Source: Thermodesulfobacteriota bacterium (GTDB taxonomy: Bacteria > Thermosulfidibacterota > Thermosulfidibacteria > Thermosulfidibacterales > B14-G1). Taken from it: 18,539 bases of DNA. The translations under genes were made by a program, and so were the position numbers. Shown here piece by piece: positions 1 to 18,539 of this stretch. The notes below the pieces were generated by a model. That model was not told where the DNA came from and did not search any database. It was given only the letters and a program-made list of their open reading frames with translations. How positions within the stretch are numbered: the first letter of the stretch is position 1; each line of letters begins with the position of its first letter. The stretch lies in contig JAJSAC010000061.1 in the NCBI GenBank assembly GCA_024274915.1, positions 1-18,539 of the forward strand, read 5' to 3'.

Positions 1-52
1 CCAGATAGCTCCACCCCATACTCTGAACCAACCGCCCCAGTGTCAGCGCCAT
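1..52 (-). CDS. murF: Partial CDS, N-terminal 17 codons (MALTLGRLVQSMGWSYL...) running off the window start; most likely the start of MurF (UDP-MurNAc-tripeptide--D-Ala-D-Ala ligase), inferred from its position immediately downstream of murE
   Basis: On the minus strand an ATG at 52 is preceded by GGAGGTGATGGAGG (a Shine-Dalgarno sequence about 10 nt upstream). The frame stays open to coordinate 1 and has an in-frame stop upstream at 86-88. Identity rests on dcw gene order only, because 17 residues are too few for a family assignment. Confidence 0.3.
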   Translation of the reverse strand, partial: MALTLGRLVQSMGWSYL

Positions 53-129
53 CCCAGGTCCTCCATCACCTCCTCGGCCACCTTCTTATCACTGAAGGGG
101 TAAACCTCATCTCCTATGATCTGATAGTC

Positions 130-1488
130 TTAATGCCCTTTACCGGCTATGAGGACCACATCACCGGGCTGGCGCCCCACTAGGGCCTTGCGAATAGCCT
201 TACCCCTTTGGGGCTCTACCAAGGCCTCCCCATTAACCCCTTCCAGGATATCCCGAATAATGGCCATGGGATCTTCGCTCCTGGGATTATCGGAGGTTAC
301 CACCACAACATCTGCCAACTCCGAAACCACAGCCCCCATAAGGGACCTTTTCCCCCGATCCCTGTCTCCACCGCAGCCAAAGACCACCACCAACTCACCT
401 CTGGTAATAGGTCTCAAAGCCCCCAGCACTACCTTCAAGGCATCGGGCGTATGGGCATAGTCTACGAAAACTCCCACCCCTTTAGCATTATCCACCCGCT
501 CCAGCCGGCCATCAACTCCCCTGAAGGTTTCTAACCCCCTCTTAATCTCCTTGGGTTCCACCCCCAAAGAGGAGAGGACACCCCAGGCCGCTAGGAGATT
601 AAGGGCATTGTGCCTCCCCACCAATGGGGAGCTGACGTCAAACTGCCCCCGAGGCTCCCTTATCTCCATAACCAGCCCATCCACCCTCAAAACCTCTATC
701 TCACCCTTAAAAGGTGCCTCCCTCTCCAAAGAGTAACCTACAGCCCCAGTGTCCAGTTCCATCAACAGCCTTCTACCATAGGGGTCATCTAGGTTGATAA
801 GGGAAGGTCCCAAGGTTTGGTGAGTAAAGAGGTTCTTTTTGGCCCAGTAGTAGTGATCCATGGTCTTATGGAAGTCCAGATGGTCCCTGGAAAGATTGGT
901 GAAGGCTGACACATGGAATGGAAGGCCTTCCACTCTGCCCAGGGTTAGAGCATGGGAAGAAACCTCCATAACCACATAACCGATCCCTTTAGCCAGGGCT
1001 TCCTTGAGAAGCTTCCACAGGACCAAAGGTGGAGGGGTAGTCCTCTCAGCCTTCATCACTCTTCCCCCCATCTTGTAGGCCACAGTACCCACGAGAAGGA
1101 CCTTTTCTCCCACCCCCTCCAGCACATGGGTGATGAGATGGGTGACGGTGGTCTTGCCATTGGTCCCCGTCACTCCGATCAGGGTGAGGGCCTCATGGGG
1201 CCTGCCATAGAAGTTCCTAGCCAAATAGGGGAGAAGTCGTCGGGTGTCTTCCACTTTAATCTGGGGTATCGGCAAATCCAGATCTCCTTCCACCACCAAA
1301 ACGCTGGCACCCTTCTCCACCGCTTGAGGAGCATGCAGATGGCCATCAGTGGCAAAGCCCTTTATACAGACAAAGATATACCCTGGCTTCACTTCCCGAG
1401 AATCGTCGGTTATGCCCTCTACCTCCAAGCCCTCTAGATGCGAAGGAAGGGAAATTCCCAGCCCCTGAAACACCTCTTGTAACTTCAT
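130..1488 (-). CDS. murE: UDP-N-acetylmuramoyl-L-alanyl-D-glutamate--2,6-diaminopimelate ligase (MurE); start re-called to the internal ATG (MKLQEVFQGL...)
   Basis: Mur-ligase P-loop GVTGTNGKTTVTHLI and the MurE-type N-terminal domain (DDSREVKPGYIFVCIKG). The C-terminal Mur ligase domain is also present. The longer ORF-track N-terminus overlaps rsmH and lacks an RBS. The ATG at 1488 lies 5 nt downstream of the rsmH stop. Confidence 0.85.
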   Translation of the reverse strand: MKLQEVFQGLGISLPSHLEGLEVEGITDDSREVKPGYIFVCIKGFATDGHLHAPQAVEKGASVLVVEGDLDLPIPQIKVEDTRRLLPYLARNFYGRPHEALTLIGVTGTNGKTTVTHLITHVLEGVGEKVLLVGTVAYKMGGRVMKAERTTPPPLVLWKLLKEALAKGIGYVVMEVSSHALTLGRVEGLPFHVSAFTNLSRDHLDFHKTMDHYYWAKKNLFTHQTLGPSLINLDDPYGRRLLMELDTGAVGYSLEREAPFKGEIEVLRVDGLVMEIREPRGQFDVSSPLVGRHNALNLLAAWGVLSSLGVEPKEIKRGLETFRGVDGRLERVDNAKGVGVFVDYAHTPDALKVVLGALRPITRGELVVVFGCGGDRDRGKRSLMGAVVSELADVVVVTSDNPRSEDPMAIIRDILEGVNGEALVEPQRGKAIRKALVGRQPGDVVLIAGKGH

Positions 1489-1493
1489 AGGAC

Positions 1494-2408
1494 CTAGCCT
1501 TTCTGAAAGACCCTGAGTTTCCCGCTTCGGGACCTTATATTCTCCTCTACCTCTTCGGCCGAGGGAGTGACAGGCTTCTTGGTGATCACCTCTCCCAGAC
1601 CCTCCCTCTCCCATTCTCTAAAGGTCCTCTTGACCGTCCCGTCCTCCAAAGAATGGAAAGAAATAACCAAAAATCTTCCTCCGGGCTTCAACACCTCCAA
1701 ACCCGCCTCCAGCCCCCTTCCCAGCTCTTCCAACTCCTTATTAACCTCAATCCTCAACGCTTGGAAGACCCGGGTGGCTGGGTGAATCTTTTTGGGGTGA
1801 AACTTCTTGGGAATAGACCACTCTACCACCTGGGCCAATGCCGTAGTAGTGGTGATGGCAAATTTCTTTCTGGTCTCCACAATGTTCCTGGCGATCTTTT
1901 GGGCCCATCTCTCCTCCCCATACTCCCTGAAGATCCTCTCCAGTTCCCCTTGGGAATAGGTGTTCACCACATGGGCCGCGGTAAGATCCTGCTCCCTGTC
2001 CATGCGCATATCCAGAGGTTCTTCCCTATGAAAAGAGAACCCCCTTCCCTCTCCTTCCAACTGGAGGGAAGAAAGGCCCAAATCCAACAGAAAGGCATCA
2101 ACATCTTCTACAGCCAGCTCTTCCAGGATCCCTTCCACCTGGCTGTAAAGGCTGTGGACCAACCTCAACCGATCCCTATATAGAGCCAGATGCTCGGCGG
2201 CCACCTTCAATGCCTCTTCATCCCTGTCTATGCCGATGTAAAGCCTAGGTTCCAAGCTCTCCAGGATGGCCAAGGCATGGCCGCCCCCTCCCAGAGTGCC
2301 GTCCACAAAAATCCCCCCTCTGCACGGCTCAAGATAATGTACCACCTCTCTGACCATTACAGGAATGTGAAGAGGGGTTACCCTTTCCCTTTCCTCTCTT
2401 TTCTCCAT
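1494..2408 (-). CDS. rsmH: 16S rRNA (cytosine1402-N4)-methyltransferase RsmH/MraW
   Basis: Signature GGIFVDGTLGGGGHA (SAM-binding) and the HIPVMVREVV N-terminal motif. 304 aa is typical of the family. Confidence 0.9.
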   Translation of the reverse strand: MEKREERERVTPLHIPVMVREVVHYLEPCRGGIFVDGTLGGGGHALAILESLEPRLYIGIDRDEEALKVAAEHLALYRDRLRLVHSLYSQVEGILEELAVEDVDAFLLDLGLSSLQLEGEGRGFSFHREEPLDMRMDREQDLTAAHVVNTYSQGELERIFREYGEERWAQKIARNIVETRKKFAITTTTALAQVVEWSIPKKFHPKKIHPATRVFQALRIEVNKELEELGRGLEAGLEVLKPGGRFLVISFHSLEDGTVKRTFREWEREGLGEVITKKPVTPSAEEVEENIRSRSGKLRVFQKG

Positions 2409-2450
2409 GGGCTAATCTAATAAACCAAAACCGTCCCAGGAGCAAATGGT

Positions 2451-2852
2451 ATGGGAAAGGGACCCATAGACGTGGTGGCGGGAGTGATTACATGGAAGGA
2501 TCGGGTTCTTCTTCACCAGAGGCGAAAGGGGGACACGTTAGAGGGTACATGGGAATTCCCAGGAGGAAAGGTGGAAGAAGGAGAAGGCCAGAAAGAAGCT
2601 CTGAAAAGGGAAATCTTAGAAGAATTAAACCTGGAGATAGAGGTTAAAGAGAAACTGGGAGAGGTGGTACATAGATATCCCCACATTCATATCCGTCTCA
2701 TAGCCTACAAAGCCCTGGCCCAAAGGGGAGAAATGGAAAGCCGGGAAGGGAGATGCCTCTGGGTCCGGCCCCACGAAGTGAAGAACTACCTCCTCTCTCC
2801 AGCGGACTCCAGGCTCTGGCGGAAGATAAAAGGTGCCCTGGGCCAAGAATAA
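2451..2852 (+). CDS. Nudix hydrolase, MutT-like (8-oxo-dGTP diphosphatase family)
   Basis: Complete Nudix box GGKVEEGEGQKEALKREILEELNL (GX5EX7REUXEEXGU). 133 aa. AGGAG Shine-Dalgarno 9 nt upstream of the ATG. Confidence 0.85.
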   Translation: MGKGPIDVVAGVITWKDRVLLHQRRKGDTLEGTWEFPGGKVEEGEGQKEALKREILEELNLEIEVKEKLGEVVHRYPHIHIRLIAYKALAQRGEMESREGRCLWVRPHEVKNYLLSPADSRLWRKIKGALGQE

Positions 2853-3288
2853 TGGTTTCTACATCCTGATTCTCCACATGGAGAAAGAGACCACCATCAC
2901 CATAGGCAAACTGGGGACCATCCCCTTTCCCCCTGGTACCTACTGCTATGTGGGCCGTGCTAAGACCTGCCTCAGACAGAGAATCGCCCGCCACTCCAGG
3001 AAAACCAAATCCCTAAGATGGCACATAGACCACCTCCTGCCCCACGTGGAGATACAATCCGTCTTCCTCCTTCCCCTCGACAGCGCTACGGAGTGTGCCC
3101 TGGCTCGGCACCTGACGGAAAAAGGGGGCACACCTTACCCCACGCGCTTCGGCGCATCCGACTGCCGCTGTCCGGGCCATCTGATCCATCTCCCAATCCA
3201 CCACTCCCATCAGATCCTCTCTAACCTTACTAAAGCAGCAATCCCTCCCAGGTTGACTGGCAACCCCCCAGGATATAAACAAAACTAA
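2833..3288 (+). CDS. DUF123 / GIY-YIG-like (Uri superfamily, COG1833-type) putative nuclease; GTG start overlapping the Nudix 3' end by 20 nt
   Basis: GFYILIL...TITIGKLG...PGTYCYVGRA...RIARH...LRWHIDHLL matches the DUF123 pattern (GxY..hh......hGKLG....GYYVYVGSA...R..RH....K..HWHIDYL) as recalled. The conserved N-terminal GFY is only included if the in-frame GTG at 2833 is used; the next ATG is at 2878. Confidence 0.6.
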   Translation: MPWAKNNGFYILILHMEKETTITIGKLGTIPFPPGTYCYVGRAKTCLRQRIARHSRKTKSLRWHIDHLLPHVEIQSVFLLPLDSATECALARHLTEKGGTPYPTRFGASDCRCPGHLIHLPIHHSHQILSNLTKAAIPPRLTGNPPGYKQN

Positions 3289-3330
3289 ATCTGATTTCGG
3301 AATGGCTAAAACCAAGGGAGGAGAGGAAAG

Positions 3331-4470
3331 GTGGATTTCAGCTTCAGCGAAAAGGAAGCGCTGCTCCGCAAATCCATTGCAGAGTTTGCCAAAAGGGAAA
3401 TCGCCCCCCTAGTGGATAAGATGGAGTCCCAGGGCGGCTTTGCCCCTGAAATCATCCCCCAGTTGGGGAAGATGGGCATCCTGGGTATCATTACCCCCCC
3501 TGAATACGGGGGCAACGGCATGGGTCATGTAGCCAAGACCATTGCCGTGGAGGAGATCTCCAAGGTCTGCCCCGGGGTAGGTCTCGTCCTGGAAGGCCAC
3601 TATGTCTGCACCTATCTCATCCAAACCTTCGGGTCCGAAGAACAGAAGAGAAATTACCTCCCCAGGCTCACCTCAGGCGAAACTCTGGGCTCCTTGGCCG
3701 TGACGGAACCCACCGGCGGCTCGGACGTGGCTGGCATCCAAACCATGGCCAAGAGAGAAGGTCGTCACTATACAGTTACGGGCAGGAAGTGCTTCATCTC
3801 CAACTCCCACGTGGCCACCGTCCATGCCACCCTGGCCCGAACAGGAGAAGGCCCCAAGGACTTCGCCGTCTTTATCGTAGAAAACTCCTTCCCCGGCTTC
3901 TCCCTGGGCCGCACGGAGAACAAGATGGGCCTTAGAAGCGCCACTACGGGAGAACTCATCCTGGAGAACTGCCAGGTCCCCATAGAAAACCTGGTGGGCA
4001 GAGAGGGAGACGGAGTGAAACAGGTCTTGGCCACCATCAACCAGGCGGCCAGGCCCACCATGGCCGCCGTAGCAGTGGGCATTTGTTATGCTTCCCTGGA
4101 GGAGGCTGCCAGATTTGCCAGGGAAAGGGTCCTCTACGGCAAACCCATTTCCAATCTCCAAGCTATCCAGTTCCTCCTAGCCGATATCTTTGCCCAAGCC
4201 GAAGCAGCCAGGCTCCTCACTTATCGGGCCGCCAGCCTCTTGGACCAAGGGCAGCCCTCGGACATAGAAGCCACTATGGCCAAGTATGTGGCCTGCGAAG
4301 CCGCCTTCCAATGCGCCCGTTGGGCGGCTGACATCCATGGAGGATACAGTGTGATCAAGGAGTTCGCCATAGAACGCCTACTCCGAGACGCCTGGGTCAC
4401 CATTCCCAGCTCAGGCACAGCCCAGGTGGCTAAAGTGGTGCTGGGTAGGCACGCCGCCAAGAACTTTTAA
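3331..4470 (+). CDS. Acyl-CoA dehydrogenase family protein (short/medium-chain-like, 379 aa), GTG start
   Basis: N-terminal MDFSFSEKEALLRKSIAEFAKREIAPL, middle and C-terminal ACAD domains. Strong Shine-Dalgarno AAGGGAGGAGAGGAAAG directly upstream of the GTG. The C-terminal YEGT catalytic motif is replaced (see findings). Confidence 0.85.
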   Translation: MDFSFSEKEALLRKSIAEFAKREIAPLVDKMESQGGFAPEIIPQLGKMGILGIITPPEYGGNGMGHVAKTIAVEEISKVCPGVGLVLEGHYVCTYLIQTFGSEEQKRNYLPRLTSGETLGSLAVTEPTGGSDVAGIQTMAKREGRHYTVTGRKCFISNSHVATVHATLARTGEGPKDFAVFIVENSFPGFSLGRTENKMGLRSATTGELILENCQVPIENLVGREGDGVKQVLATINQAARPTMAAVAVGICYASLEEAARFARERVLYGKPISNLQAIQFLLADIFAQAEAARLLTYRAASLLDQGQPSDIEATMAKYVACEAAFQCARWAADIHGGYSVIKEFAIERLLRDAWVTIPSSGTAQVAKVVLGRHAAKNF

Positions 4471-4475
4471 ACTGT

Positions 4476-4507
4476 GGCCAAAAAGGCCAGGCCTTATTAG
4501 CCTGGCC
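4476..4507. terminator. GC-rich hairpin between convergent genes (tggcc-aaaaa-ggcca nested with ggccaggc-cttatta-gcctggcc). On the minus strand it is followed by TTTTT, so it is a likely intrinsic terminator for the amidohydrolase gene and possibly bidirectional.
   Basis: Inverted repeats read directly: 8-bp stem with 7-nt loop, and a T5 tract on the minus-strand side. Confidence 0.4.
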
Positions 4508-4519
4508 CTTGGTAATACT

Positions 4520-5341
4520 CTAACCCAGCTCCAAGAACCTGACAGGATTATCCGAAAGGACCTTCTCCACCACCTCCGATTTCAGACCTTTGTGGGCCCG
4601 GAGTTCAGTGATGATACGCTTCCTGCTCACCAGGGGATAATCAGAACCAAAAAGAACCTTATCCTTCAAAGGCCCGTTTATGTACTTAATGAGAAGATCA
4701 GGGTAGTGCTTAGGAGCCCACCCAGCGATGTTGAGATAGAGGTTCTCGTGGCGCATGGCCAAAGCGATGGCATCCCCTACCCATGGCCAGCCGAAATGGG
4801 CGGCCACGATCTTAAGATTGGGAAAATCCACGGCCACATCGTCAAGGTCCAAGGGATGACAGTAGCGCAAACGGGTTCGGTCATGGTACTGGGTGCCCGT
4901 GTGAAAAAGGACGGGAATACCCAAATCCTGGGCTAACTCGTAGATGGGGTAAAAGAGAGGATCGTTGGTCCTCAGCTCGTTCAGGTGGGGAATGAACTTG
5001 AGCCCCTTGAGGTCCAGCTCCTTGACAGCATACTCTAGCTCCTCCAGGGCCAGGACCCCTTTCCTGGGATCCACCCCAGCAAAGCCTATGAGCCGGTGGG
5101 GATACTTCTGGACGGCCTGAGCCACCAGCTCGTTTGGGGTCTTGAATCCAAAAGTGGTCTCGGCATCTACGGCCACAATAACGGCCTTATCCACTCCGGC
5201 CTCATCCATGTCCTCAATGGTGTCTTCAATGGTAGGGGTGAGGTGGTGGCCAAACATCTTCTGATAGTTCTCCAGCATGAAGTCGGGAAAAGTTGCCAGG
5301 GCCTCCTGGGTCCAAAGCTGGGAATGGGTATCCACAATCAT
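4520..5341 (-). CDS. Amidohydrolase-2 family (PF04909-like) TIM-barrel metal-dependent hydrolase/decarboxylase
   Basis: N-terminal IVDTHSQLW (metal-binding HxH region), AAHFGWPW and FGSDYP C-terminal motifs typical of amidohydrolase_2. GGGAGGAGAGG Shine-Dalgarno directly upstream of the ATG. Confidence 0.8.
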   Translation of the reverse strand: MIVDTHSQLWTQEALATFPDFMLENYQKMFGHHLTPTIEDTIEDMDEAGVDKAVIVAVDAETTFGFKTPNELVAQAVQKYPHRLIGFAGVDPRKGVLALEELEYAVKELDLKGLKFIPHLNELRTNDPLFYPIYELAQDLGIPVLFHTGTQYHDRTRLRYCHPLDLDDVAVDFPNLKIVAAHFGWPWVGDAIALAMRHENLYLNIAGWAPKHYPDLLIKYINGPLKDKVLFGSDYPLVSRKRIITELRAHKGLKSEVVEKVLSDNPVRFLELG

Positions 5342-5475
5342 CCTCTCCTCCCTTTTGGCGATACTGTAAAAGCTTTTGTGAGCCTACAACCTAAGAGGCC
5401 CTTTGTAAAGGAAGGGGAAGAAGCTTACAACCATGTAAGGTTGTAAATAGGCACTTCCTCATTTACTATCCCCCC

Positions 5476-6459
5476 ATGGTTCTCAAAGGCCTGGAAGAAG
5501 CCCTGGAAGAGTATTTGAAAAAGGAGATCTTTCCCCAGATGGCCCCCGGCCCCTATGGCCCCATAGAGATAAAGGTCTTGGCCTCAGAAAAACCTGTCTA
5601 TCTCTTCCGGGAAGAGACAGGAGGAATGGAAGTGGTGGGCAAGTTTTTCCAGTGGGGGAAAATAGATACCAACACAGCCACCAGGAGGATGGAGAGGGAG
5701 TACCGAAACCTTATGACTGTGTTGAAGCTGGGAATGGACGGGGGAGACTTCCGAGTCACCAAGGCCTATGGAAGAAATCCCGACTTGATGGCCGGGCTCT
5801 TCACGGAAAAGGCCATGGGTAAAGATCTAGACCACTATCTCGACAGGGCCATCACCAAAGGACAACAAAAGAGGCTCCACAAGAAGGTGAAGAGACTGGC
5901 CCAGTGGATGGCCTGTCTCCACGGCAGAAGCGAAAGGAAGATGGGAGCAAACTACCAACTGGCCCGAGAATATCTAGAAAAACTCCTCTCTTCCCTCTCC
6001 CTAGGAGAAGCCCTAAGCCGCAAACTGGAAACCTCCATCAGGAATCACGCCTCCCGGTGGTGGGCAAGTTCTCCTCCGAAAGACCAGGAAGTCCTGGTCC
6101 ACGGCGATGCCACCCCCACCAACTTCTTTTTCTTCGGAGACAGGGTGACAGCCATAGACCTGGAAAGGCTGAAAGAAGCCGATAGGTGCTGGGATCTTGG
6201 ATTTGCGGCGGCGGAGCTAAAACACTATCACCTTTGGAAGGGAGGCCATAAATGGCAAGCTGAACCGTTCGTTGAAGCCTTTCTCAAAACCTACTCCCAG
6301 ACCCTGGGGACACCCGGAACCTTCGAGAGGACCATCAGTAAACTACCCCTATACATGGCCTTGGGACTGCTACGCATAGCAAGAAACCCCTGGCTCCATC
6401 AGGAATACAGGGAGACCATAATACACGAGGCAAAGGAATGTCTAAAATACGGGCTGTGA
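5476..6459 (+). CDS. Phosphotransferase-family protein with an aminoglycoside-phosphotransferase/choline-kinase-like kinase fold
   Basis: Catalytic-loop/Brenner-type motif VLVHGDATPTNFFF followed by AIDLERL (the HGDxxxxN ... IDxE pattern of APH/ChoK-like kinases). No clear Shine-Dalgarno at 5476; the alternative ATG at 5539 has AAAAGGAGA upstream. Confidence 0.7.
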   Translation: MVLKGLEEALEEYLKKEIFPQMAPGPYGPIEIKVLASEKPVYLFREETGGMEVVGKFFQWGKIDTNTATRRMEREYRNLMTVLKLGMDGGDFRVTKAYGRNPDLMAGLFTEKAMGKDLDHYLDRAITKGQQKRLHKKVKRLAQWMACLHGRSERKMGANYQLAREYLEKLLSSLSLGEALSRKLETSIRNHASRWWASSPPKDQEVLVHGDATPTNFFFFGDRVTAIDLERLKEADRCWDLGFAAAELKHYHLWKGGHKWQAEPFVEAFLKTYSQTLGTPGTFERTISKLPLYMALGLLRIARNPWLHQEYRETIIHEAKECLKYGL

Positions 6460-7151
6460 TTTTCGACCTTTACGGTACTTTGGTAGATATCCTCACCAAC
6501 GAAGGGAAAGACGAGATTTATAAGATCCTGGCCCTTTACCTCCAGTATTACGGGGCCAAGGTGACAGGCGATCAGCTCAGGGGCTCTTTGGGGCTGGAGA
6601 TGGATCGGATGAAGAAATCCGACAAGGAGCGCTACCCCGAAGTGGATCTGGAAGAGGTCTTTTCCCGGGTGCTCCACAAGGAGGGTCTGGACCATCCCTT
6701 TATGGTAGAATCCTGCTGTAAGTTATTCAGGCTCCTGAGTCGGGAAAGGTTCCAGCTCTTTCCAGAAACCCTCACCATCCTCAGGGAGCTGAAACGGGGA
6801 GGATACCCTTTGGCCCTCCTCTCCGACGCACAGAAAGTCTTTTCCATAGAAGAGATGAAAATGCTGGGCTTGGACGGGTTTTTCGACTATGTTCTCATGT
6901 CCACCCAGTTTGGTTTTAAAAAACCCGATCCCCGCCTTTTTGCCATGGCCTGTGCCCTCCTGGGGGTGAAGCCCGAGGAGTGTGTCTACGTGGGGGACAG
7001 CCCCAAAAGGGATGTGAAAGGGGCCCTGGAGACGGGCATGACGGTGGTTTTAGTGAGGTCCACAGAGGATAAGCTGCCCAGAGAACAACAGCCCCATCAC
7101 AAGGCCAGGGACCTGAAGGACTTCTGGATGTGGCTTAAGGAAAAGGGTTGA
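6438..7151 (+). CDS. HAD-superfamily hydrolase (subfamily IA-like)
   Basis: Motif I FDLYGTLVD (DxDGT), C-terminal VGDSPKRDV (motif IV, GDxxxD). Overlaps the upstream kinase by 22 nt; AAAGGAA Shine-Dalgarno. Confidence 0.8.
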   Translation: MSKIRAVIFDLYGTLVDILTNEGKDEIYKILALYLQYYGAKVTGDQLRGSLGLEMDRMKKSDKERYPEVDLEEVFSRVLHKEGLDHPFMVESCCKLFRLLSRERFQLFPETLTILRELKRGGYPLALLSDAQKVFSIEEMKMLGLDGFFDYVLMSTQFGFKKPDPRLFAMACALLGVKPEECVYVGDSPKRDVKGALETGMTVVLVRSTEDKLPREQQPHHKARDLKDFWMWLKEKG

Positions 7152-7174
7152 AGCCCACTTCACCAGGATTTGGA

Positions 7175-8065
7175 TCAGTCCTCCAAGAGTACCTCTTTCA
7201 ACCTCTGGGCTATCTCCAGGGCTTGGTGGAAGGGCCTCTGCCAGATATTTCGACCAAAAATGAACCCCGTAGCTCCCGCCTCAACACAGAGTCGGGCCCT
7301 TCTAAGAAGCTCTTCATCGTCCACTCTACCACCACCGGCAATGATGACCGGGATCTTCCCTGCCGCCATCACCACCCTCTTCATGGCCTCTTCCAGGCCG
7401 ATCTCTTTCACTAGATCGTCGTAAGGAGAGGGTAACTCATGGGCCCTTTCCCTGTCCAAAATGGGAATGTTCACCTTCACCATGTCAGCCCCCAGCTCTA
7501 AAGCCACTCTGGCAGCATATTCAACAGCGTACAGGCTGTTCCTACCCCCCTTGGCCTCTATATCCCTACCCCGGGGATAAGCCCAAACAATGACGGGCAT
7601 ACCTAGCCGCTCCGCTTCCCGCCTCACCTCACAGAACTGGGCAAAGTCCCTGTCCTGGGAGGGAGAACCCACATAAAGGGTGTAACCCACGGCATCTGCC
7701 CCCAGGCGCACAGCGTCTTCCACGGTGGCCGTCAATGAGGAAAAGGCCTCTTCATCCGAAGGAACACTGGTCTTGCCATTGATCTTGAGAATGAGGGGCA
7801 CCAAACCAGCATAGTCTCTCATGTACTTCATGGCCAAACCGGGCTGAAAAACGATTCCGGAAAATCCTCCTTCCACCGCCACCTTAAGCTGGAACTCGGG
7901 ATCGGCGCTCTCAGGGTTGGCAAAGAAGTCCCTGGGACCATGTTCCAATCCCTGGTCTATGGGAAGAAACAAGGCCTTACCATTGCCCGGTCCGTGAAGA
8001 TACAACAGACGATAAAGCCTGGTCTTTTTACCAGCGCTTCCCGTTATCTCATCCAAAAAACCCAT
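7175..8065 (-). CDS. Class I (Schiff-base, DhnA/FbaB archaeal-type) fructose-bisphosphate aldolase family protein. The related ADH-synthase subfamily is not excluded.
   Basis: 296-aa TIM-barrel protein with the family-typical LILKINGKT and VKVNIPI segments, as recalled. Translationally coupled to the upstream PfkB kinase: the Shine-Dalgarno AAGGAGGTG lies inside the kinase's last codons. Confidence 0.55.
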
Positions 8066-8066
8066 T

Positions 8067-9014
8067 TCACACCTCCTTTACCACCGCCTCCGCCAGGAGA
8101 CGCTGAAAGTCATCTGCCCTGAGAAGCTCAGTACCAGGGGTCATGGCCGTAGCAGAACCTGCAGCCAACCCCCACCTGAAGGCCTCTTCAAAGCCCTTGC
8201 CCTGAAGCAAGGCCAGGAGAAAAGCCGCCAAAAAGGAATCACCCGCCCCCACTGCACTCACGGTCTTTACTTCGGGTGGAATGCCCAGATACACCTTCCC
8301 ACCAGCAACCAGGACAGCGTTCTTTTTGCCTCGGGTGACGGCCACCACCTCCACCCCCATGTCCACCACCTCTCTTGCAGCTTTTATGATCTCTTCGTCC
8401 CCGGCATTCCTCAACTCTCTCCCCACCAAGCGCTCCAGTTCGTAGGTGTTGGGCTTGATCATGTAGGGCCCAGCCTTCACCCCGTGTTTCAGGGCCTCGC
8501 CATCGGTGTCCAATACAGGCCTTATCCCCCTATCCCTGGCCTCTTCTATGAGATCCCTGTACACCGTTCGGGTGAGCCCTGGGGGAATGGACCCGGCAAA
8601 AACCATAAACTGGGCTGCGCAATACAATCCTCCCATCTTCCACAACCTCGTTCTAAGCCTATCCAGATCCTCCACCTTCACCCGGGGGCCATCAGCATTG
8701 ATCCTGGTCTGGGTACCCGTCTCAAGCTCACTGATGATGACGTTTATCCGGGTATCCCCTTCGATGGCTATAAAGGAAGTGAGAATCCCTTCCTCAGCCA
8801 AAAGGACGCTGAGGGCTCCTCCTTCATGCCCCCCTATAAACCCGTAAGCGATGGTGGCTCCACCCAAGGTGTTCACCACCCTGGAAACGTTGATCCCCTT
8901 CCCTCCCGGATCTTTACGCATACCCTTCATACGGATGACGTCATCCACCACCAGCTTATCCACCGATACCGTTAGGTCTAGAGAAGGATTGAGGGTAACT
9001 GTAGCTATCACCAT
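8067..9014 (-). CDS. PfkB-family carbohydrate kinase (1-phosphofructokinase / 6-phosphofructokinase-II / tagatose-6-P kinase group); start re-called to the second ATG
   Basis: N-terminal [10 protein letters not shown], PfkB signature 1 region GGKGINVS, signature 2 [11 protein letters not shown]. The second ATG (9014) has CACTGGAGGGGC as its Shine-Dalgarno; the first ATG has none. Confidence 0.8.
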
Positions 9015-9081
9015 GCCCCTCCAGTGCATTTTTTGAAAAACCTAAATGGGAATATAGAAAGCCGAGATAAGAGCATCAACC

Positions 9082-9750
9082 TCAAGCCAATAGAACAGCG
9101 ATGATTCCCGTGAGGAAGATACCGTCGAAGGTGCCTGCCCCCCCAATGGAAGCCACAGGTGCCCCTACTTCTCTGATCTTTTTGAGATTCATGATATCCG
9201 CCCCAATGAGTGTCCCCAGGGTTCCCGATACATAAGCCACAGGAGCAGACATATGGGGAGCCAACAGAAGGGCTACCAAAGCTGCCAAAATAGGGGGAAC
9301 GAAAAGGGGCACCACAATGCCCACACCCCTCACAGGCTTGGAGAGGCGATAGGTCACCAGGGAAACCACGGCCACCCCCAATAGGGGCTGCCACGCCAAG
9401 CCCATTCTGCTCCACAAATGGAGGGACAAAAGAACAGGAATGATGGCGCCGCCGAGATTCACCGCCAGCACCGTCTCCCTCCTCCTGGGCACCTTCACCC
9501 TATACGGCATCCCCCAGACCGAGAAGACCACCATATCCTCTTCTATGGGCTTACCCTCCAACCGAGCAATGGGAATATTGACAAAGCTCCCCGCGAGGGA
9601 GAGAAAAAGGAGGAAAAAGAGTTGCTGAGGAGGTATACCCAGCTTTTGAAAAGCAATGGTAAAGATACCCAGCTGAACCAGTATAAAGAGGAAGGTCAGG
9701 ACAAAGATGAAAAAGATGAAATAGACCAACATCAAAGGCAAAAAGAACAT
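9082..9750 (-). CDS. Polytopic integral membrane protein, DUF1614-like (function unknown)
   Basis: About 6 hydrophobic helices. The conserved-looking NLGGAIIPVLLS segment is recalled as DUF1614-like with moderate certainty. The ORF-track start is a TTG; the ATG at 9750 has GGAGGTGG 4-5 nt upstream. Confidence 0.6.
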   Translation of the reverse strand: MFFLPLMLVYFIFFIFVLTFLFILVQLGIFTIAFQKLGIPPQQLFFLLFLSLAGSFVNIPIARLEGKPIEEDMVVFSVWGMPYRVKVPRRRETVLAVNLGGAIIPVLLSLHLWSRMGLAWQPLLGVAVVSLVTYRLSKPVRGVGIVVPLFVPPILAALVALLLAPHMSAPVAYVSGTLGTLIGADIMNLKKIREVGAPVASIGGAGTFDGIFLTGIIAVLLA

Positions 9751-9821
9751 GACCACCTCCAATTGTCAAAGTAACCGAGCTTACCCCCTTTGTAAAGGAA
9801 TGGCTCCAAAGAACCCTCACC

Positions 9822-9856
9822 AGAAAAACGGAAGGCCCCTCTCTTTGAGAGGGGCC
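9822..9856 (-). terminator. Intrinsic terminator downstream of the cytochrome operon (minus strand): stem ggcccctctc/gagaggggcc, 3-4-nt loop, followed by TTCCGTTTTTCT
   Basis: 10-bp perfect GC-rich stem read from the sequence, with a T-rich tail on the minus strand immediately 3' of the hairpin, 23 nt after the cytochrome stop. Confidence 0.55.
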
Positions 9857-9878
9857 AAAAGCAAGGGGGAAGAGAGGG

Positions 9879-11930
9879 TCAAGAGGATGGACCTCCCTTC
9901 TTTTTCAGCAACTCCTCGATGGCGTCCAACTCTTTAGAAGCCTCATCGAAGAGGTCTTGGGCATAGCTGACATTATGGATAGGGGCCAAACCCCGAAGAA
10001 CCTTTTTGATCTTGAGGGCCTTGGAATAGTGGACCCTCACCTTGGCTTCGTCCTTGGGCCCGAGCCTTATCACCTCCAAGGTCCTTGTCACTTTCGCTAT
10101 CCTGGCCTTGATTTTATCAGACAGATCCCTGACCTGATCCTTCCACTCATCCAACGCCTCACCATAGCTCTCGTCACCGTCGTGGCAATCGATACAGGTC
10201 TGTCTCACCTCCCTGTAAGAGACCTTGACGGACTGGGTCACATCGTGGCAGTCGACACAACCCACATCCTCTTCCACCATAGGATTGGGTTCGCCCCTGG
10301 ACAGTCCTCTGATGGCACCATGGTAAAAGGCCTTCTCCAAAGAGTGGCACCTGACACACCGACGAGTGGCATCCTTCATCTGGTGGTGACACTTGAGGCA
10401 GTCCTCCCGTTCGAGAAGGGTTTCCCCATGCCTATCCACGGAGTGACACTTCATACAGGGGATCTTCTCCTTTTCGGAGTGAAGCTTATGGGGAAAGACG
10501 AGCTTCTGCTGGAAGTAGACATCCTCAGGCATACCCAGACGCCTGTGGCACATGGTGGCACAATAGCCATCGGGGGTTGCGATAATGGCTGGCCTAGCTG
10601 GAATATAAGACCCCTGGGCCTTGTCCACCTTGTCCAAATTGTCCACAGCGATTCTCAAGAGCTTGACAGCGTATTCCACATTGTGAACCCCATGCCCAGC
10701 AGCCACAAGTCTGTAATCGTAGGTAGCCTCACTCAACAACCGGGCGAGATCCCCTTTTAGCCTCCCCTTGGCCCGGGAAGACCTTCTGAGTCTCTGACCC
10801 ACGTACTTCTCCAAACGACCCAGGTACTTATCCCAGTCTCTAAGCAAGAGGTCATACCCCTCCTCATGGCAATGGACACAGGAGGCAGGCGACGAGACCC
10901 TGGTCACTTCACCCCTAAAGCCCTTGGGATTGGGAAGACCCCTAATATGACAACCGTCACAGGTGACCTGGGCAGCAAACATCCTGCTGGGCAAATCCCC
11001 CAAGCCCTTACCACCTACACCCATGTACAACGCCTTCTGGGCACTGTGGAAGCGAGTGTGACAGTCACTGCACTTCACGAGGAAAGTCTTGACCAGCCTG
11101 ACATCTCCATGCTTGATCTTGGTGTGACAAACAAAACAGTCAATACCTTGCTTGCTCACATGAATGTCATGGGTCACCTTGGGATCCCTGGGCTTCTTTC
11201 TCATAACATGACAGGTGTGACACTTTTCATGGGGAACAGAGCCATCGCCCTCCACTATCTCCACGTGACACTGATCACAGCTCACCCCCAACTTCAGATA
11301 CTCCTGGTGGCGGAACTTGAACCCGTGATACTGGATCACCTTGGTGGGTGGACCATGGCAGGAGGGGCAACCAGTCACCGACTGTCCCTTGCCAGCACCC
11401 ATGAAGTGACAGGTAAAACAGACCGTTTCTTCAACACTTATATGCATCCCCTGAACAATGTGGGAATGGCAACTGGAGCACCTCAACTTTACGCCTCTAA
11501 GGGGCCCACTGAGATGTTGACTATGATTAAAGACAGGCCTATCCTTGACCACCAATTTCTCCGTAAAAAGCTCCTCTTTACGGTGACAACCCGATTGGAG
11601 ACAGGTAGTAGTGGTCACGTTCGCCCTGGGATACATATCATAAACTCCCAGGTTATACTTGATCACTGTAAGGAACATTTTTAGAGGTATCCCAGGGTGA
11701 CATTTGTAGCACGAAACCGCGTTGTGGGTAGAAGTCTTCCAGTGCTTATAATATGGCTTCTCATAATGGCAGGACAGGCAGAACTCTGGATTCTTGGACC
11801 TAATGTACAGATAAAAATAAGAGACAATACTAAATATAATCAGCAGTCCTATAGCCAGCGTTAAGAAATCTTTTCTCCTACTCCGTCTCAGCCTCCTGCT
11901 ATTCCTCTCTCTCTCTCTCAAACCCTTCAC
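9879..11930 (-). CDS. Membrane-anchored multihaem c-type cytochrome (683 aa). It has 16 canonical CXXCH motifs plus one CX3CH and one CX4CH. An N-terminal NapC/NirT/NrfH-like signal-anchor module is fused to a long multihaem extension. GTG start overlaps the upstream b-cytochrome stop (GTGA).
   Basis: CXXCH motifs were counted directly: CLSCH, CYKCH, CSSCH, CFTCH, CPSCH, CDQCH, CHTCH, CFVCH, CSDCH, CDGCH, CVHCH, CMKCH, CLKCH, CVRCH, CVDCH and CIDCH. The two variants are CLQSGCH and CATMCH. The N-terminus is RRLRRSRRK followed by a hydrophobic helix, then CLSCH...[11 protein letters not shown], which is NapC/NrfH-like. Confidence 0.85.
11905..11919. repeat. Dinucleotide microsatellite (CT)7.5 on the plus strand, (GA)7.5 in the coding sense, inside codons 4-9 (RERERN) of the 16-haem cytochrome gene
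   Basis: ctctctctctctctc read directly. A repeat of more than 7 units is unusual in an otherwise repeat-poor coding region. Confidence 0.9.
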
Positions 11931-12871
11931 TTCTCCATCCCCCCTTCCTTCTTCATCTCCTTTCTCAGAATCTCCACGTACTCCAGAGGATGTTCCTCAA
12001 CCAACTCGTCTTCCGATATTTTCCCCGTGAAGATAACAGGGTTCATAGGAAACTTGGAGGGATTTAGATGGGCATTGTAAAAATGCCAGCACACTATGGC
12101 CAATGTGGCCAGAAGGGCCTCGTCGCTGTGGGCCACATGGGCTATATCCGACACATACTTCGGGAGTATTCTTAAGAAGATATTAGGGAACCAGAGTATG
12201 AGACCGGAACATATCATGATCACACATCCCCAGTAGACAGCCCAGTAGTCAAACTTCTCCACGTAGCTGAAGCGATCGAACTTAGGTTTCTCCTTTGTCT
12301 TACCCAGATAGTATTTGATCATTTGAACCGCGTCCATGGCATCTTTGGGAGTGGGAATGAGCTTTTTAAAGTTGTAACGGCCCTCTTTTGTGAAGATGAT
12401 GTAAAATAAATGGAAGAGAGAAACAAAGATCAGGCCTGTAGCTCCCATCCTATGAAGGGTCCTGCTGGCCTCTATGCCTCCCAATAGAGCCAAAAGCTTG
12501 CCAGATATGCCCACATTGTGGAACTTCAGAGGCATACCGGTTATAATAAGAACAATAACACTGATGGCCATAATAGCGTGTTGGATGCGAACCGAGAGGC
12601 TGAACCTCTCAAAGTACCTTACTTCCCGCTTTTTCTCAGCTTTTATGAGCCTCCTGATCTCTTTCAGAACTACCGATTCCACCTCCCTTTCAATCTGAAC
12701 CAGCTTGTCTTCCACCACCACATCAAAGGCCACAAATGCGATATTTTCTATCTCTTCTAAAATCTTCTCCCTTTGCTCTTCATCCCAGGAAGCTATTTCG
12801 TCTTTGATAACCTCATAAACCCTCTCCTTCACCGACTCAGTCAGCTTCTCTCGAATCTCCTGGGCCGCCAT
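11927..12871 (-). CDS. Di-haem b-type membrane cytochrome, HyaC/FdnI/PhsC-like (Ni/Fe-hydrogenase b-type cytochrome family, PF01292-like), with an 85-aa charged N-terminal cytoplasmic extension
   Basis: Core [11 protein letters not shown]...(TM1), RTLHRMG..FHLFY (TM2), [29 protein letters not shown]. Four helices with conserved His pairs. It is a paralog of the 13917-14600 and 16792-17418 genes. The ATG at 12871 shares one nucleotide with the upstream cytochrome c stop (TAATG). Confidence 0.85.
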
Positions 12872-13920
12872 TACCCCATGCCCTCCTTCTTCTCTTTGGT
12901 CTTTCTATAGAAATCCAAGAATATGTGGATAAAAATCACCCCCATGGTACCTGCGGTAAGAATGATAAAGAACTTGGCTACGTAATAGACAACCCCTGAA
13001 CTTTTGCTGTGCATATCCAAATGCATCTTCCCTTTGGCAAAGTTCTCGTTGGCCCCCGGATGACACTTGCCACAGGTTTTGGGAAGATTGGCCTTGTTCA
13101 CCGTGGACAAAGGATCGCTAGGAGCCCGGATGTTGTGAATCCCATGGCAACTAGAGCAGTTGGCAGCCCTCATCTCCCCAAATTCCAAGGCGATGCCGTG
13201 GAAACTCTCTTTATAGGTCTTGGCGGGGTCCAAAGAGACCTTAAACCGCCTCATCAGAGCCTGATCAGCATGGCACCTGGTACAGGTTTCAGGGACCTTC
13301 TGAGGGCTGACACTGGAGTAGGGCTTTCCTGGAGAGTACACGTCGTGCTTTCCGTGACAGTCTACACAGGCAGGGACAGCCATAACCCCCTTCTTCAGCA
13401 GTGCAACCCCGTGGACAGAGTTCTTATACTCCTGGTACGGCTTCCTGTGACACCTACCGCAGGTGGCAGGAACCTTCTTTTTGTTCACGGTGGAACGAGG
13501 GTTACTAGGCGAAAACACGCCGTGTCCCCCGTGACAATCCTGGCACCACGGCGCCCTAGGATCACCCGCCTTCACCTTTCCACCGTGAACACTGCCCCAA
13601 TATTTTTTATAAATAGAGTCAGGTTGGGGAATATTCTTTGGGGCTCCCTGGTAATGACATCGATCACAGTGAACCCTGCCTATCTTGAGCCCTTTATGGG
13701 GAATGACGGTGACATCAATGTGGCAGTCCTGACACTTGAGTCTCCTATGAACAGAGGCCCTCAAAAGTTTCCTGTCCACGTAGACCGAAACCTCGGCCCC
13801 AGAAGGAAGAACCTTTTTTAGCTCTGGCTTTTGGTGACAGATTATACATTTCCTTATAGCCCCTTCCCCAGAAAGGGGTACAAAAAAAAGAACGAGAAAG
13901 AAAACCAAAGCCCGCTTCAC
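12871..13920 (-). CDS. Nonahaem c-type cytochrome (about 349 aa) with a cleavable signal peptide, three tandem paired-CXXCH repeat units and a C-terminal transmembrane anchor; GTG start overlapping the upstream b-cytochrome stop (GTGA)
   Basis: Nine CXXCH motifs: CIICH, CQDCH, CDRCH, CQDCH, CGRCH, CVDCH, CTRCH, CSSCH and CGKCH. Signal peptide [21 protein letters not shown] after a GTG with GGAGGGGGAG Shine-Dalgarno. The ORF-track N-terminus (MVDRKDQ...) runs through the upstream gene and is rejected. The C-terminus [26 protein letters not shown] is followed by RKTKEKK. Three repeats of C.DCHG.H.V.SP..P.S.V....VP.TCG.CH fit the doubled-CXXCH domain (PF09699-like). Confidence 0.85.
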
Positions 13921-14600
13921 TTCTCCCCCTCCCCACCGAAGAGTTTCTCGTACTCTAGAGGATGCTCCTTTTCCAAACGCTCCACACTGATCTTTCCGGT
14001 CAACCATACGGGATCCATAGGGAAGTTCTCTCTGAGATGCATGTCATAAAGATGCCAAACCACAATCACCGTAAAGACAAGCAAGGCTTCATAACTGTGA
14101 AAGACATAAACAAAATCCAAAATCCCCTTGGAGAGAACCGCCACACTTTTGTTATGAAACCAAAGCATAATACCCGAGATCTCCATGCTCACCACCCCAC
14201 CCACCACCAACCAGTACTGGAACTTTTGGCGGTAGTTAAAGCGGCCAAAACGAGGCTTCTGCTGAGAGGCACCAAGGGTATAAGAAAGAGAAAGCTTAAA
14301 GTCCCTCCAGTCTTTCATGTTGGGTAGAAGCTCCAAAAACTGCTCGTGCCCTCTCCTGGTGAAGAGGACATAAAAAAAGTGGTACAAGGATACCACCAGA
14401 AGCAGCACCGCCCCTATCCTATGGATGGTCCCCCTCGCTTGGAAGCCACCCTCCAGCTCAATAAAAAACCGCCCCCAGGAAGTATCAGCGTACTTAAGGG
14501 CGAACCCAGAAACCAAAAGGAGCACCACGGCAATGAAAAGGATAAAGTGCTGGATCCTCTCGTTAAGGGTAAACCTCTCTACATAAAGCGGATCTGCCAT
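13917..14600 (-). CDS. Di-haem b-type membrane cytochrome, HyaC/FdnI/PhsC-like (paralog 2, 227 aa, no N-terminal extension)
   Basis: [12 protein letters not shown] (TM1), [63 protein letters not shown]. These are collinear with the 11927-12871 protein. GGAGG is 8 nt upstream of the ATG. Confidence 0.85.
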
Positions 14601-14620
14601 CGCCTAACCTCCCCCTCTCT

Positions 14621-15412
14621 CTATTCGCCTTTGTCGGTCACCTTAGGGATCTCCTTCAGAAACGGCGTGAGTAGATCAAGGGGAATAGGGAAGATCAAGG
14701 TGGACGTGCTCTCAGAAGAGATCTCCATAAGGGTTTGGAGAAAACGGAGCTGAAGGGCCGCCGGGTGCTTGCCGATAATCTCGGCAGCCGATGCCAGGGT
14801 TTGGGCGGCCTGGTATTCTCCCTCGGCACTGATGATCTTGGCCCGCCTCTCCCTCTCAGCCTCAGCCTGACGGGCCATGGCCCTCTGCATTTCATGAGGC
14901 AGATCTATGTGCTTCAACTCCACCGTACTCACCTTAATCCCCCAAGGTTCCGTGTGCTCGTCCAGGATCCTCTGGAGCTCGGCATTGATGCGCTCCCTTT
15001 CCGAAAGGAGCTCGTCCAGTTCATGGTACCCCAGAACACTTCTCAAAGTGGTCTGGGCCAACTGAGAGGTGGCCGACATAAAGTCCTCCACCTCTATTAC
15101 GGCCTTGTCCGGGGCCACCACCCTAAAATAGACCACCGCATTGACCTTGATGGAGACGTTGTCCTTGGTGATGACGTCCTGGGGAGTCACATCCATAACT
15201 ACTGTTCTAAGGCTCACCTTGATCATACGATCTATCAGGGGGAGCAGGATGATAATACCCGGACCTTTAGTGGCCACGTACCTGCCCAGGCGAAAGATCA
15301 CCCCCCGCTCGTACTCCTTCAACACCCTGATGGTAGAGGAGAGGATGACAACCAAGATGACAAATATTATGAAGTAGGCGAATAAGTTCACAAAAGCTTT
15401 ATACAATACCAT
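14621..15412 (-). CDS. SPFH/band-7 (stomatin/slipin-like) membrane protein; start re-called to an ATG with a GGAGGT Shine-Dalgarno (the ORF-track start is a TTG)
   Basis: N-terminal transmembrane helix [14 protein letters not shown] followed by the SPFH core [18 protein letters not shown]...[27 protein letters not shown] and a C-terminal coiled coil rich in A/E/R ([24 protein letters not shown]). Confidence 0.85.
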
Positions 15413-15685
15413 TACCTTTACCTCCTGATCCGGTTTTTTATCCAATCCCCATTTTATTCAGCCGTTATATTTACAATGATAGATAAGTTTGCTATGTTTA
15501 CTCTTCTTTCTCTAAAAGCGGAGTACCAAGTCATCCACCTCAAACACTCAGTATAAAGACGTTAACGGACCATACCACCAGGGGAAATTGATGTCAACGG
15601 CGGCTACAGAGGCCCTTGACAGGGAAACGGAGACTATGTTACCGGCGGCACAAAGACGAACAAATCCCCACTGGAGGTTTTGCTG
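15413..15685. promoter_or_regulatory. Divergent intergenic region (273 nt) that should carry promoters for the SPFH-b-c-b-c operon (minus strand) and the c7-b pair (plus strand). AT-rich core at 15451-15515; TTGACA at 15616-15621; direct repeat GTYAACGG at 15561-15568 and 15592-15599; TTGATGTCAA at 15588-15597.
   Basis: Base composition and motifs read directly. No convincing -35/-10 pair with 17-nt spacing could be fixed by eye. Confidence 0.35.
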
Positions 15686-16795
15686 ATGAAGGGACAGAGA
15701 TGGAAATGGCTCTTCGTGGCTTTCATGTCCCTATCCTTTCTCCTCGTCCTCCCGCTCCACTTGCAAGCCATAGAAAACAGCGAATGTTTAGATTGCCACG
15801 GCGACCCCGACATGGTGAAAGAGTTACCCAGCGGAAAAACCATTTCCCTGTATGTGAATCCCAAGAAATTTGAAGCCTCTGTCCACGGCCAAAACGAGAT
15901 AGCCTGCACCGACTGCCACTCAGACATTACCGAACTGAACTACGACCAAGAGGTGCCCCACCCTGTCCCCGTAGCCTTCGTCAACTGTACTGATTGCCAT
16001 GATGAAGAAGGCACAGCCTACGAAGAGAGCGTCCACGCAGCAGCCAGGGTAAAAGGGGTTAAAGGAGCTCCCATCTGTTACAACTGCCACGACTTTCACT
16101 ACACCAAATACCTTTACGGCGACACCGTGGTGCAACTGGAAAACAAATTCTGCCTGAGATGCCACAACCCCAACAAGTACCACAAATGGCTGCCCCAAAA
16201 GAAAACCCACTTCGAGTATGTCATGTGTGCTGTATGCCACGCCCCAGACGTGGGAAGGCACATAAACCTGAGGCTTTATGACCTGATGTCAGAGAAGTTC
16301 CTCACCGGCGAGGAGATCGTCCAGAAGCTTGGGGTCACCTTTGATAATTTCATGGACAAGATGGACCTCAACAAAGACGGTGTACTGGATACAAAAGAAT
16401 TCCACCGGTTGGTAAGGGAGCTAAGAATAAACAAGGTGAGGGCCATCTTCTGGGGAGAAATGACAGACAACCTGAAACCCGAAGTCCACAAGGTTACCAA
16501 GGGAAGGGCTATCAAAAAGTGCGAAACCTGCCACTCTATCAAGTCCCCCTTTTTTGATAAGGTCTACCTCATCTTCACACATCCCACGGGAAAGGCCGAG
16601 CACTACCCCCTGAAGAGAAAGGTGCTCCAATCCTTCTACGTCACCCATTTCTACGCCATTGATGCCACCAGGGTAAAACTTCTAGACGTCATTGGTCTCC
16701 TCATAGTCCTGGGCGGAGTAGCCTTCGCCGGAGGCCACCTGACCCTCAGGATCCTTACCATACCCTTAAGGAGAAGAAGGAGGGAAGGGAGATGA
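15686..16795 (+). CDS. Heptahaem c-type cytochrome (370 aa) with signal peptide, an internal canonical EF-hand loop and a C-terminal transmembrane anchor; ATG start re-called (the ORF-track start at 15680 is TTG)
   Basis: Seven CXXCH motifs: CLDCH, CTDCH, CTDCH, CYNCH, CLRCH, CAVCH and CETCH. Signal peptide [33 protein letters not shown] is 7 nt upstream of the ATG. The C-terminus [26 protein letters not shown] is followed by RRRRREGR. The N-terminal module [34 protein letters not shown]....CTDCH is paralogous to the N-terminus of the nonahaem protein. Confidence 0.85.
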
Positions 16796-17418
16796 AACGC
16801 ATATACCTGCATCCCATACCCGTCAGGATCTGGCACTGGCTCCATGCCTTTGGCATAGCCTTCCTGGTCCTGAGTGGTATCCAGATCCGCTTCGCCGACT
16901 ACATCCTGGTGGTCCCCCTTAAAAAGGCCGTGGAACTTCACAACTTGGTGGGACTTATCGTGGCCGTAGATTATCTCCTGTGGTTCACCTTTTATGTGTT
17001 CACTGGAAGAATAAGAACCTACTTCCCCACGGCAGAGGAACTGATACTGGGAAGCATGCGCCAGGCCGTATATTACGGCTATGGCATCTTCAGGGGTGAC
17101 CCAAGCCCCTTCCACCCCACCCCGGAAAACAAGTTCAATCCCATGCAGAAGATGGCTTACCTCTTTATAATGCTCTTCTTCATCCCCATCCAGATCCTTA
17201 CAGGCTTCCTCCTATGGAACATCAAAGGCTACAGGGAAATTATCGATTTTATGGGAGGGGTCAAGATTGTGGACACCATCCACGTCCTTTTATTCTTCTT
17301 CTTCTTCGCCTTTATTATCGCCCATGCCTATCTGGCCACCCTGGGTCACACCCCCTGGGCCCATTTCAAAGCCATGATCACAGGGTGGGAAGAAGAGCCC
17401 GAAGAAGAACACTCGTAG
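16792..17418 (+). CDS. Di-haem b-type membrane cytochrome, HyaC/PhsC-like (paralog 3, 208 aa), ATGA-coupled to the heptahaem cytochrome
   Basis: [14 protein letters not shown] (TM1 with His), [44 protein letters not shown]. Four helices with His ligand candidates. Acidic C-terminal tail. Confidence 0.8.
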
Positions 17419-17436
17419 CCTCAACCTTTGACCTAG

Positions 17437-17472
17437 CTGGAAGAGGGGAGCCGGGGAACCCCCCTCTTCCAG
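17437..17472. terminator. Perfect 12-bp GC-rich inverted repeat (ctggaagagggg / cccctcttccag) with a 12-nt loop between the convergent b-cytochrome and protease genes; candidate bidirectional terminator
   Basis: Read directly. There is no strong T tract on either side, so termination efficiency is uncertain. Confidence 0.45.
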
Positions 17473-17482
17473 TCCTCACCCT

Positions 17483-18337
17483 TCATTTGCTGGCGTTGGC
17501 CTCTTTGCCCGTCTCCTTATAAGGTACGGGAATATACTGGACAGAGGGCCTGGCCTGGGTGGGCTGGTCGTAGAGGTCCATAAGGGTGTAAACCTCAGAG
17601 GGTATTTCTGTGCTTACCTTCAACCCAAGGGCCTCCAAGTCCTCTTTGAAGAGGGGATAATCGTGGGTCCATCTTCCCTGGGAAAGCTCCTCGGCCACCT
17701 CTTCTGCTTTCCCTTGATCCATACCCTTCTCTATGAGAATCTGGGCAACTTTCTTTCTCACCTGTTGAAGGGCTTTTTCGGAAACATCAGCCATGATAAG
17801 GGTTTTATCCTCCACCTTATCCAAAGGCTTCTCTCTCACTGCCTTCACGATGGACGCCGCCGGAAAACCTCCCAACTGGGGATCTACAGGACCCAGGACG
17901 GCATTGGGATCCATAATGATCTCATCAGCCGCCAGGGCAATGAAAGTACCACCAGACATGGCAAAGTGGGGCACAATCACCGTCACCTTCCCCTTGTGCC
18001 TCACCAGAGCGGTGGCAATCTGTTCGGCAGCCAAAACCAGGCCTCCAGGGGTGTGGATAATGAGGTCAATGGGCATATCATCAGGGGTCAGCCTGACGGC
18101 CCTCAGAACCCTCTCCGAGTCCTCTATGTTGATGTACTTCATGAAGGGGATGCCCAAAAAGGAAAAACCCTCCTGGCGGTGGATCATGGTTATGACCCTG
18201 GAATTTCTCCTCTCTTCAATCTTCCGGATCGTCTTGAGTCGTGCTGCCTCCAACATGCGCTGCCTCATCCAAGGACTGAAGGAAAGCAAAATGAGTAGCA
18301 ACCAGAAAATATCGAAAAAACTGGGGCTATAGTGCAT
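17483..18337 (-). CDS. Membrane-anchored Clp-fold serine protease of the SDH/S49 (SppA/NfeD-like) type, 284 aa
   Basis: N-terminal transmembrane helix FFDIFWLLLILLSFSPW. ClpP/crotonase-fold core IDLIIHTPGGLVLAAEQIATALVRHKGKVTVIVPHFAMSGGTFIALAADEIIMDPNAVLGPVDP (the nucleophile Ser sits in AMSGG). The length and motif pattern fit the 'SDH family Clp fold serine proteinase' group as recalled. GAGGAGG Shine-Dalgarno upstream of the ATG. Confidence 0.7.
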   Translation of the reverse strand: MHYSPSFFDIFWLLLILLSFSPWMRQRMLEAARLKTIRKIEERRNSRVITMIHRQEGFSFLGIPFMKYINIEDSERVLRAVRLTPDDMPIDLIIHTPGGLVLAAEQIATALVRHKGKVTVIVPHFAMSGGTFIALAADEIIMDPNAVLGPVDPQLGGFPAASIVKAVREKPLDKVEDKTLIMADVSEKALQQVRKKVAQILIEKGMDQGKAEEVAEELSQGRWTHDYPLFKEDLEALGLKVSTEIPSEVYTLMDLYDQPTQARPSVQYIPVPYKETGKEANASK

Positions 18338-18539
18338 GATGTCTACCTCCTCGGAATTTTTTATTAAAGCTAGGTGTCCGCGACTGGAGCGTCAATCCCA
18401 GGACTTCCCCCAGTTTTCGGGGTATTAGGGAAGGAAGTCTAATAAAGTCAGTGCATTTCCCCGTCTAGTAAGTGTAACACACTGAGATTAGCTTTGTTCT
18501 CGTCAAAATGGGGATACTTTTTGTAGCTTTAAAAAGGAA

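Follow-up and report, generated by a model that had tools for sequence, protein, structure and literature searches.

The window, the 18,539-nucleotide stretch of DNA analysed here, contains six cytochrome genes, and ORF calling placed all six where an earlier note on this DNA had put them. On the plus strand, a CbcA-type cytochrome c with seven haems (c7, 371 aa, 15680..16795) is followed by a CbcB-type, ‘thiosulfate-reductase-like’ four-helix dihaem cytochrome b (b3, 208 aa, 16792..17418). On the minus strand lie, in order of transcription, b2 (an FdnI/CbcL-type four-helix cytochrome b, 227 aa, 13917..14600), c9 (a cytochrome c with nine CXXCH motifs, 349 aa counted from its GTG start, 12871..13920), b1 (a CbcL-type cytochrome b, 314 aa, 11927..12871) and c16 (an 18-haem cytochrome c, 683 aa, 9879..11930). 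The overlaps described at the gene junctions, GTGA, TAATG and GTGA on the minus strand and ATGA on the plus strand, are all borne out. However, the six genes are not adjacent, as had been claimed: a minus-strand gene for an SPFH/Band_7 (stomatin/HflK-like) membrane protein (14621..15445; PF01145, E = 8.9e-41) lies between b2 and c7 and ends 20 bp upstream of the b2 start. The same SPFH-b2 arrangement is found in the closest relative (L003), and the SPFH gene probably heads the minus-strand operon. The region would then comprise two divergent transcription units, c7-b3 on the plus strand and SPFH-b2-c9-b1-c16 on the minus strand.

Candidate regulatory signals, identified by consensus match only, lie at three places. 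The top match in the promoter scan is a sigma-70-like candidate upstream of the SPFH gene (15569..15597, minus strand), which agrees at 10 of 12 positions (TTGACA, a 17-nt spacer, TATGGT and an extended -10 TG). A weaker sigma-70-like candidate precedes c7 (15470..15498, plus strand; 9 of 12 positions, extended -10 TG). Just past the c16 stop codon, an intrinsic-terminator-like hairpin (9834..9856, minus strand) has a 10-bp stem with 8 GC pairs and a T-rich tail.

Motif counts gave 16 CXXCH in c16, nine in c9 and seven in c7, in agreement with the earlier note. All three b proteins belong to PF01292 (b1, 58.3 bits; b2, 55.9 bits; b3, 84.3 bits; Pfam gathering score 30.1), and each b family retains the canonical His ligands in its alignment. 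Hydropathy profiles show a signal-like segment at the N terminus and a transmembrane (TM) helix at the C terminus of both c7 and c9, and a single, N-terminal TM helix in c16. These export and anchor signals argue against a cytoplasmic location of the c proteins.

Relation to Cbc complexes and direction of electron flow

We favor the reading, at a probability of roughly 0.65, that both units encode inner-membrane oxidoreductases linking the quinone pool to periplasmic cytochromes, of the Geobacter ‘Cbc’ type and built of b and c cytochromes only. Most likely, the complexes of both operons pass electrons between the quinone pool in the membrane and the outside of the cell membrane. The core of the earlier proposal, b/c cytochrome modules of the Geobacter Cbc type with no catalytic subunit, is thus retained.

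For the plus-strand unit, c7 residues 35-305 match PDB 28pb_A (E = 1.4e-14, 28.7% identity) with 7 of 7 CXXCH motifs aligned. This structure is very probably Geobacter CbcA, an assignment we infer, as the entry is titled just ‘Cytochrome c’ and the code is printed as ‘2BPB’ in PMC13591261, where a CbcA crystal structure is cited and a protein of seven haems, anchored by a C-terminal TM segment, is described. c7 starts with a signal peptide and has, at its C terminus, a TM anchor whose His353 is conserved; an EF-hand-like loop spans residues 227-238. In four homologues, among them those of Deferribacteres and Desulfobulbus MAGs, the anchor motif GGHLTLRxLTIP is found again, with substitutions that keep the His. 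This residue fits the proposal that the anchor of the c subunit donates a His ligand in Geobacter CbcBA (Joshi et al.).

In b3, His7, 15, 50, 164, 178, 186 and 191 are each at least 93% conserved among 121 sequences, and homologues more than 50% identical occur in several phyla. The protein matches the NCBIfam PhsC model NF011582 at E = 1.8e-37, under the model cutoff, and fits the published account of CbcB homologues as highly conserved, four-TM proteins labelled ‘thiosulfate reductase’ (Joshi et al.), a likeness of description rather than of direct sequence comparison with Geobacter CbcB. A multihaem c gene comes before every b3 homologue examined, with a 4-bp overlap at two of three loci and a 36-bp distance at the third; the c-then-b order, with the genes overlapping or close together and no catalytic gene alongside, is thus kept in three other phyla. 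A sigma-54 activator adjoins one of these three loci. By sequence, c7-b3 is a CbcA-CbcB homologue. The C-terminal helix of c7, with its conserved His, would pack against b3, which would exchange electrons with menaquinol/menaquinone and with the seven haems of periplasmic c7.

On the minus strand, b1 has a cytoplasmic helical N-terminal extension of about 85 aa, followed by a four-helix b core of the FdnI fold. Its AF2 model (pLDDT 87) has FdnI (1kqf_C) as the top fold match (E = 3.6e-6, TM-score 0.79). In the b1 family alignment, conservation is 98% for His140 and complete for His98, 154, 248, 263, 268 and 294. c9 has a signal peptide and a C-terminal TM anchor; across 51 orthologues and the window protein, conservation of the anchor His332 is 96%. 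The resulting pattern, His332 in the c9 anchor with His98 in TM1, His140/His154 in TM2 and His248/His263 in TM4 of b1, is that published for CbcL. Comparison with Geobacter CbcL itself was made exclusively on machine-read fragments, one of which aligns to b1 172-215 with z = 12.

In the proposed mechanism, the site of menaquinol oxidation would lie, as in FdnI, close to the b haem on the cytoplasmic side; electrons would cross the membrane via the two b haems, enter the chain of c haems and finally reach acceptors in the periplasm or outside the cell. The opposite flow, from periplasmic or extracellular donors such as Fe(II), a syntrophic partner or reduced shuttles to menaquinone at an FdnI-type cytoplasmic-side site, would generate proton-motive force, as in formate dehydrogenase-N. 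It is suggested by the FdnI fold of the b1 core, since FdnI in Fdn-N works in the menaquinone-reducing direction. Homologues of CbcL have also been grouped with MtoC from Dechloromonas aromatica, which oxidises Fe(II) (Zhong & Shi 2018). The presence of family members in NC10/Methylomirabilis and many groundwater MAGs points the same way. However, the characterised relatives CbcL and CbcBA are menaquinol oxidases in a metal reducer, and the sole cultured carrier found, Thermoanaerobaculum aquaticum, reduces Fe(III) and Mn(IV). Although the direction of flow is beyond what sequence alone decides, we consider the reverse one unlikely.

The 18-haem cytochrome c16

The haem number of c16 had been given as 16-18. 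In addition to its 16 canonical motifs, the protein has a CX4CH motif at residue 110 and a CX3CH motif at residue 457, both invariant in 78 homologues, some of which have canonical CXXCH instead. Because the variant motifs are invariant, all 18 being kept across the family, c16 is an 18-haem protein, and the lower figure of 16 does not stand. An NrfH-like N-terminal signal anchor (PF03264, 26.1 bits; cutoff 24.1) precedes internally duplicated NrfA/OcwA-like modules. The nearest folds are OcwA, MccA and NrfA, and Foldseek returned no global match at E <= 1e-3. In the NrfH haem-1 motif CXXCHXM, Glu replaces Met in the clade of the window protein, and any quinol site of c16 may thus be altered.

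Within the Cbc-type reading, the NrfH-like helix would hold c16 in the membrane, and its 18 haems in two NrfA/OcwA-like modules would prolong the chain of haems on the periplasmic side, where c16 could serve as a wire, a capacitor or the last donor before soluble or outer acceptors. Alternatively, c16 could be a catalytic multihaem reductase of a soluble or mineral substrate, an NrfH-like anchor fused to NrfA/OcwA-like enzyme modules, with c9-b1 (and b2) as its dedicated quinol dehydrogenase; the cluster would then have a catalytic subunit after all. Residues 207-444 resemble the Thermincola terminal reductase OcwA (E = 5e-12), and c16 is translationally coupled to b1. There are 15 conserved non-motif His for 18 haems, which leaves three without a conserved distal His, so that some haems may be His/Met-ligated or open, and open ones would allow catalysis. 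However, the three missing ligands could come from the conserved Met317, Met551 and Met57, and the motif scan found neither CXXCK nor the MccA-type CX15CH motif in c16. The missing global fold match also argues against an enzyme, and the AF2 model, being haem-free, offers no basis for judging active-site geometry. A catalytic role for c16 therefore seems rather improbable to us.

Pairing, paralogy and catalytic subunits

The earlier note had read the six genes as three paralogous modules. b1 and b2 are paralogues (45% identity), and c7 and c9 are partly alike, with 31% identity over 175 aa and a common five-haem N-terminal half. The other two proteins stand apart. b3 belongs to a PF01292 subfamily other than that of b1 and b2 (BLASTP E = 0.24 with b1, not significant; E = 0.003 with b2, marginal), and c16, compared with the other window proteins, has no likeness to c7 or c9 beyond haem motifs.

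The pairing of b2 with c9 and of b1 with c16 is probably in the wrong register. Twenty-nine natural c-b fusion proteins align collinearly with c9 and b1: residues 25-342 of c9 cover their c domain and first TM helix, and the b1 core follows immediately. Since the fusions run in this order, the likely pair is c9 and b1, and judging from gene order and fusions these two likely form a split CbcL-like unit. The order of a C-terminally anchored c followed by b also recurs in c7-b3, in Geobacter cbcA-cbcB and in c7-b3-type pairs elsewhere. On the other hand, all four gene junctions are equally tight, which bears against a firm choice of c9+b1 over b2+c9. Of 81 loci, 69 have b1 directly before c16 (41 of them with a 4-bp overlap), 51 have a c9-type gene upstream of b1, and 25 have b2 directly before c9. 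The His residues 18, 60, 74, 168, 183 and 188 of b2 are each at least 96% conserved (23 orthologues plus the window protein). In some other genomes, but not here, an 11-haem anchored c directly precedes b2, and b2 is best described as an extra CbcL-type b subunit of uncertain partner.

Three independent modules (b2+c9, b1+c16, c7+b3), derived from tandem triplication and tuned to different redox windows, would account for the start/stop overlap that joins each proposed pair, for the true paralogy of b1 and b2 and for b1-c16 being the most conserved junction. It is, however, the c9-like domain that the fusions join to a b domain, c first; the c9-b1 junction is no less tight, many clusters keep c9-b1-c16 without b2, and neither c7 nor c9 is paralogous to c16. 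Moreover, c7-b3 comes from a separate family, that of CbcBA, and only the closest relative (L003/L005) also has it next to c16, a distribution that argues against triplication. We regard three such modules as very doubtful. Several redox-potential windows are nevertheless plausible by analogy with Geobacter, in which different Cbc complexes operate at different potentials.

A check of all genes in the window found no molybdopterin, FeS or NiFe subunit, as had been stated. The sole flavoprotein, an acyl-CoA dehydrogenase (3331-4470), lies about 5 kb away, outside the cluster. The remaining window genes encode MurE, RsmH, NUDIX, DUF123, amidohydrolase, APH, HAD, aldolase, PfkB, DUF1614, SPFH and SDH-type protease proteins, and no outer-membrane conduit or periplasmic carrier was seen within the window. 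Across about 80 other genomes with homologous clusters, no catalytic neighbour is conserved either; the flanking genes vary between phyla and do not encode redox enzymes. That the b proteins serve as conventional membrane anchors for a formate dehydrogenase, hydrogenase or thiosulfate reductase with catalytic subunits encoded elsewhere, as their top NCBIfam matches (formate dehydrogenase gamma for b1 and b2, PhsC for b3) and the like-named automatic annotations of homologues would have it, is highly improbable, since the scores fall far under the curated cutoffs (58-69 bits vs 116; 129 vs 204), the conserved neighbours at every locus examined are multihaem cytochromes and never alpha/beta catalytic subunits, and anchored c proteins take the place of a beta or small subunit.

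Distribution and comparison with known systems

By synteny, the conserved core of the minus-strand unit is c9-b1-c16, a cluster shared by about 330 species-level genomes. Nearly all of these are MAGs, but cultured T. aquaticum has the cluster too. The suggestion that the array may be undescribed does not hold for this part: a similar cluster has been noted once, as ‘cluster 1’ in a paper on MBNT15 MAGs, and was independently read there as a quinol-oxidising complex for Fe(III) reduction (PMC9386147).

The earlier account of CbcL as a fusion of a dihaem b with a 9-haem c, and of CbcBA as a b cytochrome with a 7-haem c, agrees with published descriptions. Against these two systems, c7-b3 would correspond to CbcBA, and c9 with the FdnI-fold b1 would be the split counterpart of the fused CbcL architecture. 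The minus-strand type is a widespread, uncharacterised cluster centred on this split CbcL-like unit together with an anchored cytochrome of 18 haems.

Gene content and layout of the cytochrome island

The interval 9879-17418 holds seven ORFs. The earlier note had read it as six adjacent genes that form stand-alone Cbc-like b/c modules; this overall reading holds and all six cytochrome ORFs are present, with a seventh, an SPFH/Band_7 ORF, inside the interval. On the minus strand, the SPFH/Band_7 gene (14621-15445; PF01145, E = 8.9e-41) is followed by b2 (13917-14600), c9 (12871-13920), b1 (11927-12871) and c16 (9879-11930), and on the plus strand c7 (15680-16795) and b3 (16792-17418) form a divergent unit. 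A GTG start gives c9 349 aa, a length equal to that of its orthologues. The gene junctions read GTGA, TAATG, GTGA and ATGA, just as first described. A promoter-like site upstream of the SPFH gene (15597-15569, minus strand), the best in a consensus scan, and a strong terminator-like hairpin directly 3' of c16 (9856-9834, minus strand), both of them consensus matches only, suggest that SPFH-b2-c9-b1-c16 is a five-gene operon. Since the SPFH stop lies 20 bp before b2, the SPFH gene may be co-transcribed with the cytochrome genes.

SPFH/Band_7 and SDH-type protease genes are usually adjacent partners. Here c7-b3 is flanked by the SPFH/Band_7 gene and an SDH-type ClpP-like protease gene (17483-18337, minus strand; PF01972, E = 1e-130), and the layout is the same in L003, the closest homologous locus. 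The idea that the protease regularly accompanies c7-b3 was rejected, since the adjacent 278-aa protein in another homologous locus, L085, is unrelated.

All three b proteins lie above the Pfam gathering score for PF01292 and have four TM helices; in b1, simple hydropathy resolved three and the AF2 model shows the fourth. By hydropathy, c7 and c9 have a signal-like N-terminus and a C-terminal TM helix, and c16 has one N-terminal TM helix preceded by an Arg/Lys-rich stretch. The CXXCH motifs number 7 in c7, 9 in c9 and 16 in c16; two variant motifs of c16, CX4CH at residue 110 and CX3CH at residue 457, bring its count to 18, which bears out the first counts of 7, 9 and 16-18 haems. The c proteins match only generic multihaem families in Pfam, c16 matching additionally the N-terminal half of the NapC/NirT profile. 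NCBIfam returned only sub-threshold matches, to formate dehydrogenase gamma for b1 and b2 and to PhsC for b3.

The rest of the window consists of housekeeping genes; it contains no regulator gene and encodes no molybdopterin, FeS or NiFe subunit. The stated lack of catalytic subunits stands to this extent, and the one exception concerns flavins: a single flavoprotein is encoded, an unrelated acyl-CoA dehydrogenase (3331-4470). The b proteins have the fold and the His residues of the anchors of formate dehydrogenase-N, [NiFe] hydrogenase and thiosulfate reductase, with NCBIfam scores far below the cutoffs, and catalytic alpha/beta or large/small subunits are neither found beside the PF01292 b genes here nor conserved in ~85 related loci. 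A 79%-identical relative, a MAG, is syntenic over the whole island, and the only genes that it carries past the right edge of the window are of the MscS and BrkB types.

Elsewhere in the window, the murE ORF as listed (130-1614, minus strand) overlaps rsmH (1494-2408, minus strand) by 121 nt. A more plausible Met (MKLQEV...) lies ~42 codons into this ORF, and the true murE start is probably internal.

Pairing, family membership and distribution of the cytochromes

The modules had been described as a triplicated set of paralogues. Paralogy stands for b1 and b2 (45% identity over their cores) and in part for c7 and c9 (31% identity over ~175 residues, the first five haems of each). By BLASTP, b3 and b1 are not significantly similar and b3 and b2 only marginally so, and the likeness of c16 to c7 and c9 is limited to haem motifs. 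As b3 and c16 are unlike their supposed paralogues and c7 and c9 share only a part, the array is, judged from its sequences, not a simple triplication.

Natural fusion proteins indicate how the minus-strand cytochromes are paired. In 29 of them, a part that aligns with c9 residues 25-342, TM anchor included, continues immediately into the b1/b2 core, from about b1 residue 69-87. The order of an anchored c followed by a b is common to these fusions, to c7-b3, to Geobacter cbcA-cbcB and to c7-b3-type pairs from other phyla. Based on the fusions and the gene order, c9 and b1 probably constitute a split CbcL-like unit, with c16 as its likely third, obligatory partner and b2 as a presumed accessory b. 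The pairing proposed at first was b2 with c9 and b1 with c16; all four junctions are equally tight, which is compatible with b2+c9, but the natural fusions run from c9 into the b1/b2 core, and c9+b1 is the more probable pair. An 11-haem anchored c lies directly upstream of b2 in several other genomes and is absent here.

Among 51 orthologues and the window protein, 10 of the 12 further His residues of c9 are invariant and the anchor His332 is conserved in 96%. In b1, His98 in TM1 and His154 in TM2 are invariant and His140 in TM2 is conserved in 98%, and His248, His263 and His268 around TM4 are again invariant. The AF2 model of b1 has a pLDDT of 87, and the best PDB match of its core is FdnI, the gamma subunit of E. 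coli formate dehydrogenase-N (1kqf_C; E = 3.6e-6, TM-score 0.79). Residues 1-85 of b1 (window 12617-12871) are modelled as two cytoplasmic helices (2-22 and 31-82) that form a hairpin (pLDDT ~84). All b1 orthologues have a charged N-terminal extension of ~60-100 residues, variable in sequence, which is absent from b2, b3 and FdnI.

The c7-b3 pair is assigned by homology as a CbcA-CbcB homologue, a member of a known family. c7 residues 35-305 match PDB 28pb_A (278 aa, named 'Cytochrome c'; E = 1.4e-14, 28.7% identity) with 7/7 haem motifs aligned. A crystal structure of the CbcA periplasmic domain from G. sulfurreducens (Antunes et al. 2026) is cited in a 2026 review (PMC13591261), according to which CbcA has seven haems and a C-terminal helix as its anchor. 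We can only infer that 28pb is CbcA, since the review prints the code '2BPB'. CbcB is a four-TM dihaem b with highly conserved homologues annotated as 'thiosulfate reductase', the CbcA anchor supplies a His that is a proposed b-haem ligand, and the CbcBA operon lies near a sigma-54 regulator (Joshi, Chan & Bond 2021). b3 scores 84 bits against PF01292 and matches the PhsC model at E = 1.8e-37, below the model cutoff; homologues more than 50% identical occur across Deferribacteres, Nitrospirota and Desulfobulbaceae, annotated as thiosulfate reductase cytochrome b. Seven His of b3 are at least 93% conserved, including the FdnI-like set His15, His50, His164 and His178; as the dihaem reading predicted, the ligand sets of both b1 and b3 are kept across homologues. 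In three homologous loci from other phyla, a multihaem c gene precedes the b gene (overlapping in two, with a 36 bp gap in the third) and the b3-type gene has no catalytic neighbour. A sigma-54 activator follows the b gene in the Desulfobulbus homologue, L086.

The c7 TM helix (~332-358) carries His353 within the motif GGHLTLRxLTIP, and the c partners of four homologues keep the haem spacing and a closely similar motif, with the His retained. Between haems 6 and 7, c7 has an EF-hand-like loop (residues 227-238, window 16358-16393) that scores 22 bits against Pfam EF-hand_1, below the cutoff. The loop is present in three of four c7-type partners, being kept in the c7 homologues of L003, L085 and L086, and in 28pb_A (DTNNDNYISLAE), and may be a Ca2+ site of CbcA-type cytochromes.

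c16 has full-length homologues of 31-79% identity in many MAGs, all annotated as hypothetical or 'cytochrome c3 family'. Alignments of 22 and 78 members show the 16 CXXCH motifs and the two variant motifs to be invariant. Since the variants are canonical CXXCH in some members, the c16 family is, by its motifs, an 18-haem family; a few members have 20 motifs. There are 15 conserved non-motif His for the 18 haems, so up to three haems may not be bis-His ligated; Met317, Met551 and Met57 are conserved too. The best sequence match is that of residues 207-444 to OcwA of Thermincola (E = 5e-12). Residues 254-437 and 481-673 form an internal repeat (27% identity, E = 4e-13), and the AF2 model (pLDDT 82, pTM 0.50) shows two three-helix bundles.

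As to the NapC/NrfH-like anchor ascribed to c16, PF03264 is matched at 26.1 bits (cutoff 24.1), over profile positions 10-95 of 174 only. Residues 31-101, which span the TM helix and haems 1 and 2, can be aligned to Desulfovibrio NrfH (2j7a_C; E ~1e-3), and the TIGR03153 score is 30.9 against a cutoff of 134. The haem-1 motif CXXCHXM has its Met in 53/78 family members and Glu in 22/78. The window protein reads CLSCHYE, with Glu at residue 57 (window 11760-11762); its clade and the Acidobacteriota clade have Glu for Met. With the haem-1 Met replaced, the quinol-side haem of c16 may be ligated differently.

Other large cytochrome systems fit c16 poorly. An HmcA-type 16-haem cytochrome, built of c3-like domains as in Desulfovibrio, was rejected, as there is no HmcA chain among the PDB matches at E <= 1, and of the Hmc/Tmc/Nhc-type partners (FeS, NrfD/NarI-type) the cluster has no FeS or NrfD-like gene. 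Likeness to Alternative complex III/Qrc is confined to weak local matches (ActA, E = 3e-6 over 90 aa; QrcA, 25 bits vs 180), and the NrfD-like and FeS genes of these complexes are absent. Proteins of ~1300-1440 aa with a c16-like part were considered as c-b-c16 triple fusions and rejected, because their N-terminal polytopic domains are unlike b1/b2 and have no Pfam match. In P0437, P0480, P0488, P0489, P0515 and P0520 (~1320-1440 aa), a c16-like NapC-type module stands behind ~20-27 hydrophobic segments; in P0471, P0490 and P0514 (~760-776 aa) it stands behind ~9, again unlike b1/b2 and with no Pfam match.

c16 homologues, searched exhaustively, form 308 clusters at 50% identity (E <= 1e-30), and a scan identified carriers of the c16 family in 330 species-representative genomes. 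The best 80 of the 330 are essentially all MAGs, from Acidobacteriota, Deferrimicrobia/MBNT15 ('Deltaproteobacteria'), NC10, Zixibacteria, Latescibacterota, Calditrichota, Schekmanbacteria and others, along with Desulfobacterales-labelled carriers and an Aquificota-labelled MAG. We then surveyed 81 loci by homology-first ORF calling, with the window proteins serving as phmmer queries for labelling. Upstream DNA of 1 kb or more is available in 77 of these loci. In 69/81 the gene immediately upstream of c16, in the same orientation, is of the b1 type, and 41 of the 69 show the 4-bp overlap. A c9-type gene is found upstream of b1 in 51/81 and a b2-type gene upstream of c9 in 25/81, and 31/81 encode within 10 kb a fused protein that runs from a signal peptide through a haem region (typically 11 haems) and a TM helix into a b domain. 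The genes downstream of c16 vary by phylum (GGDEF regulator, methionine synthase, TatD, histidine kinase, ABC ATPase), and in the surveyed loci none is a respiratory catalytic subunit except in L061. This Aminicenantia MAG locus is the only one with redox-enzyme-like genes after c16 (12457-18085): a membrane protein with 4Fe-4S dicluster and NarI-like domains, and a 1492-aa flavoprotein/FeS protein (Pyr_redox_2, Fer4_20). In a 58%-identical relative, b2-c9-b1-c16 lies between an ABC transporter and flagellar genes.

Some loci depart from this layout. In L073, L077 and L078 (NC10/Methylomirabilis MAGs), the c16 homologue is a shorter, 13-haem protein of 517-518 aa, and the gene after it encodes a second c16-like protein (735-758 aa, 16 haems); the upstream b genes of L073 and L078 are apparently unusually long, maybe a gene-calling artefact or fusion. 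In L004 (CP070770.1, a 'Deltaproteobacteria' MAG; 12020-15864), the genes after c16 encode a bc1-type cytochrome b (PF00033/PF00032), a 9-haem c and an 11-haem NapC-type c, which make up a second type of Cbc-like unit within the same operon-like array.

The cultured Thermoanaerobaculum aquaticum MP-01 (JMFG01000008.1, ~129,500-138,900) has the order c (406 aa), b (260), a 54-aa ORF, b2 (234), c9 (353), b1 (303), c16 (652), c (144) and NapC-type c (650). T. aquaticum reduces Fe(III) and Mn(IV). No description of the cluster was found in the literature on Thermoanaerobaculum and Caldithrix. The only published mention that we found is 'cluster 1' of the MBNT15 bacterium SHF-111, with four multihaem c genes (9-16 motifs) and two four-TM b genes, proposed from genome annotation only to oxidize quinol for Fe(III) reduction (Begmatov et al. 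2022, PMC9386147). With this similar cluster and 330 carrier genomes, the minus-strand cluster is not unique to this genome; the array had first been thought perhaps undescribed. Nevertheless, c9-b1-c16, with or without b2, is an uncharacterised and widespread variant of the Cbc theme, noted once, in that MAG paper.

A model for electron transfer and its implications

We propose that both units, which lack a catalytic subunit, would act as quinone-pool:periplasmic-cytochrome oxidoreductases. On the model of FdnI, a quinone site would lie near the cytoplasmic-side b haem, and electrons would traverse the membrane via the two b haems to the anchored c subunit, which would stand where Fdh-N has its FeS beta subunit. 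From the anchored c of the minus-strand unit, electrons would pass onward into the 18-haem c16. Outward flow, from quinol oxidation to extracellular or periplasmic acceptors, is favoured by analogy, since the characterised relatives run outward and the one cultured carrier found is a metal reducer. Reverse electron flow through the same units and a catalytic role of c16 are less probable alternatives.

It is improbable, though compatible with the data, that b2, c9, b1 and c16 form one inner-membrane supercomplex. Such an assembly, with at least 31 haems, would join an NrfH-type quinone site on the periplasmic face (c16) with FdnI-type sites on the cytoplasmic face (b1/b2), and would have a third b haem at the subunit interface, on c9 His332, b1 His154 and His268. 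It could work as a Rieske-free quinone loop or Q-cycle-like circuit, or could gate electrons by redox potential. In that case, hundreds of uncultured lineages would possess a kind of respiratory bc complex not recognised before.

Of the steps of extracellular electron transfer, the one at the inner-membrane quinol:cytochrome oxidoreductases is the least understood, and these have been studied almost solely in Geobacter and Shewanella. CbcBA-type pairs occur far beyond Desulfuromonadia, with the anchor His and the EF-hand-like loop conserved, and the putative split CbcL-like unit coupled to a conserved 18-haem NrfH-anchored cytochrome is carried by ~330 species-level genomes. Cultured T. aquaticum offers an experimental handle on the cluster. 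Should the cluster turn out to oxidize quinol for metal reduction, its presence would serve as a useful marker of that capacity in uncultured phyla. The pairing logic, in which an anchored c replaces the Fdh-N FeS beta subunit, may also help to predict subunit contacts in other Cbc complexes.

Comparison with known cytochrome systems

Like CbcBA, c7-b3 combines a seven-haem c, homologous to 28pb and with a His-bearing C-terminal TM anchor, and a four-TM dihaem b of the 'thiosulfate-reductase-like' type, likened to CbcB by published description, in c-then-b order with an overlap and without a catalytic subunit. Unlike CbcBA (GSU0593/0594), it has neither a BccR-like sigma-54 regulator nor a CbcC-type dodecahaem gene beside it in the window. 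b3 itself holds all four canonical His, whereas Joshi et al. place three in CbcB and one in CbcA, and the identity of c7 to the solved chain 28pb is only 28.7%.

Like 'cluster 1' of SHF-111, the island combines multihaem c and four-TM b genes without a catalytic subunit, although the window version lacks 11-haem proteins and has the SPFH gene first. That paper gives the large cytochrome 16 haems and suggests an outer-membrane location, whereas the NrfH-like anchor found here points to the inner membrane.

As in NrfH/NapC/CymA and NrfHA, c16 starts with a single TM helix and two CXXCH motifs alignable to NrfH; most family members keep CXXCHXM, and the downstream modules resemble the NrfA family. 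Unlike NrfH, c16 has 18 haems per chain, Glu for Met in the window clade and a match to the first half of the NNT profile only. It lacks the CXXCK catalytic haem of NrfHA and has an FdnI-type b partner, which NrfH does not need. OcwA (Thermincola potens, Gram-positive; PDB 6i5b) is a nine-haem cell-surface protein, whereas c16 is membrane-anchored and has twice the haems, with the module in duplicate.

Like FdnI (1kqf_C), the b proteins of the putative c9-b1 unit and b2 have a four-helix dihaem b fold with the same His ligand positions, and the partner subunit adds one more TM helix at its C-terminus. The differences are that this partner is a multihaem cytochrome c instead of an FeS beta subunit, that no molybdoenzyme is present and that b1/b2 carry further conserved His.

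CbcL (GSU0274) is a close parallel to c9 and b1. Both have a nine-haem periplasmic c, then a TM helix, then a HydC/FdnI-type b; both have a His in the first helix (c9 His332), one in each of the next two (b1 His98; His140, also His154) and a His pair in a later helix (b1 His248, His263). The b domains were compared in sequence through machine-read CbcL fragments, one of which, from a supplementary alignment, matches b1 172-215 with z = 12 against shuffles, two others not standing out. In other genomes the same clusters include fused 11-haem homologues. Unlike the single polypeptide of CbcL, the c and b domains are here in two genes, b1 has an extra cytoplasmic helical extension of ~85 aa, and hydropathy gives the c9/b1 unit five TM helices, compared with six in CbcL. 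No partner like c16 has been described for Geobacter CbcL, whereas the c9/b1 unit is coupled to this 18-haem cytochrome.

Follow-up and report, generated by a model that had tools for sequence, protein, structure and literature searches.

An 18-haem cytochrome c with a NapC/NirT/NrfH-like N-terminus closes a conserved cytochrome b/c operon that probably links the quinone pool to the periplasm

The DNA analysed here, referred to below as the window, is a stretch of 18,539 nucleotides from a Thermodesulfobacteriota bacterium (GTDB phylum Thermosulfidibacterota; contig JAJSAC010000061.1 of assembly GCA_024274915.1). Its minus strand carries a four-gene operon of b- and c-type cytochromes, the last gene of which encodes an 18-haem cytochrome c that we call MHC18. 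The operon and its neighbours comprise the following features.

9834–9856, minus strand: terminator-like hairpin (10 bp, 8 GC, plus a T-run), 23 nt past the MHC18 stop codon
9879–11930, minus strand: MHC18 gene, 18-haem cytochrome c (ORF with a GTG start, 683 aa; 265 homologues)
11927–12871, minus strand: FdnI/HydC-type dihaem cytochrome b, 314 aa (PF01292, 58 bits)
12871–14007, minus strand: 9-haem cytochrome c; N-terminus signal-like, transmembrane (TM) helix at the C-terminus
13917–14600, minus strand: second FdnI-type cytochrome b, 227 aa, 4 TM (PF01292)
14621–15445, minus strand: SPFH/HflK-like gene, separated by 20 nt from the first cytochrome b, which lies downstream
15569–15597, minus strand: promoter-like TTGACA-17-TATGGT with a TG extension, upstream of the SPFH gene (10/12 matches; consensus match only)
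15680–17418, plus strand: divergent third b/c pair, i.e. a 7-haem cytochrome c whose TM helix is C-terminal (15680–16795) and a PhsC-like cytochrome b (16792–17418)

The four genes of the operon, in the order cytochrome b, 9-haem cytochrome c, cytochrome b and MHC18, are joined by overlapping stop and start codons: GTGA between the 227-aa cytochrome b and the 9-haem gene (taking as the true start of the latter its probable GTG at 13920), TAATG between the 9-haem gene and the 314-aa cytochrome b, and GTGA again between the 314-aa cytochrome b and MHC18. The transcript may begin with the SPFH/HflK-like gene, and the hairpin probably marks the end of the operon. All three cytochrome b genes of the window match PF01292, with scores of 56–84 bits. 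The 314-aa protein, which carries a charged 85-aa N-terminal extension and has its predicted TM segments beyond aa 90, has the formate dehydrogenase gamma subunit and FdnI (chain 1KQF_C) as its closest models and keeps four of the four FdnI haem ligands (H18, H57, H155 and H169, equivalent to H97, H140, H248 and H262). Profile annotation of the genes in the window revealed neither an outer-membrane conduit nor a terminal reductase.

The arrangement is also found well beyond the window. A cytochrome b lies immediately upstream of MHC18 in 80/80 assessable loci, a 9-haem-type cytochrome c precedes that cytochrome b in 76/76, and a further cytochrome b precedes the 9-haem cytochrome c in 67/72, with the same gene arrangement seen across phyla. 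The initial annotation had reported a co-transcribed b cytochrome, which the PF01292 match at 11927–12871 confirms, and had described it as apparently redundant; given its presence in every assessable locus and the overlap of its stop codon with the MHC18 start, it is redundant in no evolutionary sense. Fused c–b proteins of 626–653 aa with a CbcL-like layout occur near the MHC18 locus in relatives, whereas no fusion of cytochrome b to MHC18 itself was found among the relatives.

MHC18 has a computed apoprotein mass of 77.7 kDa, or approximately 88.8 kDa with 18 haems, and a computed pI of 9.2. Its parts are as follows.

11796–11930, minus strand: basic cytoplasmic tail and single TM helix, aa 1–45 (hydropathy, structure model, relatives)
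11451–11795, minus strand: NapC/NirT/NrfH-like core with haems 1–4 (C51, C74, C110 and C151), aa 46–160 (direct match for haems 1–2, bridged for haems 3–4)
11583–11603, minus strand: CX4CH haem site 3, CLQSGCH, aa 110–116 (motif; NapC/NirT haem-3 position)
11355–11534, minus strand: cytochrome c7-like trihaem unit, aa 133–192 (best stretch for PF14522)
10599–11312, minus strand: OcwA/NrfA-superfamily-like module with haems 7–12, aa 207–444 (profile matches)
10617–10856, minus strand: first helical bundle, aa 359–438, ending in an invariant G-x-H416-N-V-E-Y
10545–10562, minus strand: CX3CH haem site 13, CATMCH, aa 457–462 (motif)
9882–10574, minus strand: C-terminal six-haem module, aa 453–683, a duplicate of aa 250–442 and of aa 106–247
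9897–10172, minus strand: second helical bundle, aa 587–678, with an invariant H652-N653

Sixteen CXXCH motifs together with one CX4CH and one CX3CH give 18 sites, six of them within aa 1–200, and 36/36 cysteines of the protein fall inside these motifs; from composition alone, only 0.12 CXXCH motifs would be expected. Site conservation was counted over 103 aligned full-length homologues, across which all 18 sites are kept, 16 of them as CXXCH in 102–103 of the sequences. The two variant sites alternate with the standard spacing, site 3 being CX4CH in 64/103 and CXXCH in 39/103, and site 13 being CX3CH in 83/103 and CXXCH in 20/103. Because the same columns hold a plain CXXCH in some relatives, both can be taken as true haem sites, and these frequencies rule out sequencing error or chance as the origin of the variant motifs. 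Site 3 is the opening haem of internal repeat unit 1, and site 13, to which it is paralogous, is the opening haem of the duplicated C-terminal module. These data clearly agree with the initial annotation, which had proposed a multihaem cytochrome c with 16–18 haems, 12 motifs past the first ~200 residues (by our count, 11 CXXCH and one CX3CH) and variant spacings that are real haem sites unless a sequencing error explained them; its positions for CLQSGCH and CATMCH are exact, as plus-strand coordinates of a minus-strand gene. Judged by its motifs, MHC18 is a genuine 18-haem c-type cytochrome.

The N-terminus is strongly basic, with 11 K/R in aa 1–21, and leads into the sole hydrophobic helix of the protein, which spans aa 20–45 by hydropathy and forms part of a helix at aa 2–44 in the structure model. 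C51 of haem 1 lies six residues past this helix, and CLSCH...HWKTSTH...CYKCH follows, so that the basic N-terminus, single helix and motif series described previously are all present. In relatives of MHC18 a cytoplasmic receiver domain precedes the equivalent helix, and we infer an N-in, C-out topology. PF03264 aligns aa 23–103 with positions 10–95 of its 174, a marginal and partial match of 26.1 bits (cut-off 24.1) that spans only the TM helix, haems 1–2 and the next helix; the N-terminal fragment alone scores 27.8 bits. A PF03264 match at E≤0.01 was obtained for 15/19 diverse N-termini of the family, and the best match of the MHC18 family profile in the PDB is the NrfH chain 2J7A_C (E 4e-11). 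The N-terminal 200 residues do therefore score against a NapC/NirT/NrfH profile, and the NapC/NrfH layout that had been suggested stands, whereas the tetrahaem anchor is matched directly at haems 1–2 only and extends to haems 3–4 by way of a paralogue. This paralogue, P0244, has 12 haems, shares 35% identity with MHC18, runs colinear with its aa 45–445 and has an NNT match over profile positions 14–168 of 174; by transitivity through P0244, the haems at 51, 74, 110 and 151 would be the four core haems. We rejected the possibility that MHC18 is a true NrfH orthologue, as the NrfH equivalog TIGR03153 gives 30.9 bits, far under its cut-off of 134.2, and the window contains no nrfA.

Three positions related to the quinol site of NrfH were compared across the 103 homologues. 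Residue 57, at the position of NrfH Met49, is M in 72, E in 27 (window included) and I in 4; K91, aligned with NrfH Lys82, is K in 60 and R in 38; and D98, aligned with NrfH Asp89, is N in 49 and D in 25. The window protein has E57, K91 and D98-M99. M99 is present in 19/27 E57 sequences but in 0/72 M57 sequences, i.e. M57-P99 and E57-M99 represent the two states of a coupled switch. As the window clade has Glu at 57, and not the NrfH-type Met, the chemistry of haem 1 may differ.

Downstream, the c7-like unit consists of F-x-H136-x-x-H139 followed by haems at C151, C171 and C188. The OcwA profile matches MHC18 with an E value of 5e-24 and places haem 8 (C237HTCH) at the position of the penta-coordinate haem 5 of OcwA. 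H295 and M317 of MHC18 are invariant, and the residues Q298, Y302 and G304 near H295 are likewise invariant or almost so; H295 aligns with OcwA H380, and Ser296 with OcwA His381. Haem 5 of OcwA is penta-coordinate, with His381 in a distal, non-bonding position (PMC9250108). Since H295 thus aligns with a His beside an open haem pocket, one haem of MHC18 may be a substrate site and not a relay. Alignment by hhalign revealed an internal duplication with a probability of 99.95% (E 1e-37) and a second at E 2e-14, and MHC18 shows the two features that mark the NrfA/ONR/MccA/OcwA/HAO superfamily, namely the haem-packing fold and a C-terminal three-helix bundle. On these profile and hhalign results the wire is a set of duplicated modules related to OcwA, NrfA and MccA, each closing in a three-helix bundle, and not a chain of c3-type units. 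The two homologous bundle-bearing modules might together imitate the NrfA2 dimer within one chain, as a pseudo-dimer. In addition, 15 His and 2 Met outside the motifs are conserved, and these 17 residues would supply a second axial ligand to every haem but haem 1. Neither a CXXCK motif nor a free Cys is present.

Several known systems resemble MHC18 in part. NrfH, NapC, NirT and CymA (PF03264; Desulfovibrio vulgaris NrfH, 2J7A chain C) share with it the N-in single TM helix, and NrfH further shares haem 1 straight after the helix (CXXCH-x-M/E), the W-x-x-S-x-H motif, haem 2 and a helix after haem 2, in which K91 and D98 align with NrfH Lys82 and Asp89. In contrast with this family, which has 4–5 haems, MHC18 has 18, uses CX4CH at haem 3, lacks a partner gene for NrfA, NapAB or TorA and, in the window, has Glu in place of the haem-1 Met of NrfH. 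Desulfovibrio HmcA, a 16-haem, high-molecular-mass cytochrome, comes close to MHC18 in haem number and belongs to a membrane redox complex with a b-type cytochrome as one component. However, HmcA consists of c3-like domains strung together in a soluble periplasmic protein and has FeS and NrfD-type partner genes, whereas MHC18 has a TM anchor in place of a cleaved signal peptide, a single, weak c3-family match (36 bits over aa 204–291), no FeS or NrfD-type neighbours and no hmc (hmcBCDEF) partner genes; an HmcA-like soluble c3 chain was rejected on these grounds. Two short c7-like trihaem stretches, aa 250–294 and aa 455–543, match the pentahaem subunit ActA of alternative complex III (6BTM, 6F0K, 6LOD and 8K9E), a likeness that is local only, and the actBCDEF genes are absent. 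Compared with OcwA (Thermincola potens, 6I5B), which sits on the cell surface of a Gram-positive bacterium, and with NrfA, ONR, MccA and HAO, the MHC18 module is membrane-tethered, partly duplicated and placed behind a NapC/NirT core, and it lacks both the CXXCK motif and the equivalent of OcwA His381.

The closest analogues by description and architecture are from Geobacter. ImcH of G. sulfurreducens is NapC/NirT-related, with 7 haems, 3 TM helices and an unusual ligation of haem 1 (10.1101/2023.05.03.539133). By description only, it is like MHC18 in combining a NapC/NirT-type quinol site, putative in MHC18, with extra haems toward the periplasm in one chain. MHC18 differs in having a single TM helix where ImcH has three, 18 haems in place of 7, OcwA-like modules that bear helical bundles, and a constant cytochrome b partner. 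The CbcL and CbcBA systems combine an FdnI/HydC-type dihaem cytochrome b with a 9- or 7-haem cytochrome c (10.1101/2023.05.03.539133), and the window is likened to them by architecture, having 4-TM dihaem cytochromes b beside 9- and 7-haem cytochromes c with a single C-terminal TM helix. An NrfH-anchored 18-haem subunit, present in the MHC18 operon, is absent from descriptions of the Cbc complexes.

Given these similarities, we propose that MHC18 is the inner-membrane, periplasm-facing last subunit of a Cbc/ImcH-like menaquinol:periplasm electron-transfer complex, with a probability of roughly 0.55, and that the four-gene operon probably passes respiratory electrons from the quinone pool to the periplasm. 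Complex formation, quinol oxidation at haem 1, the direction of electron flow and the acceptor are points that we infer. The NapC/NirT/NrfH-type module would bring a special haem 1 to the membrane's periplasmic (P) face, beside the NrfH quinol-site equivalents Met/Glu 57, Lys/Arg 91 and Asp/Asn 98; menaquinol would be oxidized there, with release of protons into the periplasm, and the two OcwA/NrfA-like modules would then conduct the electrons along their haem chain to acceptors in the periplasm or outside the cell, for instance soluble cytochromes, metals or shuttles. A second path, across the membrane, would be provided by the dihaem b subunits of the FdnI type, leading to or from an N-side (cytoplasmic) quinone site, as has likewise been proposed for CbcL and CbcBA (10.1101/2023.05.03.539133); the logic of P-side NapC/NirT-type and N-side b-type modules is taken from the same ImcH preprint. 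With both routes in one operon, ImcH-like and Cbc-like entries would therefore lead on to a shared network of 27 c-haems. It is a decidedly speculative extension, to which we give little credence, that the whole is a hard-wired complex of three quinone sites (one NrfH-type on the P-side and two FdnI-type on the N-side) with 27 c- and 4 b-haems. If so, it could switch its quinol oxidation from a proton-releasing to a membrane-potential-driven mode and back as the potential of the acceptor dictates, and electrons from the P-side could return via the b haems to an N-side quinone, i.e. a Q-cycle without a Rieske protein.

The same complex could also run in reverse, with periplasmic donors (hydrogenase- or formate dehydrogenase-fed cytochromes, Fe(II), reduced humics or a syntrophic partner) reducing menaquinone through the FdnI-type b subunits in an energy-conserving redox loop, analogous in role to Hmc, Tmc and Qrc of sulfate reducers. 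Multihaem chains are reversible, FdnI-type cytochromes b act as quinone reductases where they are best known, the 314-aa protein has its nearest models there (formate dehydrogenase gamma, FdnI 1KQF_C) and keeps all four haem ligands, and the MHC18 family also occurs in NC10/Methylomirabilis and in Aquificota MAGs (metagenome-assembled genomes), lineages without known metal reduction. However, the genes that adjoin the cluster, both within the window and at the inspected loci, include none for hydrogenase, formate dehydrogenase or Fe(II) oxidation, the conserved P-side site is of the NrfH type familiar from quinol dehydrogenases, and the closest described analogues, ImcH and CbcL/CbcBA, run outward (10.1101/2023.05.03.539133), so we consider a reversed flow unlikely. 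A different distribution of labour, in which the N-terminus of MHC18 is an anchor and haem relay that docks on cytochrome b, would leave the b cytochromes as the sole quinone sites, and the apparent redundancy would therefore not be real. It agrees with the weak, partial NapC/NirT match, with the variability of position 57 (M 72, E 27, I 4) and the Arg found at position 91 in 38/103, with the presence of cytochrome b in 80/80 loci and with the stop/start codon overlap, which suggests a fixed stoichiometry. We nevertheless regard it as improbable: positions 57, 91 and 98 are still held to residues that would suit a quinol pocket, the M57-to-E57/P99-to-M99 switch (19/27 versus 0/72) looks like compensation in a functional site, and the full NapC/NirT domain is retained in paralogues.

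That MHC18 is instead an enzyme, a natural fusion of the NrfH–NrfA type in which one or two penta-coordinate haems of the OcwA-like module use electrons from quinol to reduce a small substrate directly (a chelated metal, or an oxyanion of nitrogen or sulfur), is suggested by its top fold and profile matches, which belong to the catalytic NrfA/ONR/MccA/OcwA superfamily. Haem 8 falls on the penta-coordinate haem 5 of OcwA, and H295, with its invariant or nearly invariant neighbours Q298, Y302 and G304, falls on OcwA H380, beside the non-bonding His381 (PMC9250108). Yet the CXXCK motif is absent and, because all 36 cysteines lie in haem motifs, none is free for an MccA-type copper site or a Tyr–Cys crosslink; Ser stands where OcwA has His381, and the 17 conserved His/Met would be enough to six-coordinate all haems except haem 1. 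Moreover, in the duplicated module an additional haem motif has its His at the H295 position, which suggests a structural or relay role. An enzymatic MHC18 thus appears quite improbable to us, and the quinol:periplasm electron-transfer complex remains our preferred reading.

The combination of anchor and wire, described as unusual in the initial annotation, is widespread, as relatives of MHC18 form 587 clusters at 50% identity and are encoded in 404 GTDB species genomes of many phyla, and NapC/NirT-type anchors with extra haems, e.g. ImcH and TorC, were already known. The hosts include Acidobacteriota, Deferrimicrobia, NC10, Aquificota, Latescibacterota and Zixibacteria and are mostly anaerobes, among them the cultured Thermoanaerobaculum aquaticum MP-01, whose 652-aa homologue is EG19_11805 (WP_038047662.1), and the nearest relative of the window protein (79% identical) comes from an unclassified MAG. 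Database labels for the family read only ‘hypothetical’ or ‘cytochrome c3 family’, and our literature search found no experimental study of any member. In ‘Ca. Deferrimicrobium’, a predicted iron reducer, the MHC18 cluster has been flagged as a putative Fe(III)-reduction ‘cluster 1’, with the homologue guessed to be an outer-membrane Fe(III) reductase (PMC9386147). We consider an outer-membrane terminal reductase unlikely in view of the NapC/NirT-type inner-membrane anchor and the cytoplasmic receiver domain that precedes the helix in relatives; read from its sequence, the anatomy of MHC18 argues for an inner-membrane, quinone-linked subunit and against such a reductase.

Modules that move electrons from quinol to the periplasm set the energy yield of anaerobes respiring metals, electrodes and humic substances. 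To our knowledge, few have been studied (CymA, ImcH, CbcL and CbcBA), all of them from Proteobacteria or Desulfuromonadia. With ImcH-like and Cbc-like modules in one operon and a cultured host in T. aquaticum, the MHC18 system therefore offers a practical test system and could separate the contributions of P-side and N-side quinol oxidation. Among the relatives searched for a cytochrome b–MHC18 fusion, those of 1321–1441 aa have an 870-aa N-terminus without annotation, and P0222 carries a response-regulator receiver domain. Finally, because the CX3CH and CX4CH sites each swap with CXXCH at the same position in relatives, the family provides a clean natural experiment on these variant haem-binding motifs.

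MHC18, the 18-haem cytochrome c of the window, is encoded on the minus strand from a GTG start (9879..11930, 683 aa) and carries 16 CXXCH motifs together with one CX4CH and one CX3CH, which between them hold all 36 of its cysteines; from its composition, only 0.12 CXXCH motifs would be expected by chance. The initial annotation had predicted a cytochrome c with 16–18 haems, and the 18 motifs found agree with this. Its motif positions were exact as plus-strand coordinates of a minus-strand gene, and its N-terminal description (a basic start, one helix and then a stretch of motifs) matches the ORF translation, in which 11 Lys/Arg among the first 21 residues are followed by one hydrophobic helix at aa 20–45, as judged by hydropathy, and next by the CLSCH...HWKTSTH...CYKCH stretch. 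With haem sites numbered from the N-terminus, the two motifs of unusual spacing are:

11583-11603, minus: CLQSGCH (CX4CH, site 3, aa 110-116)
10545-10562, minus: CATMCH (CX3CH, site 13, aa 457-462)

A database search yielded 265 homologues of MHC18, most of them 650–700 aa long, and 103 full-length sequences among the matches were aligned. Sixteen sites are CXXCH in 102–103 of the 103 sequences, whereas site 3 is CX4CH in 64 and CXXCH in 39, and site 13 is CX3CH in 83 and CXXCH in 20, the shorter form occupying identical columns to the longer in both cases. This conservation, together with the column-matched CXXCH, excludes sequencing error as the source of the odd spacings, and the canonical motif at identical columns in relatives shows that both bind haem. 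Judged from the alignment, the CX4CH and CX3CH of MHC18 are thus real haem sites, as had been proposed at the outset, and both spacings are among the known minor haem motifs (PMC11492766). We also tested for internal duplication by hhalign between sub-alignments and found that aa 477–678 are homologous to aa 250–442 (probability 99.95%, E 1e-37) and aa 453–591 to aa 106–247 (E 2e-14). In the latter alignment the CX3CH haem pairs with the CX4CH haem, indicating that each odd site is the 'first haem' in one copy of a repeated unit and that the two are paralogous.

The NapC/NrfH layout assigned to the N-terminus was right in kind, but its direct support is marginal and incomplete: the NapC/NirT/NrfH Pfam profile PF03264 scores 26.1 bits (cut-off 24.1) and covers only aa 23–103, corresponding to profile positions 10–95 of 174. 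The same profile matches at E<=0.01 in 15 of 19 diverse family N-termini. MHC18 is not an NrfH orthologue, scoring 30.9 against a cut-off of 134 with the NCBIfam NrfH equivalog. The best solved structure for the aa 20–200 profile is Desulfovibrio vulgaris NrfH (2J7A_C, E 4e-11), matched from the TM helix through haems 1 and 2 to the next helix. A bridge is provided by the 12-haem paralogue P0244, which is colinear with MHC18 aa 45–445 (35% identity) and whose own PF03264 match spans profile 14–168 of 174; by transitivity, the haems at C51, C74, C110 and C151 would correspond to the tetrahaem NapC/NirT core, with the CX4CH site as its third haem.

Of the NrfH residues whose roles are described in the ImcH preprint (10.1101/2023.05.03.539133), Lys82 aligns to K91 (K in 60 and R in 38 of the 103 sequences), Asp89 to position 98 (N in 49, D in 25) and the Met of CXXCHxM to position 57 (M in 72, E in 27, I in 4). 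The window protein has E57 (11760-11762, minus strand) and D98-M99 (11634-11639, minus strand), and Met99 is present in 19 of the 27 E57 sequences and in none of the 72 M57 sequences. Such coupling beside the NrfH-like haem 1 suggests compensation within a functional pocket. The haem-1 ligand or pocket Met of E57 members may have shifted to another segment.

The shorter, 12-haem paralogues (L003 12584-13864; L004 9244-11046; P0222, P0244 and P0293) have a full NapC/NirT domain and are often found near the cassette (cytochrome b, 9-haem cytochrome c, cytochrome b, MHC18) and beside Rieske/cytochrome b (bc-type) genes; some carry a response-regulator receiver domain N-terminal to the TM helix, a sensor-like fusion. 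In three larger proteins (P0203, P0253 and P0262; 1321–1441 aa) an MHC18-like region begins at about residue 870, after a long N-terminal part without a Pfam match.

Behind the anchor, the multihaem wire envisaged initially does contain many haems, but these are arranged in OcwA/NrfA-like modules and not in a chain of c3 domains. A phmmer search with MHC18 retrieved OcwA (6I5B), a nonahaem cytochrome on the cell surface of Thermincola potens, at E 5e-12, and a profile of aa 196–450 raised this to E 5e-24 over aa 223–442, while also matching NrfA (E ~1e-4, last two haems and helices) and short ActA-type stretches. An AlphaFold2 model (mean pLDDT 86.5, pTM 0.68) has helical regions at aa 359–438 and 587–678, each closed by an invariant G-x-H-N (H416 and H652) that OcwA also carries; a Foldseek search with this model gave no informative match. 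In the OcwA/NrfA superfamily three C-terminal helices mediate oligomerization (PMC9250108).

Outside the motifs, 15 His (69, 136, 139, 163, 208, 254, 257, 274, 295, 416, 481, 484, 501, 516 and 652) and two Met (317 and 551) are conserved, and these 17 residues would be exactly enough to six-coordinate all haems except the NrfH-like haem 1, as a count and not a geometry, the model being without haems. H295 aligns to OcwA His380, the neighbour of His381, which is the non-bonding distal His over penta-coordinate haem 5 (PMC9250108), and the OcwA haem 5 motif aligns with C237HTCH; MHC18 may have a second open haem.

The genes around MHC18 are arranged as follows:

17483-18337, minus: SDH-family Clp-fold serine protease (428 bits), on the far side of the divergent b/c pair
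15680-17418, plus: divergent third pair, 7-haem cytochrome c (C-terminal TM helix) and PhsC-like cytochrome b
14621-15445, minus: SPFH/HflK-like gene, 20 nt upstream of the first cytochrome b
13917-14600, minus: cytochrome b, 227 aa, 4 TM
12871-14007, minus: 9-haem cytochrome c, signal-like N-terminus, C-terminal TM helix
11927-12871, minus: cytochrome b, 314 aa
9082-9762, minus: DUF1614 membrane protein (206 bits), shortly after the operon terminator

The cassette junctions are, in gene order, GTGA, TAATG and GTGA, each with a Shine–Dalgarno-like run before it, and a GC-rich hairpin of 10 bp and its T-run lie 3′ of MHC18. The longest 9-haem ORF shares 91 nt with the cytochrome b gene before it (13918-14007, minus strand); if translation begins at the GTG of its codon 30 (13920), which follows GGAGGGGGAG, the stop and start overlap as GTGA and the signal peptide is normal, and this start is the more likely one. 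The 314-aa cytochrome b aligns with Escherichia coli FdnI, keeping all four haem ligands (H97, H140, H248 and H262), and has a highly charged 85-aa N-terminal extension (aa 1–85; 12617-12871, minus strand) that no Pfam family covers and that would be cytoplasmic by the FdnI topology. In relatives, the MHC18-adjacent b proteins have an extension of similar length and divergent sequence (313–348 aa, versus 227–262 aa for the other cytochrome b).

Gene tables of five relatives from different lineages show the same arrangement as the window. In a tblastn survey of 86 fetched loci, with three duplicates counted once, the MHC18 homologue is immediately preceded by a cytochrome b in 80 of 80 assessable loci, that gene by a 9-haem-type cytochrome in 76 of 76, and the latter by another cytochrome b in 67 of 72; Deferrimicrobia have additional b/c pairs ahead of the cassette. 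The co-transcribed cytochrome b, which had seemed redundant in the initial annotation, is on this evidence an obligate partner of MHC18.

We consider that MHC18 faces the periplasm as the quinone-linked terminal subunit of a b/c/b/c membrane complex, with a probability of roughly 0.55; beyond anatomy, homology and synteny, the whole mechanism is what we infer. Menaquinol would be oxidized on the periplasmic (P) side at an NrfH-type site beside haem 1, in an electroneutral step with protons released to the periplasm, and the 18 haems would relay the electrons to acceptors in the periplasm or outside the cell. The FdnI-type b subunits and the 9-haem cytochrome would form a second, transmembrane route tied to a quinone site on the cytoplasmic (N) side, as proposed for CbcL and CbcBA (10.1101/2023.05.03.539133). 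Because the module types would differ in the proton-receiving side and in their interaction with the membrane potential, they would not be redundant, and this P-side versus N-side split could answer the question of what each membrane module contributes. In Geobacter the module types belong to different systems, ImcH serving high-potential acceptors and CbcL/CbcBA low-potential ones.

Two other readings strike us as unlikely, to much the same degree: that the same complex runs inwards, reducing quinone with electrons from periplasmic donors, or that the NapC/NirT-like part serves as anchor and relay only, leaving the b cytochromes as the sole quinone sites. Somewhat less probable still is an NrfH–NrfA-like fusion enzyme with an open haem.

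Literature searches found no experimental work on the MHC18 family. A 'cluster 1' of Candidatus Deferrimicrobium borealis, with four multihaem cytochromes (9–16 CxxCH) and two 4-TM cytochromes b, has been proposed as an Fe(III)-reduction complex, its 16-CxxCH protein being guessed to be an outer-membrane reductase from 24% identity to MtrA (PMC9386147). As the locus of its closest relative (L037) has exactly the gene content of 'cluster 1', the 16-CxxCH protein is very likely an MHC18 homologue, and MHC18-type anatomy argues for an inner-membrane over an outer-membrane location. The parts are of known kinds (NapC/NirT anchor, OcwA/NrfA-like modules and Cbc-like b/c pairs), but the 18-haem architecture, the internal duplication with paralogous CX4CH and CX3CH first haems, and the strictly conserved four-gene cassette appear to be undescribed. 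Alone, the finding overturns nothing; for researchers in respiration and extracellular electron transfer MHC18 makes a good target, and a single host in culture turned up, Thermoanaerobaculum aquaticum (WP_038047662.1, EG19_11805, 652 aa).

A GTDB species scan gave 404 loci, the best 80 of which are almost all from MAGs and fall in Deferrimicrobia, Acidobacteriota (Holophagae, Thermoanaerobaculia), NC10/Methylomirabilis, Aquificota, Desulfobacterales, Latescibacterota, Zixibacteria, Calditrichota and Gemmatimonadota; the closest relative of the window protein (79% identity) is from an unclassified MAG. Among 1.84 billion cluster representatives, the profile matched 587 proteins at E<=1e-30, whose lengths suggest 12-, 15-, 18- and 21-haem forms. 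The NC10 form, about 517 aa long, ends at about aa 515, after the 15th haem motif. At NC10/Methylomirabilis-type loci (L078, L082, L083 and L006) the next gene separately encodes a cytochrome of ~685–733 aa, also MHC18-like, and the C-terminal module in NC10 may be split off or replaced.

Around the cassette, the SPFH/HflK-like gene may be co-transcribed with the first cytochrome b, and the SDH-family protease belongs to a family similar to the NfeD proteins that partner SPFH proteins, so that the two cytochrome operons appear to be flanked by a possible stomatin/protease gene pair. The 7-haem cytochrome (15680-16795, plus strand) has an EF-hand-like loop at aa 221–247 (Pfam EF-hand_1, E 1e-4, below cut-off), which is unusual within a periplasmic multihaem cytochrome. 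The other neighbours in the window are housekeeping genes: a PfkB kinase, a DeoC/LacD-family aldolase, a HAD hydrolase, an acyl-CoA dehydrogenase, MraW and a Mur ligase.

Follow-up and report, generated by a model that had tools for sequence, protein, structure and literature searches.

A conserved single EF-hand in the haem 6-7 insert of a CbcA-type heptahaem cytochrome c, probably a structural calcium site

The window, meaning the whole stretch of 18,539 nt of DNA that was analysed, encodes a membrane-anchored heptahaem cytochrome c of the CbcA type in which a single EF-hand lies between the sixth and the seventh haem motif. Judged by sequence conservation, the EF loop is a trait of the CbcA family as a whole, and it most likely binds Ca2+. 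This EF-hand insert of the CbcA family probably serves as a permanently occupied structural Ca2+ site and not as a switch. The features concerned are listed below with their positions in the window.

12871 to 14007, minus strand: nonahaem neighbour, which has nine CxxCH motifs and lacks an EF loop
15686 to 16795, plus strand: cbcA-like gene, encoding a 369-aa membrane-anchored heptahaem cytochrome c with seven CxxCH motifs and multihaem Pfam matches
15686 to 15769, plus strand: signal peptide-like segment, residues 1-28, with an LQA end before IEN; helix 4-20 in the model
16226 to 16240, plus strand: haem-6 motif CAVCH, residues 181-185
16241 to 16519, plus strand: non-haem insert between haems 6 and 7, residues 186-278 (93 residues)
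16340 to 16429, plus strand: single EF-hand helix-loop-helix, residues 219-248, from Pfam alignment, model and profile search
16364 to 16399, plus strand: 12-residue Ca2+-binding-type loop, residues 227-238, from the PS00018 match and the conservation of its ligand positions
16520 to 16534, plus strand: haem-7 motif CETCH, residues 279-283, invariant in the family
16676 to 16756, plus strand: C-terminal transmembrane helix, residues 331-357, a helix in the model, followed by an Arg-rich tail
16792 to 17418, plus strand: cbcB-like gene, encoding a 208-aa dihaem cytochrome b; its start overlaps the cbcA stop (ATGA)

The initial annotation had described seven haem motifs with an EF-type loop between CAVCH and CETCH, and on translation both the motifs and the loop coordinates proved to be exact. 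The CxxCH motifs of the 369-aa protein are found at residues 34, 74, 101, 131, 156, 181 (CAVCH) and 279 (CETCH). The loop carries D at position 1, N at position 3, D at position 5, G at position 6, a hydrophobic residue at position 8, D at position 9 and E at position 12. As had been claimed, it matches the canonical PS00018 expression, which was used in what we take to be its standard form. The match spans residues 227-239, and no other is found in any of the six reading frames of the window. Hydrophobic residues are likewise spaced canonically on both sides of the loop, namely F219, F222, M223 and M226 on the N-terminal side and F239, L242, V243 and L246 on the C-terminal side. Residues 219-245 align with Pfam EF-hand_1 over profile positions 2-28 of 29 (E = 1e-4), with a score of 22.0 bits against a gathering cut-off of 25.4, and EF-hand_5 reaches 19.6 bits against a cut-off of 25.9, so that both models remain below their cut-offs. 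A second PS00018 loop is absent from the 369-aa protein. The hand is thus single, and being unpaired it does not amount to a canonical EF-hand domain. When the PDB sequences were searched with a profile of the haem 6-7 insert built from a 43-sequence alignment, calmodulin and calbindin ranked first; the E-value of about 5e-13 is a whole-sequence value summed over repeats and the per-hand E-values range from 0.03 to 1.

A total of 436 homologues of the protein were retrieved, and conservation was assessed in an alignment of 92 homologues with 35-80% identity to it. The check on orthologues that had been proposed along with the loop came out in its favour, with the ligand positions kept in 88 to 92 of the 92 sequences. 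Position 1 is D in 91 of them, position 3 is N or D in all 92, position 5 is D or N in 88, and both the hydrophobic position 8 (I, L, V or F) and the Glu at position 12 are found in every one. Only 49 have Gly at position 6. When all 369 residues are ranked by entropy over weighted sequences, positions 1, 3, 5, 8 and 12 fall between ranks 30 and 103, while positions 2, 4, 7, 10 and 11 vary freely (ranks 212-364). Conserved ligand positions that alternate with free ones are the sequence pattern of a working EF-loop. The PS00018 pattern itself is matched outright in 77 of the 92 homologues, down to 35% identity, and EF-hand_1 is found at E <= 0.01 in 40 of them, with a best E-value of 1.2e-6. 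Several homologues already carry EF-hand models in the precomputed Pfam matches. The loop is also kept in 13-haem relatives and in CbcB-CbcA fusions. The closest relatives are found in metagenome bins of the Aquificota type and in further bins of hydrothermal origin; after these come many Desulfobulbales.

An AlphaFold2 model computed with the 92-sequence alignment reached a mean pLDDT of 91 and a pTM of 0.81. In this model, the insert runs in the order strand 191-199, helix 208-215, helix 222-226, loop 227-235, helix 236-248 and strand 253-261, and it ends in a short helix with the invariant H268. The EF-hand makes up the core of the insert, and just six residues separate the two helices that precede the loop. 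The helical flanks suggested from the sequence were recovered as a helix-loop-helix both in the full model and in a model of the insert alone, with high local confidence: across residues 221-250 of the full model, the mean pLDDT of 10-residue blocks lies between 96 and 98. These elements recur in the insert-only model, where the helix that enters the loop spans 219-226. The segment is not one continuous helix in the model, which answers the concern, raised with the initial annotation, that it might be buried as a haem-packing helix. The full model assigns an isolated beta-bridge to residue 179 and to residue 234; the one at 234 is gone from the insert-only model, in which residue 179 is not included. 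Loop position 8 (L234) therefore probably pairs with V179, two residues before CAVCH, and this predicted bridge would replace the partner loop of a normal EF pair.

A Foldseek search of the full model against the PDB (to 2026-04-08) returned nothing significant; the best match was NrfB with E = 0.25, and 28pb, the sequence relative described below, was not returned. The calmodulin and centrin matches of Foldseek cover 42-49 aligned columns at E-values of about 4.5. Compared with solved folds, the whole insert is unmatched, and the matches to EF-hand pair folds are not significant. About 45 residues superpose at 2.8-3.3 A, with low Z, on calbindin D9k, S100A8 and a PDCD6 homologue.

On sequence grounds, the product of 15686-16795 is a CbcA orthologue and thus a predicted subunit of a CbcBA-type inner-membrane quinol:cytochrome c oxidoreductase. 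Its sole significant sequence relative in the PDB is 28pb_A ('Cytochrome c', 278 residues; E = 1.4e-14), and the alignment covers residues 33-303 with all seven CxxCH motifs aligned. The 28pb chain has DTNNDNYISLAEL in register with the EF loop, and by alignment its loop DTNNDNYISLAE lies near chain residues 186-197. The passage on CbcA in a 2026 review of Geobacter cytochromes (PMC13591261) gives the crystal structure as 'PDB 2BPB' (Antunes et al. 2026, doi 10.1016/j.ijbiomac.2026.152597). The 28pb chain is presumably G. sulfurreducens CbcA, and hence the same entry as the '2BPB' of the review. The CbcA described for G. sulfurreducens is a cytochrome c with seven haems that carries a membrane helix at its C-terminus, and the cytochrome b CbcB follows it (bioRxiv 10.1101/2021.04.15.440034).

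The architecture of the present protein agrees with this assignment at both ends. The longest ORF opens at TTG 15680. Translation probably starts at ATG 15686, given the GGAGG found 8 nt before this codon. Signal peptide cleavage is predicted after LQA, and A28 and N31 are near-invariant in the family alignment. The initial annotation had called the protein periplasmic; it does face the periplasm, but it is not free there, as it has a signal-like N-terminal helix and the transmembrane helix at residues 331-357. Within this transmembrane helix, His351 (nt 16736-16738) is invariant throughout the 92 homologues as well as among 30 more remote homologues, and D334 and G337 are also invariant in the 92-homologue alignment. 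A His in the C-terminal domain of CbcA has been proposed as a ligand of a CbcB haem b (Joshi, Chan & Bond 2021; bioRxiv 10.1101/2021.04.15.440034). The seven-haem family further has seven invariant His residues that are candidate distal ligands, which is consistent with bis-His ligation.

The adjacent gene fits the expected partner, a dihaem cytochrome b of the CbcB type with four transmembrane helices. The product of 16792-17418 matches Pfam Ni_hydr_CYTB (E = 1.2e-23), and its closest NCBIfam model is the PhsC-like NF011582 (thiosulfate-reductase cytochrome b subunit), with 129 bits, below the equivalog cut-off. Of 82 related loci, 80 have a CbcB homologue after cbcA and the other two are cut off by contig ends; the pair was also seen in two contigs that were inspected individually. 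The cbcA-like gene is most likely co-translated with the cbcB-like gene. The requirement of CbcBA for respiration with low-potential extracellular acceptors has been shown for G. sulfurreducens only (bioRxiv 10.1101/2021.04.15.440034).

The resemblance to the G. sulfurreducens system (CbcA being GSU0594, presumably 28pb) comprises the seven aligned CxxCH motifs, the C-terminal transmembrane anchor with its conserved His, the adjacent dihaem cytochrome b of the PhsC/Ni_hydr_CYTB type and an EF-type loop in register between haems 6 and 7. The differences are of several kinds. The two proteins are distant in sequence, as the E-value over residues 33-303 indicates, and the nearest relatives of the present gene are Aquificota-like MAGs. 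E258 is invariant in the present clade, whereas the 28pb chain has Met at this position, and CbcB of the present clade has four invariant His, not three. Moreover, the Geobacter locus depends on sigma-54 and BccR, while in the present window no sigma-54 -24/-12 element was found in the intergenic region upstream of cbcA, the window-wide count of such elements did not exceed that of shuffled sequence, and the window ORFs that were scanned included no sigma-54 activator or BccR regulator. This mode of regulation is not a defining structural feature of CbcA. A sigma-54 activator is present near the locus of one Desulfocapsaceae relative.

For the role of the loop, a structural Ca2+ site is the preferred reading. 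One Ca2+ would be bound through D227, N229, D231, the carbonyl of V233, D235 (directly or via water) and a bidentate E238. The resulting clamp would fix the insert on the attachment segment of haem 6, and the docked insert could hold the geometry of haems 6 and 7 near the membrane, in the vicinity of haem 7 and of the membrane anchor. Occupancy would be constitutive because the Ca2+ level of the periplasm tracks that of the surroundings and normally exceeds the usual affinities of EF-hands by far, and a lone hand should not undergo the open/closed switch of an EF pair. This reasoning rests on established EF-hand chemistry. Isolated EF-hands are often weak binders unless they are otherwise stabilised.

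Alternatively, the helix-loop-helix could be a packing scaffold that functions without Ca2+, or with Mg2+, Mn2+ or Fe2+, its acidic residues being kept for folding, hydrogen bonding or surface charge. This is unlikely, but it has to be taken seriously as a rival, given that one clade of 9-10-haem relatives keeps the helices around a degenerate loop of 11 residues, without the ligands of positions 3 and 5, from which it follows that a scaffold is possible without a canonical site. Loops of 13-14 residues in a few Desulfobulbaceae, the moderate conservation of Gly6 and the Pfam score under the cut-off point in the same direction. Packing alone is nevertheless hard to credit for the seven- and 13-haem clades because exactly the Ca2+-ligand positions are conserved there, with an invariant Glu12, while their neighbours drift. 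A bidentate Glu at position 12 is also an established hallmark of selectivity for Ca2+ over Mg2+.

A second alternative is a regulatory Ca2+ sensor, in which occupancy of the loop would gate the outward transfer of electrons from haems 7 and 6 or the docking of PpcA-type or CbcC-type acceptors. In its favour, the canonical geometry of the loop is shared with sensor EF-hands, the loop appears from the models to adjoin the haem-6 segment, and there is an analogy with the EF-hand inserts that regulate NOX5/DUOX and external type II NADH dehydrogenases. Such gating is nonetheless quite unlikely because the site is exposed to periplasmic, and thus environmental, Ca2+ levels: periplasmic Ca2+ is not kept homeostatically low, so that a canonical loop would be saturated. 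In addition, the hand is single, so it lacks the cooperative switch between open and closed states that a four-helix EF pair can make, and no Ca2+ dependence of CbcBA is reported in bioRxiv 10.1101/2021.04.15.440034 or in the available text of PMC13591261.

In a broader version of sensing, the EF-hand would respond to Ca2+, or to Fe2+ or Mn2+ as the product cation of metal respiration, and thereby shift the potentials of haems 6 and 7 or the docking of a partner. This version is improbable. If it were true, an unpaired hand on a haem-attachment strand would represent a new coupling between an EF-hand and a redox cofactor.

Although PS00018 is short and known for false positives, and the Pfam score stays under its cut-off, a functionless chance match to this degenerate pattern is practically negligible and was rejected on the conservation analysis, since the pattern occurs in 146 of 200,000 shuffles of the 369-aa protein (7.3e-4 per shuffled protein; 0.07%), recurs in most of the homologues and in the far more distant 28pb chain, and forms a helix-loop-helix in the model.

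The preferred reading of a structural Ca2+ site does not extend to the earlier proposal that the ion stabilises the fold at high temperature. A thermophile-specific role is unlikely because the relatives in the Desulfobulbales and in Geobacter, which belong to typically mesophilic lineages, keep the loop.

Comparison with known proteins helps to place this putative Ca2+ site. With calmodulin, calbindin D9k and D28k, S100 proteins and polcalcins (PF00036, PS00018), it shares the loop residues and the amphipathic flanking helices. It differs from these canonical EF-hand proteins in that the hand is single, without a partner or a four-helix bundle, faces the periplasm and sits within a beta-alpha-alpha-alpha-beta insert of a multihaem cytochrome. 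The loop-loop bridge that a canonical pair forms at position 8 appears to be replaced here by the modelled bridge to the strand before haem 6. Periplasmic c-type haem proteins with a structurally or functionally important Ca2+ are known, such as the nitrite reductase NrfA and the bacterial cytochrome c peroxidase/MauG family. Their Ca2+ sites are not EF-hands and have discontinuous ligands near a catalytic haem or at a domain interface, whereas the present site is a contiguous helix-loop-helix in an electron-transfer subunit. Single extracytoplasmic EF-hand-like sites for structural Ca2+ are also known, for instance from the E. coli lytic transglycosylase Slt35 and the periplasmic galactose-binding protein. 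They resemble the present site in that a single EF-type loop is set into a host of a different fold, outside the cytoplasm, and their Ca2+ has a stabilising and not a signalling function, in line with the available text of the survey by Rigden et al. 2011 (PMC3123361) of the contexts in which the Dx[DN]xDG motif occurs. The difference is that the host here is a multihaem cytochrome and that the hand comprises a full canonical 12-residue loop with both helices.

The CbcA family, its CbcB partner and the structure of one member are already known, whereas the family-wide conservation of the loop appears to be under-reported. Neither calcium nor an EF-hand is mentioned in bioRxiv 10.1101/2021.04.15.440034, in the available text of the review PMC13591261 or in the Desulfuromonadia cytochrome survey, and the available text of PMC3123361 mentions neither cytochromes nor haem proteins. 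Full-text literature searches on EF-hands with multihaem or c-type cytochromes, with Geobacter, and on CbcA with calcium returned nothing relevant; Antunes et al. 2026 may describe the site. The practical value of the finding is limited because the family is known, a Geobacter structure exists and the likeliest role is that of an ordinary structural Ca2+ site. Still, CbcBA-type complexes have been proposed as markers of extracellular electron transfer, and in Geobacter CbcBA sets the lowest redox potential for respiration (bioRxiv 10.1101/2021.04.15.440034). A conserved putative metal loop beside haems 6 and 7 would offer a mutable handle, through E238 or D227, on the haem chain above the membrane subunit. 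It would also be a clean case of a single canonical EF-hand in a non-EF fold outside the cytoplasm, and as such bears on the spread of Dx[DN]xDG-type sites between folds.

The nonahaem protein of the window had been taken as a paralogue without the loop, and the loop accordingly as a module-specific insertion of the heptahaem protein. The absence of the loop is confirmed, but the neighbour is not a true paralogue: it shares with the CbcA-like protein only the N-terminal haem core, over residues 33-186 at about 31% identity. By sequence, it is a distant relative rather than a paralogue in which the insert was lost or was never acquired. An insertion specific to one of two paralogues was therefore rejected, and the notion of a module-specific insertion also gives way to the family-wide occurrence of the loop, with the PS00018 pattern present in the 77 homologues and in the 28pb chain. 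The nonahaem neighbour itself adjoins a different cytochrome b, which is FdnI-like.

The EF-hand loop between haems 6 and 7 of CbcA (15686-16795, plus strand) varies in length among related proteins. In the relatives with nine to ten haems (P0105-P0120), the loop comprises 11 residues with the pattern D-x4-G-[LI]-D, and the ligands at positions 3 and 5 are lost. In three Desulfobulbaceae-type loci (among L067, L069, L072 and L076), it is longer by one to two residues. These shortened and lengthened variants are possible natural controls for calcium binding. The strand after the EF-hand (residues 253-261) carries Glu258 (16457-16459, plus strand) in a G-E motif, and every one of the 92 close homologues compared has this glutamate. 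The chain 28pb, inferred to be CbcA of Geobacter sulfurreducens, has a methionine where the clade of the window has this glutamate. Glu258 could form a salt bridge or act as a second-shell ligand.

Four histidines, H15, H50, H164 and H178, are invariant in the CbcB-like cytochrome b (16792-17418, plus strand) across the 80 homologues compared. H164 and H178 are 14 residues apart, and a histidine pair with the same spacing is known from FdnI. In CbcA, His351 (16736-16738, plus strand) is also invariant and is located near the cytoplasmic end of the transmembrane helix. The four invariant CbcB histidines of this clade contrast with the haem b ligand set described by Joshi et al. (10.1101/2021.04.15.440034), which consists of three histidines in CbcB and one from CbcA. 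CbcA His351 is a candidate for a fifth ligand or for part of a quinol site in this clade.

The regulation of cbcAB is predicted to differ among lineages, since the Desulfocapsaceae genome L002 encodes a PAS-containing sigma-54 activator resembling BccR (9272-10618, minus strand) about 1.5 kb from cbcAB, whereas neither a BccR-like regulator among the scanned ORFs of the window nor a -24/-12 element upstream of its cbcA was found.

The gene order DeoC, PfkB, ORF, cbcA, cbcB is common to the window (7175-9762 and 15686-17418) and the Aquificota MAG L001 (contig WFSL01000010.1). The third ORF is a DUF1614 gene in L001, and its putative counterpart in the window is the ORF at 9082-9762. In the window this order is split between that ORF and cbcA, by a 5.5-kb second cytochrome cluster and an SPFH gene, which suggests an insertion or rearrangement. 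The genes directly flanking cbcAB and those of the second cluster are as follows.

Genes flanking cbcAB and genes of the second cytochrome cluster
14621-15445, minus strand: SPFH/Band 7 gene, on one side of cbcAB and on the opposite strand
17483-18337, minus strand: SDH-type ClpP-like serine protease gene, on the other side of cbcAB and on the opposite strand; weak NfeD1b_N match
within 9879-14600, minus strand: 683-aa protein, NapC/NirT-like at the N-terminus, with 16 CxxCH and two variant motifs
within 9879-14600, minus strand: 314-aa cytochrome b, extended at the N-terminus by about 85 residues
within 9879-14600, minus strand: 378-aa nonahaem cytochrome with a hydrophobic segment at the C-terminus
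within 9879-14600, minus strand: 227-aa FdnI-like cytochrome b

SPFH/Band 7 genes and protease genes of this type usually adjoin each other, so an insertion of cbcAB may have separated the two in the window. The second cytochrome cluster (9879-14600, minus strand) is unrelated to cbcAB. Within it, the ORF of the nonahaem cytochrome shares 91 nt with the end of the cytochrome b gene upstream of it, and the true start of the nonahaem gene is therefore probably located further downstream.
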